From the IMG/VR virus record IMGVR_UViG_3300045988_089680, positions 11,055 through 75,054 of that record: a stretch of 64,000 nucleotides of DNA; one strand, given 5' to 3'. The notes under the pieces were generated by a model. That model saw only the letters and a list, made by a program, of their open reading frames with translations, was not told where the DNA came from and searched no databases. The translations under genes and the position numbers were made by a program. Below are positions 1 to 64,000 of this stretch, piece by piece. Within the stretch, counting starts at the first letter, position 1. Each line of letters opens with the position of its first letter. This stretch comes from a virus.

Positions 1-12
1 ATAGAAGCTTTT

Positions 13-1314
13 ATGACTATGCCTTTGCCCTACAATTCTAAAATGGTTTCAGTTCTGTATGATGCCATAAAAGCTAACGGACACAAGGAAATCTGCATAG
101 TAAATGGCTTCATGTATTACTATGAGTTATTCTTCCTTGATAAGGTGGAAGTATCTATATACTGCCAAGATGCCTACTGCTATCTGCTCTATATGTTGGC
201 AAATGGCAAAACATCACTTACATATAAGGATAAGCTTGCATGGTTAGAAGATTACAATAACCCGACACCATCAAGACAGCTTGCTTTGGCTCTTTATGCG
301 GTGAAACTGCAAAAGTATTTCATGAGCGAATCGGCAAGAAATAGTGCCATCTTCGAAGCGTTGAAAATTAAGGCAAGGGAATCTATCGAGAAAACCGAGC
401 AGGTAAATGAGCGATTGATGAGATTACTCACAACATGTGATTTCCATGTCGGAACACTAGAAGAAGCCATTAAGAATAAGAAGGTAATCTTCTTTAATTA
501 CGGAAGAAAAGAGAAGAATCAGAAGAGAGCATTCAAACTCATTTCTGAGAACAGTGACTTAAAATCGGACTTTTCAGTCGCAAGAAACGACTATTACAAT
601 CTTGTGGAAAGTATTCCTAGCGATAGCTATTTCTACTATTTTAGCAATAGTCCTTACCTGAGAAACTTGCATAAAATTGCTTTAATGGACAGTTCAACTG
701 GTGAAAGGTGGGCGGCTGGAAGATACTTATACTGCAATAAGCCAATTGTAAAAAAAAGTGTAAACACATCGTATACTTCGTTCAGAGATGAGTGCAACGA
801 GATTGTCCCACCAGACAACTTAGAGATCAGCAACCCAAACTTGTTGAAAATAGAGGTAGTTTCACCACCGCTGCTGAAGAATCTTCAAAGAAAGTATATC
901 AAAAAGATAGATCAAGTTTCCAGTGCGGTATTCCCATTTGTGGTTAAGTACGATAAATATACTCTTGGGGGATTTGGATTTACGTTATCTAAGTATGACA
1001 AATACGACTTGTTCCAAATTTCGGATTTTTGCACCAACAACGCAATTCCAAGGTTGAGTAAGCTAATTCTTTACTGCGTTTTATCCGTAGGAGTACAGAA
1101 ATATCTTAATAGGAGAATGCACAAGTTTATCAACAAGGTTCTATCTCTTGCTTACACACATAAGCCAGTGAGTATGAAATATCGTGGTGTGTACAAAAAA
1201 GTTAAAGAGCACTGCACATCATCTTATCTTGCTTACGAAGGAATACTTGGTCTATACCCTACGAGTAAGGAAATCATCGAGAAATATCAAAAATCGTTGA
1301 AGAATGGAAAATGA
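13..1314 (+). CDS. hypothetical protein (frame open to window start, may be 5'-truncated)
   Basis: 433-aa ORF in the track. Codons 1-12 upstream are in frame with no stop. No motif recognised. Confidence 0.5.
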   Translation: MTMPLPYNSKMVSVLYDAIKANGHKEICIVNGFMYYYELFFLDKVEVSIYCQDAYCYLLYMLANGKTSLTYKDKLAWLEDYNNPTPSRQLALALYAVKLQKYFMSESARNSAIFEALKIKARESIEKTEQVNERLMRLLTTCDFHVGTLEEAIKNKKVIFFNYGRKEKNQKRAFKLISENSDLKSDFSVARNDYYNLVESIPSDSYFYYFSNSPYLRNLHKIALMDSSTGERWAAGRYLYCNKPIVKKSVNTSYTSFRDECNEIVPPDNLEISNPNLLKIEVVSPPLLKNLQRKYIKKIDQVSSAVFPFVVKYDKYTLGGFGFTLSKYDKYDLFQISDFCTNNAIPRLSKLILYCVLSVGVQKYLNRRMHKFINKVLSLAYTHKPVSMKYRGVYKKVKEHCTSSYLAYEGILGLYPTSKEIIEKYQKSLKNGK

Positions 1315-2032
1315 AGATAGATGGAAATACGCAAAAGTTGATATAAACCTCATAGATGAGGTAGAAATCAATGCAAACGAAATGTCGGGTGAAGACTTCG
1401 CCCAACTAACAGACAACATTGCTAAGTCTGGATTGAGTAGTGTGCCTACCTGTATCAAGAAGGATAATGGTAGATACATCATGATCAGCGGTAATCATCG
1501 TTTGAGGGCTTGCAAGAAACTGCACTATAAAATGCTTGGCATCTTATATGTAGAAGAGAGCGAGATTACAAATGATGAAGCTATTGCTATTGAATTATCT
1601 CACAACTCCCTTCATGGTGAAGCTAATGTTAGCATTTTGAAGAAGTTGTTTGCATCAATTCAATCTATCGACTTTAAGAAGTTTGCCCATGTGAACATCG
1701 ACGAGATTAAGCCAATAAGCACAGAGGGTATAGATGTATATGCCATGCAGGAGAATTTCGTATTCACCATCATCCTCTACCCTAGTTCATTTGCTAGTCT
1801 GGACACATTGTATGGAGACATTCGTGAGCAAGCTCGCAAAAGTGATGCTCTAGTTCTAGCTTCCGAAGAAGATAACGAGAAGACCCTGCTTAAGATTCAA
1901 CAGGACATAGGTAAGGAGTTTGGCATAAAATCTCCAAGTATCTCATTTGCCAAATTGCTAGAGTTAGCGAGTGAACGTTTAATCGAAATAAAGGAAGGAG
2001 AAAAAGAAAATGATTTGGAGCATAACAAGTAA
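1304..2032 (+). CDS. ParB-like nuclease (ParB/Srx N-terminal) domain protein
   Basis: IMISGNHRLRACKKL matches the ParB N-domain GxxR box. Overlaps the upstream ORF by 11 nt, suggesting translational coupling. Confidence 0.6.
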   Translation: MENEDRWKYAKVDINLIDEVEINANEMSGEDFAQLTDNIAKSGLSSVPTCIKKDNGRYIMISGNHRLRACKKLHYKMLGILYVEESEITNDEAIAIELSHNSLHGEANVSILKKLFASIQSIDFKKFAHVNIDEIKPISTEGIDVYAMQENFVFTIILYPSSFASLDTLYGDIREQARKSDALVLASEEDNEKTLLKIQQDIGKEFGIKSPSISFAKLLELASERLIEIKEGEKENDLEHNK

Positions 2033-2873
2033 AGAAGAGATGGAGAGCTATGGAATTTCTTCCGTCTTCAAATATTATCGAGAAGCCTTAGGAAAAGAAA
2101 ATGTCAAACTAGCTGTTGTAGATGAAAACGATAAGCTAGACTTCTTACAAAAGGAAGATGTGGCATTACTTAGAACCGCAAGTGAATCTCTCATCAAGAC
2201 TATCCGAGCAAAAGGTGTAAAAACAACTGCAGAGGATTTCTCTAAATACGAATTGGTTAAGGATAAGGAAAAGGTCTTCCGTTTCCTTTGTTTTTGCGGT
2301 ATTAGGGCACCGAAGCAATATCAAAACCATTTATCATCATTACAAGAAGGTAAGACATATTTTGTTAAACCTAGATATGGCAGTGATAGCTTTGGTATAT
2401 CAGAGAAAAGCATCTGTCGTACCCCCAAAAAGGTAATAGAACAGATGAGATACATTAAAGAAGAGCTTGGAATGGAAAGTATAGTTGAGGAGTATATTGC
2501 TGGCTCTGATTGCACAGTAACGTGCATTAATAACTGCACAACAAACGAGCTACTTCTGTGTTCAATCTCGATTGATTGCGACGAAACCAATGGCATCCAA
2601 ACACGAGACTGTAAGGTTGGTTTTAAAGAATGCTGTTCAGCAATAAATGATGTTGAGTTAAATCGTTTGGCAAGCGAAATATTCCATTACTTAGAATTAA
2701 AGTCTCACGCAAGAATTGATTTTCGCAAGGGAATAGATGGTAGATATTATCCTATAGATATCAATCTGCTTCCTGGGCTTGGTCCATTAGACCATCTTTC
2801 GAAATCACTTTTGTTGTGCAAGAATATGTCGTATATAGATGCTTTGAAAGCAGTCATAGCATCTGCAAGTTAG
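2010..2873 (+). CDS. ATP-grasp fold enzyme (Ddl/RimK-like)
   Basis: KTYFVKPRYGSDSFGI, EEYIAGSDCTV and HARIDFR...IDINLLPGLGP resemble ATP-grasp nucleotide- and Mg-binding strands. GGAGA lies upstream of the ATG. An alternative start is at 2040. Confidence 0.5.
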   Translation: MIWSITSKEEMESYGISSVFKYYREALGKENVKLAVVDENDKLDFLQKEDVALLRTASESLIKTIRAKGVKTTAEDFSKYELVKDKEKVFRFLCFCGIRAPKQYQNHLSSLQEGKTYFVKPRYGSDSFGISEKSICRTPKKVIEQMRYIKEELGMESIVEEYIAGSDCTVTCINNCTTNELLLCSISIDCDETNGIQTRDCKVGFKECCSAINDVELNRLASEIFHYLELKSHARIDFRKGIDGRYYPIDINLLPGLGPLDHLSKSLLLCKNMSYIDALKAVIASAS

Positions 2874-2884
2874 AAAGGTTGATT

Positions 2885-3232
2885 ATGGCAAAGGTAAGAA
2901 GAACAGAATTAAAAAAGATTGCCGCTGCTTACGAAAAGAAGGGCGGCAATATGGCTGCTACGGCAGTAGCTTTGGGCATTACACGCCAAGCCTTATATAA
3001 CTGGAGAAAAGAGGATGAGAAGTTAGCCAAGATGTTGGACGATATAGATGAAGGCATTCTTGACTTTACTGAAAGCAAGTTGGTTGAAAAGGTGAACGAA
3101 GGCAACCTAACTGCAATAATCTTCCTTCTGAAAACCAAGGGCAAGAAGCGTGGCTATGTCGAGCAAGTAGATAACAGATTAGTAGAAAATCCATTCGAGA
3201 AGTTAATGAAGGAGCTTCCCGATGATGATTAG
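2885..3232 (+). CDS. terS: terminase small subunit
   Basis: N-terminal HTH (ALGITRQALYNWRK) and FLLKTKGKKRGY, typical of small terminases. Lies just upstream of the large terminase. Start moved to the ATG at 2885. Confidence 0.6.
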   Translation: MAKVRRTELKKIAAAYEKKGGNMAATAVALGITRQALYNWRKEDEKLAKMLDDIDEGILDFTESKLVEKVNEGNLTAIIFLLKTKGKKRGYVEQVDNRLVENPFEKLMKELPDDD

Positions 3233-3344
3233 AAAGTAGGGAAAATGGGGATATAAGCAATGATACGAGAGTAATGAGAACTGGGAGTTTCTTATGCAAG
3301 ACGTATTATAAATAAAAGATAGTAATATTTCACAATAAATAGGA

Positions 3345-3749
3345 ATGAGTAAACGAGGATATTACGAATACAACCCTGTTATTTATCCACGGATATTATG
3401 CGTCGCGATTGGAATGAACCAAGAAGATGCAAATAAATGCTTTGAAGGTAGAAATGATGAAATACTGATGGTTGACTTCAGAAACTCTGATGCACTTACT
3501 TTCGATAGCGTAATTCAGAAAAAAGATGGAAAATATGCCGTGTTTGTAAACTTTGCAAATAAGTCTGCAATGACTATGGGTATTTGCTGCCATGAGGCAA
3601 GTCATGTTTGTGATGCGATAGAAGAAGATATTGGCATGAAACACGGGGGTGAGCCATCTGCCTATCTTATTGGTTGGATATCCTCATGTATCAACAAGGC
3701 TCGTTTGGGCATTGGTGATTTCGTAGAGATTAAGGATAGAGAAAAATAA
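3345..3749 (+). CDS. small HExxH (zincin-like) protein
   Basis: CCHEASHVCD contains HExxH. Paralogous to the ORF at 35857-36273 (HELFHV...EHPCYIMG vs HEASHV...GEPSAYLIG). Confidence 0.45.
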   Translation: MSKRGYYEYNPVIYPRILCVAIGMNQEDANKCFEGRNDEILMVDFRNSDALTFDSVIQKKDGKYAVFVNFANKSAMTMGICCHEASHVCDAIEEDIGMKHGGEPSAYLIGWISSCINKARLGIGDFVEIKDREK

Positions 3750-3762
3750 TATTATAAAGAAG

Positions 3763-5277
3763 ATGTTTGAACAGAAGGCTAAAAAGAAAATGATTGCATG
3801 GCGCAATGATTGGTGTCTCTTCGCCAAAGAAGTCTTGAAGGCTCACCTTGACGAAGAGCAAAAGGCTATATTGCGTTCTGTTCAAAAGAATAAAATGACA
3901 ACGGTAGCCAGTGGAACTGCAAGGGGTAAGGATTACATCGCTGCCGTAGCTGCTTTATGTTTCCTCTACCTCACTCCTCGCTTTGGTAAGGATGGCAGTT
4001 TGGAAAAGAATACCAAGATTGCCCTTACGGCGCCGACAGGAAGACAGGTAACAAACATCATGATTCCAGAGGTAGCACGTTTATACAAGAAGGCCGGCTT
4101 TCTTCCCGGTCGTTTGTTGGCGGATGGTATCAGAACCAATTATGAGGAATGGTATTTGACTGGTTTCAAGTCTTCCGACGACAACATAGAGGCATGGTCG
4201 GGATTTCACGCAGTAAACACCATGTTCATCGTAACCGAAGCTTCGGGTATCTCAGATACCATCTATAATGCAATCGAAGGTAACCTACAGGGAAACTCTC
4301 GATTGCTATTGGTATTCAACCCTAACGTTACAACGGGATATGCAGCCAATTCCATGAAGTCTCCTCGTTTCAAGAAGTTCAGACTATCATCCCTTAACGC
4401 AGAGAATGTAGTCAGAAAAAAAATTATTATTCCTGGTCAAGTTGACTATGAATGGGTAGCTGACAAGGTCTCAGCATGGGCACAGAAAATCAGAAAGTCT
4501 GAGTTTGATGAAGGTCGTGGCGACTTTATTTGGGAAGGAGGCTATTATACTCCCAACGACCTCTTCCGCGTTAAGGTTCTCGGTATATTCCCGAAGGTTT
4601 CAGAAGATACTCTCATCCCTTACGAATGGTGTGAGATTGCACATAAACGATGGGAAGAGCTCAAAGAAAGTGGATTCATCACCCATAAACCAGTACGCTT
4701 AGGTGTCGATGTAGCGGGTATGGGTCGCGATAGGTCTTGCTTCATTCCAAGACAAGGGAATTATGTATCAGAAATAAGATGTCATAACTCAGGAGGAAGG
4801 GCAGATCACATGGCAGTCGCAGGTCAAGTAGCTAACTATCTTAAAACGGATCACCGTAACAAGGCATTCATTGATACAATAGGTGAGGGAGCGGGTGTTT
4901 ACTCACGATTGATAGAACAGAATATACTAACAGCATTCTCCTGTAAGTTTTCTGAAGGAGTGAGAAACAAACATGATGTCACTGGTTGTTACACATTCGC
5001 TAATATGAGAGCCTATTTATTTTGGTGTATCCGTGATTGGCTTAATCCAAAGAATGGCTTTTTTGCAGCTCTTCCACCAGATGAAGAGTTAGACCAAGAA
5101 TTGTGCGAGCCACATTGGTTCTTTCAGTCTGATGGCTCCATCATCATAGAGCCGAAAGAAGAAATCAAAAAACGCCTCAAACGCTCTCCCGATAAGATGG
5201 ACGCACTTGCTAATACATTCTATCCATATGACTATGATAAGGATAATGATATTCAACTATTAAATAGTGTTGTATAG
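3763..5277 (+). CDS. terL: terminase large subunit
   Basis: 504 aa. N-terminal ATPase (LTAPTGRQV, FIVTEASG) and C-terminal RNaseH-like nuclease (LGVDVAGMGRDRS). Follows terS. Confidence 0.85.
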   Translation: MFEQKAKKKMIAWRNDWCLFAKEVLKAHLDEEQKAILRSVQKNKMTTVASGTARGKDYIAAVAALCFLYLTPRFGKDGSLEKNTKIALTAPTGRQVTNIMIPEVARLYKKAGFLPGRLLADGIRTNYEEWYLTGFKSSDDNIEAWSGFHAVNTMFIVTEASGISDTIYNAIEGNLQGNSRLLLVFNPNVTTGYAANSMKSPRFKKFRLSSLNAENVVRKKIIIPGQVDYEWVADKVSAWAQKIRKSEFDEGRGDFIWEGGYYTPNDLFRVKVLGIFPKVSEDTLIPYEWCEIAHKRWEELKESGFITHKPVRLGVDVAGMGRDRSCFIPRQGNYVSEIRCHNSGGRADHMAVAGQVANYLKTDHRNKAFIDTIGEGAGVYSRLIEQNILTAFSCKFSEGVRNKHDVTGCYTFANMRAYLFWCIRDWLNPKNGFFAALPPDEELDQELCEPHWFFQSDGSIIIEPKEEIKKRLKRSPDKMDALANTFYPYDYDKDNDIQLLNSVV

Positions 5278-5360
5278 ATTTTGAAAATCGGTAATAAATT
5301 TGTAACTTTGCAGTCGAATCGTTGTTTTAATTATCTATTAAACGATTCATTGCTCTTAGT

Positions 5361-5397
5361 GCATCTTGACCGTGAGGTTAGGATGCCTTTTTTATTT
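5361..5397 (+). terminator. rho-independent terminator (copy 1 of a duplicated hairpin)
   Basis: GCATCTTGACC-GTGA-GGTTAGGATGC forms an 11-bp stem with a GNRA-type loop, followed by CTTTTTTATTT. Nearly identical copy at 61959-61993. Confidence 0.7.
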
Positions 5398-5420
5398 CCC
5401 ATCATTCCCCAATTCATTAC

Positions 5421-5470
5421 TCTAAAGCTTATCTAAAGCTTATCTAAGCCTATCTAAGCTTGTCTAATAA
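5421..5470. repeat. 10-11 bp tandem repeat TCTAA(A)GCTTA x4-5
   Basis: Units read directly: tctaaagctta, tctaaagctta, tctaagccta, tctaagcttg, tctaataa. Confidence 0.8.
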
Positions 5471-5545
5471 ATTCTCCATATACTTACACATATTTTCATA
5501 ATCGGTGTGTCACAGCGAAAAATACACACCTACATTACTCCTTGG

Positions 5546-5661
5546 TTTAAAAGTTAGCTAAAGTTAAACTATTGGTTATCAGTAAATTACAAGTTTTGAA
5601 ATTTGGTCAATAGCAAAAAAATGACTACCTTTGCAACAGATAATTAAAACAATAACAACTT
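5546..5661 (+). promoter_or_regulatory. promoter module copy 1 (Bacteroidota -33 TTTG / -7 TAccTTTG)
   Basis: TTTG at 5602-5605 and TACCTTTG at 5626-5633, 20-nt spacer. About 115 bp repeated at 54450-54552 and 62214-62329. Contains the palindrome TTAGCTAA. Confidence 0.7.
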
Positions 5662-5675
5662 AAAGTTAAAGAGCA

Positions 5676-5939
5676 ATGAAAAGATATTATTTGATTTCGT
5701 CGGAATATGACATTAAAAAACGTGAAGCAATCCTTAGTACTATTAAGGATAAAGCAATTGCTTCTTACGCAGACCTCTCAAATGACGAATACAATAGTTT
5801 TGCTTTCACAGAGGATGAAGGTAGAGAGGTGTATAAAAAGTTGATGCAAAAGTATCATTCAAGTGCGGCTTTCTTTGGAGATTCATACGAGGAGGAAGAA
5901 ATTAAGGAAATGGGGCTTGATGAGTATATAACATTTTAA
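5676..5939 (+). CDS. hypothetical small acidic protein
   Basis: First ORF after promoter module 1. ATG embedded in AAAGAGCAATG. Confidence 0.55.
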   Translation: MKRYYLISSEYDIKKREAILSTIKDKAIASYADLSNDEYNSFAFTEDEGREVYKKLMQKYHSSAAFFGDSYEEEEIKEMGLDEYITF

Positions 5940-6181
5940 TGTATAGAACAATGGAAAATAAAAACAACGTTTCAAAAAAGACTAAATATACAGTTTTAGC
6001 TCATACCTTCCATTCTTTTGATGAAGCTTGTGAATATGTGAACCGTATTGTTTCCAAGGGTGCGTCTCGTATTATTCCTCCAGTTAAAGCCTGGAGGGAA
6101 GGTAAGGTAGTCGCACAATGGGAGCCAACAGTAACTAAAGATGGTATTAGTTACAAGTCAAATGGTAATGTTAGTATTTAA
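5939..6181 (+). CDS. hypothetical protein
   Basis: TAATG stop/start overlap with the upstream ORF. Confidence 0.5.
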   Translation: MYRTMENKNNVSKKTKYTVLAHTFHSFDEACEYVNRIVSKGASRIIPPVKAWREGKVVAQWEPTVTKDGISYKSNGNVSI

Positions 6182-6199
6182 TTATAAAAAATAAGAGCA

Positions 6200-6469
6200 A
6201 TGAAGCAGACAATAAACGTATCAAGCAAAGCAGAGATTAAAGCAGCAGTAACAAGCCAATTCTGTAAAGGTTGTTATAATTACTTTGAAGGTGAAATTAG
6301 AAACGGAAATCGTTATGCGAGAGTATCATATTATCATACAAACAATAAGCTTCAGATACAAGTAACATATTGGGAAGATGGAAAGGATAAAGCTGTAGAC
6401 TGTGCTTCTCATTGTTCCTCACCCAGTGGATTGACCCAAAAAGTATCTAAATTCTTGAATGTAAAATAA
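6200..6469 (+). CDS. hypothetical protein
   Basis: ATG embedded in TAAGAGCAATG. Co-oriented and tightly packed with neighbours. Confidence 0.5.
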   Translation: MKQTINVSSKAEIKAAVTSQFCKGCYNYFEGEIRNGNRYARVSYYHTNNKLQIQVTYWEDGKDKAVDCASHCSSPSGLTQKVSKFLNVK

Positions 6470-6482
6470 AAAAATAAGAGCA

Positions 6483-7157
6483 ATGGATATGATAAGTAAT
6501 TTGGTTGCAGAGGAAAAACCAGAATATAAGATAAAGGAAAGTGGAGATTTTTCATCACTTACATCAGTTGAATTATTAGCAATATTGTTTGGCAAGAGTT
6601 CGACATCAACTCTTCAAAAGGCAAGGGGTATTCTTAATCTAACAGATGGTAGTATAAGAGGTATCTCTAAACTTACTACGAAACAGATAAGAGAAGTAAC
6701 GAATTTCACAGAACAAAAGGCTAATGCTGTCCTTGCAGCATGCGAACTTGGACGAAGAGCGCAAATAGAAGAATCCAATAATATCAACCTCGGTAGTGCA
6801 TATGGCATATACAACTTCATGAAGCCACGAATAGGTAGATTAGACCATGAAGAAGTTTGGGTAATGCTAATGGATAACGCCTTTAATCTAAAGAAGGTAA
6901 AAAAGATAAGCAGCGGAGGACTTACAGAAACTGCATTTGATGTGCGTGTTATTTTAAAAGAAGCACTTCTCAATAATTCTACAGTGATAGCCGTTGCACA
7001 TAATCATCCAAGTGGTAATAAAAGACCAAGCAAAGATGATGATGGAGTAACACGGAAGCTACAACAAGCATGTGACACCATGAGAATAAAACTGATAGAC
7101 CATGTAATCGTAACAGATTTAGGTTATTATAGTTTCTCAGAAGAAGGTAAACTATAA
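6483..7157 (+). CDS. radC: RadC-like JAB/MPN domain protein
   Basis: VAHNHPSGNKRPSKDD is the JAMM/RadC signature. N-terminal HhH-like region. ATG embedded in TAAGAGCAATG. Confidence 0.8.
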   Translation: MDMISNLVAEEKPEYKIKESGDFSSLTSVELLAILFGKSSTSTLQKARGILNLTDGSIRGISKLTTKQIREVTNFTEQKANAVLAACELGRRAQIEESNNINLGSAYGIYNFMKPRIGRLDHEEVWVMLMDNAFNLKKVKKISSGGLTETAFDVRVILKEALLNNSTVIAVAHNHPSGNKRPSKDDDGVTRKLQQACDTMRIKLIDHVIVTDLGYYSFSEEGKL

Positions 7158-7190
7158 TTCTCTAGAACAGCAAATTTTCTTCAAAAAATG

Positions 7191-7221
7191 TTTGCTATTC
7201 AAATATTTTTAAGTATATTTG
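7191..7221 (+). promoter_or_regulatory. promoter upstream of the structural operon
   Basis: TTTG at 7191-7194 and TATATTTG at 7214-7221, 19-nt spacer. Confidence 0.55.
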
Positions 7222-7300
7222 CAAACAAAAGCGTGTGAAGATGCACGTGACAGAACCGTTCGTAATCATTGCTCAATTTATATCGGGTTCTAATAACGAT

Positions 7301-7340
7301 GGTCTGCCTGCATTAACGCTCGCAGACCATTTTTATTTAA
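7301..7340 (+). terminator. leader hairpin plus T-tract between promoter and scaffold gene (possible attenuator)
   Basis: GGTCTGC-N14-GCAGACC followed by ATTTTTATTT. Lies inside the GTG-started extension of track ORF 7235. Confidence 0.4.
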
Positions 7341-7351
7341 TCACAAAAGCA

Positions 7352-8071
7352 ATGAATAAGTATTTAAGAAAGGTTCTTGAAATGCTGAAAACCAACAAGG
7401 ACATTAAGGCATTGGGGTTCAGCCGTAGAGAGTTAAAGGGTATCGCTGCCAATGTTGCCGATAAACTGAAACTCGAAGAAGATGCTACTGACGAAGATGT
7501 TAGTGAAGCAATCAGTAATGCAATTGATGATGTCTTGCCATTACTGAAACTCACTCAATCGGCAGTAGACCGCCAAGTCCAAGATTACAAACGCTCTACA
7601 GATGACGACCCAGATGACGACCCAGATGACGACCCAGAGCCAAATCGTACTAGTCCATCAAAGAAGAATCCCAAGAGCAAAAAGGATAGCGATGATGCAG
7701 ATTCCGCTACCCTAGCTGCACTCAAAGAACTGAAGGAGGTAGTCACAGCTTTACAAGGTGAGGTTAGCACACTTAAAGCTGGTAATACAACTAACAGCAG
7801 ACGCACTAAAGTTGAGAAATTACTATCCGATACAGGTAAGTTCGGAGAAAGACAGCTGAAAGCCTTCTCTCGTATGAGTTTCAAGGATGAAGAGGAATTT
7901 GAAGAGTATCTCGAAGACCTAAAAGAGGACATTGAGGCAGAGAACCAAGAAAGAGCCGATCGTGGTCTTGGAAAGCTCGGAAATATTCCTGCTCCAGACA
8001 AGAATCAAAACAACAACAAGGAGGAAGAATTAATGTCAGATGAGGACGTCAAAAAGTTGGCTCAGATGTAA
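7352..8071 (+). CDS. head scaffolding protein (acidic, coiled-coil)
   Basis: Highly charged with a DDDPDDDPDDDPEP tract and helical E/K-rich C-terminus. Lies before the capsid gene. Start moved to the ATG at 7352, after the leader hairpin. The track gives 7235. Confidence 0.55.
   Translation: MNKYLRKVLEMLKTNKDIKALGFSRRELKGIAANVADKLKLEEDATDEDVSEAISNAIDDVLPLLKLTQSAVDRQVQDYKRSTDDDPDDDPDDDPEPNRTSPSKKNPKSKKDSDDADSATLAALKELKEVVTALQGEVSTLKAGNTTNSRRTKVEKLLSDTGKFGERQLKAFSRMSFKDEEEFEEYLEDLKEDIEAENQERADRGLGKLGNIPAPDKNQNNNKEEELMSDEDVKKLAQM
7601..7636 (+). repeat. 12-bp tandem repeat (GATGACGACCCA)x3 in the scaffold gene
   Basis: Direct reading. Encodes DDDP x3. Confidence 0.9.
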
Positions 8072-8102
8072 TCATCTATTGTTTAACTTTAAAAAAGCAA
8101 AC

Positions 8103-8516
8103 ATGTCAGTTTACGAAAATTACGAACCAGATCGAAAGAAGTTTGACTCGGGTATGGATGCAGTCGTAATCCGTCAGTATAACGGAGGAATCACTGGCGG
8201 CCGTGCCCTTGATTACACTGGCTTCATTGACGAGGTTATTAAGGCTGGCCACCTAGTAGTAAAAAAGGAAGTCGATGGTGTCTACGAATACAAGCCACTC
8301 GCAATCGAAGCAAGTACGGGTAAGTATCAAGCCATTCCTGCCGATGGTACACTGCCTGCAGGTGTTGTTGTGCGTTCTCGCCTAAAGGGTGAGGCTGTAG
8401 CAATCATGGACGATGGTCGTGTTAATGATGCTGCAATGCCTTATCAGTTTAAGGACGAAGACCAGAGAACTGCTTTCAAGACAGCTCTACCAAATCTTAT
8501 TTTCGAGCACGATTAA
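8103..8516 (+). CDS. hypothetical head protein (possible decoration protein by position)
   Basis: 137-aa ORF between scaffold and capsid genes, as in a lambda-like order. Start moved to the ATG at 8103. Confidence 0.4.
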   Translation: MSVYENYEPDRKKFDSGMDAVVIRQYNGGITGGRALDYTGFIDEVIKAGHLVVKKEVDGVYEYKPLAIEASTGKYQAIPADGTLPAGVVVRSRLKGEAVAIMDDGRVNDAAMPYQFKDEDQRTAFKTALPNLIFEHD

Positions 8517-8554
8517 ATAGTGCTCTAGTGTTAAATTAATAATTGCACAAAAGT

Positions 8555-9913
8555 ATGCATGAATCTCTTTTTATTCAGTTTATAAGGGCAATCTTTCCTA
8601 AGCTCAGTCTGTACGTAAAGGAGAAGGAGACCCCAAAAAACCGTACATATCTATTCAAGAAGATGTTGCGTGAGGTCTACTCTGCAGACCAGAAGTGGGA
8701 AGGAACATCAGCAAACACCACTTATGTTGCTGCTGACATTGTGGAGATGGATTCTCCTTTGCCATTGAAGAAACGTGGTTCTATAGCCACATCAAATGGC
8801 AAGCTACCGAAGATTGCCATGAAAAAAACTCTTTTGGAGTCAGACATCAACAATGTCAACATTATGAAAGCGCAGTATGAGAATTTGGTAACGAAAGCCA
8901 ATACCCTCCAAGCGCAAGGTCTTGTAGAGCAAGCAGCGGCAGCAAAACAAGCAGCAGACAATGCAAAAGCTCGTATCATCAACAAACTCATGAATGATGG
9001 CGTAGCTTGTTCTGTGGGTATCGAAGAACGTAACGAATTGAACTTTTTGGCAGGTCTCTCCAATGGTATCATAGCTGTTGAGGACGAGGACAATTCGGGA
9101 AAGGCAATACGTGTCAATTATGGTTATTTGCCAGCTAACAGCTTCCGTACAGCAACAAATGGAGTAACCACAAGAGACGACTTCGAGAAGATATTCGAGA
9201 AAGCAAATGCTGATGGCAACACCATCATAAAGGTATTGCTTGCAAAGAATCAGTTGAAGAAAATCCGTAAGGAACAGTGGGCGAAGGAACTCGTTGCTGA
9301 CTATGAAGGCAAGACATACACAGAGGAGTCCAAGTTGAAAACCCCATCAGAAAGCTCTTTCTCAGAAGCCTTTGAGGACGAGTTCGGTGCTTCAATTGAG
9401 ACAGTTAACCGAACGGTTGTCATTGAAAAGAATGGCAAACAGCATTCAGTAAAGCCTTGGAATGAGAACAATATTATCTTTATATGTAACGAAGAGGTAG
9501 GTTCACTTGTATGGGGTACACTCGCAGAATCCACAAACCCTGTAGAAGGTGTAAAGTACAGCACCGTAGATTCGTACAAGCTTATCTCTAAGTACTCAAA
9601 GAATGAGCCTTCTTTGCAGGAGGTAACATCAGGGCAGGCTCTCATACTTCCTGTTATCGAAGACGTAGACCAGATATATATGCTATCTACAAAGTCAGAA
9701 GAGGTAGATGAGGAAGCAGAGAAAACCGACACTTCCGACGAGTACACCACCTATAAAGGTAAAAAGTACAAGAAAACCGACCTTATCTCAGCTTTAAAAG
9801 CTGTAGGTGCAAATGTCAAGTCAAATTCTACGGACGAGACTTTGGTAAAGGCACTGAACGCACTTAGTGATGAAGACGAGGAGGCTCTTCTTTCACAGTT
9901 AACTGAACAGTAA
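8555..9913 (+). CDS. major capsid protein (by size and position)
   Basis: About 452 aa, directly after scaffold and decoration-like genes and before the connector genes. Acidic C-terminal tail. No search done. Confidence 0.55.
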   Translation: MHESLFIQFIRAIFPKLSLYVKEKETPKNRTYLFKKMLREVYSADQKWEGTSANTTYVAADIVEMDSPLPLKKRGSIATSNGKLPKIAMKKTLLESDINNVNIMKAQYENLVTKANTLQAQGLVEQAAAAKQAADNAKARIINKLMNDGVACSVGIEERNELNFLAGLSNGIIAVEDEDNSGKAIRVNYGYLPANSFRTATNGVTTRDDFEKIFEKANADGNTIIKVLLAKNQLKKIRKEQWAKELVADYEGKTYTEESKLKTPSESSFSEAFEDEFGASIETVNRTVVIEKNGKQHSVKPWNENNIIFICNEEVGSLVWGTLAESTNPVEGVKYSTVDSYKLISKYSKNEPSLQEVTSGQALILPVIEDVDQIYMLSTKSEEVDEEAEKTDTSDEYTTYKGKKYKKTDLISALKAVGANVKSNSTDETLVKALNALSDEDEEALLSQLTEQ

Positions 9914-9925
9914 ATTTGAATTACA

Positions 9926-10249
9926 ATGAAGACAATAAAGCAAGCATTGATTGATGAAATCCACTACCCTATCCCTTTAGGATTCGTGGAGAATAAGCTG
10001 ATTGAGCGTCAGCTTGATGGTGACGATGATTATACATTCGAGGTCGCCCAGTCCAAGGAATGGAAAGGTGCGCTTGCTGATTGTCTGTACTCTCTCATAC
10101 AAGCTGTAAGCTTATCCGAGTCAGACAAGAGCATTGGAACACTGTCTGACAAGGATAAGGAAAGGCTGTTAGTACGAATAAATGCTTTATACAGAACCAT
10201 CGGTGAATCCCCTGCACTGGGTCAACCGATGGTTTATATAGGAGGTTAA
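9926..10249 (+). CDS. head-tail connector/adaptor (by position)
   Basis: 107-aa ORF immediately after the capsid gene. Confidence 0.4.
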   Translation: MKTIKQALIDEIHYPIPLGFVENKLIERQLDGDDDYTFEVAQSKEWKGALADCLYSLIQAVSLSESDKSIGTLSDKDKERLLVRINALYRTIGESPALGQPMVYIGG

Positions 10250-10252
10250 GAT

Positions 10253-10585
10253 ATGGCTGTATTGGATTTCGCTGCTCATACCCTAGATTACCTACACGTA
10301 ACTGACGGGTATGAAGACAATAACGGAGACTATGTTCAAGGCTCAGAAGAATGGGTGGAGAACTATTGTAAATGTGATATTGTTCCTGCTGGCAAGGCAA
10401 ACGTTATCACTATCCCCGATGGTTCTGCTAAGAACTATTCCTACACCATCTACAACCTTCCTAGAGCATGCCGCGATTTCGAGTATGGAGACAAAATCCG
10501 TGTAAAGCTCTTCGGAAACGAAGTGAAGGAATTTGTCGTACTCGGCTTTCATCGTTATCAACTGCAATGTAAAATATGGGTATAA
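10253..10585 (+). CDS. head closure / neck protein (by position)
   Basis: 110 aa. GGAGG lies 7 nt upstream of the ATG. Confidence 0.4.
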   Translation: MAVLDFAAHTLDYLHVTDGYEDNNGDYVQGSEEWVENYCKCDIVPAGKANVITIPDGSAKNYSYTIYNLPRACRDFEYGDKIRVKLFGNEVKEFVVLGFHRYQLQCKIWV

Positions 10586-11058
10586 AACTCTCAACCTCTC
10601 AGTCTGCGCTCAATAACTTTTTTCAGTCCGCTATGGCGATAATAAAGCAAGAAATCCTCACTGCTTATGCCAAGTTAGGAGAAGAATGTAATGCAAGGAT
10701 AAGAGACCGCTCGGCAGAGGAAAGTTGGATAGACCATACAGGAAACCTACGAAGCTCCATCGGTTACGCCATCTTTGACTACGGAAGGAAACAAATAGAA
10801 TCAGCCTTTGCTTCCATAGGAAATGGTTCTAATGGTTCACAAGAAGGAAGACAAATGATAGCTGACCTAGCAAAGGAATACTCACAGGTTTACGCATTGG
10901 TAGTAGTCGCGGCTATGAACTATGCAGACTTTGTAGAAGCTAAAGAAAATAAAGATGTGCTTGCATCCACTGAGTTATGGGCTCGTTCTGTCGTTGATGG
11001 TAAACTAAAGCTCGCTGTGGATAAAGCTGTAAGTAGAATCAATCAGATAAGGCTATGA
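10576..11058 (+). CDS. HK97 gp10-like tail completion/neck protein
   Basis: WIDHTGNLRSSIGY resembles the HK97 gp10 family DTGxLRxSI motif. Overlaps both neighbours. Confidence 0.5.
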   Translation: MGIKLSTSQSALNNFFQSAMAIIKQEILTAYAKLGEECNARIRDRSAEESWIDHTGNLRSSIGYAIFDYGRKQIESAFASIGNGSNGSQEGRQMIADLAKEYSQVYALVVVAAMNYADFVEAKENKDVLASTELWARSVVDGKLKLAVDKAVSRINQIRL

Positions 11059-11474
11059 AATCGGATATTGACATCAAGGATGATGTGTACAACATTATCT
11101 CTTCTTCGAAATTAAAGACTGCAGTAACAGGTAGTCTTTGTAAGCGAGGAAGACCATACAATGGCACAGGTAAGACTGGCAAGGAAGATATTTGTATCTC
11201 CATCTTAGCTAACAGAACTTCGCAGATACAAGAAGCTTTCGTGAATGTAAACATCTACGTTCAAGACCAGACCACCACCAAGAAAGGCAATATCCAAAAG
11301 GAAGAGAACACGGCAAGGCTTCGTGAGTTATGTCAACTCTCTTTCTCTATCTTCGAAGCGGTTCATGGATCAGATTTCCGCTTATCCATGAACGAACAAA
11401 GGGTAATAGCTTGCGAGGGCACAAGTGAGCACATCATTAATAACAAATTATTGTACCAAACCATAAACGATTAA
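11055..11474 (+). CDS. tail terminator-like protein (by position)
   Basis: 139 aa. ATGA overlap with the upstream gene. Precedes the tube gene. Confidence 0.4.
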   Translation: MKSDIDIKDDVYNIISSSKLKTAVTGSLCKRGRPYNGTGKTGKEDICISILANRTSQIQEAFVNVNIYVQDQTTTKKGNIQKEENTARLRELCQLSFSIFEAVHGSDFRLSMNEQRVIACEGTSEHIINNKLLYQTIND

Positions 11475-11478
11475 GATT

Positions 11479-12081
11479 ATGTCAGTAATTACATGGGGAA
11501 AGCCATCCATCTATGTTCGTGACCTTAGTGCTTCAACCAACAACTGGAAGAAGCTTGATACTCCAAAGGAGGACACTACTCAGTTGAACCCTACCAAGGG
11601 TGATACAACAGAAGCTAAGGAGGAAGGTGGCGGTATTGTCGATTCCAAGACAGCTAAGTCTACCTACGAACTCGTTTATCAAGAGTTCATCAAGAAGGGC
11701 TTATCTCAGCCTTTCCCTACCATTGATGGACTTATCGAAGGAAACTACGCTATCGCTGTTCAGCCGGAAGATGCAGAGAACCCTGGTTGCTATATCGGAA
11801 AGTCAACAGTAAGCGTGGAGGAGTCATATTCTTCAGCGGATGGTGCTTTGATGCAGTACACCCACAAGGCTCTTGTGCCAGAGGGTGACGAAGTAGCAAA
11901 GACCACCAACAATAAGGGTGAGACCGTATATTGCCAGTTCCGTTGGCGCATCATCACAGCCAAGAAGGCTAAGGGAAAGACAGACGAATACGTTCTCACA
12001 TTCAAGCATCCTGCAGGTGCTACAGACACATCAACGGAAATAACCGTTCCAACAAACGGACAAATCGAAGGTGACGTTTAA
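11479..12081 (+). CDS. major tail (tube) protein
   Basis: 200 aa. Canonical position upstream of the chaperone and tape measure genes. Confidence 0.5.
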   Translation: MSVITWGKPSIYVRDLSASTNNWKKLDTPKEDTTQLNPTKGDTTEAKEEGGGIVDSKTAKSTYELVYQEFIKKGLSQPFPTIDGLIEGNYAIAVQPEDAENPGCYIGKSTVSVEESYSSADGALMQYTHKALVPEGDEVAKTTNNKGETVYCQFRWRIITAKKAKGKTDEYVLTFKHPAGATDTSTEITVPTNGQIEGDV

Positions 12082-12140
12082 GGCAATATGTTGATTTCTT
12101 CTCTCCCTTCTGCCGATTGAGGGTTATCAGTCGGCAATCT

Positions 12141-12250
12141 ACCCAAGTAGCTCAGTTGGTTAGATTGCGAGACCAAATCCTGTCCTGTAAAATCCAGTTG
12201 GTCTTTAAAAAGATGGTTGAGAGACGCAGGTTCGAGTCCTGCCTTGGGTG
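12141..12250 (+). tRNA. atypical tRNA-like element (acceptor stem, D-loop and T-arm present; no canonical anticodon arm)
   Basis: ACCCAAG pairs with CTTGGGT. D region is TAGCTCAGTTGGTTAGA. T-arm is GCAGG-TTCGAGT-CCTGC. The centre is an 8-bp hairpin (GAGACCAA/TTGGTCTT) with a 21-nt loop. 110 nt in total. Confidence 0.5.
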
Positions 12251-12270
12251 CTAACAAATTTTATTGGCTT

Positions 12271-12993
12271 ATGAAGAATGACATCGAAATTGGCACAAAG
12301 ATAGCCATGGTGTTAACAGATACACCTATAGGCATACAGGTAGGTAGAAGACACATGTTTATCTACCCTCAGACTTTAGGCAAAATGTATTTGACTGCTC
12401 CATTGATTAAGCAGATGGGAATCAAAGATGATAACCTAAAACTGAATCCACTCATAGAAGCACTCCGTGTAGTAAGTGAGAACCGAAGTATCTGCTGTAA
12501 GCTAATAGCCTATCATACCCTTCAGAAGAAATCCGATATGCTAAGTTCACGCATACTGAAGGCAAGGGAAAACATCATCTTCAAGTTCTGTGATAACGAT
12601 GATATAGCTACCCTTCTCATCACCATACTCTCAGACAACAAACTTCATGACATTATCACAGAATGTGGTATAGACAAGCAAGCACAACGCATGGAGAAAA
12701 TAAACAGAGCCAAAGACTCCAGTAATCAGTATATATTTGGTGGAAGAACCATTTGGGGCTCTCTCATTGATGCAGCTTGCGAGAGATACAAGTGGACCCT
12801 TGACTATGTTCTGTGGGAAATATCATATAACAACCTCACACTCATGATGAAGGACAAGATAACTTCCGTCTATCTATCTGACGAGGAGAGAAAGAAGGCT
12901 CACATTCCATCGGCAACAGAGAAGGTCTTTAGCGGAGATAACAAAGAGGACATCATGGAGCTGATCAGACAGAGCGAAGAGAATCCAATTTAA
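12271..12993 (+). CDS. tail assembly chaperone (by position)
   Basis: ORF between tube and tape measure genes. Track start 12217 lies inside the tRNA-like element, so the ATG at 12271 is preferred. Confidence 0.45.
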   Translation: MKNDIEIGTKIAMVLTDTPIGIQVGRRHMFIYPQTLGKMYLTAPLIKQMGIKDDNLKLNPLIEALRVVSENRSICCKLIAYHTLQKKSDMLSSRILKARENIIFKFCDNDDIATLLITILSDNKLHDIITECGIDKQAQRMEKINRAKDSSNQYIFGGRTIWGSLIDAACERYKWTLDYVLWEISYNNLTLMMKDKITSVYLSDEERKKAHIPSATEKVFSGDNKEDIMELIRQSEENPI

Positions 12994-13074
12994 CCTCCAA
13001 CACTAACAAGAAAAAAGTAAAGAATAAAGGTTTGAAATAGGAGGTGCACCTTTACGTAATTGACAGAATAAAAA

Positions 13075-16000
13075 ATGCCAGGTTTAAAGTTTGACATAAC
13101 AGGAGATAATTCAGCTGTACTGAGAGCCTTTAAGGGTGTGCAAGATGGTGTGGCACAGACAGCAAGAGTAGTCGAGCAGCAGGGTCAGAGCATTGAGAAT
13201 GTTTTCAATCGCATCAAGTCTGTTGCATCGGTAGCTGTTGCTGGCTTTACGGCAAAGGAAATCATCAGCACACTGGGTACTGTCCGAGGAGAGTTTCAGC
13301 AGTTTGAGATTGCCTTTGAAACCATGCTCGGTAGCGGGCAGAAGGCAAAGGGAATGATTTCGGACCTCGCCAACCTTGCTGCTTCTACACCTTTTGACAT
13401 GAAGGGTGTGGTAGATGGAGCAAAGCAGCTCCTTGCATACGGATTTGCAGCCAACGAGATTACCGATACCATGAGAAGACTCGGTGATGTATCTGCAGGA
13501 TTGGGATTGAACCTTCAAGACCTCACATGGCTCTATGGTACCACGATGGTGCAAGGTCGATTGTTCACAAGAGACTTGATGCAATTTACAGGTCGCGGTA
13601 TTCCTTTGACAGAGGAACTTGCCAAGCAGTTCGGAGTTACCAAGGATAAGGTTTCGGAATTGGTGACCGCAGGTAAGGTTGGTTTCCCCGAAGTCAAGAA
13701 GGCTATCGAAAGCCTTACCAATGAGGGTGGTAAGTTCGGTGGATTGATGGAAAAGCAATCTCACTCTATTACTGGTCAGGTAAGCAATATTAAAGATACT
13801 ATCGAAATGGCTATCAATGACCTTGGCACTCAGACAGAAGGCTTGATGAATGATGCTTTGGACATCACATCTACGGTTATTGACCATTGGAAGGAGATAG
13901 GTGAGGTTATCCTTGCAGCCGCATCTGCCATCGGTCTTTATAAGGCAATGGCGGTAAGTGTAGCAGCCTTTGATACAGCTACAGCAAATGTAGGCTATGC
14001 GGCTGAGTTGTCAGCCCTTGACGCATTACTTCCAAAGAAGGAAGAAGTAAAGAAGACAGACCTTGAAGAAGCAGTAGCCAAAGGTCAGTTATCAGCAGCA
14101 CAGGCGGAATTGGTAGCATCCAAGCGTGAAGAGGTTGCAGCTTACGTTGCCGAATTGCAAACCAAGGCAAAGGTTATGCAAGACGAGGTTCACGTATTGG
14201 AGAATAAGCTTGCGCTACAAGATAACGAAGTACAATCACTCCAAGATGCTTATGATGCCCTTGACGATTATGTATCAGCAGAAGTCAGAGATACGGCAGC
14301 AACAAACCTCAATACGGCAGCAAACGAAAGAAACAATATAGCAAACCAACTTAAAGCAGCAAGAGAGAAAGCTGCAACGGCTGCAACCAATGCCAATACA
14401 GCATCCCAAGGATTGAATACCGCAGCGACAGCTCGCGATACAGCAACCAAAGGAATATGGGCACAGGTTACTCTCTTATGCGAGAAAGCACAGAGGGCAT
14501 GGAATGCTTCTATGTTCTCTAGTCCATTATTTTTGATAGCAGCTGCCATAGTAGCTACTACATATGCTGTGTATAAGCTTGCTACTGCAGAATCGGCTCA
14601 CGAAGCAGCCGTAAGAAAATCCAATGAAGCATGGGATGAGTTCGATAACAAGGTTAAAGAACGTCAGCAGAATATAGAAAGCCTTATCAGAACCATACAA
14701 TCTGAAACGGCAACGGAATTCGAGAAAGCAGAAGCCTACCAAAAGCTCTCTAATCTCGCTCCTCAACTTACAGATCAGTATGACCAAGCTGCCATAGCTT
14801 CTCTTGACTTTTCTAAGGCCCAAAAGGAAGTGGCAGAAAGCATGGATGAGTCAAAATACGACAAAGCCGTAGAAGATGTAAAAAAATACAAAGATGAAGT
14901 AAGCAAACTCCAGCAATTATTATCAAGTGATGCAAAGTACAACGGAGGAGGTCAAGGAATACTACTCAGTCGTCAATTAGAGACAGCAGAAGCAGCATTA
15001 GATCGTGCAGAGGACAGACTCAATAATATCATTTCCCTACGTAATCAAGCTGCCGAAAACGCAAAGCCTATAGAGGTTCGCTTGCAAGAAGCGCAGGAGA
15101 ACGAGAGTGTTCGTCAAGAAATCTTTGACTTCTACGATGAAGCTATGACGCTAGCTAACGACTGGCAATCAGCCAACGAAACCATCAACTACGCCACTGG
15201 CGAGAGTAGATTGGACGCATTCATCAATAAAGCTCAGATGGAAATAGCAGATCTTCGTGAAGACATTAAGAAGAATCCAGCTGATCTGAATCTCCGCATG
15301 CAGGAGTCTGAGAAAACAAAGGTTCTGGACAACCTCTTAGCGATGAAGCGTAATTGGGCGGTTACTGGCGCAACAACCATTCCTTTGATTTTTAGGGCTC
15401 AATGGAACACCGCCAAACAATCCCTCAATCAAGCCAAAACAAAGGCACAAGCGTTGGTTAATGCGGGTTCTACGGAAACCTACCAGCAATCTTACAACAA
15501 GGCGCAGCGAAAATACTACGCAGCCCAAAAGAAGGTTGCTGCTATGGAGAAAAATAAGAGCAAATACACCACTGCTCAGTACGAAACCGCCATCCAAGAC
15601 TTGAAAGCAGCCAAGGATGCCTACTCTAAGCTAGGTGGTGATGTAAGTGGGAATGCAGCGAAGGCAGCAGCAACGGCACGTAAGACTCGCATCAAGGAGG
15701 TAAACCAAGCTATCAAGGTCCGGGAGGAGTTGAACAACCGCTTGAAGGCTTTGCAGCAGAAAAATACTGACGAGACTATCTCCCTTATGCAGGAAGGCAC
15801 GGAGAAGAAGCTTGCTCAAATCAAGAATGACTATGCCAAGCGCAAAGCCGAGATTGACAAGCAGGAAGCCGAGTTCAAGAAGAAGAACAAGGAAGCTGGC
15901 AAGAAAGAAGCCCTTACTTCTGCTCAGTCTAATGCTCTCAGTAAGGCAAGAGACCTCGCTACCCAAGAATACAACAAGAAGCTTGATGAGGTCAACAGGG

Positions 16001-18186
16001 AAGCCCTCACCTCTATGCGCGACTACTTGAAGGAGTATGGTTCTCTCTATCAGCAGAAACAAGCCATTGCCGAGGAATATGAAGAGAAGATTGCCAAGGC
16101 TCAGACGGAAGGCGAAAAGCTCTCCCTTCAGCAACAGAGGAAAAAGGACCTCCAAGCCATCGAGTTAAACACTATCAGACAGAACATTGACTGGGGAAGC
16201 ATCTTCGGAGACTTCGGTGCTATGTTCAAGGATCAACTGGAGCCAACCATCAAGAAGCTGCAGGAGCTCTCCAAGAGCACAACAGATGTCAACGAACAGA
16301 AGACCATACAGGAGCTTATATCCAAGCTACAAGGCTCTGCCACCGTCTGGGATAGCGATATTTTCAAGAAGGTCTCTGACGACATCAACACCTATCAGTC
16401 AGCCATGCAAGGCTATATTGATGCCCAGGAACGAGAAATAAAAGCAGCAGAAGCAGTCACCAAGGCTCAAGAAGACCTCGCAAAGGCAAAGAAGGGTGGA
16501 GACCAAACAAAGATAGACAAGTCAGAGGTAAATCTTGCATTAGCACAAAAGAATCTTACTACAGCATCGAACGATGTTAAAACGTTCGGTTCTACAGTAC
16601 AGAAGGCAACCTCAGACTTACAGACATCTGCTCAGAAGGCAGCCTCTCAGTTCCAACAGCTTGAAGATGGCTTGCAGGGTCTTACCTCTGGCTCACTCAA
16701 AGGCATAGGAAACTCCATTCTTGGCCTTGACAAGCTTTTTGGTGGTAGTATGCAGAAGGATACAGCCAATACCATTGCTAAGGGTATTCAAGATTTGCTC
16801 GGCAAGGACAGCAATGCTGCAAAGGTTCTGACGCAAGCTTTAGGGGATAGCGGTTTGGCAGGAGAGATAATATCAGCAATACTTGGAATCCTCGATATTC
16901 TCAAAGATGGCTTTGGAACACTCATAAGCAACCTCATGGACACGGTCTTTGGCACAGTAACTGGCATCCTAGATGATGCTTTATCGGGTGACATCGTTAT
17001 GAAGCCTTTGAAGAGCATAGGAGACAATGTCTCTCATATCCTCAACACGCTATCATTCGGTGGTTTCAATAGTCTGTTCGGTGGAGACGGTAATGCCAAG
17101 AAGGTAAATGACACCATCGAAAGACTCACAGACCGAAATGAACTCCTGCAACAATCCATCGAGGATTTAACTGACGCAATGGAAAACTCCTATGGCTCCA
17201 AGGCAACCTCATACTACGAGCAAGCCTATAAGAATCAGCAGGAGACCAATCAAAACTACCTCGACATTGCAAAGGCGCAAGCAAGCTATCACGGTTCTCA
17301 CCATTCATGGAACGCTTATTGGAGTGGCTTCAGTAGTGAAGAGATGGAGTGGATCAAGAAGAACGTCAAGTCTGACTTCAATGGCGACCTCTTCTCCCTC
17401 AGTCCAGAAGAGATGAAACTTCTCCGTGGAAACGTCGCCATTTGGGAACACATAGAGAATACTGGTAAGGGTAATTATGGCGGTCGTTTGACAGATAAGC
17501 TGAATGACTATATAGACCAAGCTGGTAAGTTAGAGGAGCTGTCAGATAAGATGAAGGAGAATCTTACTCAGATTACCTTTGACAGTATGAAGGAAAGCTT
17601 TATCTCTGACCTCATGGATATGAATAAGTCAGCACAAGACTTCGCAGACGATTTCGCAGAAATGATGCAGAAGGCTCTTCTCTCCTACTCCATGGAAGAC
17701 CTCATCAATGGTGACTTGAAGAAGCTATATGATGATTGGGCAGCTCTCATGAAGGCTAAAAACGGTCAGCTTACCGACGCAGACATAGAAGATTTCAACA
17801 AACGATATGAAGACATCGTTTCGGAGGGAATTAAGCGCAGGGATGAATGGTCTAAGGTAACAGGCTTCACTGGAACATCATCCCAGTCTGCTACAAGCGG
17901 AGGATGGCAGTCAATGGGACAAGAAACGGCTGATGAACTAAACGGTCGTTTCACAGCTCTACAGATTGCAGGAGAGAACATTTCCGCTAACATGGTAACC
18001 ACCGTAGCACAGATGGAAACAATAGTGGCAACTGGAATATCAACAAATGGGGCGGTCGTAGAAATCCGTAACATGATGATAATGACCAACAGCTACCTTG
18101 AAGACATCGTTAAATACGCTAAGCTCACATACAACGAGTTCGGTACTAAGATAGATGATATGAATAAACGATTAAAGGAAATTTGA
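13075..18186 (+). CDS. tail tape measure protein
   Basis: 1703 aa. A/Q/K/E-rich coiled coil with an internal hydrophobic segment (SSPLFLIAAAIVATTYAVYKLA). Canonical position. Confidence 0.85.
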   Translation: MPGLKFDITGDNSAVLRAFKGVQDGVAQTARVVEQQGQSIENVFNRIKSVASVAVAGFTAKEIISTLGTVRGEFQQFEIAFETMLGSGQKAKGMISDLANLAASTPFDMKGVVDGAKQLLAYGFAANEITDTMRRLGDVSAGLGLNLQDLTWLYGTTMVQGRLFTRDLMQFTGRGIPLTEELAKQFGVTKDKVSELVTAGKVGFPEVKKAIESLTNEGGKFGGLMEKQSHSITGQVSNIKDTIEMAINDLGTQTEGLMNDALDITSTVIDHWKEIGEVILAAASAIGLYKAMAVSVAAFDTATANVGYAAELSALDALLPKKEEVKKTDLEEAVAKGQLSAAQAELVASKREEVAAYVAELQTKAKVMQDEVHVLENKLALQDNEVQSLQDAYDALDDYVSAEVRDTAATNLNTAANERNNIANQLKAAREKAATAATNANTASQGLNTAATARDTATKGIWAQVTLLCEKAQRAWNASMFSSPLFLIAAAIVATTYAVYKLATAESAHEAAVRKSNEAWDEFDNKVKERQQNIESLIRTIQSETATEFEKAEAYQKLSNLAPQLTDQYDQAAIASLDFSKAQKEVAESMDESKYDKAVEDVKKYKDEVSKLQQLLSSDAKYNGGGQGILLSRQLETAEAALDRAEDRLNNIISLRNQAAENAKPIEVRLQEAQENESVRQEIFDFYDEAMTLANDWQSANETINYATGESRLDAFINKAQMEIADLREDIKKNPADLNLRMQESEKTKVLDNLLAMKRNWAVTGATTIPLIFRAQWNTAKQSLNQAKTKAQALVNAGSTETYQQSYNKAQRKYYAAQKKVAAMEKNKSKYTTAQYETAIQDLKAAKDAYSKLGGDVSGNAAKAAATARKTRIKEVNQAIKVREELNNRLKALQQKNTDETISLMQEGTEKKLAQIKNDYAKRKAEIDKQEAEFKKKNKEAGKKEALTSAQSNALSKARDLATQEYNKKLDEVNREALTSMRDYLKEYGSLYQQKQAIAEEYEEKIAKAQTEGEKLSLQQQRKKDLQAIELNTIRQNIDWGSIFGDFGAMFKDQLEPTIKKLQELSKSTTDVNEQKTIQELISKLQGSATVWDSDIFKKVSDDINTYQSAMQGYIDAQEREIKAAEAVTKAQEDLAKAKKGGDQTKIDKSEVNLALAQKNLTTASNDVKTFGSTVQKATSDLQTSAQKAASQFQQLEDGLQGLTSGSLKGIGNSILGLDKLFGGSMQKDTANTIAKGIQDLLGKDSNAAKVLTQALGDSGLAGEIISAILGILDILKDGFGTLISNLMDTVFGTVTGILDDALSGDIVMKPLKSIGDNVSHILNTLSFGGFNSLFGGDGNAKKVNDTIERLTDRNELLQQSIEDLTDAMENSYGSKATSYYEQAYKNQQETNQNYLDIAKAQASYHGSHHSWNAYWSGFSSEEMEWIKKNVKSDFNGDLFSLSPEEMKLLRGNVAIWEHIENTGKGNYGGRLTDKLNDYIDQAGKLEELSDKMKENLTQITFDSMKESFISDLMDMNKSAQDFADDFAEMMQKALLSYSMEDLINGDLKKLYDDWAALMKAKNGQLTDADIEDFNKRYEDIVSEGIKRRDEWSKVTGFTGTSSQSATSGGWQSMGQETADELNGRFTALQIAGENISANMVTTVAQMETIVATGISTNGAVVEIRNMMIMTNSYLEDIVKYAKLTYNEFGTKIDDMNKRLKEI

Positions 18187-18288
18187 CCTACAACGGTTTT
18201 TCGCTGCCCAACCCTTATTACTATACTCACAAATAGGAAAAGAGGTTCACAGCGAAAACCAAGTGGGTCTAAGCTAAAATAATAAGAT

Positions 18289-18750
18289 ATGCCTAAAGGA
18301 CAACTCATAATAAACGGTAAGGATGCGTTCAGAGAGTATGGAATCTTCATGGATGATACCGCACTCAGCACACTTATGACACCTGCTCCTAACAAGGAGT
18401 TTATAAGTAACAAGTATCGCTCCAAGAATGGAAAGCGTGTTATCAAGCATAACCCATGCTTGGATGAGCGAGAGATAACGGTAGGATTCCATTTGTCAGC
18501 CAAAGACGTTGATTCCTTCTTGTCGAAATATGAGAAGTTCTGCAACGAAGTCCTTGCTACTGGAGAAATGGTTATCCATTCTTCCTTTCAGCCTAAAGTA
18601 TGGTATAGATGCATTTACATATCATGTTCGCAGTTTAGTCAGTTCATGAGGGAAATGGCATCATTCAGCCTAAAGCTCAATGAACCAGACCCAAGTGACA
18701 GAGGAGAAAAAAGCAAATACGTAACAGATGATACAGATATACAGAAATAA
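18289..18750 (+). CDS. distal tail protein-like
   Basis: 153 aa, directly after the tape measure gene. Confidence 0.45.
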   Translation: MPKGQLIINGKDAFREYGIFMDDTALSTLMTPAPNKEFISNKYRSKNGKRVIKHNPCLDEREITVGFHLSAKDVDSFLSKYEKFCNEVLATGEMVIHSSFQPKVWYRCIYISCSQFSQFMREMASFSLKLNEPDPSDRGEKSKYVTDDTDIQK

Positions 18751-21577
18751 TCAGCCGTTCTTCGCTCTCGAAGATGTTTGTGATGGTTCTAAGATGTCAC
18801 GGCAGCTTATGGACCATCACTACATCGTCTTGAAGTTTTCTACAGAAGAGCCAGTCTATTTTGAGATTGGTGACTCTGTGGAGATAGCTGATTTCGGTCT
18901 TTTCGTCCTTACATCTGCATACTTCCCGAAGTATAACGAAACCACTGACGGTTACGACTATGAGCTGCAGATGGATGCCTATTACATGAGCTGGAAGAAC
19001 AAGATATGTAAGTATCGTCCTCAGTATGGTGCTAACGAGACATCATTCAAGCTCACAACATCTGTTTCTGTACACTTAAACGTTGTTCTAAGCAACTTAA
19101 AGGCCTTAAACTATAAATACCACAACAAGGATTTCTCAGTCGATTACACGACATATAATAAGGAAGTGTTCGACACGGAAAAGAGATTCCTTGTAGAGTA
19201 TAGTTCAATAAGCATAATAGAAGCTCTCAATACGATATGTGAGACTCTTGATTGTGAGTGGTGGGTGGATGGTTCTATCATATACCTTGGTTACTGTGAA
19301 ATGAATGGACAGATAACCTTTGAACAAGGGGTTAATATGCTGTCTATGTCACAATCAGAATCAAAATCATCTTTCATCACTCGACTGTACGCTTTCGGAT
19401 CAGACAAGAACATACCTTCGGGATATTTCTCAGGAGCTGACGCAGATGTGACTACAGACGGTATAGCTACTGATTACCTCATGCTTCCAAACAAGGACGT
19501 TGACGAAGAAGGCTATTACAGTAAAGATGGGTATATCGAGAATGTAAATGTGGTCAAGAGTGATTCACAAGCCATCGAAGGAGTAGTAAAGTTTGAAGAT
19601 GAATACCCTAAAGTGAGTTGTGTTGTAAGTGCCATAAAAACGTATGAAAGTACGGTAGATAATGAAGATGGAACTAAAAATACAGCTACATTCTGGCAAG
19701 TAACATCAAATGACTCTTTTGCAACGAATTTCGAAACGAGTTGGATAAAGAAGGGACTCAACCTTATGATTAGGTTTGAGAGCGGTGCGCTAACAGGGAT
19801 GGAATTTGAGGTAAGCTTCAAGATAATAGACAATGTTAACTATTTCGAGATTGTTGCCAACGATACATACGGTCGCACACTACCAGATTCTGTAATGTGT
19901 CCGAAGATAAGTGATAAGTTCCATCTCTACAACTGGGACGCAAGTAAGATAACAGATACACCTCTAATCTCAGATGCGCAAGAAGCCTTGTATGCCAGAG
20001 CGAAGAACTACTACAAGAAATCAATGGTGGATAACTCCAACTTCACCTGTGTTCTTGATAGTGAGAAGTTCTTCAACAACGGAACATACAACTATCACCC
20101 TCTTGGCGAGCAAGTGAAGCTCATCAATCCGTTGTTTTCGGAGACAGATAAGGATGGTAAGCATTATCGTAACTCTCGTATCATAGGTATCGAAATCAAA
20201 TTGGACATACCTTATGACAGTCCAACCTACATAGTGGGCGAGAAAGCAGCCTATAGTCGTCTTGGTCAACTTGAAGACAAGGTTAACTCTATAACAGTCA
20301 ATGGACAACAAATCGGAGGTGCATCAGGTGGTGGAGGAGTCTATATTATCGGAATGAATGACACTACACCAGAGACCGATAGTAATGTCTACTCTGCACG
20401 ACGTACACGTAATAGTTTCCTTTCCAAGGTTCGAGCGGACACGGCAATGGGTCTTATCAACTTCGCTAAAGGCCTTGTCTCAAAGGAGACTGCAAGCCTA
20501 CATGAAGGCGCACAGTTCGGAGAATCCTTTGCCGATGGTCAAGCAGGTTTCGGTGGAAAGATAGACGGTCGAGGTGTGGGCTATCTTGAATCCCTCACAC
20601 TGCGTTCATTTATGGAAGCTCCTGAGTATCGCTTCAACCGCATATCAATACGAGTTGGTAACGACTGGAGAGCGGCAGGAGGTGGTATTATAGAGAGTGT
20701 AGAGATAGACCATGATGAGGGAGGAAACGAGCTGCAGAGAGGCACAGTATACTTGCATCTTGAAGAAGGTGAGATTGGAAAGATAGCAGTTGACGACATC
20801 TGTCAAGGAATATGGCACGACCACATTACGCTGGCCAACAATTCCACAGGCGACTACGACGATGGTATAGGCAACTTCCGCTTCGGTGGCTTCTTCACCG
20901 CCTACTTCCGTATAGTAGAGGTTATGAGCGTGAATGGAGGTATCAACAACGCATTCCGTTACGTCCTCAGAAGTGACAAACACTGGAAAGCCTTACATCA
21001 CCCTGCAAGCATGATGCACTTCGTTGCTTACGGTAACTTCTCGGATAAGACAAGACAAAGCTCTCGCTACTCTACCCTTACCTACGAGCGTTATCTGAAG
21101 GACGTGAACGACTGGGAGTTTACAGAGAACATGATAGCCGCACAATTTGGAGACCTGTCTAATCTTAGCATTTTCGGTCTCAACATGAAGGGCTATTCTG
21201 CTTACCTCAACAACATCTACATGTCGGGAACAATTCAGCAGTTTGTAAAGCTCGGCAGGAAGATGCACATCGACCAAAGCCTCGGTGGTTACATGGCACC
21301 AGGCGAGGTTGAAACAGTTACGGTGAGCGTCCTTGACGGTTATATGCAAGACCACACAGAAGAATATACATTCATGGTGGAGCGAAACACAGGCGACACG
21401 GCAGCTGATGATGTTTGGAACGCGATGCCGGAACATATAAACTGCGGTTCTACGTTTGAAATCTCGTTTGAGGACTTGCACATCAACCCAAATCACGGAG
21501 GTATAAGCACCTTATTTTATGTGACAGCCGACAACGGCAAAGAAGGAGAGAGGGTGTCTACAGCAATAGAATATTAA
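18728..21577 (+). CDS. tail tip / baseplate hub protein
   Basis: 949 aa. Overlaps the preceding gene by 23 nt. Contains a GGASGGGG linker. Confidence 0.5.
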   Translation: MIQIYRNNQPFFALEDVCDGSKMSRQLMDHHYIVLKFSTEEPVYFEIGDSVEIADFGLFVLTSAYFPKYNETTDGYDYELQMDAYYMSWKNKICKYRPQYGANETSFKLTTSVSVHLNVVLSNLKALNYKYHNKDFSVDYTTYNKEVFDTEKRFLVEYSSISIIEALNTICETLDCEWWVDGSIIYLGYCEMNGQITFEQGVNMLSMSQSESKSSFITRLYAFGSDKNIPSGYFSGADADVTTDGIATDYLMLPNKDVDEEGYYSKDGYIENVNVVKSDSQAIEGVVKFEDEYPKVSCVVSAIKTYESTVDNEDGTKNTATFWQVTSNDSFATNFETSWIKKGLNLMIRFESGALTGMEFEVSFKIIDNVNYFEIVANDTYGRTLPDSVMCPKISDKFHLYNWDASKITDTPLISDAQEALYARAKNYYKKSMVDNSNFTCVLDSEKFFNNGTYNYHPLGEQVKLINPLFSETDKDGKHYRNSRIIGIEIKLDIPYDSPTYIVGEKAAYSRLGQLEDKVNSITVNGQQIGGASGGGGVYIIGMNDTTPETDSNVYSARRTRNSFLSKVRADTAMGLINFAKGLVSKETASLHEGAQFGESFADGQAGFGGKIDGRGVGYLESLTLRSFMEAPEYRFNRISIRVGNDWRAAGGGIIESVEIDHDEGGNELQRGTVYLHLEEGEIGKIAVDDICQGIWHDHITLANNSTGDYDDGIGNFRFGGFFTAYFRIVEVMSVNGGINNAFRYVLRSDKHWKALHHPASMMHFVAYGNFSDKTRQSSRYSTLTYERYLKDVNDWEFTENMIAAQFGDLSNLSIFGLNMKGYSAYLNNIYMSGTIQQFVKLGRKMHIDQSLGGYMAPGEVETVTVSVLDGYMQDHTEEYTFMVERNTGDTAADDVWNAMPEHINCGSTFEISFEDLHINPNHGGISTLFYVTADNGKEGERVSTAIEY

Positions 21578-21596
21578 TTTATAAACATTATACAGA

Positions 21597-22868
21597 ATGG
21601 CTAATAAAAAAAGAACATTTCAGTCGCAACGCAAGCACACACGACTTGACTTCTCGCCATTGGTAATAAGTTGCTCGTTGGTGTGTATCACGCCTGATTC
21701 GCCTACGGCACAAGCTGCAAACACGGCACTTGGGCAGTATGAGCCAGACCGCAAGATTACCCCAACTATAATCCGACCAGAAGTAAGAGTGAATGACCCC
21801 GATGGTATATACACATCGGGAATTAACAACATCAATCTTGCAAGCGACCAGCATGAGTGGTTTATTAACTCTAAACCTATCGCAACCGTATGGAAAGTTG
21901 GCATTGACTACGACATTATCAAGGACAACACAGACGACAACGGCAGTCTGAAGGTTAAGAAAAACCTTGTGCCTGGAGAAGTGGCAGAGCTACGCTATAG
22001 AGGTAAATTCTACGATTTCCGAACAGGTACTAACAACAATGTCAGCGGAAGCGGAATAGTGTTGACAACAACAGACAAGGGCAGTAACAAAATTGATTGC
22101 TCTGTTGATTGTGAGTTGCTGACATACGACCCCCTCAAAGACGAGTTGTTGTTTTACGAGTTCCTTGTAGCTGAGGGTATCGAGCAAGAAGGACAACGTG
22201 ACAAATTTGTTAACGGTAAAAGCTATGAGCGTACCGTGACAGTTATACTCACATCGGGAACATCAACGCTGACTGAACTGCCTAAAGGTTGGACAATGCG
22301 CCTTGTTGAGCGAGGAAAGACAACAGCACTTACCGCAAACACGCTTGACAGACCTGAAATCACGGCTATCAACTTCCCAACAATCAAGTTTGACCTTCGT
22401 TTTGTTTGGAGTGAGCAATATGAAGTGCAAATACTTGACGCTAATGGCAATGTTCAAGCAAGTACGGGTATCAGTATTATACGCAATATGAGTATTCTGA
22501 CACAGCATGAGGTGGCGAGAGGAAATGACATTGTGCCTGGACAGCAGCGTTACTTTAACAAGGGTATATTTTCAGCAGGAAGTCAGCTTATACAATACCC
22601 TCAGCTCTACTATGAGATACAATGGTGGACGCAAGCAAGAGTGTACGACACGGTAACAAGCTCATACAAGTACGCGGACCGCATAAACCGTCAGATTGGC
22701 GAAAGTATGGAATGTAGCGTTGAATCATTGGGAATAGGTAATGAGAAGAACCTTTGTTGGTTTGACGTGGCAATGGACATTGAAGAGCGTGAACCTGCAA
22801 CAATACTCACAACGGAAGATGCAAACACAGTACTCACAGATGAGAATGGCAATGTGCTTTTTTTCTAA
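21597..22868 (+). CDS. tail-associated structural protein
   Basis: 423 aa, beta-rich, within the tail-fibre cluster. Confidence 0.4.
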   Translation: MANKKRTFQSQRKHTRLDFSPLVISCSLVCITPDSPTAQAANTALGQYEPDRKITPTIIRPEVRVNDPDGIYTSGINNINLASDQHEWFINSKPIATVWKVGIDYDIIKDNTDDNGSLKVKKNLVPGEVAELRYRGKFYDFRTGTNNNVSGSGIVLTTTDKGSNKIDCSVDCELLTYDPLKDELLFYEFLVAEGIEQEGQRDKFVNGKSYERTVTVILTSGTSTLTELPKGWTMRLVERGKTTALTANTLDRPEITAINFPTIKFDLRFVWSEQYEVQILDANGNVQASTGISIIRNMSILTQHEVARGNDIVPGQQRYFNKGIFSAGSQLIQYPQLYYEIQWWTQARVYDTVTSSYKYADRINRQIGESMECSVESLGIGNEKNLCWFDVAMDIEEREPATILTTEDANTVLTDENGNVLFF

Positions 22869-22882
22869 GAATAAAGTTAAAT

Positions 22883-23095
22883 ATGAGATACGCAATAGTA
22901 GATACAGAGAAGGCAGAAGCCAAAGGGCTTAAAGCAAAATACCATATTACGAACAACACACGTTCGAAAATGGCAGTGAATGAAAACGAATTGCTCAAGA
23001 TTGAAAGTGACCCTGCCACAGCTGCACGTCAGCTGGGTGGTGAGCTTTTAGAATATGAGCAGTTCAAGTCAAAACTTAACAAATGGGACGAGTAA
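22883..23095 (+). CDS. hypothetical small protein
   Basis: 70-aa ORF between tail genes. Confidence 0.4.
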   Translation: MRYAIVDTEKAEAKGLKAKYHITNNTRSKMAVNENELLKIESDPATAARQLGGELLEYEQFKSKLNKWDE

Positions 23096-23098
23096 CAT

Positions 23099-24205
23099 AT
23101 GGGTAACACAGTTAAAGGAGCGTTCACGGTGCGCTTTCTCCGAACAGGAGACCAAATCTTTATAGTTAAGAACGTCGTAAAATTCGACCAGAAAGGAACT
23201 GAGAGTGGAGCTGCTTTGTTTCAGGCGATAGATCCTACGAACGGCACTTTGTCAGCAGATTGGAAAACAGACATCTACAATCAGCCTGCGCTCAAAGTAG
23301 GTCTTAGCAGTGCTGTAGGCAATCCTGTAACGATAACTAACATCAAGTGGACCTACAGAGGTGTGGAGCTTGCATTTAACGCAAGTGCGGCAACAAGTGG
23401 CAACTATGTAGGATGGCAGCTTTCAACGGACGGTAAATTTGCTAAAAAGGAGACAGACGGTTACTGCTATCTCCGTTTTATCGACAATGCTGCAAGTCCT
23501 TCGGTGGTGTCTAACCAAATCATCGGCTTTGAAATTAGCTATATATGCAACAATGTGCGTGACACATACAAAGGCTCAGAAGATGTACTTATACAGGAAG
23601 CAGGTGCTGACAGCTACTCAGTGATTATAAGCACGAACATTGTATCACTCGAAGCAACCCAAAACACAGAAACAACTCTAACAGCTCGATGTATGTACGG
23701 TGTAAAGGACATAGCAGACGATGAGTTTACTGCAAATTGGAAACTGGAATGGTACAAGGACTTTGTTCTTATTGAAGGTCAGAATGAAAAAACGCTCACG
23801 GTGACACGTGACGATGTTGACGGTAGCTCTGTATATAGCGTTAAGCTCCTGCATAAGGAAGGAGACGCATGGGTAGTGAAAGCTGTTGATGCACAGAGAA
23901 TAACAGATGAGTCGGACGAGTGGCAGATTAAAGCGACACCAGACGGTACAAATCCCGATGCCATCTCAAAGACGAGCAATGCAAAATATTTGCTCACCCT
24001 AACCCAGAATGGTTCTCCGTACACTAACAGTACAATCACGTGGAGTTGGGAGGTATGGAATGCTATCAATGTTAAGACATACACAGGCTCAGGCTCAAGC
24101 GTGACTCTTACAGCGGATATGGCAAAATGTATACCCGACACGAGTAATACCGACAAATACTATCACTCAGATGTAGCAGTTGAAGTGGAAGCAACAATAT
24201 CGTAA
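23099..24205 (+). CDS. tail fibre-associated protein
   Basis: 368 aa, beta-rich (T/S/V/W repeats). Immediately upstream of the DGR target gene. Confidence 0.4.
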   Translation: MGNTVKGAFTVRFLRTGDQIFIVKNVVKFDQKGTESGAALFQAIDPTNGTLSADWKTDIYNQPALKVGLSSAVGNPVTITNIKWTYRGVELAFNASAATSGNYVGWQLSTDGKFAKKETDGYCYLRFIDNAASPSVVSNQIIGFEISYICNNVRDTYKGSEDVLIQEAGADSYSVIISTNIVSLEATQNTETTLTARCMYGVKDIADDEFTANWKLEWYKDFVLIEGQNEKTLTVTRDDVDGSSVYSVKLLHKEGDAWVVKAVDAQRITDESDEWQIKATPDGTNPDAISKTSNAKYLLTLTQNGSPYTNSTITWSWEVWNAINVKTYTGSGSSVTLTADMAKCIPDTSNTDKYYHSDVAVEVEATIS

Positions 24206-24226
24206 TTATTTAAAAAAACAACAAAT

Positions 24227-25609
24227 ATGACAGCATTCAGCAAAATTACAGAACGAGGACTATCATCAAGTCTTAACGAAACGGATTACATAATGGTTGT
24301 GGCAGGTGGCTCGCTCAAGCGAATCACTCTCGCCAATCTCAGAGCGATGATGGAGGAAAACCAGCAGCAGTTCTTGGACGAGAACGCATTTTATATCGAA
24401 GAAAACACGGCATCGAGCAAAGGAAGTACAAGCTGCGACACTGGCGGCAGCAGCCTTATGCGTCAGATATGGCTATCTAAGATTACTGGCATCCTAATGT
24501 CTCCCGATGGTCACTATACACGTCTGAATCCCAAGGACCACCGATATACAGCAGATGGCGACCAAGTCGTGAGCAACGGAGTGGTTGTGGCTGCATATCA
24601 AAAAGCAGACTGGTTCGGCATGTTGGACGGTGGTTATTGGAACTTTATACAAGAGGTGGTTATCAGCGGTGTTAAGCACCTTCGTCACCACATATCGCTC
24701 ACTCCATTGCCCGGTGGATGGTACACTAAGAACGTACCTGTAGGCATGTTTAAATGCTTTATGCAGAATAACCAGTTGCGAAGCATTCCATTTGTAGTAC
24801 CTACTGGAAGTCAGAAGATAAACAATTTCTTCAACCTTGCGCAAGCACGAAACAAAAATTATGGTTTGGCTGGCGAGCCTTTCCGCAATTTCCTGCTACA
24901 GTACATGATGGCTAAGTATGGATATCGTGATATACAGAACCTAACAGCTAAGGATGGTACTAAGATTTTCGGTCCAGGTCTGGATGGAACAGAAAAAAGC
25001 GCAACATCAACATTAGCAGACGGATTCGAACGACAGAAGAATATCAAGACAGGCGCGTGTCTCGCTCTTGGTTACAATGATGGCAAAGTTGAAGTCAAGG
25101 ATGCAGATAATTACGCATGTCACAGTGTAAACGTAGGAGTATGGGAAAATCCATACGGTCAGTATTGGGAAACAGACGGACACTTATGCTCAGTAGGTAC
25201 AACAGTGTATCAGTGGGACAGTAACTTTATGCCGAGTATTGATAAACCTACGGTAGACACATTTGCAACGGTTGATTGCCGTAAGCTTACAATACTGTCA
25301 TCAAAAGAATGGGTTTCTAATCATGAGATAACGCTTGTCACAACGGCAGGAGCACAGTACATGAGCTATGTGCCAATTGTTGAAAAGAATGGCATTAGCT
25401 ATAATGATGGCTATTCATACTCTGCTAATGGTCAGCTGTGGCTGTGTGGCGGTTTCTCGGACGCCGCTTCGGATTGCGGTCTCGAGCGTGCGCACTCGGG
25501 TAGCGCTTGGGCGGCCGCGAGCTCGTACGTCTCGGCTCGGCTTGATTATCATGGCGAGATTAAAGAGGTTACCTCAGCAGAACTCAAAAAGATACTCGCA
25601 AGTGCATAG
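24227..25609 (+). CDS. DGR target protein (receptor-binding tail fibre candidate) with C-terminal variable region
   Basis: 460 aa. The last ~60 codons (LWLCGGFSDAASDCGLERAHSGSAWAAASSYVSARL) are encoded by the VR, which matches the downstream TR. Confidence 0.8.
   Translation: MTAFSKITERGLSSSLNETDYIMVVAGGSLKRITLANLRAMMEENQQQFLDENAFYIEENTASSKGSTSCDTGGSSLMRQIWLSKITGILMSPDGHYTRLNPKDHRYTADGDQVVSNGVVVAAYQKADWFGMLDGGYWNFIQEVVISGVKHLRHHISLTPLPGGWYTKNVPVGMFKCFMQNNQLRSIPFVVPTGSQKINNFFNLAQARNKNYGLAGEPFRNFLLQYMMAKYGYRDIQNLTAKDGTKIFGPGLDGTEKSATSTLADGFERQKNIKTGACLALGYNDGKVEVKDADNYACHSVNVGVWENPYGQYWETDGHLCSVGTTVYQWDSNFMPSIDKPTVDTFATVDCRKLTILSSKEWVSNHEITLVTTAGAQYMSYVPIVEKNGISYNDGYSYSANGQLWLCGGFSDAASDCGLERAHSGSAWAAASSYVSARLDYHGEIKEVTSAELKKILASA
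25434..25544 (+). repeat. DGR variable repeat (VR)
   Basis: 111 bp aligned to the TR at an offset of 286 bp. 99/111 identical. 11 of the 12 differences lie opposite TR adenines. Confidence 0.85.
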
Positions 25610-25636
25610 AAATTATTAAAATCTCCCCAAGGGGGT

Positions 25637-25656
25637 GTGGGGGATAAATCCCCCAC
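25637..25656 (+). promoter_or_regulatory. GC-rich hairpin downstream of the VR (8-bp stem, 4-nt loop)
   Basis: GTGGGGGA-TAAA-TCCCCCAC is a perfect inverted repeat with no T-tract. It sits 28 nt after the target stop codon. Confidence 0.6.
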
Positions 25657-25719
25657 TCAAATCATACCCCCAAAAACTCCTTGCCCAAGCTCGTGGCAAG
25701 GTAGGCAAAGGATAAGGAT

Positions 25720-25830
25720 AGCTGTGGCTGTGTGGCGGTTACTCGGACGCCGCTTCGGATTGCGGTCTCGAGCGTGCGAACTCGAATAACGCTTGGGCGT
25801 ACACGAGCTCGTACATCTCGGCTCGAATTA
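25720..25830 (+). repeat. DGR template repeat (TR)
   Basis: Non-coding copy of the VR. In the VR frame it carries AAC/AAT/TAC/ACG/ATC at the positions that vary. Confidence 0.85.
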
Positions 25831-26087
25831 CTTCAACGTCTTTCGGAAACGGAGGACGAAATATAAGGACATTAGTACTGCGTCATGGGAAAATGTCCGC
25901 CTTATCTGAGCCTCGGCAGCTGGTGCATAAGTATAGCCAGTGATTAGCCGGAACAAATCGAACTTGCGCAGGCAACGTCAGCGACCTGCCAGTGGTGTTA
26001 GTAAATCCAAATTGGAAGTTGAAAGCTCTGCACAGAGAGAAGCAAGCTACCGATAAAAAATACGAGTTACTTGAAAACACGAAAGAC

Positions 26088-27608
26088 ATGCCGAAAAGAC
26101 AAGGTTACATATACGACCAGATGTGGCAATGGGACACATTAAAGGAAGCGGATAGAGTATCTACAAGACGTAAAAAGAACTACGGTGTAAAGAAGCACAA
26201 GAAGCAATGGATTAAAGACCTTGTGGAAGTTCAGAATATTATCCACGACCGCAAGATGCGAACCGACGAATATAAGCATATGGAGGTGAACAATGGCAAG
26301 AAGAGGAGAAAAATCAGCAAACTTAACTTTCATCCAAATCACCTTGAACATCAAGCCTTGGTCTTAGTAAGTCACGACAGAATAGAACGCACATTGATTT
26401 CGCACACTTATGCGTCGAGAATCGGCTATGGACAGATAGCAGGTGCGTTGCAAGTAAAGAAATGGTTGCGAGAAAAAAGTGAGGAATGCTTGTGGTATGC
26501 ACAAGGCGACATTTGCAAATACTATGCAAACATAGCACATGCCGTGTTGAAGAATAACTTGGAATACCTCTTTAAGGATAAAGAGTTTATCGATGCCTAC
26601 ATGGAACCGTTCGAGAGGTTTACTATAAGCGGTAAGGGCATACCTCTTGGAATCCGACCAAGCCAAGACAGCGGAAATATAGCTCTTATGCGATTTGACA
26701 GACATATGAAGGAGGTTGCAAAAGCTCACCTTTACCTGCGATACCTTGATGATTTCGTGATATTCGGAAGAACCAAGGGCGAGGTTAAGAGAAAAATGAA
26801 AATGGCGGAAGCTTTCCTTAAAGAATTAGGTTTTAAGATACACGAACCTAAAATACGCCCTATCAGCGAAGGTTTAGACTTCCTTGGTTACGTATTCTAC
26901 GAAGGTGGTGATATGTACTGGAGGAAGAGCAACAAGGTAAGTTGGCTGAAAAGAAGAACTAAGGTAACCAACAAACGCCGACTTCATGAGATAGACGCAG
27001 CAGCATGGGGAATGATAAAATGGGGAAATAAACATTGTAAAAGGTTATATAAAATGGAAACAGGAATAGATATGAGCGAACTCGGCATAGAACTGCCGAA
27101 GAAAACGGACAGTATGGGTATGCGCATTATCGACGCTCCTAAGATTACTGCATCAGTTGTGCTTAACAGTGAGCTTGAAGTGGTAGATTGGGTAAGAAAC
27201 GTTGAGACAAGCTACGGCACGGGGCGTTATGCTTTGGAGGTTGTCTTCTATGGAAAGCACCATAAGCTCATTGTTAACACGTCAAAAATCAAGCAGATTA
27301 TCGATGGTTTCGCCCTTGCCAACGTGACAAGCTTTACTGGCAAGTTCAAAGATGAAGGTGGTAATCATTTTTACTTTGACAATGTTAGAATCACAGGTAT
27401 TGACAAACGACCTATAGGCAGGAACGAGGAAGGTAAACTCATTTTTACCGACAAGAATGAACCAGTTGACATGGATGCCATGAAAGCCAAGGGTGCGGAA
27501 AATGTCAAAAAGGAAGCTGAAATAATGAAGAATGTGGAAGCTGCACGCAAGGCAGAACTTGAGAAAAAGGCTGCTGAACAAGAAGAAAAGAATCAAAACA
27601 AAAAATAG
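26088..27608 (+). CDS. DGR reverse transcriptase with C-terminal extension
   Basis: GIPLGIRPSQDSGN (SQ motif) and RYLDDFVIFG (YxDD). Start moved to ATG 26088 (MPKRQGYIYD...). About 185 aa beyond the RT core ends in a K/E-rich tail. Confidence 0.85.
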   Translation: MPKRQGYIYDQMWQWDTLKEADRVSTRRKKNYGVKKHKKQWIKDLVEVQNIIHDRKMRTDEYKHMEVNNGKKRRKISKLNFHPNHLEHQALVLVSHDRIERTLISHTYASRIGYGQIAGALQVKKWLREKSEECLWYAQGDICKYYANIAHAVLKNNLEYLFKDKEFIDAYMEPFERFTISGKGIPLGIRPSQDSGNIALMRFDRHMKEVAKAHLYLRYLDDFVIFGRTKGEVKRKMKMAEAFLKELGFKIHEPKIRPISEGLDFLGYVFYEGGDMYWRKSNKVSWLKRRTKVTNKRRLHEIDAAAWGMIKWGNKHCKRLYKMETGIDMSELGIELPKKTDSMGMRIIDAPKITASVVLNSELEVVDWVRNVETSYGTGRYALEVVFYGKHHKLIVNTSKIKQIIDGFALANVTSFTGKFKDEGGNHFYFDNVRITGIDKRPIGRNEEGKLIFTDKNEPVDMDAMKAKGAENVKKEAEIMKNVEAARKAELEKKAAEQEEKNQNKK

Positions 27609-27619
27609 GAGGAAATAAA

Positions 27620-28054
27620 ATGAAAAATCAGTATGGAAATATCAGACGAGTGTTTATGACAGAGAAGCCTATGGTATACGACCGAGAGACGCGTATAGCA
27701 TACATGGACTTTCAAACTGACACACAGACGAAAACTAACACCGACAATGTTAGTAATACAACAAAGGGCAAGAAAGAGTCTAACACTATTGAGGGATACA
27801 GCGGTTTTGTTGTACAGACAGACGGTATCATCGATTACGGACACCTCAAGAGCTTGCTCATTGAAGCAGGTTATCCTCAGAAGGAAGAACATGCTATTTC
27901 TATCAACACAATCAGCGCACTCATGGCAAAGATTAATGGCAAGGAGCTGAGTGATGATGCTAAGAATGACATCGCTACTTTTGAGGAGTTTGACGAGTAT
28001 CGCGGTCTGTGCGCAAACTGTGCAAGAGCGATAGTTGACATATTCAAGGTATAA
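27620..28054 (+). CDS. hypothetical protein downstream of the RT
   Basis: 144 aa. AGGAGG lies 7 nt upstream. Acidic, not Avd-like. Confidence 0.5.
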   Translation: MKNQYGNIRRVFMTEKPMVYDRETRIAYMDFQTDTQTKTNTDNVSNTTKGKKESNTIEGYSGFVVQTDGIIDYGHLKSLLIEAGYPQKEEHAISINTISALMAKINGKELSDDAKNDIATFEEFDEYRGLCANCARAIVDIFKV

Positions 28055-28074
28055 ACAATTAAAAAGGAGAGCAC

Positions 28075-30369
28075 ATGCCAAAACCAAAACTAAGAACATT
28101 CAAGGGTTCGTTCACTTGCAGGTGGGCTCCTTCGGATGGCGAGGATGGAGCATACACGGCCTATAGCTACAACATCAGTAAAAACAAGACAAGTAAAAAT
28201 TCATCCACTGCACCTACAGACTGCTATTACTCCACATGGCAGGACGCGCCGATAGCAACCACCGAAACATATCCGTTTTTGTGGATGAAGATGGAACGCA
28301 AGAACGACGCGAGCGACAAGAGTGTGAGCTATGTCTGTGTAACAGGTGATAAAGGCGACAAGGGTAACCCTGGAGATAACGGTACGGATGGCAACGGCAT
28401 AGCGTCGCAGGTGTCGCTTTTCGTAGCTACGGACAAGAAAGCGGTGGCCTCGTATGGCAGCGTGTCTGGCTGGAGCAACCTCTTTCCGCAGCCTATAGAA
28501 CAAAAGCCTTATGTGTGGAAATGTGTAAAGACTACCTACACAAAAAAACCAAACTCCTACTCTACTCCAGAGCTTGTGACTATCTATCAGAGCGGAACTA
28601 ACGGCAATATACTTCGCAATGCGTCATTTACCGATTCGGGCAACATGGAAGCGTGGGTAACACAAAGCAAGTATAGCATGTTGAGTCATAGCGCACCGAT
28701 TGGCGACGGTGAGGGTATAGATACAAGCAACAAGCTGCATGGACATAACTCCTACTTCGACAGATGTAGCGGTGTGAGTGGAGCTGCTAATTACAAGGAC
28801 GTGCTTGTACAGACGATACATCATCCTAACGGAGGACTAAACAATATTGTTAACGGTCAGTGGTACACACTGAGCTTTTGGGCAAAACGAGCTACCAATG
28901 TTATTACCCTTAACAAGACTGTATCCGCGACCTCCTATGCTATTGCAAACGTCTATCTTAAAGCAGGAATAGAGTATGCTATTAGTGTACAAAGCACTGT
29001 ATCAAGTGCATCATACCCTATTGTCACAGCTGTGACACTTAACGGCACATCGGCTGCAAGCTTAATTATTATGCAAACAGACAGTGGCAGAAAGACCGAC
29101 TATCTTACACCGTCTACAAGCGGTATATATGTAATACGCAGCATTGTGGGCGGTAGCACGGGCAAGGGCACGGTTACTTCCTATGCTGTTGACGATAGCC
29201 GCGACCTATCCACTTATCTTGCTCCCAGTCTTATTGACACAAGCAGTAAGATATATGTTGATGGCGAGGAACGCACACCGTCGGCAGACTTGGGTGTTGT
29301 ATGGTCGTTAGCAAGCGAATGGAGCTTTCACACGCTGACATTCAAGGCGGCATCGAGCCTAACTGCATCGGTTAAGCAGCAGTTGTCCTTTAGACTGGAC
29401 TCTGTGCCTCATGTAGACCTTTGGCGTAAGGTGTGGATATGCGAACCTAAACTCGAAAGCGGCATGATGTACACGGGATATGTAGACAGTTCAGAAGATT
29501 TGAAGGGTATTCCTGGCCTTATAGAACGCACAAGCGAATGGGTAGCAGGAGTTGAGTATCACAACGACTCAAATCTGACTGGAGGTATAAGATACCGTGA
29601 CATAGTGACCGTAACGGACACGAAAGGCAACTTTGAGATATACGTATGTCAGAAGACTCATCTATCCACGACCTCAAATGCACCTAAAACAGGCGAAGAC
29701 AGCGCAGAATGGCTACACATTAATAATATGCAAAGACCTATCTACACGCCACTTATCATAGCAGATAATGCGGTGCTGCGATTTGGGCAAACGAACAGAA
29801 TGCTCATCACGAACAGCTCTCAGAAGGTGCAAGGTTGCTTTGGTGGTGTTGAAGACGAAGTAAACGGCTATCCACTGTGGATCGGTGGAGAGACAGCAGA
29901 GAAGGCGAACTTCAGACTGAGGTATGATGGACACATGGAAGCATTTGATGGTTTGTTCTCTGGCTTTGTTTTTAAGAAGGAGGTAGTTATTACTGATGAT
30001 AACTTATCTTATTACTTGGAAAAATCCCCTTGGGGTTATGATGCCATAAATCTAAAAAAAACAGGTTCAAGAATAAGACTTAAAATTAAAGATGCTTGTG
30101 ACATATATATTCCTTGTATCTATCCTGAAGTGACAACTTATACCGAAGAACACAAAGACTTGTGTCGTTCGTATATTGGTACTACATTATTGATTTACGT
30201 AGAAAGTGGCACTGCGGTATTTACGGGAAACTTCAAGATAAAAGAAACTGACAGCCCTTCGAGCTATGCTGTGACAGCAGGACGTTTTGCCGCTTTAACA
30301 TGTAGCATAACAGGCACGAATGACAAAGAGGATATATATTGGTTGATAAGGGTGGGAAAACAGAATTAA
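28075..30369 (+). CDS. tail fibre protein with a short collagen-like tract
   Basis: 764 aa. GDKGDKGNPGDNGTDGNG Gly-X-Y repeats, then a beta-rich C-terminus. Confidence 0.6.
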   Translation: MPKPKLRTFKGSFTCRWAPSDGEDGAYTAYSYNISKNKTSKNSSTAPTDCYYSTWQDAPIATTETYPFLWMKMERKNDASDKSVSYVCVTGDKGDKGNPGDNGTDGNGIASQVSLFVATDKKAVASYGSVSGWSNLFPQPIEQKPYVWKCVKTTYTKKPNSYSTPELVTIYQSGTNGNILRNASFTDSGNMEAWVTQSKYSMLSHSAPIGDGEGIDTSNKLHGHNSYFDRCSGVSGAANYKDVLVQTIHHPNGGLNNIVNGQWYTLSFWAKRATNVITLNKTVSATSYAIANVYLKAGIEYAISVQSTVSSASYPIVTAVTLNGTSAASLIIMQTDSGRKTDYLTPSTSGIYVIRSIVGGSTGKGTVTSYAVDDSRDLSTYLAPSLIDTSSKIYVDGEERTPSADLGVVWSLASEWSFHTLTFKAASSLTASVKQQLSFRLDSVPHVDLWRKVWICEPKLESGMMYTGYVDSSEDLKGIPGLIERTSEWVAGVEYHNDSNLTGGIRYRDIVTVTDTKGNFEIYVCQKTHLSTTSNAPKTGEDSAEWLHINNMQRPIYTPLIIADNAVLRFGQTNRMLITNSSQKVQGCFGGVEDEVNGYPLWIGGETAEKANFRLRYDGHMEAFDGLFSGFVFKKEVVITDDNLSYYLEKSPWGYDAINLKKTGSRIRLKIKDACDIYIPCIYPEVTTYTEEHKDLCRSYIGTTLLIYVESGTAVFTGNFKIKETDSPSSYAVTAGRFAALTCSITGTNDKEDIYWLIRVGKQN

Positions 30370-30385
30370 ATAAAACTAAGACATC

Positions 30386-30814
30386 ATGAAAGTAAGTAAC
30401 GAATTAATTGACAAGATTAAACAGTTTGAGGGCTACCGCTCTAAAGCTTATAGATGTTCGGCAGGAGTGCTGACGTGTGGCTACGGTCACACTGAGGGAG
30501 TGACTGCAAGGACTACGTGCAACAAGACTAAGGCTCTTGCATGGTTAAAATCCGACCTTGAGCCGATAGAGAACTTCCTCTCGGCTGTGCCTGAGGTGGC
30601 AAAGACACAAGGGAGGTTTGACGCTTGTGCGGACTTCTGTTTCAATCTTGGCATGGGGGCGTTTAAGGTGTCTACGCTCTTCAAGCTGATACAGAAGAAG
30701 GCTTCGGTGACTGCTATTCAGGCAGAGTTCTTAAAGTGGATTTACGCAGGTGGCAAACCTTTGGAAGGATTGAAAAACCGCAGACGATGGGAAGCTCAGA
30801 GATGGGTCGAATAA
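30386..30814 (+). CDS. endolysin, T4-lysozyme-like (GH24)
   Basis: IKQFEGYRSKAYRCSAGVLTCGYGHT matches the GH24 catalytic Glu region and GYG motif. Confidence 0.8.
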   Translation: MKVSNELIDKIKQFEGYRSKAYRCSAGVLTCGYGHTEGVTARTTCNKTKALAWLKSDLEPIENFLSAVPEVAKTQGRFDACADFCFNLGMGAFKVSTLFKLIQKKASVTAIQAEFLKWIYAGGKPLEGLKNRRRWEAQRWVE

Positions 30815-30836
30815 TTAATACATTAAGATAAAGAAA

Positions 30837-31325
30837 ATGGTGAATAATATAACTGCAAGTACAGGACGTGCTGTTGTGGTCGGCACGATGGGCGTTGAAG
30901 CAATGACAGCACTCTACGATTTACGATGGATGCTTGTGTTGATAGTGGTGTTGATAGTTGCGGACTTTTGGTTCGGGGTGAGCGAGAGCCTTCATAAACA
31001 CGAGCACTTCCGCTTCTCGAGAGCAGGACGGAGAACGTGCAACAAGGCGGTGGACTATGTGACGTACCTTATACTTGGCTCGGTGATAGGTCTTGCTATC
31101 TTTGAGCCGCTTGGTTGGGCGACACACACCACTACGGCTGCTATAGGATTGGGGTTTGGATGCGTGTGGGAGATTGATTCGATTGTGGGTCATGTGTGCG
31201 AGCTGCACGGTGTAAAAAACAGGTTTTCTATTAAGCGTCTCATTATCGCGCTGATAAAAAAGAAGGATGCTGACATGGGAGAAGCGGTTGAAGAGGCGTG
31301 GAGTGAAGAAGGAGAAAAGAAATAG
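30837..31325 (+). CDS. holin-like membrane protein
   Basis: Several hydrophobic helices (LVLIVVLIVADFWFGV, YLILGSVIGLAIF, AAIGLGFGCVWEI) and a charged C-tail. Adjacent to the endolysin. Confidence 0.5.
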   Translation: MVNNITASTGRAVVVGTMGVEAMTALYDLRWMLVLIVVLIVADFWFGVSESLHKHEHFRFSRAGRRTCNKAVDYVTYLILGSVIGLAIFEPLGWATHTTTAAIGLGFGCVWEIDSIVGHVCELHGVKNRFSIKRLIIALIKKKDADMGEAVEEAWSEEGEKK

Positions 31326-31343
31326 ACAAAAAAGAGTAAAAAT

Positions 31344-31856
31344 ATGACGAAAAAATTGTGGATAGTTTATGGGGGTGTGTTTGTGGTGCTGTTTCTGCTG
31401 TTTATGAATGTGGCGTTGATGAGACACTACTTCAAGGGACAGACGGAAGAGTGGAAGGACACCGTGAGGGTGACGGTGGTGGATACTGTGACGTATGACA
31501 AGCCAGTGGCGAGGGACAGCTTGGTGGTGAGGTATGTGAGGATGATGGTGCCTGTGGTACGTGATACATTACACTCTATCTACACTGATACTATACAGGT
31601 AGATATGCCTATTACACAGAAAAGGTACGAGGACAGCACGTATACTGCCTGGGTGAGCGGATATGAGCCTTCATTGGACAGTATAAGGGTGTATGCGAGA
31701 AAGGACGTGGTGACTATAAACAAGATAATAAAAGAACCTCCTAATAGGTTTGTAGTTAGCTTTAACGTCGGCTACGGGCTTACTCAAAATGGCTTACAGC
31801 CATATATAGGTATTGGTGTTGGGTGTAAACTATTCTCATTTGGTAAACAAAAATAA
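31344..31856 (+). CDS. membrane-anchored protein (spanin-like by position)
   Basis: N-terminal TM helix (LWIVYGGVFVVLFLLFMNVALM). Lies in the lysis cassette. Confidence 0.35.
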   Translation: MTKKLWIVYGGVFVVLFLLFMNVALMRHYFKGQTEEWKDTVRVTVVDTVTYDKPVARDSLVVRYVRMMVPVVRDTLHSIYTDTIQVDMPITQKRYEDSTYTAWVSGYEPSLDSIRVYARKDVVTINKIIKEPPNRFVVSFNVGYGLTQNGLQPYIGIGVGCKLFSFGKQK

Positions 31857-31861
31857 GCAAT

Positions 31862-31939
31862 ATGGAATACGTACTATTGATAATTGTTGGTATCTTTGCT
31901 GCTGTATCAGCATTTATGCCAAAGTGTAAAAATAAATAA
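31862..31939 (+). CDS. 25-aa hydrophobic peptide (not in the ORF track)
   Basis: Hand translation MEYVLLIIVGIFAAVSAFMPKCKNK. It is the last ORF before a terminator. Confidence 0.3.
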   Translation: MEYVLLIIVGIFAAVSAFMPKCKNK

Positions 31940-31977
31940 TTAAGTATGTTTTAGGTAATTAGATTGTTTTAGGATGT

Positions 31978-32016
31978 GCCTTGCTTGTCTGTGATAGATA
32001 GGCAAGGCTTTTATTT
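31978..32016 (+). terminator. rho-independent terminator after the lysis cassette
   Basis: GCCTTGC-N17-GCAAGGC followed by TTTTATTT. Confidence 0.6.
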
Positions 32017-32128
32017 CCAAATTGTAATAACACGCATCTTTTATGTAGCACTTTGTCACAAAAATCAAATGTATGCTATTTATTTGAAGAATTAACAGTT
32101 AAATTAACTACATTCTGATAATTTTTGC

Positions 32129-32136
32129 TATATTTG
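32129..32136 (+). promoter_or_regulatory. -7 box TATATTTG
   Basis: TAnnTTTG about 29 nt upstream of the 32165 ATG. No well-spaced -33 box seen. Confidence 0.4.
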
Positions 32137-32164
32137 CACAATATCAGATTTTAGACTAAAGATT

Positions 32165-32671
32165 ATGACAGAAGAAAAGAAAAAGACACTCCTTTCTGTC
32201 TTAGACGGAATGGACGTGAGCGAGGTTATCTCGCTGCTAATTATGAGCGGCAACAGTTATTCAAGAAGATTGTTGAAATTCATCAAGTGGATAACTAAAT
32301 GGCTACCTATATGTATAATGGTGTGGCATAGTTTTGCTATGTTGGATTTTTCTCAGAATCCGAGAGAAATGTTTATCGTGCATTCCGAACACTGGCCAAG
32401 CTACACATTTATATATGTGTTACTGTATGTATTACCACTTGTGCTCATACTGTTCAGTAGATTCTTCTGGCTGTGTTGGGTATACAGGATTCCATTCTTT
32501 TACTACTTCGGTGTAAATGCTATACATCTCACTTTTTGGTCGTGGTATACTACAAAAGAAATGGTAATGTCATGTATGTCTGTAATTGTAATGACAGGAG
32601 TATTTTACTTATACTGGGTAATAGATTGGTTCTTAACAAGAACAAGGATAGGTAAAAGGTTTTTCTTCTAA
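32165..32671 (+). CDS. polytopic membrane protein (cargo)
   Basis: 168 aa with 4-5 hydrophobic segments rich in W/F/Y. Confidence 0.5.
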   Translation: MTEEKKKTLLSVLDGMDVSEVISLLIMSGNSYSRRLLKFIKWITKWLPICIMVWHSFAMLDFSQNPREMFIVHSEHWPSYTFIYVLLYVLPLVLILFSRFFWLCWVYRIPFFYYFGVNAIHLTFWSWYTTKEMVMSCMSVIVMTGVFYLYWVIDWFLTRTRIGKRFFF

Positions 32672-32682
32672 AGGCTAAGAAT

Positions 32683-33030
32683 ATGAAAAGGAAGGTTTTT
32701 AATTACTACACCTTGGCTCTCGTCCTAAAATCTCTGTATGATAGCTGTATGAAGGCATGGGAACAACAGAAGAATGGAGAAAAGGTAACAGCTTGTGGAA
32801 TGTCAGATGAAGATATAGAAGAATTATGCGAAGACTATCTTCCGAATCTGATGAATCCTATGATGTCTAAAGAAGAAGTACAACGTAAGCTTGGTGTCAG
32901 TGAAGCTACACTCAACAGAATGGTAAAAAGAGGAGATATTCCTAACGGACAGCAAGACGTAGGAGGACACGTAAGATGGTGGAAGAAATGGGATATACTA
33001 CCTTTTATAAGAAATAAGCATAAGAAATGA
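32683..33030 (+). CDS. HTH DNA-binding protein (AlpA/excisionase-like C-terminus)
   Basis: LGVSEATLNRMVKRGDIPNG...WWKKWDILPFI. Confidence 0.45.
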   Translation: MKRKVFNYYTLALVLKSLYDSCMKAWEQQKNGEKVTACGMSDEDIEELCEDYLPNLMNPMMSKEEVQRKLGVSEATLNRMVKRGDIPNGQQDVGGHVRWWKKWDILPFIRNKHKK

Positions 33031-33084
33031 TAGCATATGCTATCAACGTAAATAGCTGAATTTCAGAGGATAATAAAAAGTGTG

Positions 33085-33125
33085 AGCGTGTTATGGCTTT
33101 TTTGGTCGTAACACGCTAATTTTGT
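33085..33125 (+). terminator. hairpin terminator overlapping a possible -7 box
   Basis: AGCGTGTTA-N15-TAACACGCT followed by AATTTTG. TAATTTTG at 33117-33124 fits TAnnTTTG. Confidence 0.5.
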
Positions 33126-33188
33126 GTCTGTAACGTTACATAGTGTTAGTAAATCTATTAAGGTAAAAACTGAAAAAAGATTGTTATT

Positions 33189-34190
33189 ATGGAGAGTAAA
33201 ACTTACGTATTCGGAGAGAATGGGCCTACTACTGGTGGCGGTCTTAATAGCATTCTGGCTATGCTCCCAGCACTCATGCAGAAGCAGGGCGTAGACCCAA
33301 GCCTTTTTGCCCTTTGCAATGGCAAGAGCAATGGCAATGGTTGGGGCGAAAATCTATTCGCCATCTTGCTTCTCTTCATCCTCATGGGTAGAGGCAACCT
33401 CTTTGGAGGTGGCTTTGGTGGCGGTATGATGCCTAACGGACAAGGTGGCGTTGTTCCTATGCTCAACAACGATGCGAACACAGCAGTTATCATGCAAGCT
33501 GTTCAGCGCAATGGTTATGATGTTCAGAGCTTGGCAACAGCCCTCAACACTTCGAGCGACGCTGTAATGGCTGCTATCAACAGTTTAGGTCAGCAGATAT
33601 GCAACATCGGCAGTCAGATGGGCTTGAATACCAATCAGATAATCACCGCTCTCATGCAAGGTAACAACGCTATTGCTACACAGTTGGCAGAGTGTTGCTG
33701 CAAGACAAACAACGCTATCACCGCAATGGACGGTAATGTGAAGTTAGCAATGTGTCAGCAGACAGGTGCTTTGACAAATGCTATCAACAACGTGGCTGTT
33801 AGTCAGGAGCGTGGCTTCTCTAATCTTGCTTACGAAACTCAGCGTCAGACTTGCGACTTGCAAAACGCTATCAAGGACAGTACCCAGACTATCATTGACG
33901 GGCAGAAGCAAGCCGAAATGCGCGAGCTTCAGAACAAGATTGACTCGCTTCGCGAAGAGAACAGCACCTTCAAGTCTTCTGCTATGACTTCGCAGATTGT
34001 CGGTCAAGCTATAGCACCTATCAATGCTGTACTGACAGGTTTGCAGCAAGAAGTAGCAGGAATCAAGTGCAAATTGCCCGAGACAGCGACTGTAGCTTAC
34101 AGCCCCTTTACTGCCGTTCCTAACTGTGTAGCAGCTCAGATGGGACTGTACGGTTTTAATGCCGTGAATGGTGCAAGCTTCTGGACTTAA
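33189..34190 (+). CDS. Gly-rich / TM / Cys-containing coiled-coil protein, unknown function
   Basis: GNLFGGGFGGGMMPNGQGG, hydrophobic LFAILLLFILMG, then Q/N/A-rich helical repeats with CCC and several Cys. Confidence 0.5.
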   Translation: MESKTYVFGENGPTTGGGLNSILAMLPALMQKQGVDPSLFALCNGKSNGNGWGENLFAILLLFILMGRGNLFGGGFGGGMMPNGQGGVVPMLNNDANTAVIMQAVQRNGYDVQSLATALNTSSDAVMAAINSLGQQICNIGSQMGLNTNQIITALMQGNNAIATQLAECCCKTNNAITAMDGNVKLAMCQQTGALTNAINNVAVSQERGFSNLAYETQRQTCDLQNAIKDSTQTIIDGQKQAEMRELQNKIDSLREENSTFKSSAMTSQIVGQAIAPINAVLTGLQQEVAGIKCKLPETATVAYSPFTAVPNCVAAQMGLYGFNAVNGASFWT

Positions 34191-34208
34191 AGAAAGGAGG
34201 ACAAGACT

Positions 34209-34553
34209 ATGATATGGGGCTATCCTTTTTCATGGGTCAATAGAAGAGGTTCGGCAGCGATAGGCTCTACTGGTGTAAAGGTAAATGCTGAGAACGTGGT
34301 GTTTACCTTTAAGAACCACGCTTTCGTTAATGCAAACTACAGAGGAACAATTTTCGTTAATCTGCTACAGGCTATACCGACAGGTACAACGACTACGCTG
34401 CCAATCCTCTTTGAGACCAACGGCACTACACAGGCTGTTACCAAGTTCAATGGAGCAGCACTGACGGTTGCCGACGTAGCCGGAACTGGTGTATATCAGT
34501 TGTGGTTCGAGAGAGACACTAACACCCTTCAACTCATGACGGGTATTGTATAA
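34209..34553 (+). CDS. hypothetical beta-rich protein
   Basis: 114 aa. AGGAGG lies 9 nt upstream. Confidence 0.5.
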   Translation: MIWGYPFSWVNRRGSAAIGSTGVKVNAENVVFTFKNHAFVNANYRGTIFVNLLQAIPTGTTTTLPILFETNGTTQAVTKFNGAALTVADVAGTGVYQLWFERDTNTLQLMTGIV

Positions 34554-34573
34554 CAAGTTAAAATTCGACTTCT

Positions 34574-35095
34574 ATGTTTCAAGGACTTCGACAAAACAGC
34601 ATATTTTATGTGCTTGACAAATCGGGAGAACCGACACTGAAAATAGGACAAGTGGTAAATGTGAGCAATCCGCAACCCAAGTTTCCTTCATATCAGCCTG
34701 GGCAATTTAATCCGCAGCCAATGGAAACAACGGTAGATGTAAAGGTTAAAATGCCAGATGGTGAGGCAGAATTTAAGCAATTGCCATCGAACGGACAGAT
34801 TGCTAACTCGGGAGACCTCGTTGTATCTGAGAGCCGTGAGGCTATGAGCGCAGAGATTGAAGCTATGCTCAGGCACTCTAAAGAGGTGCTTGAGAGCAAG
34901 GAATATCATGAGAAAGTGGTAAAGAACTGTGAGCAGATGTTGGGTGTCCTCAATCCGCAGATAGCCAAAGAAAAGGCGCAAGAACAAAGGATAGGTAACC
35001 TTGAAGCCGATGTGAGCGGCATGAAAGGCACGCTGTCGAACATTGAGACTATGCTGCAAAGAGCCTTGAACAAGAAGTCGAACGGAAACACTTAA
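34574..35095 (+). CDS. hypothetical coiled-coil protein
   Basis: 173 aa with a helical E/K/L-rich C-terminal half. Confidence 0.5.
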   Translation: MFQGLRQNSIFYVLDKSGEPTLKIGQVVNVSNPQPKFPSYQPGQFNPQPMETTVDVKVKMPDGEAEFKQLPSNGQIANSGDLVVSESREAMSAEIEAMLRHSKEVLESKEYHEKVVKNCEQMLGVLNPQIAKEKAQEQRIGNLEADVSGMKGTLSNIETMLQRALNKKSNGNT

Positions 35096-35106
35096 TACTG
35101 AACATT

Positions 35107-35376
35107 ATGTATATGGTTGAGATTACAGAAAACAAGTTAGATGAGCTTGTTGAGAATGCCGAGAAAATGCTTAAATACGGTTCTAAGGTAATGTCCTGCA
35201 TCGAAAGCATAAGACAAGGCGAAGGTCGTATGGGTGAGCGTTCTCCAATGTCAGATTATCGTGACATGGGACGTGACGAGCGCAGACGCTATGAGCGTGG
35301 CATGGACTACGACGATGAAGGACGTTACGGAGAACGTTATGGTGGCGGCTACTATGGTGGTGGCAGACGCTACTAA
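35107..35376 (+). CDS. small protein with an R/G/Y/D-rich disordered tail
   Basis: DERRRYERGMDYDDEGRYGERYGGGYYGGGRRY. Confidence 0.5.
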   Translation: MYMVEITENKLDELVENAEKMLKYGSKVMSCIESIRQGEGRMGERSPMSDYRDMGRDERRRYERGMDYDDEGRYGERYGGGYYGGGRRY

Positions 35377-35384
35377 GTAAAACC

Positions 35385-35415
35385 GACAGGTAGGGAATAC
35401 TGTTTCCTACCTGTC
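35385..35415 (+). terminator. 10-bp-stem hairpin closing the 33189-35376 unit
   Basis: GACAGGTAGG-N11-CCTACCTGTC. Weak T-tract. Confidence 0.4.
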
Positions 35416-35431
35416 TTAACAAGGAAAGACT

Positions 35432-35860
35432 ATGGAAAAATGTAGAATGCCTTTAGATGTCTATGATTTGAAGCCTGATGCAATGATAGCCTATCTCAGA
35501 TATAACGGCTACCACTTCAACAAGAAGATGTGCGATTGGGCTGTCAGTCATATGCGCAAGGTCAACAAAGCGAGCGGTAAAGAAGAACCGATTGAGCCTA
35601 TTAACAAGGACAAGGTAGAGGAAATGATGCAGACCAATGGGCTGACCCTTGAAAACCTTGTCGGCTACGACCATGTCTATGTGGCGAATATGTGTAAGGC
35701 TGACTTTTGGGGCAAGTCCATTAAAGACGAAGCGAGCTTGGCGCATTATGTAAAGGACACAATAGACGATGTAGACCAGAAGGACGGTTTTGTGTTCAAT
35801 CGTTTCTATGCAGACTGCTGCCACAATGGTATGCCTATACCTTGGGAAGATTTGCTATGA
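35432..35860 (+). CDS. hypothetical protein
   Basis: 142-aa ORF in the track. No motif recognised. Confidence 0.5.
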   Translation: MEKCRMPLDVYDLKPDAMIAYLRYNGYHFNKKMCDWAVSHMRKVNKASGKEEPIEPINKDKVEEMMQTNGLTLENLVGYDHVYVANMCKADFWGKSIKDEASLAHYVKDTIDDVDQKDGFVFNRFYADCCHNGMPIPWEDLL

Positions 35861-36273
35861 TAAGGCGTGAGATTCATTTGGATCAGTATAGGTGGAGTAT
35901 TACGTGTTTTATCGGGTACACTGCTGATGATACGGATGAGATATGTCATGCGTTAGAAAATATAGGCTGTAATGGCCACTCCCTTGAATCTGCATACAGG
36001 CATCTATCATTGTCGAGTGACGAGCGAGGACTAACCTACTCTAACGTGGGTAAAAGAGAAAGCGTTGTCGCAGTTGGCGCATCGGATAACAGAGGAAGCG
36101 TTGTGAACACTATAGGACATGAACTCTTTCATGTAGTTGCGCACATCTGCGATAATGACGGTATAGAAATGCAGAGCGAACATCCGTGCTATATCATGGG
36201 CGAGCTTTGTGAAAAAATATATGACAATCTAAATCTTATAAAGTGGAACTATGGATATAAATGTAATGATTGA
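35857..36273 (+). CDS. small HExxH (zincin-like) protein, paralog of 3345-3749
   Basis: IGHELFHVVAHICD. ATGA overlap with the upstream stop, so the start at 35857 is preferred over the TTG at 35842. Confidence 0.45.
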   Translation: MIRREIHLDQYRWSITCFIGYTADDTDEICHALENIGCNGHSLESAYRHLSLSSDERGLTYSNVGKRESVVAVGASDNRGSVVNTIGHELFHVVAHICDNDGIEMQSEHPCYIMGELCEKIYDNLNLIKWNYGYKCND

Positions 36274-36499
36274 AGCAACAACAAAGCTTAACAATACTTG
36301 GAACAAATGTACGAACGGAATAGACAAAGAAGACCTTTCCGCTGATGTATACAACTGTGCTTGCGAAATCGACGAAGCAATAATAGCACTTGTTGAAAAA
36401 ATAGGTAATTGCACCAAGGCGATTACTATCAGTAAAATGTATGGAAAATCACCTCTTGCAGAAAGTCATAAAACAATCATAGCAAGAGATAATATATAG
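36251..36499 (+). CDS. hypothetical protein
   Basis: 82-aa ORF, the last + gene before the integrase. Confidence 0.4.
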   Translation: MDINVMIEATTKLNNTWNKCTNGIDKEDLSADVYNCACEIDEAIIALVEKIGNCTKAITISKMYGKSPLAESHKTIIARDNI

Positions 36500-36502
36500 T
36501 TA

Positions 36503-36542
36503 AAGGAGACAAGTTGTTTAGTACAATTTGTCTCCTTTTTTA
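36503..36542 (+). terminator. rho-independent terminator
   Basis: AAGGAGACAA-N15-TTGTCTCCTT followed by TTTT. Confidence 0.65.
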
Positions 36543-36683
36543 TATATTAATATTGAGTTAATGAATAGTTAAATCCTTTGTCTTAGCTGTTCTAAGCTTG
36601 TATAAAATCCCCATCATATACATATACACATTTTAGAAAATATACGTTTACATAGAAAAACTACATTTAGACCAAACGCTATC

Positions 36684-37937
36684 CTATTTATCCTCGTTTA
36701 TATCAAGTATATAATCTATTACCTTACGATTTGCATCGTCTATTTTTTTTCGATTAAAATTGATATACACTTGTGTAACAGCAGCTCCTGTCGAATAAGA
36801 ATGTCCAAGAGCACGACTTATAACATCTTCTGGTATATCAAGTTCGCTTGCCAATGTAGCCCATGTATGCCTTGCCCAGTATGATGATAGACGAGGGAAC
36901 AAAGGTGTGTACTCCTTGATGAATTTATGGCGATGCGTTTTTGAAAATTTCGGGTTTTGAATTATAACGCATTTCCCTACTCTTTTAAGCTGATAGTCAA
37001 AACTACCTATAAAAGATTGTGTAGTCTTATATCTTTCTAAGATGTCTAGTAAGTACTCGTTGCCTTTGTATCGATTTATTATCTCAAGTGCTTCTGGTTC
37101 TACTTTTATAGAATACAACTTTTTGGTCTTCCGGCGTCTGTAGTTAATTCTACCTTGACTATCTATTTCTCTCAATTCGCACAAATCAGCAATGTTAATG
37201 CCAATTAGATATATACATAACTTAAATAAGTCTATAGTTCGCTGTAGATGAGGATCGGCTACTGCAAACAATGACCTAACCTCATCTAAAGTTAAAGAGC
37301 GTTTTACTGTCTGTTCCGTTTTAATCTTAAACACACGAAAAGGATAATTCTGAGTAATCTCGTTATCTAAAGCATCATTGAAAACAGCTCTAATACTACG
37401 AAAATGCATGTTACGTCCATTTATAGTAGGAGAATACCTCCGTAGGAAAATGTCAAATCCGGTAAGCCAGTCTTTTGTTATGTTTTCAAATGTTTTTGAC
37501 TTAATATGATTGTCATACTCTAACATCTTCTTTGCTGTTAATAAATATATCTTTTTTGTTCGCATTGCAGAACGAGAGTTCGCAAAAGAAAGAAAACGAT
37601 TATAGAAACTGTTAGACGCAGCAACAGCAGGATCCAGCATTTCTTGCACTTTATTTTTTATTTGTGTTGCTGTCAGTTTTGTTAATTTTCCATCCTTGGT
37701 TAAATCCATGATTATATTAGACACTTTATTGCGTAGAGTGTCTATATAACTTTGAAGAGCTTTCTTATTAGGATGGTCTTTAATACGTTCTTTTTCTGCA
37801 TCCCATTGAGTGGGATATATTCTCACATTCAAAGATATATAAGCAGAAGACCCCTTCTTATTTATGCCGATTTTAAGAGGAGCTTCTTCACCACGCTTTA
37901 CTGAACGCTTATCTAAATATAAATGTACTGTTGCCAT
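36684..37937 (-). CDS. int: tyrosine recombinase (phage integrase) with N-terminal arm-binding-type domain
   Basis: ARHTWATLA, LGHS and TQVY fit the R..HxxR..Y catalytic pattern. The N-terminus (VHLYLDKRSVKRGEEAPLKIGI) is typical of Bacteroidota integrases. Confidence 0.85.
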   Translation of the reverse strand: MATVHLYLDKRSVKRGEEAPLKIGINKKGSSAYISLNVRIYPTQWDAEKERIKDHPNKKALQSYIDTLRNKVSNIIMDLTKDGKLTKLTATQIKNKVQEMLDPAVAASNSFYNRFLSFANSRSAMRTKKIYLLTAKKMLEYDNHIKSKTFENITKDWLTGFDIFLRRYSPTINGRNMHFRSIRAVFNDALDNEITQNYPFRVFKIKTEQTVKRSLTLDEVRSLFAVADPHLQRTIDLFKLCIYLIGINIADLCELREIDSQGRINYRRRKTKKLYSIKVEPEALEIINRYKGNEYLLDILERYKTTQSFIGSFDYQLKRVGKCVIIQNPKFSKTHRHKFIKEYTPLFPRLSSYWARHTWATLASELDIPEDVISRALGHSYSTGAAVTQVYINFNRKKIDDANRKVIDYILDINEDK

Positions 37938-37954
37938 AGTTTATCGTGTAGAAA

Positions 37955-38009
37955 TATTTGCGGTTTATTTGCGGTTTATTTGCGGTTTATTTGTGGTTTA
38001 TTTGCGGTT
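37955..38009. repeat. 11-bp tandem repeat TATTTGCGGTT x5 (one G->T variant)
   Basis: Direct reading. Begins 18 bp upstream of the int start codon. Related half-copies at 38232-38254. Confidence 0.9.
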
Positions 38010-38269
38010 TATTTTACCCACATTTACTCAAAAATAATTAAGAATAATGTCTTTATATGCCTGTGGCGGCCAAGCCTATCTGTCTGACTTTCAAGCTATA
38101 ACTCTTGCCTCTATCCGATTCTATCTTCAACGTGCTATGTGCCTCTATAATAGGTTTTATGCATTGTATGGGAGTATAAATTTTTGAACCAAGTAACTGA
38201 TATTCACCACTTTACAAAAGATTACCATTGCAATTGCGGTGTATTTGCGGTTTTTTCGTGTTTGGCACC

Positions 38270-39265
38270 TTATAATGATGCTGCCATTTTGAAAGCTGAT
38301 ATAATACGAGCCCTCATATTGTATAGAGAATCTATATTGTCAATCTGTATCCATTCGTTGGTCTTGTAGGAATCAACAGGGAAGCAAATCTTAATAGAAG
38401 AACTACGCTTCGACTTTACTCGAATAATCCATCTCCAGACAGAACCACCTTGGTTGACAGTAAAATATGACTTGAACTTCTTGTATTGTATTTCTGAGCA
38501 TTTATCTTTCAGAACATCTTTTACAATCTCGTATGCTCTTAACTCAATTCTGTTTATTATAGGAGTCTCGTCAGTTTGAGGAGGTGTAGGTATAAAATCA
38601 TTCATTAATGACTTTATTGTACTTTTGTAAACAGAATGTAAAGATTTATCATATCCTTCTCCGAGGGCAGACTTGGTCGCATATTCTACGAAATCATCAC
38701 TCGGACACATTATGTTGTTATTGATAAAATCAGAAAGCATATGTCTTAGTCTTATCTCTGTGAACCTTTCTATTATTTTTAGCTCGTCTAAGCTGTTTTT
38801 AGAGAACAACCCTAATAATTCTATACCTACAGAATCACAATTGTTCATATCGAAAATAAAGAACGGTTTAGCATCCATTAAGTTTGTCTTATCAAAATCA
38901 GCAAAGAACCAATACTCAATACCGTTAGTTAAAACTGCAAAACGTGCGTTAGTAGCTACATAATATTTAGATAGTTGTGGGACAAACGGGGCAAGTTCTT
39001 TTGAGCATTGCTTACATTCGACTATCATCACTGGCTCTTCGTCCTTGAAAATAGCATAATCCACCCTATCACCTTTGTTGGATATGTCGCATGGCATTTC
39101 TGGTACAACCTCCAAGGGATTGTACACATCATAGCCCAAAGACAGCAATAACGGCAACACAAAAGCGTTCTTTGTGGCTTCCTCCGTGCCGATATGGTCT
39201 TTCATCTTTTCTATCTTTGTTGATAGATTATCTAAATTTTCTGTTAAGTTCATTGCCCTATACAT
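38270..39265 (-). CDS. HsdR_N-like PD-(D/E)xK nuclease-domain protein (stand-alone)
   Basis: GDRVDYAIFKDEEPVMIVECKQ gives a D...ExK motif. N-terminal NAFVLPLLLSLGY resembles the type I R-subunit N-terminal family. The C-terminal ~150 aa are unassigned. Confidence 0.55.
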   Translation of the reverse strand: MYRAMNLTENLDNLSTKIEKMKDHIGTEEATKNAFVLPLLLSLGYDVYNPLEVVPEMPCDISNKGDRVDYAIFKDEEPVMIVECKQCSKELAPFVPQLSKYYVATNARFAVLTNGIEYWFFADFDKTNLMDAKPFFIFDMNNCDSVGIELLGLFSKNSLDELKIIERFTEIRLRHMLSDFINNNIMCPSDDFVEYATKSALGEGYDKSLHSVYKSTIKSLMNDFIPTPPQTDETPIINRIELRAYEIVKDVLKDKCSEIQYKKFKSYFTVNQGGSVWRWIIRVKSKRSSSIKICFPVDSYKTNEWIQIDNIDSLYNMRARIISAFKMAASL

Positions 39266-39313
39266 TATATATAATACAAGCGTAAAAGTTAAACAAAGTA
39301 AAAGATAAGAAAT

Positions 39314-39359
39314 TTCTATCTATTCTATATAGATATTTAAGAAATTATTATTACCTTTG
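39314..39359 (+). promoter_or_regulatory. early promoter (-7 TACCTTTG at 39352-39359) with operator-like TCTATATAGA palindrome
   Basis: The -7 box and the next ~38 nt of leader are near-identical to 45298-45345. Palindrome at 39324-39333. Confidence 0.5.
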
Positions 39360-39468
39360 CAACGTAAAACTTAATATAACAATACAAAGATATGCAAATA
39401 TATTGTAATGTCGGTATTGTTTTTAGTTAAATGTACTAAGAGCAATTAAAAACATAAAGAAAACGGAT

Positions 39469-39726
39469 ATGAGATGCACTAAGAGCAATGGGTCGTCTAC
39501 TTCTATATTGAAGAGAACCGCAATTTATGGACTTTTAAACTTGTGGAAACAAGACATAGGTTGGAATAGAAAAACAAGAAAGGAGAAGAAAATCATCGTG
39601 TGGTTCATCCTTTCGTTTATAGTTATGGCTATAACGTTTGCAAGCATTCTGACCCTTCCTGCTGTAGTCAACTTTCTTATGGCAAACAATGCAATGAATA
39701 GAAATAAAATAGAAGTGGAGGAATAG
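39469..39726 (+). CDS. small membrane protein
   Basis: One TM helix (IIVWFILSFIVMAITFASILTLPAVV). Confidence 0.4.
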   Translation: MRCTKSNGSSTSILKRTAIYGLLNLWKQDIGWNRKTRKEKKIIVWFILSFIVMAITFASILTLPAVVNFLMANNAMNRNKIEVEE

Positions 39727-39728
39727 TC

Positions 39729-40004
39729 ATGGCAACATACATTAGTACAAGCGGTTTTGAATTAGATGTATTTCCGAGCAATGGAGAGAAGTTTACTTTG
39801 GAAGAACTACAGAAACTCGTCAATGGATATATTGAAAGAATAGCAATGCCGAACGGACAAGCTATGTATATCAATGAAGAAGGCAAACTAAATGATCTGC
39901 CATGGAACAGTAGAGCTACCACTATACTGAAATTACACGGACTCATCCCAAATGACTATATAGTTGGTGACGTAGTAATACTATCTAACGAAGAGGAGGA
40001 TTAA
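39729..40004 (+). CDS. DUF3846-like protein
   Basis: LEELQKLVNGYIE...INEEGKLNDLPWN...GDVVIL matches the pattern I recall for DUF3846. Confidence 0.5.
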   Translation: MATYISTSGFELDVFPSNGEKFTLEELQKLVNGYIERIAMPNGQAMYINEEGKLNDLPWNSRATTILKLHGLIPNDYIVGDVVILSNEEED

Positions 40005-40006
40005 GT

Positions 40007-40201
40007 ATGGCAAAATTCATAGAGTTAATCGACTATAGGGATGTTAAGCACTTTGTCAATATAGATAAGATAGAACAAGTGCTGAATGTTAAAGGTAATG
40101 AAACTCTAATATGTTTGCCGAATGACAGATTTATAGTCAGAAATTCATTCGAAGACATCGTTAAGAACATAAACAAGAAAGGAGGTTTCCCATGGCTGTA
40201 A
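40007..40201 (+). CDS. hypothetical protein
   Basis: 64-aa ORF. GAGGAGG upstream. Confidence 0.4.
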   Translation: MAKFIELIDYRDVKHFVNIDKIEQVLNVKGNETLICLPNDRFIVRNSFEDIVKNINKKGGFPWL

Positions 40202-40395
40202 CAAGCAACAAGCCAGAGGTTGTCGCAACTAGTAGATATAGCATCAATGAAACTTGTGCTATCCTCGGCATAACACGTAAGACACTTGCCAAGTACACAA
40301 CTGCAGGACAGATAGAGTGCGGTTTTAGGAAAGCCACCTTAAGAAAATTTTATACTGGACTATCCATCTTGAAATTTTGGATGGCTGCTGTTTAG
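40192..40395 (+). CDS. excisionase-family HTH protein
   Basis: SINETCAILGITRKTLAKYTTAGQIECG. Confidence 0.5.
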   Translation: MAVTSNKPEVVATSRYSINETCAILGITRKTLAKYTTAGQIECGFRKATLRKFYTGLSILKFWMAAV

Positions 40396-40483
40396 ACACT
40401 GAACCACATTAATATGATAAATTCATAAAGAGTTTTATTTGATTTTGACACTCGGTGTCTGTGAAGACGGTACGAGTGTTCTA

Positions 40484-40532
40484 TTGCTCCCAGGTAATCT
40501 TAGCGAAGAAACCTTGGGAGCAATTTTGATTT
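40484..40532 (+). terminator. rho-independent terminator
   Basis: TTGCTCCCA...TGGGAGCAA stem followed by TTTTGATTT. Confidence 0.6.
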
Positions 40533-40635
40533 AAAGACGTTCTAAGCGAGTTTTAGATAATCCACTAATAACTACCACATCTGAAACTTTCAGATGAATA
40601 AAGATTGAAACAGTAATGTATAAGCATTATAACGC

Positions 40636-40932
40636 TTACTCAATATTATCTGTTTCTTTTTGCGGTATAGCCGTGCAGACTAATTGGTTTGCTTTAATCA
40701 AATCTGAATGAAGTTCAAAAAGACCATCATCCATTCTACAATATAGAGAAGCTGCTACAACCTTGTTTTTCTTGTTTCGTCCTTGAATAGCATAAGCAAT
40801 ACCCATATTGTTTGTTCTTCCAAATGTCTCTGGAAGAAACACCCAATCGGCTTCTACTCCATATTCTTTACATAGCTCAAGTACTCTTTTTCGAATGTCA
40901 ATCAACGTTCGGCAGATAATTTTTGTTTTCAT
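40636..40932 (-). CDS. hypothetical protein downstream of the XRE regulator
   Basis: 98-aa ORF co-oriented with 40974-41273. Confidence 0.45.
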   Translation of the reverse strand: MKTKIICRTLIDIRKRVLELCKEYGVEADWVFLPETFGRTNNMGIAYAIQGRNKKNKVVAASLYCRMDDGLFELHSDLIKANQLVCTAIPQKETDNIE

Positions 40933-40973
40933 ACACTAATATTTGAATGTTCAACTATTCGATAAAACTGCAA

Positions 40974-41273
40974 TTATTTCAGCTTCGGTATAAGAGCTTC
41001 GAGGTCTTCTATAGAAGATGCGGAATACAGATTGTTACCTTTCTTTATTAAAGCGGTGAAGTCAGAAGAACTGGATAGTAAGGGTTGAGCAATCTCGTCT
41101 TCAAAGAACTCGTTAATATTAGCACCAATTATATCGGCTATTTTCCGCAAGTAGCTAACTTGCGGATTTCCCTTGCATATTTGGTTCGCAAGAGACCCAC
41201 GCAATATCCCCATTTCTTTAGCGACCGTAGCTAAATCATACCCATGTTTGCGTATAATCTTTGATATTTCCAT
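40974..41273 (-). CDS. XRE-family HTH regulator
   Basis: LATVAKEMGILRGSLANQICKGNPQVSYLRKIADIIG. Start moved to the ATG at 41273 (MEISKII). Confidence 0.6.
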   Translation of the reverse strand: MEISKIIRKHGYDLATVAKEMGILRGSLANQICKGNPQVSYLRKIADIIGANINEFFEDEIAQPLLSSSSDFTALIKKGNNLYSASSIEDLEALIPKLK

Positions 41274-41475
41274 ATATAATCTATTTAAATGATGTTCTAA
41301 CAATGCAAAGTTAACTATAAAACCCGAACAACCAAAACAATACACAAAAAATAACTTATACACGTTATAGGTTAGCAAAAGTTAATCTACGTAGATTATA
41401 TATAAGGTAAAGTTAAATATCATTTATATAGAGTATATATATGACAAAATCTTTGCTCATATCATTTATTTAGAT

Positions 41476-41483
41476 TATCTTTG
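41476..41483 (+). promoter_or_regulatory. -7 box TATCTTTG
   Basis: Lies 35 nt upstream of the 41518 ATG, divergent from the XRE gene. Confidence 0.45.
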
Positions 41484-41517
41484 CAATATCAAATAAAACA
41501 AATAAACAATATAAGAT

Positions 41518-41745
41518 ATGAAGAAGAATTTATCATACATCAAGAAGAACCTCAGCCAAACATTCGGCATCAAGTTCGACATTATTCCACAAGGAACAGT
41601 AGCAGCAATGGTTTACTTCAATGGTAACATTGATGAAGAACACCTCAATAGCGACATGCAAATCTACTGCGCTAAATTCGGCTATACTTGGACTGGTATT
41701 AAAAATGACGGTCACGATAAGTACTTCGCAATATTCACTTTTTAA
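41518..41745 (+). CDS. hypothetical protein
   Basis: 75-aa ORF in the track. Confidence 0.45.
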   Translation: MKKNLSYIKKNLSQTFGIKFDIIPQGTVAAMVYFNGNIDEEHLNSDMQIYCAKFGYTWTGIKNDGHDKYFAIFTF

Positions 41746-41757
41746 AAGTTAGCAGAT

Positions 41758-42009
41758 ATGGGAACTATATTCACGCAAGTAAACAACGGAACGCTCAAAA
41801 CCTACATACAAGGTAAATCAAGAGAGATATTCCGTAATTCAAGAGACTTGATTGAAAGAGCCCAAGCAAAAGGTTTCAAGCTTACCCAAAGGAAAGCTGG
41901 TAATAGTGGTGTTGGTCTTACCTACGCTGGCAATGGCTACAAAGTTCTCATTCAAATCTGTTATACCGAACTTGAAGTAATGATGTTTAAGGCAAATCAT
42001 AAAATCTAA
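41758..42009 (+). CDS. hypothetical protein
   Basis: 83-aa ORF in the track. Confidence 0.45.
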   Translation: MGTIFTQVNNGTLKTYIQGKSREIFRNSRDLIERAQAKGFKLTQRKAGNSGVGLTYAGNGYKVLIQICYTELEVMMFKANHKI

Positions 42010-42013
42010 AGAT

Positions 42014-42349
42014 ATGAGTACTACAAGAAAGAATCAGTTGAAGAAGGTCATGCAACTCGCCTGGCAGTTCGTCAAGAAAAACGGCTACACTCTCTCGGTA
42101 GCCTTGAAGATAGCTTGGGCAAATATAAAACTCCACACTGCAATGCAGACACGAATCGTTAAGTTCTACTTTCAGAAGGTGGACGGAACAATCAGAGAAG
42201 CGTTCGGTACGCTTAAATCATCCATCCTCCCTCCAACCAAGGAGAGCGGACGAACACCGAACCCAACCTGCCAAGTCTACTACGACACAGAAAAAGAAGC
42301 ATACAGAAGTTTTAAGAAAGCAAATCTCGTAAGAGTAGAGATGCACTAA
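42014..42349 (+). CDS. DUF2693-like (SH3-type) protein
   Basis: VKFYFQKVDGTIREAFGTL...YYDTEKEAYRSFKKANLVRV matches the pattern I recall for DUF2693. The stop lies inside CACTAAGAGCAATG. Confidence 0.45.
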   Translation: MSTTRKNQLKKVMQLAWQFVKKNGYTLSVALKIAWANIKLHTAMQTRIVKFYFQKVDGTIREAFGTLKSSILPPTKESGRTPNPTCQVYYDTEKEAYRSFKKANLVRVEMH

Positions 42350-42481
42350 GAGCAATGAAATAAGAATAGAAAAAGAAAGTAAGAGGGTGCGAGCGAGCAC
42401 ACACTAAGAGCAATGAATTATAGATAGATAGTTAAGCAACGGTTCACAAAAATAGAAGTTAAACCATAAATAGTAACAAAA

Positions 42482-42643
42482 ATGGAAAGAAAAGACAAAG
42501 AAAGCAAGATGAAGGATATTCATGCTGCAATCTGCATAGTGAACCAAATGTTAGAGTTTCTGCCGGACGATTACAAGAAGGACAGTGAAACCACACTCCC
42601 AATCTCAGTATTGGAAGATTACAAGAATATGTTGAACAAATAA
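42482..42643 (+). CDS. 53-aa hypothetical protein (below the track cutoff)
   Basis: Hand translation MERKDKESKMKDIHAAICIVNQMLEFLPDDYKKDSETTLPISVLEDYKNMLNK. Preferred over the antisense ORF 42459-42731. Confidence 0.35.
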   Translation: MERKDKESKMKDIHAAICIVNQMLEFLPDDYKKDSETTLPISVLEDYKNMLNK

Positions 42644-42654
42644 AATCAAGAACT

Positions 42655-43143
42655 ATGGAAGAAAAAGAAATCATGCTCACACCCTCAGTAAACAAGGACG
42701 GAATGACCTCACTCGAAATTGCAGAGGTCACGGGTAAAGAACACTATCACGTTATGAGAGACATTCGCAGCCTTTTGGAACAAGGCGTATCACAATCCAA
42801 CTTTGGTTTCTCATCGTATCAGCAACCGCAACCGAATGGTGGTTACAAGGAAGTACCCATGTACAACCTCACTCCAAAAGGCTGCTTGATACTTGCAAGC
42901 GGTTATAACGCTGTTCTTCGAGAGAAGATGATCGACCGCTTGTTTGAGTTGGAAGCCAAGGAGCGACAGTTCAAGCCACTTTCGGCATACCCCATGCTCA
43001 CCACAGAGCGCAAGAAAGCCGAGGAGTTAATGAGCAACACCTCTATGGAAGTGTTGGAGGACGCATCACTACTCATAGAGAATCATATCTTGAGAAGGAA
43101 ACTCCAAGAAGCTGGTATTGAGTATAAAGAACGTGTCTTTTAA
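42655..43143 (+). CDS. Rha-family phage regulatory protein
   Basis: MTSLEIAEVTGKEHYHVMRDIRSLLE...YNLTPKGCLILASGYN. Confidence 0.65.
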   Translation: MEEKEIMLTPSVNKDGMTSLEIAEVTGKEHYHVMRDIRSLLEQGVSQSNFGFSSYQQPQPNGGYKEVPMYNLTPKGCLILASGYNAVLREKMIDRLFELEAKERQFKPLSAYPMLTTERKKAEELMSNTSMEVLEDASLLIENHILRRKLQEAGIEYKERVF

Positions 43144-43169
43144 GTCTAACCGCCTATAAATCAATATAT

Positions 43170-43481
43170 ATGAAAGGATTAATCCAGTCAATAGCGGATA
43201 ACGCAAGACACAGATACGATTGTCTTGACGATAGCGAAATCATCGCTAATACACTTATCGACCTCAATGATGTCCTACAAGCCACACAAGGCTCATATAA
43301 GACGCAAACGCTGTCAAACCTACTATCATACTACCTCATTAGTTCAAGCGGTTCTAAGCGAGAAAAACAGGCTTTAGCGGAAGAAGTAGGCAAGATTATC
43401 TCCACCCTTGACGTTCTAAACAGCCGATCAGATGCACTCACATTACTACAATGTGCGATAGACCAAGAGTTGAATAAGTAA
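43170..43481 (+). CDS. hypothetical protein
   Basis: 103-aa ORF in the track. Confidence 0.45.
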   Translation: MKGLIQSIADNARHRYDCLDDSEIIANTLIDLNDVLQATQGSYKTQTLSNLLSYYLISSSGSKREKQALAEEVGKIISTLDVLNSRSDALTLLQCAIDQELNK

Positions 43482-43484
43482 GTA

Positions 43485-43523
43485 AAATCCCTCTCCAACT
43501 TGTTATGGAGAGGGATTTTTGCG
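43485..43523 (+). terminator. rho-independent terminator
   Basis: AAATCCCTCTCC-N10-GGAGAGGGATTT followed by TTGCG. Confidence 0.6.
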
Positions 43524-43557
43524 TTTAAACGAGCGCAAAACTGCGCTTATTGTCGGA

Positions 43558-43861
43558 TTTCCAAATGGGCACACAAAAGGCACACGCAAACAACTAAATA
43601 TCAACGACTTACGTAAGGTCTGATTTTAAAATGGGCACACAAAGGGCACACGGTGGGCACGCCAAGGGCAAACCTAACACCTTAAATATCAATAACTTAT
43701 AGAATATCAGATTTTAGAATGGGCACACCAACTTTAAAAAGTGGCAAGATTTTTAAGTCTCCCAAATTTCCAAATGGGCACACAAAGGGCACACGCAAAC
43801 AACTAAATATCAACGACTTACGTAAGGTCTGATTTTAAAATGGGCACACAAAGGGCACACG
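43558..43861. repeat. iteron array: two 95-bp direct repeats (43558-43652, 43767-43861) carrying AATGGGCACAC units
   Basis: AATGGGCACAC at 43564, 43630, 43718, 43773 and 43839. Each is followed by a GGGCACACG half-repeat. The two 95-bp copies differ at 1 position. Confidence 0.85.
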
Positions 43862-43870
43862 CCTTTCGCA

Positions 43871-43935
43871 GACAATAATAATATAGAATATATATAGTTA
43901 ATTATATATATTATTATATTATTTATTATTAGCTA
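43871..43935. promoter_or_regulatory. AT-only palindromic tract next to the iterons (candidate DNA-unwinding element)
   Basis: aataataatatagaatatatatagttaattatatatattattatattatttattatt, followed by GC-rich CGCGTGCGCGCGAGG. Confidence 0.5.
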
Positions 43936-43978
43936 TTACGCGTGCGCGCGAGGTTTTGCCGACTTTTGATGCGACCTT

Positions 43979-44485
43979 TTACTTTGTCAAGTTGGTTGAA
44001 AGCGAAATAGAACAAAGACGACCATCATCATCTATAGAAGGGACTGTGACTATAGTTATAGAATTACCTGCATTAGTAACCTTCTCTATTGTTATGTAGG
44101 CCGAGTAAGGAGACTCTTTCCCATCATCAATAGGTTTGACTAAAAAGCGGTGAATTTCAGAAAAGCCTTTATCGGAAAAAACCTTGTCTTTGGTGTATGT
44201 GCAAGAAACAATCTTGTACTTCTCCTCGAACTCTCCACCTTTGTCTTTGTAAAAAAAGCCATTGGCAACGGTAAAAACATTATCCAACCATAACGTATTA
44301 GCGTCGCAGTCCATTCTGTCTTCGTGTTTAGACACAAAATCACATGCACCATATAGCCAATGAATTTGTTCGGTTGTGGTCTTAACAACCATGCTTAGGT
44401 TAGAAACAGCGATTTCCTTGCGTTCTAAGCCCTTACAAGTGATACTTACTAACAATACCACTATTAACGAAATAAAATGTCTCAT
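43979..44485 (-). CDS. putative lipoprotein (moron)
   Basis: Signal peptide with a lipobox-like LLVSITC. Confidence 0.5.
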   Translation of the reverse strand: MRHFISLIVVLLVSITCKGLERKEIAVSNLSMVVKTTTEQIHWLYGACDFVSKHEDRMDCDANTLWLDNVFTVANGFFYKDKGGEFEEKYKIVSCTYTKDKVFSDKGFSEIHRFLVKPIDDGKESPYSAYITIEKVTNAGNSITIVTVPSIDDDGRLCSISLSTNLTK

Positions 44486-44772
44486 AGCTCAATACTTTTT
44501 GAATTAGTAAACATATTACCTACTCCTATCAATAACCAATTTGCATTAACACCGTAATCTTGTACTAAATGAGATAGCCATTCGGGCTTTAAGAACCTTC
44601 GTTCAGGTTCTTTTTTTAGGGTACTAAGATTCCAGTAGTTAATGTTGTATCGGTCTGTAAAAGTCTTCATTCCTCTCAGCTCTCTTCTCATCTGCAACGT
44701 GTCGAGTGCAAGAAAAAAGCGTTTTGTGATAGCAATCCCTTCTGGGGTTATATTTATTCTCATACGAAACAA
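44482..44772 (-). CDS. HTH regulator-like protein
   Basis: C-terminal NANWLLIGVGNMF resembles the WLLTGxGxM tail of Bacteroidota XRE-type repressors. ATGA overlap with the downstream gene. Confidence 0.4.
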   Translation of the reverse strand: MFRMRINITPEGIAITKRFFLALDTLQMRRELRGMKTFTDRYNINYWNLSTLKKEPERRFLKPEWLSHLVQDYGVNANWLLIGVGNMFTNSKSIEL

Positions 44773-44791
44773 TACTTGCCTTTAATGTAGA

Positions 44792-45229
44792 TTATATAGA
44801 TTTCTTGATCTCGTTTTCAGAAAATATATGTCCATTCGCCAACTTCTCGAAAGCACTTGCAAGGTGCTCGTATGCTTTGCGTAGCTCTCGTATCTCTTCA
44901 TCCTTTTGAGCGTTAATATTGATGAGATGATTGATAATAGTTAGCGAGTCAACCTGCTCTGCTTGCTTATCACGCAGAACTGTAGCTGACGAGCCTATTG
45001 ACTCATCAAGCATATCTCCATCCCCAGTTAACAACCATTCCAGCCGATACATAGGCTTGGCGGCACGAATAAGATTAGCTATTCGTGGACTTACCTTTTG
45101 TGTCTTACCTCGCAATGTGTCATACAAGGCTTGTGTCTTACTACCTACCAGTCCTATCTGTTGACAGAGCTGTGCAGCATTGATACATTCGTGCGCTAAA
45201 ATAGCGTTAATAACGTCTTTTCCTTCCAT
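44792..45229 (-). CDS. CI-like repressor
   Basis: HTH (AAQLCQQIGLVGSKTQALYDTLRG), WLLTGDGDML, then a coiled-coil C-terminus. Divergent from the Cro-like gene. ATG at 45229 preferred over the TTG at 45253. Confidence 0.6.
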   Translation of the reverse strand: MEGKDVINAILAHECINAAQLCQQIGLVGSKTQALYDTLRGKTQKVSPRIANLIRAAKPMYRLEWLLTGDGDMLDESIGSSATVLRDKQAEQVDSLTIINHLININAQKDEEIRELRKAYEHLASAFEKLANGHIFSENEIKKSI

Positions 45230-45258
45230 AATGTTAAATAATGCGAAAGACAAAGATA

Positions 45259-45305
45259 TTTCTACGTTTTCTATGTTGGTAATATAGAAATAATCACTAT
45301 CTTTG
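45259..45305 (+). promoter_or_regulatory. early rightward promoter (-7 TATCTTTG at 45298-45305) with TTCTAT/ATAGAA inverted repeat
   Basis: TTCTAT at 45269-45274 and ATAGAA at 45284-45289. The leader matches that of the promoter at 39352. Confidence 0.5.
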
Positions 45306-45353
45306 CAACGTAAAACTTACAATAACGATACAAATTTAATAAAAAGTATTTAT

Positions 45354-45590
45354 ATGGCAAACAACAATGACACAAAATGTGTAGATATGACCCTAAAGGG
45401 TTATTACGAAAATCTACCAAAGGCGACTTATCCTAAAAAGGATTTTCTCGCACGTGTGATGATTGAGTGCGATGTCTCTTTCACCACCGCCAACAACTGG
45501 GTAAAAGGTCATACAAAACCTGTGAAGCAAAGTCAGATTTCGGCACTTAGTAAAATAACTGGCATACCAGAAGAGAATCTATGGCAATAG
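45354..45590 (+). CDS. Cro/antirepressor-like small HTH protein
   Basis: 78 aa, first gene rightward of the divergent promoter region. ATG at 45354. Confidence 0.45.
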   Translation: MANNNDTKCVDMTLKGYYENLPKATYPKKDFLARVMIECDVSFTTANNWVKGHTKPVKQSQISALSKITGIPEENLWQ

Positions 45591-46141
45591 AGTTTTATCA
45601 ATATAACGATGAACTTTGGTTCAAAACCAACGATGGAAGAAATCAGGTTTTTACAGAACATGATTCTGAAATCATTCAGAAGTTAATAGATGCAATCCGT
45701 GAACGTTATCCCTCTGCATATAAGGCCCTTGAACTTGAATATCAGAAGAGTTCACTAAATGCACCATATTACCAGTATTTGATAGTGAGAAGGTTCTGTA
45801 AATGCAATTTCGGAAAACTCGAAACAACATCTTACGATATAGAATCTTCTGGAAAATTCAACTTCGAGAAAGTAGAATGTCCGTTACGCGGTGAATGTAA
45901 GAATGAAGGTGTAATATGTTGCCCACGCTTTAATTCTAAGCTCTCAGAGGCAGAGCTAAGAGTTATGAGACTCGTTTACGAAGGTGTTAGTAAGGACGAA
46001 ATATCAACACGTTTGTTCATAGCACCGAACACTATTAAGAATCACATCAAATCAGTATATCTGAAATTAGGCATCCATGACCAAATTGAGTTTGTGAGAT
46101 ATGCAAACGATAATAATTTGTTTAACGATTTAAAGCACTAA
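45581..46141 (+). CDS. LuxR/GerE-type HTH regulator with a Cys-rich N-terminal region
   Basis: LSEAELRVMRLVYEGVSKDEISTRLFIAPNTIKNHIKSVYLKLG. Confidence 0.65.
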   Translation: MAIEFYQYNDELWFKTNDGRNQVFTEHDSEIIQKLIDAIRERYPSAYKALELEYQKSSLNAPYYQYLIVRRFCKCNFGKLETTSYDIESSGKFNFEKVECPLRGECKNEGVICCPRFNSKLSEAELRVMRLVYEGVSKDEISTRLFIAPNTIKNHIKSVYLKLGIHDQIEFVRYANDNNLFNDLKH

Positions 46142-46146
46142 GAGCA

Positions 46147-47100
46147 ATGAGTATGATTAAAAGAAGCAATGAGATTACTATTTCGAAGAATGTTAAAATG
46201 ATGGTTTACGGACAGGCTGGTATGGGTAAGACAACTTTCGCCCTCTCTGCACCTAAGCCTTTGTTGCTTGACTTTGATAATGGTGTCAAGCGTGTTAATA
46301 CAGCACATTTGGATGATAGCGTAGGTATCGTTCAGATTGATAGTTGGCAAGACGTGATGAATTTGCTGAACTACAACAAGAATGACTTGGCAGAGTTCGA
46401 TACCATCGTAGTAGACACCATCGGAAAGATGATAGACTACATCATTCAATATCGCTGCAACGGTCGCAACCCGCAGATTCAAGACTGGGGAACTATTAAC
46501 AATGACTTCAAGTGGTTTACTTCGTCCCTCTCATCACTTAACAAGAATATTGTATTTGTTGCACATCGTGACACTCGCAAGGAAGGGGAAAGCACAGTAT
46601 TCATTCCTGCGCTCCGTGAGAAGAACTACAATAGTATCGTAACTGACTTGGACCTTCTTGGCTATCTCGAAATGAGAAGTGAGAATGGTCGTCAGATGAG
46701 AACTATCACTTTTGACCCGACAAGCCGAAACGACGGAAAGAATACATGTCAGCTTCCTGGTTGTATGCAGATACCAGTAATCCTTGATGCAAACGGACAG
46801 CCAACAGCCCCGAACAACTTCATCGCCACTCAGATTCTCTCACGTTATCAGTCTATGATAGCACAGAAGGAGAAAAAGGTTAAGGAGTACAATAAGGCTC
46901 TTGACGAAATAAAAGAAAGCGTACAATTGATTACAGATGCACAAGGAGCTAACCATTTCATCGGGCACATCAAAGATTATGCAAACTTGGGCAACTCAGT
47001 AATTCTTCATGCAAGAAGTCTGTTCACCGAGAAGGCCAGTGCACTGAAGTTGGTTTACAATAAGGAGACCAAGCAATACGAGGACCCACAAGAAGCATAA
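46147..47100 (+). CDS. AAA_24 / Sak4-like RecA-fold ATPase
   Basis: Walker A in MVYGQAGMGKTTFALSAPKPLLLDFDNG. Walker B in FDTIVVDTIG. Confidence 0.65.
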   Translation: MSMIKRSNEITISKNVKMMVYGQAGMGKTTFALSAPKPLLLDFDNGVKRVNTAHLDDSVGIVQIDSWQDVMNLLNYNKNDLAEFDTIVVDTIGKMIDYIIQYRCNGRNPQIQDWGTINNDFKWFTSSLSSLNKNIVFVAHRDTRKEGESTVFIPALREKNYNSIVTDLDLLGYLEMRSENGRQMRTITFDPTSRNDGKNTCQLPGCMQIPVILDANGQPTAPNNFIATQILSRYQSMIAQKEKKVKEYNKALDEIKESVQLITDAQGANHFIGHIKDYANLGNSVILHARSLFTEKASALKLVYNKETKQYEDPQEA

Positions 47101-47104
47101 CGTT

Positions 47105-47887
47105 ATGGAAGTAGTCAAGTTTAGGTTCTATGCGACGCTTTTGGATGCGTATCAGAACTACCTTGATAGTGACATCATTTGGAGTAAGTATTGGGGATGG
47201 TCTGAAAATCCACCCCATACTCCAGAAGAGTTCAAGAAGATACAATTCCAGTCGTTAATAGATAGAATAAATCGAGTACCATTCGATAGTGAAGCTGCTG
47301 ACAAAGGCACAGCATTCAATGAGGTTATTGATTGTATGGTCCTTCATCGTAACTCGGAGAATATGGATATTCACACCATTTATCAAGAAGTAGAAGAATA
47401 TCCGTATAGCAAAAGGGTTCCTGTCGGTGTAGAAGCAAAGCTGAACGGCAGAAGTTTCTGCTTCCCTATTCAGCTAGTCCGACATTATGCAACCTACTAT
47501 AAAGGAGCATTGCCACAGGTTTATATACAAGCTGTCTTGCCTACCATGTATGGCAAAGTAATGCTGTATGGGTATATTGATTACCTTATGCCGTTCTGTA
47601 CTCATGATCTGAAAACAACACGTCAGTATGCAGTTGGCAATTACAAAAGACACTGGCAACATAAGGTCTATCCTTATGCTCTCATGAAGAATGGTTGTGA
47701 TGTTTACGACTTCGAATACAATATCTCGGAAATCGGAAAGACGTATTACAGAAACTATACGGAAAGTTATACGTTTAACCCTAAAAGGGATATTCCTCTA
47801 CTCACTCAACACTGCGAAGGATTGATTAGTTTCATTCAAGAAAACAGAGATTTGATAACAGACAAGAAAATATTCAATTTAGTTTAA
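47105..47887 (+). CDS. PD-(D/E)xK (Cas4/RecB-like) nuclease
   Basis: YGYIDYLMPFCTHDLKTT gives D...DxK. Lies in a recombination module with Sak4 and SSB. Confidence 0.45.
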   Translation: MEVVKFRFYATLLDAYQNYLDSDIIWSKYWGWSENPPHTPEEFKKIQFQSLIDRINRVPFDSEAADKGTAFNEVIDCMVLHRNSENMDIHTIYQEVEEYPYSKRVPVGVEAKLNGRSFCFPIQLVRHYATYYKGALPQVYIQAVLPTMYGKVMLYGYIDYLMPFCTHDLKTTRQYAVGNYKRHWQHKVYPYALMKNGCDVYDFEYNISEIGKTYYRNYTESYTFNPKRDIPLLTQHCEGLISFIQENRDLITDKKIFNLV

Positions 47888-47888
47888 T

Positions 47889-48092
47889 ATGGCAGAAAAA
47901 AAGAAAAAGAGCGCAAAGATGTCTTCAAACGAAGACGATGCAGCAGATGCTTTTGCAGCTGCTATGGGACAATCAGTAGCTCCTCCAGTTCCAACTGAAA
48001 TACGTAATTACGTTTGTTCTGGCACAAATGACTCATTGGAATGTTTGGAACGCTTCATGCGTGACAATGGTATCACTTTTAATGTTCAGTAA
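47889..48092 (+). CDS. hypothetical protein
   Basis: 67-aa ORF in the track. Confidence 0.4.
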   Translation: MAEKKKKSAKMSSNEDDAADAFAAAMGQSVAPPVPTEIRNYVCSGTNDSLECLERFMRDNGITFNVQ

Positions 48093-48094
48093 AA

Positions 48095-48613
48095 ATGGCA
48101 TTTCAGATTAGTGGAATTATTCAGCATATAGGGAATACGGAGAGTATTCCCTATCAAGACAAAGTCTTCAAAAAAAGAGAGCTTGTCTTGGATTGCTCCT
48201 ATCGTAACCAGTTCACAGGGCAGATAGAGAGAGCAAACTATCCAAAGTTCGAGTTTACAGGCAATCACGTTGACGATCTGAACGGCTTCAATATTGGTGA
48301 TATTGTGACGGTATCATTCTCCTTGAATGGTTCACGCTCAGAGAAAGATGGGCAAGTCAGATACTTCACTAACGTTCAAGGTTATAAAATCGATAAATAT
48401 CAATCTCGTTATAATCAGCAACAGGGTGGAAATCAACCTACGCAAGCCGTTAATGGTAGTCAGCCTACCAACTCACAAGGTGCAGGGCAAATGAGCGCAC
48501 AACAATCAGCTATGGAGTCTGCAAGAAACGCAGCATCAGCTTCTAATTTCCCTCCAGCTGTAGATGAAAACGGTATCCCGATTCAAGGTAATAGCGATGA
48601 TTTACCATTTTAA
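48095..48613 (+). CDS. ssb: single-stranded DNA-binding protein (DUF3127-like OB fold with acidic tip)
   Basis: Q/G/N-rich linker and C-terminal DDLPF, typical of SSB tails. Confidence 0.6.
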   Translation: MAFQISGIIQHIGNTESIPYQDKVFKKRELVLDCSYRNQFTGQIERANYPKFEFTGNHVDDLNGFNIGDIVTVSFSLNGSRSEKDGQVRYFTNVQGYKIDKYQSRYNQQQGGNQPTQAVNGSQPTNSQGAGQMSAQQSAMESARNAASASNFPPAVDENGIPIQGNSDDLPF

Positions 48614-48623
48614 GAAATAGAAT

Positions 48624-49064
48624 ATGGCACTCTATAATTTGAAAAACCCATACGAAAGAGAAAGGTTCAAAGAGAAATGCAGAGAGTTGTATATTAATCA
48701 GTCTTATGTAGAGCTGAAAAAAAAGGCGACTCAACGGTCTTTGGCTCAGAACAGCTATCTCCATCTACTGTTAGGCTACTTCGCGTCAGAATTTGGCTAC
48801 ACACTCGAAGAAGTCAAGTTTGACATATTCAAGAAGATATGCAACAGAGATATATTCGAAAAAAAACGAATAAACAAAAGAGGACAAGAAGTTACCTACA
48901 TCAGAAGTAGTACAGAGCTTGATAAGGCCGAAATGACAACTGCAATAGAAAGGTTTAGGAATTATAGCAGTGCCCAATGTGGGTTATATCTTCCAGAAGC
49001 AAACGAGGGTGAAGCTTTATTTTTCGCCCAACAGCAGATGGATCAGTACAAAGAATATCAATAA
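48624..49064 (+). CDS. NinB/Orf-like recombination mediator
   Basis: RSLAQNSYLHLLLGYFA resembles lambda NinB RSLDQNRKLWACLGD. Same length, 146 aa. Confidence 0.45.
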   Translation: MALYNLKNPYERERFKEKCRELYINQSYVELKKKATQRSLAQNSYLHLLLGYFASEFGYTLEEVKFDIFKKICNRDIFEKKRINKRGQEVTYIRSSTELDKAEMTTAIERFRNYSSAQCGLYLPEANEGEALFFAQQQMDQYKEYQ

Positions 49065-49079
49065 TAAAAAAATACAACT

Positions 49080-49775
49080 ATGTTATCAGATTTGAAAAAT
49101 TACTGTCCGAAGGAAATAGAGTTCAACCTTTCAGACAAAGACAAAGAAATGTTCGGTGAAGTGTTGGTACTTTGCCCAGAGTGTAAGTCTGCAAAAGAAG
49201 TATTCAAGAAGATAAAAGACAAATTCAATGCGACCTTCCCTAACGGCGAAAACGCAGAGCGTAAGTATGACAGTTTCGAGGTTACTGCCATCCGTGAGGA
49301 ATATTGCGTAAAGCAGGAAAATGAAGCTCCTAAGCGCAAGACGGAACTTGAATGCACCCTTGCGCAAATCAAGCAAATGAAAAAGGACGCAGAAGAAGCC
49401 TACAATTCGGTACTGCTTGAAATCGCAGACTTGGCTGCAAAAGTAAAGAACGGACTTACCGATTACCGTCTGTCAGCTAATGACACAATGCGTATAGCTC
49501 TGAATGGTCACTACCTCACCTACTCGTGGGTTGATGAAAAGTTTCAGCTCTGTAAAGTAGAACCTATATCTCCATTCGAGAAGGGCAGTCTATGGGCCCA
49601 AGAGGACACAAACCGTAAAGTCATGTTAGAAGAGTTCGGCATAGAGTTCCCAGAAGTGGACAAACCTGTAGAGGAAGACAAAAACGACAGCACGGACAAC
49701 AATGGTAACGATTTGCCGTTTGGCGACGAAGACCCTTCATTGGGCGATGATGACGAACCAAATTTAGATGAATAA
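49080..49775 (+). CDS. hypothetical protein with an acidic DLPF-containing tail
   Basis: CPEC near the N-terminus. C-terminus NDLPFGDEDPSLGDDDEPNLDE. Confidence 0.45.
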   Translation: MLSDLKNYCPKEIEFNLSDKDKEMFGEVLVLCPECKSAKEVFKKIKDKFNATFPNGENAERKYDSFEVTAIREEYCVKQENEAPKRKTELECTLAQIKQMKKDAEEAYNSVLLEIADLAAKVKNGLTDYRLSANDTMRIALNGHYLTYSWVDEKFQLCKVEPISPFEKGSLWAQEDTNRKVMLEEFGIEFPEVDKPVEEDKNDSTDNNGNDLPFGDEDPSLGDDDEPNLDE

Positions 49776-50953
49776 TGATTTATCAGTTACGAGACTACCA
49801 ACAGAGAGCAAGTGATGCTGCTGTTAGAGCGTTTCAAAGTAAATCTAAAAGTAACGGACTCCTTATCCTGCCCACTGGAGCAGGAAAGAGTCTTGTTATT
49901 GCTGATATTGCTTCACGTCTTGATGGACCTTTACTTGTATTTCAGCCGAGCAAAGAAATCCTTGAACAGAACTTTGCTAAACTGCAAAGCTATGGTGTGG
50001 TAGACTGTGGTGTTTATTCAGCATCAGTAGGATGCAAAGACATTAATCGTATTACCTTCGCTACAATAGGCAGTGTCATGAACCACATGCGCGACTTCGC
50101 ACATTTCAAGAATGTAATGATAGATGAATGCCATTATGTGAACAGCAAGGGCGGTCAGTACAAAGATTTTATAGAAGCAGAGAATCGTAGAGTCGTAGGA
50201 TTAACTGCAACACCTTATAGGTTAGGAAAGGGATTAAATGGGCTATCAATGTTGAAGTTTCTTACTCGTACACGTCCAAGAATCTTCGATACAGTCTTAT
50301 ACTATTGTCAAATAAGCGATTTGTTGGCTAAAGGTTATCTTGCTGACCTTCGATATTTTGACTGTACGCAGCTTGATATGAGCCAAGTAAAAACCAATTC
50401 GACTGGTGCTGATTACGATGAAGAAAGTCTAAAGCTTGAATATGAACGAAGCGGTTTTTACGACCAACTTACATCTACAACAATCAGGGTCTTAAAACCA
50501 AAGAACAAGATACCAAGAAAGGGAGTTCTTGTCTTCACTCGATTTATAGATGAAGCAGAAAAACTTACAAATAAGCTCAGTTCACTTGGAATCAAATCAG
50601 CCATAGTAACCGGAACAACCCCGAAGGTAGAACGTGAAAGTATACTCAAGGAGTTCACGTCAGGTAAGATTAAAGTTGTTTCAAACGTGGGGACACTCAC
50701 AACTGGTTTTGATTACCCTGCCCTTGATACAGTAATACTTGCAAGGCCTACTAAGTCTCTGTCACTCTATTATCAAATGGTAGGACGAGCAATACGCCCA
50801 TTTCAAGGTAAAGACGGATGGATTATAGACCTTGGAGGAAACTATAAAAGGTTTGGTGATGTAAGTCACCTAAAAATAGACCTCGAACTACCTGGAAGTA
50901 CAAGATGGTGTATAAGGTCTCAAGGAAAACAATTAACGAACGTAACATTTTAG
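49775..50953 (+). CDS. SF2 DEAD/DEAH-box DNA helicase
   Basis: LPTGAGKS (motif I), MIDECHY (II), TATPYR (III), QMVGRAIR (VI). Confidence 0.8.
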   Translation: MIYQLRDYQQRASDAAVRAFQSKSKSNGLLILPTGAGKSLVIADIASRLDGPLLVFQPSKEILEQNFAKLQSYGVVDCGVYSASVGCKDINRITFATIGSVMNHMRDFAHFKNVMIDECHYVNSKGGQYKDFIEAENRRVVGLTATPYRLGKGLNGLSMLKFLTRTRPRIFDTVLYYCQISDLLAKGYLADLRYFDCTQLDMSQVKTNSTGADYDEESLKLEYERSGFYDQLTSTTIRVLKPKNKIPRKGVLVFTRFIDEAEKLTNKLSSLGIKSAIVTGTTPKVERESILKEFTSGKIKVVSNVGTLTTGFDYPALDTVILARPTKSLSLYYQMVGRAIRPFQGKDGWIIDLGGNYKRFGDVSHLKIDLELPGSTRWCIRSQGKQLTNVTF

Positions 50954-50957
50954 CATT

Positions 50958-51692
50958 ATGGAGATAAAAGGCAAAGTACATTGTTTCTTTGAACAATCTG
51001 GAACATTCAAGAATGAGTTTATAAAGCTTGGTATTCCAGCGGAAGATTATGACATACAGAATGACTTCGGACAAACTGAAAACATTGTTGATCTGTTTAA
51101 GGAAATAGAAGCAGCTTATGAAGACAAGCCATCTATCTTTGACAAGATAGAAAAAGACGACTTAATCTTAGCCTTTTTTCCTTGTATATATTTCTCTGCA
51201 ATGAGTCAGATGGCGATGTACTACGGATGTACTAATTATCGCAAGAAGACAACAAAAGAAGCTACTGATATGATATTAGAACGTTCAGTAAACAGAGAGA
51301 AATTCTTTCGGCTTGCAGTAAAAATGGTCTCAGTTGTAAAAATCAGGGGGGGCAGACTTATTATGGAGAACCCATGGAGTGAACAAACATTCTTGAAAAG
51401 CAATTTCGTCTTACCACCTACCATCATTGACAACAACAGATTGTTGCGTGGTGATTATTACAAAAAGCCAACAGCATATTGGTTTATTGGTTGTGAACCT
51501 ACAAATGGGAAGAGTTTGCAAAAGAACAAAATACAGAAAACAATCATTAAAGCAAGGGGAAGTAAACAATCTGGCATTTGTTCAACAGAGCGAAGCCTTA
51601 TTTCTGCAGATTATGCAAGAAACTTTATATGCGATTTTATCTTAGGTAAACAACAAAAGGGATTGTCTATTCCTCAACTTTTTAAAATATAA
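50958..51692 (+). CDS. DNA (cytosine-5) methyltransferase-like protein
   Basis: FFPCIYFS (PCxxFS-like motif IV) and IMENPWS (ENV-like motif VI). Short at 244 aa. Contains a G7 run at 51346-51352. Confidence 0.4.
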   Translation: MEIKGKVHCFFEQSGTFKNEFIKLGIPAEDYDIQNDFGQTENIVDLFKEIEAAYEDKPSIFDKIEKDDLILAFFPCIYFSAMSQMAMYYGCTNYRKKTTKEATDMILERSVNREKFFRLAVKMVSVVKIRGGRLIMENPWSEQTFLKSNFVLPPTIIDNNRLLRGDYYKKPTAYWFIGCEPTNGKSLQKNKIQKTIIKARGSKQSGICSTERSLISADYARNFICDFILGKQQKGLSIPQLFKI

Positions 51693-52303
51693 TGGATATG
51701 ATAATTGAATCAAGACAAATTAAAGAGTGGGTCAAAAGAGCCTACGATAATGCTGTCAAACATGGATGGCATGAAGAAGAAAAGTCAAATGCGCATTGGT
51801 TGATGATGGTTTGCACAGAAGTAGCAGAAGCCGTACAAGCTGACCGCAAAGGAAACTATATGGACGACCTTGACAAAGAAGGTCTTAAAACTGTACTTGC
51901 CAACGACCAAGGTAGCGGTTTGTTCAACAAATACTACTCTGATACCATCGAGGGAAAAGTAGAAAGCGAGTTGGCAGATATTTGTATTCGTGTCTTTGAT
52001 TTAATGGGTGTTTGTGATGTTGTGCCAAATGCCGGATTTTCCACATTTGACTCTGAGGTTAAGTATGTTAAACAGCATAGCTTTACTGAGAACGCTATGA
52101 CTGTTACTAGAACTATTGTTTCGTGCAACCTTAACCCATCTATAAGTGTAAAGGCAGAAATGTTCTATGTCTTATATAAAAGTATTCTTTCCTCCGTATT
52201 TGAATGGGCAGAAGCACTTGGAATCGACCTCGTTCAGCACATCAACTTGAAGATGCGTTATAACGAAAGCAGAGAGTACCATCACGGAAATAAGCTGTAT
52301 TAA
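51692..52303 (+). CDS. MazG-like nucleotide pyrophosphohydrolase
   Basis: CTEVAEAVQADRKG...ELADICIRVFDLMG fits the EExxE...D pattern of MazG folds. Confidence 0.5.
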   Translation: MDMIIESRQIKEWVKRAYDNAVKHGWHEEEKSNAHWLMMVCTEVAEAVQADRKGNYMDDLDKEGLKTVLANDQGSGLFNKYYSDTIEGKVESELADICIRVFDLMGVCDVVPNAGFSTFDSEVKYVKQHSFTENAMTVTRTIVSCNLNPSISVKAEMFYVLYKSILSSVFEWAEALGIDLVQHINLKMRYNESREYHHGNKLY

Positions 52304-52317
52304 AGAGTCCTAGGGTT

Positions 52318-52806
52318 ATGAATAAATACTATTTCAATCGCAAACCAAAAGTTGCTCAAACAGCAGAAAAAGTGGTTAAAAAGAGAAATTACAAGAGCAA
52401 ACCAAACTTGGTAAAAAAACTCGATAGATTGTTCTCCCTTTACATACGTCTTCGTGATGCTATGCCGAATGGATACGTTCGGTGTATCTCATGTGGAAAG
52501 ATTAAAACCTTTGACGATGTAGATTGTGGCCACTTCTACAGTCGTACTCATATGTCAACAAGGTTTGACGAAGACAATTGTAATGCAGAATGTAAATTCT
52601 GTAACAGGTTCAGCGCAGATCATCTTATAGCTTACCAAACAAACCTCATACGTAAGATAGGCATAAGTCGGTTTGAAAAACTTGGCTTAAAGGCAAAATC
52701 CACTTGTCATTGGCTTGACAGTGAACTGGAAGATAGAATAAAGTATTACTCTCAGAAAGTAAACGAACTAAGCCGTGAAAAGGCAATAAGAGTAAAAGTT
52801 AAATAA
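52318..52806 (+). CDS. NinG/Rap-like recombination endonuclease
   Basis: FSLYIRLRDA...CISCGK...CGHFYSR...EDNCNAECKFCN. Confidence 0.6.
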   Translation: MNKYYFNRKPKVAQTAEKVVKKRNYKSKPNLVKKLDRLFSLYIRLRDAMPNGYVRCISCGKIKTFDDVDCGHFYSRTHMSTRFDEDNCNAECKFCNRFSADHLIAYQTNLIRKIGISRFEKLGLKAKSTCHWLDSELEDRIKYYSQKVNELSREKAIRVKVK

Positions 52807-52861
52807 TGATAGTCTAAGATTTTTTATCCTTGGAAATATTGGTCATTCAAATACTTTTAAC

Positions 52862-52869
52862 TATCTTTG
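52862..52869 (+). promoter_or_regulatory. -7 box TATCTTTG
   Basis: TAnnTTTG upstream of the replication gene. Confidence 0.45.
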
Positions 52870-52996
52870 CAAACAAGAATAACATCAGGAACGTGGAACT
52901 TTCTGATAAAACATATTGAATCCTCGACAAGTATTGCTTCTGTTCCACCTGCATATGCAGAGAAGTAAGAACGTTGAGGATTTTGTTTTGATTACT

Positions 52997-53737
52997 ATGC
53001 TAAACGGTTGGATTAAGATACCTCGCAACGTCCTTGAGTGGGAATGGTGGGATAAACCAGAAATGGTTGTCCTGTACCTCTACATGCTTGCGTCAGCAAA
53101 TAAAGAAGATACACTTTGGCATAGCAAGGAGATAAAGAGGGGACAGTTTGTAACAAGTCTAAATACTATAGAACGAGATAATCCTAAGCTTACTAAAAAG
53201 ATAATTCGTACATGCCTTAAACGATTCCAAGACGCAGGGACAATAAGCATAGAGTCTACGAACAATTATTCAGTTATAACAATTTGTAATTATGAAGAAT
53301 ATAATTGTACGAAAAATGTTTCTTGCGAAGAGATCAAAGAAGATAGTCAAGAAAATGAACATCAAGAAATATCTCCTGTACTTCCAGAAAAGAAAGAAAC
53401 GAAACCAAAGAAAACCAAGGAAGAAATCAAGGAAGCAACAAAGAAACGAACACAAGAGTTCTACGATAGTTTGATTCCTTACGTCCCTACTTATGGTAGG
53501 GAAATGGTAAGAGAGTTCTTCGATTATTGGAGTGAAGCTAATAAATCTGGTTCTAAACTAAGATTTGAACAAGAGAAAACATGGGATTTGAGCAGAAGAC
53601 TCGCACGATGGTCAAATCATAATAAAGAATATAAGAGCAATGAAGACAAAAAGAATAGATCAAATAACAATACCGCAGCACAACGATTTAGAGAAGCAAC
53701 CGACCTCGTTGAATCCCTGTTGTCCTCGCAAGACTGA
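52997..53737 (+). CDS. replication initiation / replisome organizer-like protein
   Basis: N-terminal winged-helix-like WIKIPRNVLEWEWWDKPEMVVLYLYML...RGQFVTSLNTI. Start uncertain (52916 TTG, 52955 or 52997 ATG). Confidence 0.5.
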   Translation: MLNGWIKIPRNVLEWEWWDKPEMVVLYLYMLASANKEDTLWHSKEIKRGQFVTSLNTIERDNPKLTKKIIRTCLKRFQDAGTISIESTNNYSVITICNYEEYNCTKNVSCEEIKEDSQENEHQEISPVLPEKKETKPKKTKEEIKEATKKRTQEFYDSLIPYVPTYGREMVREFFDYWSEANKSGSKLRFEQEKTWDLSRRLARWSNHNKEYKSNEDKKNRSNNNTAAQRFREATDLVESLLSSQD

Positions 53738-54458
53738 GATAACAGCGAAATACGGAAGAACAGCAAAAGAGTTTTTGCTCACGGTCACACCGTCTCAACA
53801 GTCTGTATTGTATAAGAATATACATGATTGCTACTTTGGTGATTATCCTACCCTTGGAGAGCTTGACGCTACATACACCCCTAAAACTGCACAAGCATGG
53901 CTCGTACCCCAACTTTGGGATCTGTCTGAATATTGTGGAATAAAGGAGAAATTCACATCTAATCAGTTGACTCAATGCTCAGATATTATTGCAAATGACT
54001 ACCGCTATTTGAAGGTATCGGAGATAATGCTTTTCTTTGCGAAATTCAAAAGAGGTTGCTATGGTCGTTTTTGGGGCGCGGCTGACCCTCTTGTCATTAT
54101 GGAAGCCTTAAAGGCGTTTGGTCTTGAGAGGAAAACAGCATATTACGACCAAGCAAAAAAGGAAGAGGAGTTAAGACTTGCGAATAACAATCACCACTGC
54201 ACATGGGATGAATATGCAGAACGAAGTGGACAAAAATGTAAGCCATTTCCATTTTCAAGGGATTCGGGTAAACCTCGTAAAGTAGAAAAGACCAAAGACC
54301 ACCCAAAGATAAATATAGAAGAAAGAATACTTGATATTGCCAATTCTCTTATATGCAACTTATACAAATGTGATAAAGACACATTGTTGGAAATGAAAAA
54401 TGCATTCAAAACCAAATACGGATGCACTCCAGAAGAATATATATCAAGAAAAAGTTAG
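53640..54458 (+). CDS. hypothetical protein overlapping the upstream gene by 98 nt
   Basis: 272-aa ORF. The ATG sits in TAAGAGCAATG inside the upstream coding region. No later in-frame ATG near the overlap. Confidence 0.5.
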   Translation: MKTKRIDQITIPQHNDLEKQPTSLNPCCPRKTEITAKYGRTAKEFLLTVTPSQQSVLYKNIHDCYFGDYPTLGELDATYTPKTAQAWLVPQLWDLSEYCGIKEKFTSNQLTQCSDIIANDYRYLKVSEIMLFFAKFKRGCYGRFWGAADPLVIMEALKAFGLERKTAYYDQAKKEEELRLANNNHHCTWDEYAERSGQKCKPFPFSRDSGKPRKVEKTKDHPKINIEERILDIANSLICNLYKCDKDTLLEMKNAFKTKYGCTPEEYISRKS

Positions 54459-54552
54459 CTAAGGTTAATTTATTGGTTTTCAGTAAATTACAAGTTTTGA
54501 AATTTGGTCAATCCCCCCAAAATGACTACCTTTGCAATAGATAATTAAAACA
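54450..54552 (+). promoter_or_regulatory. promoter module copy 2
   Basis: Same ~105-bp module as at 5546 and 62214, with -7 TACCTTTG. CCCCCC replaces AGCAAAAAAA in the spacer. Overlaps the stop of the upstream gene. Confidence 0.65.
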
Positions 54553-54571
54553 TTTATAAAAAACAAGAGCA

Positions 54572-54793
54572 ATGAAAAGAATAAAGTATTATGTTATGGA
54601 ACAGTATGTTGAAAAGACAGCAAAAGTCTTTGAAACTACACGCAAAGCAGAGGCAGAAAAATTCCTTCATCGTCTTTGCAAATCATTCGAGAATGATATA
54701 AAATACTCAGTTGAAATTAAGAATCCAGGTAATTTCACAGCACGTTTACTTTCATGCCAAGAAAGTTATGAATACTGGATAGAAAAAAGATAA
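54572..54793 (+). CDS. hypothetical protein
   Basis: First ORF after promoter module 2. ATG in CAAGAGCAATG. Confidence 0.5.
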   Translation: MKRIKYYVMEQYVEKTAKVFETTRKAEAEKFLHRLCKSFENDIKYSVEIKNPGNFTARLLSCQESYEYWIEKR

Positions 54794-54805
54794 ATAAGCA
54801 AACTT

Positions 54806-54973
54806 ATGATAGACTGGAAAGCATTCTACGCCAATGGTGGCTATCATGGCGATAACGATCCTTACTGCTACGATGATGGCAATGATGAAGAGTACGAGGA
54901 AGAAGACGAGTACGAACCAAACGACAAGTACCTTATCGATAGCGAGTATGAATCAAGTGGACCAACCTTTTAA
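54806..54973 (+). CDS. 55-aa acidic protein (below the track cutoff)
   Basis: Hand translation MIDWKAFYANGGYHGDNDPYCYDDGNDEEYEEEDEYEPNDKYLIDSEYESSGPTF. Confidence 0.35.
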   Translation: MIDWKAFYANGGYHGDNDPYCYDDGNDEEYEEEDEYEPNDKYLIDSEYESSGPTF

Positions 54974-54985
54974 ATACATAAAATT

Positions 54986-55087
54986 ATGAAAGAAGAATAT
55001 ACATCATGGGAGTACTTTAAGGAAGATACTCCTATAAACATCAAAGTAAATAATAACAAAACGATACAATCTATAAATTATGAATAA
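54986..55087 (+). CDS. 33-aa ORF (below the track cutoff)
   Basis: Hand translation MKEEYTSWEYFKEDTPINIKVNNNKTIQSINYE. Overlaps the next ATG by 8 nt. Confidence 0.3.
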   Translation: MKEEYTSWEYFKEDTPINIKVNNNKTIQSINYE

Positions 55088-55376
55088 CAAAATCATCGAT
55101 TTACTTGCTGATAGAAGAATTATCAACGAGAACATTATAAGACTTGTAAATGAAGACATCAAAAGCCTACCATACAAGAAAGACGATAAGTGTATTAACA
55201 CCAAAACAAAAGAGGTGTTTTGGATACATGATATTCATCCTACACTTCTGAACGGTTTTATGCCAAATGGTGATTTTACTGTTATCGTGAATCCACCCAA
55301 AAATGATGGCACACGATCAGCAAAGAAGCGCATACTGTATTACGAATATCAAGACATAAAGAAATTGGAGGATTAA
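55080..55376 (+). CDS. hypothetical protein
   Basis: 98-aa ORF in the track. Confidence 0.45.
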   Translation: MNNKIIDLLADRRIINENIIRLVNEDIKSLPYKKDDKCINTKTKEVFWIHDIHPTLLNGFMPNGDFTVIVNPPKNDGTRSAKKRILYYEYQDIKKLED

Positions 55377-55378
55377 TT

Positions 55379-55675
55379 ATGATAACAACAAAAATTAATT
55401 TCGTAGACAACGCTACTACTAAAGAAGCAGGAATGTATGCTTTGAAGTATGGTTGGGCATTCGTTAAAGGTGCTTGCCGTGACATTAACAGTTTTGTACA
55501 TAAAATGCCTTGGTTGTGTATAGGAGCTGCAGTCACGATTTCGATCTTTATAAGTTTTATTTGTATCTCTCATGCTCGTATTGATAGAGATTATTCTTTA
55601 AAGAAACAATCTCAATTACAGCAGCAAGTAGAACAGTTGTCATGTGCATTGGAAGCAGAAAGGAGTAAGCGATGA
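55379..55675 (+). CDS. membrane protein
   Basis: TM helix LCIGAAVTISIFISFICI. GGAGG upstream. Confidence 0.45.
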   Translation: MITTKINFVDNATTKEAGMYALKYGWAFVKGACRDINSFVHKMPWLCIGAAVTISIFISFICISHARIDRDYSLKKQSQLQQQVEQLSCALEAERSKR

Positions 55676-55881
55676 AAAAGAGGCTTAGAAAAAAGATAAT
55701 AACCGCTTGTTTTGATAAGCTCCCAATAGAATTGTATAAGGAGTTCTTGTACAAGAAGTGTAAGTATAACGTTGTGAGCAGTTATCACAACCTGATAAAA
55801 AAAGGTAAAAAAGATGGGTACAAAGCATATGTATCAATAACTGGACCTGAAGGAACGGTTTATAAGAAGTTTAAAAAATAA
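55672..55881 (+). CDS. hypothetical basic protein
   Basis: ATGA overlap with the upstream gene. Confidence 0.45.
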   Translation: MKKRLRKKIITACFDKLPIELYKEFLYKKCKYNVVSSYHNLIKKGKKDGYKAYVSITGPEGTVYKKFKK

Positions 55882-55886
55882 TCCAT

Positions 55887-56095
55887 ATGAACAACAATCC
55901 GTTTATCCCCCCCAACAGCGCATAGCCATCCTCACATTCGACAATGGTCAGCGCGTTCGTGCTGAAATTTCGATTCCAGGCACAGATAAACCTGTATGGC
56001 ACACAGAACTTGAACGTCGTATAGTTCGTGATTTCAACATGTCACAACCGCAAGCTACACATAAGTTAGTAAAAGTTCACTTATTAAGAAACTAA
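55887..56095 (+). pseudogene. ORF interrupted at a C7 tract (frameshift, recoding or sequencing error)
   Basis: ATG 55887 reads MNNNPFIPPNSA then stops. A -1 shift at C7 (55907-55913) gives a 69-aa ORF ending at 56095 with no start codon of its own. Confidence 0.4.
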
Positions 56096-56109
56096 AAAAC
56101 AATACAATT

Positions 56110-56358
56110 ATGAAGAAGAAAATCAAGACATGGCTCATACACCTTCTGGGTGGAGTAACAGTTACTGAAAGTAGAAAGAGAGGTGAAAAATCTTTCTATC
56201 TTGGTATGAAAGGTGCATACAGCGATATTCGTAACTATGCGGATTCTCTCTACGGCAAGCCTGCCGATGATTGGAGTGAGTTGATGTACGAGTTTATATG
56301 TGGACTACAAGAACGTCTTACGCATGAATTTGACGAAGAAACATCAACGGGAAAATAG
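56110..56358 (+). CDS. hypothetical protein
   Basis: 82-aa ORF in the track. Confidence 0.45.
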   Translation: MKKKIKTWLIHLLGGVTVTESRKRGEKSFYLGMKGAYSDIRNYADSLYGKPADDWSELMYEFICGLQERLTHEFDEETSTGK

Positions 56359-56389
56359 AATTTAATGTGTTACAATAAAAATTACAACA

Positions 56390-57109
56390 ATGGAAAACAA
56401 GATTAATATAGCAGAGATATTGAAAGATTGCCCGAAGGGAATGAAGCTGTACTCACTGATTTATGGTGAGGTTGAATTATCTCTAATTGATGATACTAAT
56501 GATAATTATCCAATCTGTATAAAGACTAACTTAGGAAGTCTTGTGAATTTTACAAAAGACGGACGTTACGCTATTAGGTTTCCAACAGCAGAATGTCTCC
56601 TCTTCCCCTCCTCAGAAATGCGCGACTGGACAAAGTTCTTCAAGCGAGGAGACGTGGCTATACAGTTATTCAATGGCTGTGGAGTTATTGTCGAAGAATG
56701 GACAGACGATACTTACAACTCTTTCAAAGCTTCTGTCTTTCAATTAAAAAAAGGGGGATTTGCAAAAAGAGACAAAAGGGTCCTTTCTACAGATGACTTT
56801 GTCAAGGCAAGTGACGAACAACGTGACAAATTTATCTCCGACATGGAAAAGTTCTTTGGTGGCAAGTACAATACCGACACCCTGCAAGTAGAAAAGTCCA
56901 CGTGTTCGTTCAGGCCGTTCGACAAGGTGTTGGTGAGGGACAATGAAGGACAAATATGGAACGCTAACTATTTCTCATATTACAGGGAGAATAATAAAGA
57001 CTTTCTTTATGCTTGTATGGACAATCCTTATCGTTTCTGCATCCCCTACGAGGGTAACGAACACCTGCTTGGCACAACAGACCCATACACGGAAGGAGAC
57101 AGCAAATGA
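56390..57109 (+). CDS. hypothetical protein
   Basis: 239-aa ORF in the track. Confidence 0.5.
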   Translation: MENKINIAEILKDCPKGMKLYSLIYGEVELSLIDDTNDNYPICIKTNLGSLVNFTKDGRYAIRFPTAECLLFPSSEMRDWTKFFKRGDVAIQLFNGCGVIVEEWTDDTYNSFKASVFQLKKGGFAKRDKRVLSTDDFVKASDEQRDKFISDMEKFFGGKYNTDTLQVEKSTCSFRPFDKVLVRDNEGQIWNANYFSYYRENNKDFLYACMDNPYRFCIPYEGNEHLLGTTDPYTEGDSK

Positions 57110-57357
57110 GCTATCCCTTCTCCCTCGAAAGTGTCAGGTTCCGTGAGACTGCCCACATAGCCTTCGAGGACGAATACATCACGGCATACCAGTCTACCGA
57201 CATTGTTCCGACGATATACAAGAGCGTCAACACCCCTCGCGACAAGAACGGCTTGGTATCAGGCAAACCAAAGACTTACTATCGCACTCAAAGCAGCGTG
57301 TGGGTTACGGAAAAGACATTCGTTAAACAATATCAGAAAATCAGAGAAAAATTCTAA
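57106..57357 (+). CDS. hypothetical protein
   Basis: ATGA overlap with the upstream gene. Confidence 0.45.
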   Translation: MSYPFSLESVRFRETAHIAFEDEYITAYQSTDIVPTIYKSVNTPRDKNGLVSGKPKTYYRTQSSVWVTEKTFVKQYQKIREKF

Positions 57358-57366
57358 GTTACGATT

Positions 57367-57570
57367 ATGATAGAAATATTGAAAATCATCGCCAGCCTCT
57401 CTATCACCATAGCTCTCTTCTATGCGTTCTTTAAAGTTGGCAGACTGAGTGCTTACGACCGTCTCCTTGAGCATTTTGAAGATGCCGTAAAGACTATCAA
57501 CAAGCAAAACGTAATAATCCAAATTTACGAACAAAAGCTTGAGGAAATAGAAAAGGAAGCAAAGCAATGA
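57367..57570 (+). CDS. small membrane-anchored protein
   Basis: N-terminal TM helix IIASLSITIALFYAFF. Confidence 0.4.
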   Translation: MIEILKIIASLSITIALFYAFFKVGRLSAYDRLLEHFEDAVKTINKQNVIIQIYEQKLEEIEKEAKQ

Positions 57571-57613
57571 AAGGAGTTTTAACTCAGGTAGAAATCAACA
57601 TAACAAAAGCGGA

Positions 57614-57844
57614 ATGAGATACGGATATTGTAAAAACTGTTTTTGGTGCAAATGGGGATATTGTTTCATGCTAAAAAAAGAAACAAGAAAAGATTCATAT
57701 TGCCCAGACTTCTACAGTAGAAGGACATCGAATGAAAAATTAAAGCAAGTTATTGACAGTTGGATTGCTCAGAAGCAAATGTCGTTGTCAGAGTTAAATA
57801 ATATCATAAATCATTATAAGGAATCAAAACAGAAAGGAAAATAA
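57614..57844 (+). CDS. small Cys-rich protein
   Basis: YCKNCFWCKWGYCF...YCPDF. Confidence 0.4.
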   Translation: MRYGYCKNCFWCKWGYCFMLKKETRKDSYCPDFYSRRTSNEKLKQVIDSWIAQKQMSLSELNNIINHYKESKQKGK

Positions 57845-57845
57845 T

Positions 57846-58175
57846 ATGATAGACGAAAAGAAAATCACAGAAGCAGCAATTCAGAATGCTGACAAATACA
57901 ATCCGTGCCGTAGCACCTTGGATAGAGAAGAGGTGTGTCGCGCCTCGTTTGTAAATGGTGTTAAATGGTTCAAGGAAGCTATTTGGCATGATGCAAGCGA
58001 GAAACCACAAGGTTCGGCTGCTATTCTTTACCTGTGGCACGACGAACAAGGTGGTATGGACGTTGGTATTGATGGTGTATTCGACGATTTGGATTGGAAG
58101 AAATTCGTTGAGTATAACAAAATTACAAAGTGGTGCTACATCAACGACATATTGCCGAAAGGAGGTGAAAGATGA
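57846..58175 (+). CDS. hypothetical protein, tandem paralog A
   Basis: IWHDASEKP...ITKWCYINDILPKGGER. Shares these motifs with the next gene. Confidence 0.5.
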   Translation: MIDEKKITEAAIQNADKYNPCRSTLDREEVCRASFVNGVKWFKEAIWHDASEKPQGSAAILYLWHDEQGGMDVGIDGVFDDLDWKKFVEYNKITKWCYINDILPKGGER

Positions 58176-58519
58176 TAGACGAAAAGAGAATACCACAAAG
58201 GATTTATATAAAAGACTATCAGCTTGCTACATGCGAAACAGACGGTATAGCCGATGCTCGCATTAATGCAGTTCCTTATAAAGGAGGACGTGGAAAATTA
58301 TGCGAATATATTAATATTGACTTTCTATGGCATGACGCAAGTGAAGAACCCGAAATAGACAAACCTCTTATTATCCAATATCTAAGTTTAATGAATGAGG
58401 TTTCTTACGACAGGGACAGACGTATTGCAAAATATCCTTGGAAACTCAATGTTTATGGATTACGTATTATTAAATGGTGTTATTTTGACGACCTGTTACC
58501 GAAAGGAGGTGAGAAATGA
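58172..58519 (+). CDS. hypothetical protein, tandem paralog B
   Basis: LWHDASEEP...IIKWCYFDDLLPKGGEK. ATGA overlaps on both sides. Confidence 0.5.
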   Translation: MIDEKRIPQRIYIKDYQLATCETDGIADARINAVPYKGGRGKLCEYINIDFLWHDASEEPEIDKPLIIQYLSLMNEVSYDRDRRIAKYPWKLNVYGLRIIKWCYFDDLLPKGGEK

Positions 58520-58944
58520 TTAAAGCGGAAGACCTCAGAATCGGTGACCTTGTAATCGTTAACGAGAACTGCTCATTAGAACAAGGTACTATAGGAAAAG
58601 TATCAGAAGTACGTTCCACACCCCTATACAAAGAAAATGAAGGCAGTATTGGTCTTAAACCCATTTCAAACGACAGATGGCCATGGGGAGTATTGTGTCG
58701 CAATATCGACCCCATCCCCCTTACCCCCGAAATCCTCGAAAAGAACGGGTTTAATATGCGGGAAGACACTGTTGTCTATGCAAAAAACAGATTGGGATTA
58801 AAGCCTTTGGGTGACGGTAAAGGCTACCAAGTAGGCTTGGGTAGTTTGCGTTTCTTATTTGTAAAGGTAAGGGTTATCAAGTACGTCCATGAGCTTCAGC
58901 ATATCCTTTGGGCACTGGGCAAGGACGCAAACTTAAAGATTTAA
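58516..58944 (+). CDS. hypothetical protein
   Basis: 142-aa ORF in the track. Confidence 0.45.
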   Translation: MIKAEDLRIGDLVIVNENCSLEQGTIGKVSEVRSTPLYKENEGSIGLKPISNDRWPWGVLCRNIDPIPLTPEILEKNGFNMREDTVVYAKNRLGLKPLGDGKGYQVGLGSLRFLFVKVRVIKYVHELQHILWALGKDANLKI

Positions 58945-58949
58945 AAAAA

Positions 58950-59600
58950 ATGAAGAAGATTATGTTCAACAATAAGTACGGACTCACCCGAGCCGTACTT
59001 GAAGGTCGCAAGACACAGACAAGGCGTATTCTGAATCCTACAATGCTTTTCGAGCGTTTGAACACGTACGAAGGTTGGACAAAAGAATCTATTGCTGATT
59101 GGAAGGAATCTTGTAAAGACCGACTTTATAAAGCAGAGGGTGAAGAACTGAAAGAAATGCTTGATTACGCCTTGGAACATTCACTATACAAGGTTGGAGA
59201 AAATGTAGCTATTGCGCAAAGATACATAGACCTTGCAGACAATGATGAGTTCTATCGACTTTGTGGCATTCATGGGATGCCATTAGAGTGTATTAAATTC
59301 GAGAAAGGTTGCGAAAACAAAATGTTCGTTAAGGCAGACCTCATGCCGAACCGCATCCGCATCACCAACATTCGTATCGAGCGTCTGCAAGACATCAGCG
59401 AAGAGGATTGTTTGGCTGAGGGTATCGTGGATTTTGAGAGCAGAATAAACAAGGCGCATTTTTACAGCATCACAGATGAATCTGCCACCTATGGGACAGC
59501 CCAAAAACCATACTCCCTGCTCATTGACAAAATCTGTGGTAAGGGCACATGGAAATCTAACCCTTACGTCTTCGTCTATGAGTTCGAATTAATAAAATAA
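58950..59600 (+). CDS. ASCH-like domain protein
   Basis: AVLEGRKTQTRRI near the N-terminus resembles ASCH-type KTQTRR motifs. ATG at 58950 follows the upstream stop. Confidence 0.4.
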   Translation: MKKIMFNNKYGLTRAVLEGRKTQTRRILNPTMLFERLNTYEGWTKESIADWKESCKDRLYKAEGEELKEMLDYALEHSLYKVGENVAIAQRYIDLADNDEFYRLCGIHGMPLECIKFEKGCENKMFVKADLMPNRIRITNIRIERLQDISEEDCLAEGIVDFESRINKAHFYSITDESATYGTAQKPYSLLIDKICGKGTWKSNPYVFVYEFELIK

Positions 59601-59606
59601 CAAGAT

Positions 59607-59795
59607 ATGGGTTTAGAAAGAGTAAAGCAGCTTAGTAACGAGTTATCAAAACAGCAAGTTTTTTCATTGAAAGAGTTGAAAAGATATAGAGAAGCTGTCG
59701 AGATTTACGAAATCAAAATGGACGGCATGACACGCCAAGAGCGCAGGGCATGTCAGAGGATGCTCGCAAAGTATAAAGGATATAAATATAAGTAA
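59607..59795 (+). CDS. hypothetical protein
   Basis: 62-aa ORF in the track. Confidence 0.4.
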   Translation: MGLERVKQLSNELSKQQVFSLKELKRYREAVEIYEIKMDGMTRQERRACQRMLAKYKGYKYK

Positions 59796-59796
59796 T

Positions 59797-59883
59797 ATGA
59801 AGAATGCTTATATAAGAAGATATCTATTACGTAGTGGTGTCAATAGTGTCTCTGATTTACAGCATCTTCGGTCCAAAACTTAA
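59797..59883 (+). CDS. 28-aa ORF (below the track cutoff)
   Basis: Hand translation MKNAYIRRYLLRSGVNSVSDLQHLRSKT. Weak support. Confidence 0.2.
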   Translation: MKNAYIRRYLLRSGVNSVSDLQHLRSKT

Positions 59884-59904
59884 CCCAGAAATGGAGGTGT
59901 AGGT

Positions 59905-60237
59905 ATGAATATAATTACGTTTGGTAAATATAAAGGTATGCCAGTTACAAGTGTTCTTAGAATTAACCCAAGTTACTTTGGATGGTGTAAGAACAATGTT
60001 CGTTGGTTCAAATTCTCTAAAAGAGACTACGAAATATACTTGGAATGGTTATCATTACAGCAAAATCATTTGCAATTCACAGGATACTCTGATGATATGG
60101 GTAATATTAGATTCCTTTTTAGAAAAGTGGAAGAAGGTAAGTTTAATGCTTACTCTGATACAGAATATCTTACTAAAGAAACGTGTGGTGAATATCTAAA
60201 AAGTACAAAAGAACATTATTTTAGCAAACGTGTTTAA
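59905..60237 (+). CDS. DUF3820-like (FGKYKG motif) protein
   Basis: ITFGKYKGMPVTSVLRINPSYFGWC. GGAGGTG upstream. Confidence 0.45.
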   Translation: MNIITFGKYKGMPVTSVLRINPSYFGWCKNNVRWFKFSKRDYEIYLEWLSLQQNHLQFTGYSDDMGNIRFLFRKVEEGKFNAYSDTEYLTKETCGEYLKSTKEHYFSKRV

Positions 60238-60264
60238 CCGCTTTATGGCATAAATAGATAGATT

Positions 60265-60462
60265 ATGATTAAAGAAGTTCCAGATCCTACGTCTGAATGT
60301 GAGGGATGTGTTTATGAAGGTAAGTTTGAGTGTCTTCAGCATGCATGTTGTGCTGACTCAAACAATCCAGTTAAGTACATTGAAGTAACAGAGTATCTAA
60401 CTGTTATTATAGGGCATAAATATAAGTGTGGATATGAATATAAAATGTTGCCTTCATTGTAA
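60265..60462 (+). CDS. small Cys-rich protein
   Basis: ECEGCVYEGKFECLQHACC. Confidence 0.4.
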   Translation: MIKEVPDPTSECEGCVYEGKFECLQHACCADSNNPVKYIEVTEYLTVIIGHKYKCGYEYKMLPSL

Positions 60463-60589
60463 ACATGCACATTGCAAAATATATATGGAAACTTATCATT
60501 GTGATATTTACAACAAGGATTTTTTTCCTCATGAATTATGTGGTGATGATGATGAAGAAAGCCACTTTGAAAGTATAATAAAAGAGTAA
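60434..60589 (+). CDS. 51-aa Cys/His-rich ORF (below the track cutoff)
   Basis: Hand translation MNIKCCLHCKHAHCKIYMETYHCDIYNKDFFPHELCGDDDEESHFESIIKE. Preferred over the antisense ORF 60336-60692. Confidence 0.3.
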   Translation: MNIKCCLHCKHAHCKIYMETYHCDIYNKDFFPHELCGDDDEESHFESIIKE

Positions 60590-60637
60590 CTAACCATCCT
60601 TTCCTTGACAATAGGGAGAGGATTAAAATAGCAAAAC

Positions 60638-60781
60638 ATGAATAATATAGAACATATAGAAAACATATACAGACTTTATTACAACATTCCAAGGTTTAGA
60701 GAAGCTTGCAGTCCAATATTTACAAGCTCACCAAAAGAATACGGACAATATCTGCAAAACAAAAAACACAAAAGAAAATGA
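60638..60781 (+). CDS. 47-aa ORF (below the track cutoff)
   Basis: MNNIEHIENIYRLYYNIPRFREACSPIFTSSPKEYGQYLQNKKHKRK. ATGA overlap with the next ATG. Confidence 0.3.
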   Translation: MNNIEHIENIYRLYYNIPRFREACSPIFTSSPKEYGQYLQNKKHKRK

Positions 60782-60921
60782 GCAAAGTAACAGCAATTAA
60801 TATAATTATTGACAAGAAGAATCAATTACAGAGATATAAAGAGTTACATATCTTTTCTGTTGATATTGATGACGTTTTTACATGGTTAAATAACATACAA
60901 AAAGAATTGGAGGACTATTAA
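60778..60921 (+). CDS. hypothetical small protein
   Basis: ATG-started portion (MSKVTAINIII...) of the track ORF, which starts at a TTG at 60706. Confidence 0.35.
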   Translation: MSKVTAINIIIDKKNQLQRYKELHIFSVDIDDVFTWLNNIQKELEDY

Positions 60922-61283
60922 TGAACAGAGAACAGGCCAAAAAACTGCTGCCTATTATACAGGCATTTGCAGAAGGTAAAACTATACTGGTACAAGAAGA
61001 TATTGATTGGCGTTATCTGAGCGATGACGCTGATTTTAATTTAAATCCGCTAAGATACCGTATCAAGCCAGAACCCAAGTACCACTCATTCCTCAACGCA
61101 GAAGAGTGTTGGCAGGAAATGTTAAAACACAAACCATTTGGATGGATTGAAGATAAGGAAGCTAATGAATACTTCAATGTTCAATGTATTGCATCTGGAG
61201 ATAAAGCAATAGACCTATACACAAGATTATTAAAAAGATGTGTTTTTATAGATGGCACGCCATTCGGCATTAAGGAGGAATAA
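60921..61283 (+). CDS. hypothetical protein
   Basis: TAATG overlap with the upstream gene. 120 aa. Confidence 0.45.
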   Translation: MNREQAKKLLPIIQAFAEGKTILVQEDIDWRYLSDDADFNLNPLRYRIKPEPKYHSFLNAEECWQEMLKHKPFGWIEDKEANEYFNVQCIASGDKAIDLYTRLLKRCVFIDGTPFGIKEE

Positions 61284-61285
61284 TC

Positions 61286-61813
61286 ATGATATACAAAGCA
61301 AAAAAAGGAAGCAAGGCTTACGAGTACATCAAGAGCATTTGTGAAGCCGAGGACAAAGAGTTTAAGGCTTATGTCAATAGAGTGGAAGAAGCTGTCGGAT
61401 TTGAGTTAGATAAATTTGGTGGCTACATGCCATTCTCCACACTAACCCGGATTTGCGAAGTCACTTCCATCTTGGTAGACAAGGAAAAATGGGAGCAGCT
61501 TGACAAAAAGCTATGGAAAAAGAAAGAGGTTATCAAAGATTATGTACGAATAATTCCGACCAAAAGAACCAAGCAAGGCAAAGCTATTAGTGCTGTCTTG
61601 TCCTCATATAACGCAGTCACAAACAGTTTCCAAATTCTCAAAGAGTTAGGACTGAATGAAGGAAGCGGAAATCGTATAACATTACCCCAACTTCGCTACA
61701 CAAATGGACATTGTTTTATCCGTTTAGGCGACAATGTTCGAGCCGACAAGGATAATCCAGATCTTGTAGAAATCACAATGTCAGAATATGAACAATTAAT
61801 TGGGAAGGAATAA
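61286..61813 (+). CDS. hypothetical protein
   Basis: 175 aa. AGGAGG upstream. Confidence 0.5.
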   Translation: MIYKAKKGSKAYEYIKSICEAEDKEFKAYVNRVEEAVGFELDKFGGYMPFSTLTRICEVTSILVDKEKWEQLDKKLWKKKEVIKDYVRIIPTKRTKQGKAISAVLSSYNAVTNSFQILKELGLNEGSGNRITLPQLRYTNGHCFIRLGDNVRADKDNPDLVEITMSEYEQLIGKE

Positions 61814-61818
61814 AAACT

Positions 61819-61932
61819 ATGAGAACAATCAAATTCAAGGGCAAATGTATCAGTCCTGAGGTTAAAGGCAAAACAGCGTGCGATTCGCTCCTTACGATCC
61901 CTGACGGAACGGACTGCTGTTACACTAAATGA
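61819..61932 (+). CDS. 37-aa ORF (below the track cutoff)
   Basis: MRTIKFKGKCISPEVKGKTACDSLLTIPDGTDCCYTK. It is the last ORF before the terminator. Confidence 0.3.
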   Translation: MRTIKFKGKCISPEVKGKTACDSLLTIPDGTDCCYTK

Positions 61933-61958
61933 CATTGCAATGAATACCTTCGATTAGT

Positions 61959-61993
61959 GCATCTTGACCGTGAGGTTAGGATGCCTTTTTATT
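61959..61993 (+). terminator. rho-independent terminator (copy 2 of the 5361 hairpin)
   Basis: Same GCATCTTGACC-GTGA-GGTTAGGATGC hairpin followed by CTTTTTATT. Confidence 0.7.
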
Positions 61994-62213
61994 GTATTAA
62001 GTTTTGTTAACACAATGTTAATAAGTTATTTTCTCCTATATTTGTCATATTAAGTATCTGTAACATTTAGTAAATTTGGTTAAGTTAATTAAAAGTTAAA
62101 TACTTTGTTTAAGCTGTTCTAAGCATATCAAATTTTCCCTCCATATACTTACATATATTTTCGAAATTAGAGGGTTACAGCGGAAATTGGGTTAAATGTT
62201 AAAATCCTTTTTG

Positions 62214-62329
62214 TTTAAAAGTTAGCTAAAGTTAAACTATTGGTTATCAGTAAATTATAAGTTTCTAAATTTGGTCAATAGCAAAAAAATGACTACCTTT
62301 GCAATAGATAATTAAAACAATAACAACTT
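62214..62329 (+). promoter_or_regulatory. promoter module copy 3
   Basis: Near-identical to 5546-5661, including TTAGCTAA, the -33 TTTG and the -7 TACCTTTG. Confidence 0.7.
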
Positions 62330-62344
62330 TAAAAATAAAGAGCA

Positions 62345-62587
62345 ATGAAGACAAATGAATTAACAGACAAGCAGAAAAGTCTAAGGTATTCGATAAGCGT
62401 TGACCTCGAATGTATGAACGATGCAGATTATACAAAACAATCCGCATTAGATTGGTTTAAAACTGACGAATGCAAAGAAGCTTATGATGGATATATTGTA
62501 AATGGTATCTATGAACCCACAAATGAAAACTTCTTAGATGTGGTTAAAGAAGTGTATTTCGCTTGTGGATATGATAAAAAGTGGTAA
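62345..62587 (+). CDS. hypothetical protein
   Basis: First ORF after promoter module 3. ATG in AAAGAGCAATG. Confidence 0.5.
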   Translation: MKTNELTDKQKSLRYSISVDLECMNDADYTKQSALDWFKTDECKEAYDGYIVNGIYEPTNENFLDVVKEVYFACGYDKKW

Positions 62588-62602
62588 TAAAACAAAAGAG
62601 CA

Positions 62603-62860
62603 ATGGAAAAGATAATTGATACAATCAAAGTAAACAGAGAGGAATTGATTTCTAAGTATTCCAAAATGAAGAAAGAAATCGAAGTCCTTTCGGAAGGAAT
62701 TAAGCAAGCAACAAAACTTAAAAAGTATGATGTCGCCGATAAGTTGTGGATAAAACGCTCTGACCTTAATACAGAGGCAAAAGATATTAACATGGCAATC
62801 AATGACCTAACAAACGCACTCAATCATCTTGGTGAGAGTACAGATATATTCTGGGGATAA
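62603..62860 (+). CDS. hypothetical coiled-coil protein
   Basis: ATG in AAAGAGCAATG. Confidence 0.5.
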   Translation: MEKIIDTIKVNREELISKYSKMKKEIEVLSEGIKQATKLKKYDVADKLWIKRSDLNTEAKDINMAINDLTNALNHLGESTDIFWG

Positions 62861-62879
62861 TATACATAAGATAAGAGCA

Positions 62880-63155
62880 ATGAATAACGACTTTGGAATC
62901 TACACGGATTTATATAATTCTATAATCAATGACTTGGAAAGTGGTAAATTTTTACCAAATATGAAAGCCATTCGTAACCAGATTAGAGAAGCAAAAAAAT
63001 CAATAGACGTTTTAAGGAAAGGTTCTGTCTTTTGCCAAAACCTTGAGATATTGGAGAAAACAGAACGTAAATTACAGTTGACAAAAGATAAGCTAAATGC
63101 AATGAACGCCGTGGTAGTTTATATAAAAAATAGACAAAAAGTAAAAGAGCAATGA
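62880..63155 (+). CDS. hypothetical protein
   Basis: In-frame ATG inside TAAGAGCAATG, preferred over track start 62829. Confidence 0.45.
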   Translation: MNNDFGIYTDLYNSIINDLESGKFLPNMKAIRNQIREAKKSIDVLRKGSVFCQNLEILEKTERKLQLTKDKLNAMNAVVVYIKNRQKVKEQ

Positions 63156-63363
63156 ATAAAGTAACAGTTCTAAAAGTAACCTTCTTCAAAGAAAAAGTAA
63201 ATTTCTTTGGAGAATAATCCCTTAAAAAGGTAGAGTTCGATTACGAATGTGACAATAAGAAAAGCATCTACGAGAATGAATGTGAAGCATTCGATATAGC
63301 AGTAGAGAAAGGTCACAACCCGAATAGAAATATAAAGTTCAATATTATCCAATCTAACATTTA
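63152..63363 (+). pseudogene. ORF with an in-frame TAA at 63215-63217 (21 codons, stop, 48 codons)
   Basis: MNKVTVLKVTFFKEKVNFFGE, then TAA, then SLKKVEFDYECDNKKSIYENECEAFDIAVEKGHNPNRNIKFNIIQSNI in the same frame. The downstream part has no start codon. Confidence 0.35.
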
Positions 63364-63368
63364 ATCAT

Positions 63369-64000
63369 ATGAGACAGTCAGTTTTAGAAATTAAAGAACT
63401 CGCTAATAGAGCAGGACAAGGTATAAGTATGGACCCAGAACGTATGGGCGCAAGTCTTTTACAAGAGTGCGAGAGCGGTTTGAACTCTTTCTTAGCACAA
63501 ATCCCCGAAGAACTGCAAAACGAGTACGAGAAACGTTATATCTCTAAGTATAGCGAATGGCTTCATGCTTTGAGTCGAACATTCTCAGTAATGGTAACTG
63601 GAGCAGGTAATTTCAACAACCGCAGACATCAGAAGATGAATGATTACGAGCAATCTGCACGTGAGCGTTTTGAGACTTGGAAAGAGAAGGTTGTGAAGCG
63701 TATAAACCGCCAACAGCGTTTGGTAGGTTGGGAGGAAGTTGAGCGTTTGCAGAGCAAGCTCGACACGCTTACTGAACTGCAGGAGAAAATGAAATCAGTG
63801 AACAAGATCGTCAGAAATGGTAAATTATCAGACGAAGAGCAGCGTGAAGAACTCGAAGCTCTCGGATTGTCCGAGAGTTCAATAAACGGGTTAATGGCAG
63901 AACCTCCGTATTCATTCATGAAGAAAGGTTTTCAAACATATCAACTCTCAAATAATCTTGCCAAAATTAAAGACACAGAGCAGGCTATTAAGCGCCATAC
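63369..64000 (+). CDS. hypothetical protein, 3'-truncated by the window end
   Basis: ATG at 63369, then an open frame to position 64000 (hand translation MRQSVLEIKELANRAGQG...). Absent from the track because it has no stop codon. Confidence 0.55.
   Translation, partial: MRQSVLEIKELANRAGQGISMDPERMGASLLQECESGLNSFLAQIPEELQNEYEKRYISKYSEWLHALSRTFSVMVTGAGNFNNRRHQKMNDYEQSARERFETWKEKVVKRINRQQRLVGWEEVERLQSKLDTLTELQEKMKSVNKIVRNGKLSDEEQREELEALGLSESSINGLMAEPPYSFMKKGFQTYQLSNNLAKIKDTEQAIKRH

Follow-up and report, generated by a model that had tools for sequence, protein, structure and literature searches.

How a DGR functions without Avd has been a standing question since the survey of Wu et al., and the locus analyzed here raises it again. 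Within a 64-kb window, by which we mean the whole stretch of phage DNA under analysis, a target gene containing the variable repeat (VR), a template repeat (TR), a 506-aa reverse transcriptase (RT), and an acidic 144-aa ORF follow one another on one strand. The phage is temperate and siphovirus-like, with the DGR in its tail-fibre module, and no near-identical relative of it was found in INPHARED. The target gene, taken from the ORF call (24227–25609, plus strand), encodes a 460-aa tail protein that matches the PHROGs family phrog_5302 ("tail protein") at 1.5e-7, and all related loci have a syntenic gene for a protein of 445–460 aa upstream of the RT. The annotator of the LoVEphage homologue of this target noted similarity to Mtd_N.

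The VR (25434–25544, plus strand) is a direct repeat of the TR (25720–25830, plus strand) and lies within the last 176 nt of the target ORF. Across the mutable part of the TR (25720–25824), the pair shows nine mismatches, eight of which fall at TR adenines. With 16 adenines in 105 nt, such a pattern would arise by chance with a probability of ~2e-6 (binomial estimate). The sole internal mismatch away from an adenine is T25800 (TR) versus G25514 (VR). The last three TR/VR differences (25826, 25827, and 25830) form a fixed boundary that recurs in all relatives, with GGCTCGGCTTG in the VR and GGCTCGAATTA in the TR, and AAC-rich TRs occupy the same place in those relatives. The cassette thus joins an RT of the DGR clade to an adenine-biased TR/VR pair whose VR lies at the 3' end of a protein-coding gene, and ongoing diversification is seen in close relatives. 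Seven contigs encode an identical RT, 99% identical to the window RT and bearing both its C-terminal domain and its tail, together with one common TR. The VR region is kept in six of the seven, and three different VRs occur among them; 12 of the 15 variable positions coincide with TR adenines, where ~2.6 would be expected. Because the same RT and TR accompany VRs that differ mainly at TR adenines, the element appears to be active, with the diversity taken from close relatives rather than from the window's own population. These comparisons indicate that the VR is diversified in natural populations without any recognizable Avd. We therefore consider it extremely unlikely that the cassette is a decaying, inactive DGR with a long RT ORF as its remnant. 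Relatives in such a state do exist: three loci (L002–L004) have decayed, with an in-frame TGA and an adenine-depleted TR, and the LoVEphage RT is in three pieces. The window TR is itself poorer in adenines than those of its relatives (16 versus 18). Against decay, however, the window has an uninterrupted RT ORF that keeps all motifs, its TR/VR mismatches are specific to adenines, and samples differ in the VRs found alongside one identical TR and RT.

To look for the missing partner, Pfam was scanned with 140 ORFs of 70–220 aa and 27 larger ORFs (167 in total) from the whole window, and the small ORFs were additionally compared with NCBIfam. None of the 167 ORFs matched bAvd, 23S_rRNA_IVP, TIGR02436, or HRDC; the positive control, BPP-1 Avd, matched Pfam bAvd at 7e-36. 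ORFs near the DGR retrieved nothing from NCBIfam even at E ≤ 1, and no Avd-type Pfam family is recorded near the RT among the listed genes of 17 related loci. The window therefore contains the target-TR-RT core, with no match to HRDC, MutS_I, bAvd, or DUF4376, and lacks the avd gene of the canonical Avd-dependent type (BPP-1 type, Architecture B). The initial annotation, which had reported a 110-nt gap between the target stop and the TR and no Avd gene with the DGR, was accurate on both points, and the lack of a recognizable Avd or HRDC gene extends to the entire 64 kb. Bacteroidales genomes often carry Avd-containing DGRs of their own, and the host genome lies outside the window. Avd-like proteins are encoded by chromosomal and ICE DGRs of Bacteroides (10.1101/2024.11.15.621889), and avd genes are poorly conserved (PMC5758913), which leaves some room for a very divergent or host-encoded Avd. 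Supply in trans, by the host chromosome or by a part of the phage beyond the window, is nevertheless very unlikely. Profile searches of avd-less DGR genomes found no avd elsewhere (Wu et al., PMC5758913), the contacts of Avd with bRT and with RNA are specific (10.1101/2023.10.23.563531), and the window spans phage structural, lysis, integration, and replication genes. In Avd-type DGRs, moreover, the stem-loop bound by Avd lies just 3' of the TR (10.1101/2023.10.23.563531). No stem-loop appears to be conserved at that site among the relatives compared here: the 30–50 nt that come first after the TR vary or are missing in them, and the first conserved helix begins at 25867.

The window DGR is of a kind already catalogued and typical for Bacteroidales phages, the Avd-less target(VR)-TR-RT type. 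Wu et al. (2018) found that 29% of the DGRs in their survey have a TR-RT core and lack any accessory gene (Architecture A). In their account Lineage 3 "notably lacks avd," only Bacteroides and relatives carry Lineage 3A, and cassettes of the Avd-less target-TR-RT form (Architecture A, Lineage 3) are frequent in Bacteroides. Approximately 20% of DGR RTs had C-terminal extensions of up to ~150 aa without recognizable motifs (PMC5758913). The architecture had initially been regarded as unusual for a DGR, a view that needs correction: Avd-less cassettes and RT extensions were both described in that survey, the TG-VR-TR-RT order without avd is documented for crAssphage (PMC7290462), and the well-studied hankyphage RT bears the same C-terminal domain. 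Among annotated phage RTs, the nearest belong to LoVEphage, crAssphage (Lineage 3 per PMC7290462), and hankyphage. What is new at this locus is that the RT extension resolves into a defined, conserved domain with a fused or split distribution.

The RT core (aa 1–320; 26088–27047, plus strand), comprising fingers, palm, and thumb, was delimited by Pfam RVT_1 and by alignment to bRT. RVT_1 (aa 129–269) is the only Pfam domain in the protein, and aa 1–298 align to residues 1–289 of the 328-aa BPP-1 bRT (8ub7_A) with an E value of 2.8e-20. The DGR-type motifs LGIRPSQ (aa 187–193) and YLDD (aa 219–222) are conserved in the family, whose N-terminus, MPKRQGY, backs the ATG at 26088 and hence the annotated length of 506 aa. 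Given that the bRT alignment ends at aa 298 (bRT residue 289 of 328), ~170–185 residues of the RT are extra. The ~185-aa extension proposed at first is therefore real and absent from the Avd-dependent BPP-1 bRT, and its division into a beta-rich segment and a K/E helix is reproduced by AlphaFold2. Between the thumb and the C-terminal domain lies a linker (27048–27098, plus strand) of low conservation and lower pLDDT. It is the site of the in-frame TGA in L002–L004 and the position at which free-standing homologues of the domain start (MKKFSDLG). A short, 332-aa RT (P0021) was considered as a natural, domain-less active form and rejected: an in-frame TGA cuts it short, the domain remains encoded in the frame beyond that codon, and the TR of the locus is also corrupted. 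In relatives that have a stop codon ahead of the domain, the TR is likewise corrupted, so they give no guide to whether the domain is required. Beyond the domain, the protein ends in a K/E-rich single long helix (aa 461–506, plus the stop codon; 27468–27608, plus strand), delimited by AlphaFold2 and alignment, with the K/E stretch predicted as one helix across model residues 133–176. Only the five closest clusters (at least 88% identity) share this helix, and other relatives end after a ~10-aa tail. The tail, initially counted as part of the extension, is thus not a family feature, and its distribution points to a recent, lineage-specific acquisition.

The conserved portion of the extension is a predicted beta-barrel (OB-like) domain of ~115 aa, delimited by family alignment and AlphaFold2 (RT aa 338–460; 27099–27467, plus strand) and present in ~99% of 120 RT homologues. 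AlphaFold2 models it at a pLDDT of ~92–95 with the order β1-β2-β3-helix-β4-β5; the predicted placement of a helix between strands 3 and 4 fits an OB fold. The beta-rich segment is thus a conserved and confidently modeled unit, and its OB-like topology would be compatible with the handling of RNA or cDNA suggested in the initial annotation. Foldseek matches in the PDB are nearly all OB folds and are all weak (best E 0.02, TM ≤0.35), with SSB-like, tRNA-synthetase N-terminal, RPA, PriB, and cold-shock folds among the neighbors. In BFVD, the best matches are the C-termini of other viral RTs. Sequence matches to solved structures were rejected as chance matches (e.g., botulinum toxin, E 0.004–0.1).

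A profile search with the domain retrieved 157 clusters, divided between RTs of 430–550 aa and proteins of 100–110 aa. The domain matches the PHROGs family phrog_19665 at 8.3e-9, and hhalign relates it to the free-standing family with a probability of 99.5% (E 5e-23). More than 100 related RTs carry it, as do those of hankyphage, BKO1-TP3, and BS-TP4, and within INPHARED it was found only in DGR loci of Bacteroides and Phocaeicola phages. Both forms share the (near-)invariant signatures T-x-x-G-x-x-R and K-x-x-x-N-x-x-x-x-K, the invariant residues including T374, G377, and R380. They differ in charge, with a mean pI of 6.4 for the domain in the window RT family and a moderately basic mean of 8.15 for the free-standing forms, whose genes encode 103–110 aa. 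The informative example of the latter is a single genomic context, locus L018, two other members lying at contig ends. L018 is a genuine DGR with one TR and two VRs, in which a 327-aa RT is followed by a 105-aa domain gene (phrog_19665 family) that overlaps the end of the RT gene. Judging from these family comparisons, the barrel domain forms a module, either fused or split, that goes with this RT clade. Its presence in other phages as a separate gene right after the RT makes it a testable candidate for the missing helper.

The RNA surrounding the TR is a second conserved feature. Directly 5' of the TR, a hairpin (CCTTGCC...GGCAAGG; 25679–25701, plus strand) is followed by a conserved AGG, and its arms covary across loci (CCACAC/GTGTGG, CCACCC/GGGTGG, CTCGCC/GGCGAG, and CCTCCG/CGGAGG). 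On the other side, the TR-RT spacer (25831–26087, plus strand) behaves as a conserved, structured noncoding RNA with a core extending to ~26046, as judged by nucleotide conservation and RNAalifold. Its nucleotides are conserved between loci whose RTs share only ~47–53% identity. From seven sequences, RNAalifold predicted 47 pairs, 18 of them with compensatory changes; covarying helices include 25867–25872/25893–25898 and 25919–25924/25936–25941. The 257 nt between the TR and the ATG contain just two minus-strand ORFs (42 and 68 aa) and an upstream extension of the RT frame from GTG-25992, in keeping with the earlier statement that the spacer holds no credible ORF. An Rfam search of the TR flanks returned no match, apart from one sub-threshold chance match. 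The covariation indicates that a conserved RNA, with helices on either side, surrounds the TR. Farther upstream, just past the target stop, a GC-rich hairpin (GTGGGGGA-TAAA-TCCCCCAC; 25637–25656, plus strand) can be read from the sequence, and its stem is kept with altered sequence in four related loci. Candidate roles for this element are a terminator, a homing element, or the 5' part of the DGR RNA.

The acidic 144-aa ORF (27620–28054, plus strand), a candidate accessory or tail-module gene by its conserved position, starts 11 nt past the RT stop. It has a pI of 5.2 (family mean 5.0 ± 0.4) and 217 homologues. In every related locus inspected, the gene directly behind the RT is such a homologue, and in two of them it overlaps the RT stop. 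Its AlphaFold2 model, with a pLDDT of 68, comprises three strands and three helices. An Avd-like helical bundle was rejected since the model is a beta and alpha mixture rather than a four-helix fold, and the initial judgment that the ORF is acidic and not Avd-like stands. Dismissing it on that ground was premature: Wu et al. proposed such post-RT acidic ORFs ("CH1") as an accessory of Avd-less Bacteroides DGRs and reported CH1 solely from DGRs that lack avd, HRDC, and MSL (PMC5758913). From size, pI, and position, we infer that CH1 corresponds to the DUF4376 ORF of hankyphage. The window thus has the small acidic protein beside the RT that characterizes CH1-type DGRs (Architecture E1), without CH1/DUF4376 homology. 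The ORF matched nothing in Pfam, NCBIfam, or PHROGs, and its candidacy as a CH1/DUF4376 homologue was rejected when hhalign against a 24-sequence DUF4376 alignment returned a probability of 0.3–0.4%.

Might this ORF, as the counterpart of CH1/DUF4376 in hankyphage-type DGRs, be the real accessory? We regard this as rather unlikely, and equally so its corollary that the RT domain serves otherwise, in oligomerization, target-DNA recognition during homing, or stability. The ORF's place right after the RT, constant across all related loci and often marked by overlap of the stop and start codons, speaks for an accessory role, as do the restriction of CH1 to DGRs without the other accessory genes and the similar family pI values (CH1, 4.85 ± 0.18). 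The hankyphage GenBank record even names the equivalent ORF "Avd" by position, and the best BFVD fold match of the window ORF is a DUF4376 protein. That match is weak, however (E 0.015), and comes from a mediocre model, and sequence homology to CH1/DUF4376 is lacking. LoVEphage-type phages keep a homologue of the ORF although their RT is broken into three ORFs, and the L018-type DGR, with its RT and 105-aa gene, has no such ORF called. Furthermore, all loci with the acidic ORF share one syntenic tail module, so that linkage to the RT is inseparable from linkage to the tail genes. An accessory role of the ORF is compatible with our main explanation, and both proteins could act.

Taken together, we hold with high confidence that the window contains an active Avd-less DGR, that its RT has the domain layout described above, that the barrel is a fused or split module, and that the RNA flanking the TR covaries. 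It is plausible, though tentative, that the barrel domain substitutes for Avd. Equally tentative is the wider proposal that this domain, whether fused or as phrog_19665, represents a new accessory class: an OB-like nucleic-acid binder that, across a large clade of Bacteroidales-phage DGRs, would stand in for the Avd pentamer. Under this proposal, the TR-containing RNA would fold into a scaffold bound in cis by the RT. From its tether on the thumb, the OB-like domain could then grip a single-stranded or stem-loop part of the RNA, or the nascent cDNA, and would supply at least part of the RNP-assembly and processivity role that the Avd pentamer has for bRT. If the domain does supply an Avd-type function, the RT may work as a single polypeptide, possibly aided by the acidic ORF. 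Counting against substitution are the near-neutral charge of the domain (Avd is basic), the weakness of the OB fold matches, and the conserved acidic ORF, which may itself be the true accessory. The RT of crAssphage LMMB, which is Avd-less and assigned to Lineage 3 (PMC7290462), also yielded no detectable homologue, so the domain is not a universal Avd substitute.

The same observation on crAssphage-type DGRs would also fit a domain without any role in reverse transcription, acting instead as a tether to the tail module, the replisome, or a membrane, or as a regulatory or stability domain. That the domain is not basic in the window RT family points the same way. OB-like barrels can, moreover, serve protein-protein contacts. 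We nonetheless judge this reading improbable, as we do its companion, in which the RNA scaffold would position the template by itself and Avd function would be dispensable. Across distant phages, the domain occurs strictly with DGR RTs, either as part of them or encoded by the very next gene, and its (near-)invariant signature persists in both forms. On balance, an explanation that combines the well-supported features of the locus with Avd substitution by the barrel domain is slightly favored as the best overall account.

About a quarter of DGRs lack Avd, including very abundant ones from gut phages, and the fused or split domain and the conserved RNA around the TR make their function an experimentally concrete question. 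Should substitution prove true, these RTs would be self-sufficient or two-component mutagenic RTs operating on their own conserved RNA scaffold. An RT without a separate pentameric partner could simplify DGR-based directed-evolution tools, which now need both bRT and Avd. To the phage, the DGR is an ordinary diversifier of a receptor-binding protein.

Comparison with known systems places the locus among several partial relatives. OB-fold nucleic-acid binders (SSB/PrgE, RPA, PriB, anticodon-binding domains of aminoacyl-tRNA synthetases, and cold-shock proteins) have the strand order that is predicted for the window domain, but there is no significant fold match (E ≥0.02, TM ≤0.35) and no sequence similarity. 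The ~105-aa phrog_19665 proteins are homologous to the domain but are encoded by a free-standing gene and lack its last ~30 residues. The Avd-less DGRs of Wu et al. with Architecture A1 and an RT of Lineage 3/3A, including that of crAssphage LMMB, share with the window the target(VR)-TR-RT order on one strand (PMC5758913, PMC7290462), the lack of avd, HRDC, and MutS-like genes, the Bacteroidales phage context, and an RT longer than bRT. They differ in that the survey recognized no motif in the RT extensions, whereas the window extension is a defined conserved domain; the crAssphage RT has no detectable homologue of it.

Hankyphage (Bacteroides phage p00) has the same RT C-terminal domain (hhalign 96%, E 1e-9), as do the phage DGRs of BKO1-TP3 and BS-TP4 (tblastn). 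DGRs of this type also have the same order of target, TR, RT, and small acidic ORF without a bAvd homologue, and that of hankyphage has been shown experimentally to be active (PMC12135933). Nonetheless, their RTs are only ~24–26% identical to the window RT. The hankyphage domain ends ~30 residues earlier and lacks the K/E helix, and its downstream acidic ORF is DUF4376 ("CH1"), not homologous to the window ORF. Hankyphage is also Mu-like and transposable, and its target is 2,200 aa long, against 460 aa in the window.

The DGR of Bordetella phage BPP-1, with the order mtd-avd-TR-brt, is the reference for mechanism and offers the Avd-dependent counterpart. Between target and TR it encodes a 128-aa basic four-helix Avd that is lacking in the window, and its 328-aa RT has no extension, in contrast to the 186-aa extension of the window RT. 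The two systems nonetheless share a homologous RT core (E 2.8e-20), adenine-specific mutagenesis, and a VR at the 3' end of a tail gene (in BPP-1, a receptor-binding gene). The RNA flanking the TR is needed for function in BPP-1, and it is conserved and structured in the window.

The 64-kb window (40% G+C) holds a temperate tailed phage with genes for a tape-measure protein, integrase, lysozyme, holin, NinG, and Rha. Its tail module includes the diversity-generating retroelement (DGR), and the initial annotation of this cassette, including its coordinates, spacers, RT length, and the acidic character of the downstream ORF, holds throughout. The 460-aa target ORF (24227-25609) carries the variable repeat (VR, 25434-25544) at its 3' end; 110 nt past this ORF lies the template repeat (TR, 25720-25830), a 111-nt repeat of the target's 3' end. 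Eight of the nine TR/VR mismatches in the mutable part fall at TR adenines, with an adenine content there of only 15%, and the last three TR/VR differences form a fixed boundary motif unchanged in all relatives. The sole non-adenine mismatch in the mutable part sets T at TR 25800 against G at VR 25514; relatives show comparable single non-A differences at TR positions 27, 41, and 93. The reverse transcriptase (RT) ORF follows the TR after 257 nt and encodes 506 aa from the ATG at 26088, a start assigned because the N-terminus MPKRQGY is conserved in the family. The RT displays the DGR-type motifs LGIRPSQ and YLDD, aligns over residues 1-298 with residues 1-289 of the 328-aa BPP-1 RT (bRT; 8ub7_A, E 2.8e-20), and has RVT_1 as its only Pfam match. 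An acidic 144-aa ORF (27620-28054; pI 5.2) starts 11 nt past the RT stop. Every relative inspected shares the same tail-module order: proteins of ~420, ~70, and ~350-366 aa, a target of ~450-460 aa, TR, RT, an acidic ORF of 113-150 aa, a variable large protein, and lysis genes. The large gene (28075-30369) encodes 764 aa here; in relatives whose synteny is otherwise kept, its product ranges from 330 to 1120 aa. It resembles a modular gene for a second tail fibre or receptor-binding protein that phages exchange with one another.

Canonical DGRs encode Avd, a small basic four-helix accessory protein, and the initial annotation had proposed that none accompanies this cassette. We compared 140 ORFs of 70-220 aa from all six frames and 27 larger ORFs with Pfam, and the small set also with NCBIfam. 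None of these 167 window ORFs matched bAvd, 23S_rRNA_IVP, TIGR02436, or HRDC, and the ORFs flanking the cassette gave zero NCBIfam matches even at E<=1; as a positive control, BPP-1 Avd matched Pfam bAvd at 7e-36. Likewise, no Avd-type Pfam family is recorded for the called genes listed near the RT in related loci L001-L009, L012-L016, and L018-L020. A highly divergent or host-encoded Avd keeps a small residual probability, though there is no sign of either.

The RT continues past its core into what the initial annotation described as a beta-rich segment and a K/E-rich tail, and structure prediction bears out both. Protein searches retrieved 268 RT relatives, nearly all 455-490 aa in length and aligned over query residues 1-460, with identities as low as 46%. 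Residues 338-460 are conserved as strongly as much of the RT core, while the K/E tail (residues 461-506) is limited to the five closest clusters and is probably a recent addition; elsewhere, the RT ends with a polar tail of ~10 aa. The AlphaFold2 model of residues 330-506 (116 aligned sequences; pLDDT 92) predicts three long strands, a helix, and further strands, in the OB order b1-b2-b3-alpha-b4-b5, with the K/E tail as one 44-residue helix behind the domain. Against the PDB, Foldseek returned only weak matches (E >= 0.02) for the domain model, nearly all of them OB folds: the SSB-like PrgE, the N-terminal domains of LysRS and AspRS, hSSB1, MCM10, RPA, PriB, and cold-shock domains. Among predicted viral structures, the best matches were the C-termini of other viral RTs (E 4.5e-7, rmsd 2.4 A, 104 columns), and small uncharacterized phage proteins also ranked near the top. 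The domain sequence matched no solved structure, and no Pfam model covers it. On the predicted fold, we assign the domain as OB-like with moderate confidence. Our literature search found no fold or role assigned to a DGR RT extension and nothing that treats DGRs and OB folds together.

The strongest evidence that this domain works with the RT is its occurrence in both fused and split form. A domain-only profile run against 1.84 billion representative proteins retrieved 157 clusters, which divide into C-terminal parts of 430-550-aa RTs and free-standing proteins of 100-110 aa (PHROG phrog_19665, no assigned function). The free-standing proteins begin with MKKFSDLG..., exactly at the linker position of the fused RTs, and hhalign scores the two forms at 99.5%. 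T374, G377, and R380 never vary in either form, and K393, N397, and K402 vary little or not at all. At locus L018, a 327-aa RT gene and one of the free-standing genes (P0271) overlap at the 3' end of the former. This locus qualifies as a true DGR: a single adenine-rich TR is accompanied by two VRs, each at the end of a different small gene, and none of the genes there is recorded with an Avd family. The same domain forms the C-terminus of the 434-aa hankyphage RT (hhalign 96%, E 1e-9). In INPHARED, it appears in 29 records, all Bacteroides or Phocaeicola phages, and always within or directly after the RT.

The RT gene is interrupted in some relatives. In three contigs from different samples (L002-L004; RT gene 6001-6999, next ORF 7069-7389), an in-frame TGA sits exactly in the core/domain linker, at ~27084 of the window (RT codon G333), and the frame beyond it still codes for the C-terminal domain. 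Most adenines are gone from their TR, mismatches between TR and VR have lost their adenine specificity, and the VRs are identical across the three contigs; these features suggest DGR decay, not a natural split. Phocaeicola phage PV4-TP1 of the LoVEphage group (L017, 3878-5838) retains the tail-module synteny of the window, with its RT broken into ORFs of 271, 58, and 194 aa. In several isolates, the domain-bearing ORF persists, as does an acidic-ORF homologue (hhalign 88%).

The cassette also contains conserved RNA. Neither the 110-nt nor the 257-nt stretch holds a credible ORF, and both show nucleotide conservation across loci that share only about half of their RT residues. After the target stop, a GC hairpin, GTGGGGGA-TAAA-TCCCCCAC (25637-25656), has arms that co-vary in related loci; just 5' of the TR, pairing of a second hairpin, CCTTGCC...GGCAAGG (25679-25701), is kept through changes on both arms. 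The two are candidates for a terminator, a homing cruciform, or the 5' part of the DGR RNA. For the TR-RT spacer of seven loci, RNAalifold predicted 47 pairs, 18 with compensatory changes, including helices at 25867-25872/25893-25898 and 25919-25924/25936-25941; with seven sequences being a small sample, this covariation is supportive rather than conclusive. The spacer matched no Rfam family, and its conserved RNA (25831-26046), with several helices bearing compensatory changes, is a candidate for a new RNA-family model of Bacteroidales-phage DGRs. In BPP-1, the TR-flanking RNA wraps around bRT, and the Avd pentamer is bound by a stem-loop that directly follows the TR on its 3' side (10.1101/2023.10.23.563531); in the window's family, conservation is lacking over the first 30-50 nt 3' of the TR.

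Seven contigs from different samples encode one identical RT, 99% identical to the window RT with domain and tail included, and share one TR. The six that keep the VR region carry three different VRs, in which 12 of 15 varying positions lie at TR adenines (~2.6 expected); this Avd-less element is thus subject to diversification in nature. Activity in culture has been shown for the hankyphage DGR, whose RT bears the same C-terminal domain (PMC12135933). Near-identical phages do not all share one TR sequence (25720-25830 of the window versus the TRs of L023-L031). Relative to the TR of the P0001 group of near-identical phages, five positions differ in the window and five in L025, and three and four of these, respectively, are positions where one TR has adenine. 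This bias suggests that the TR, supposedly invariant, is now and then altered by mutagenic copying or gene conversion.

We regard it as very likely that this is an active Avd-less DGR in which the RT core is joined to a conserved OB-like domain of fused or split distribution and the TR is flanked by conserved RNA with covarying helices. The initial annotation went further and suggested that the extension could replace Avd in RNA/cDNA handling. That interpretation finds partial support: the extension does contain a defined, conserved module tied to the RT; substitution of this module for Avd is a tentative proposal to which we give somewhat less than even odds. The RNA would fold into a scaffold bound by the RT, and the thumb-tethered C-terminal barrel might grip a single-stranded or stem-loop RNA segment, or nascent cDNA, and could in this way do at least some of what Avd does for RNP assembly and processivity.

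The main rival, compatible with replacement of Avd by the domain, is that the acidic ORF is the DGR accessory. Wu et al. proposed acidic CH1 proteins of 160-169 aa as accessories of Avd-less Bacteroides DGRs (PMC5758913), and the ORF after the hankyphage RT fits that description (161 aa, pI 5.0, Pfam DUF4376). The 217 homologues of the acidic ORF always follow the RT, and the pI of this family (5.0) matches that of the DUF4376 family (4.85). Homology between the two was undetectable by hhalign (probability 0.3-0.4%); the acidic ORF model, a mixed beta/alpha fold of mediocre pLDDT (68) and not a four-helix bundle, had a DUF4376 protein as its best BFVD match, a weak one (E 0.015). LoVEphage-type phages with an RT in three ORFs still hold a homologue. 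The acidic ORF may act as an accessory of the DGR or serve the tail module, and the data favor neither. One GenBank record labels the hankyphage DUF4376 ORF 'Avd': in Bacteroides phage jmh43_hp (PV107405; L032, 3324-3809), the record coordinates of the ORF so noted (40044-40529) coincide with those of the acidic DUF4376 ORF of hankyphage p00. The p00 ORF (pI 5.0) did not match bAvd, and the label appears to be positional.

The extended, Avd-less architecture had been called unusual, a description that the published catalogue does not sustain. Architecture A, an accessory-free TR-RT core, accounts for 29% of DGRs; Lineage 3 'notably lacks avd', with Lineage 3A confined to Bacteroides and relatives; and ~20% of DGR RTs bear C-terminal extensions of up to ~150 aa, for which that survey detected no motif (PMC5758913). 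CrAssphage LMMB likewise has the order TG-VR-TR-RT without avd (PMC7290462). Its 431-aa RT has no homologue of the C-terminal domain detectable by hhalign, so the domain is not a universal answer to Avd independence. This Lineage-3 RT (L035, 2498-3793) has a tail of ~100 aa past the thumb that, by eye only, loosely resembles the window's domain (…FPINFKITK versus …FPFETTIKT) and may be a very divergent version of it. Because Avd-less DGRs are already catalogued, the window cassette belongs to a known kind and its architecture offers little novelty; resolving the extension into a defined module makes an Avd-independent mechanism testable.
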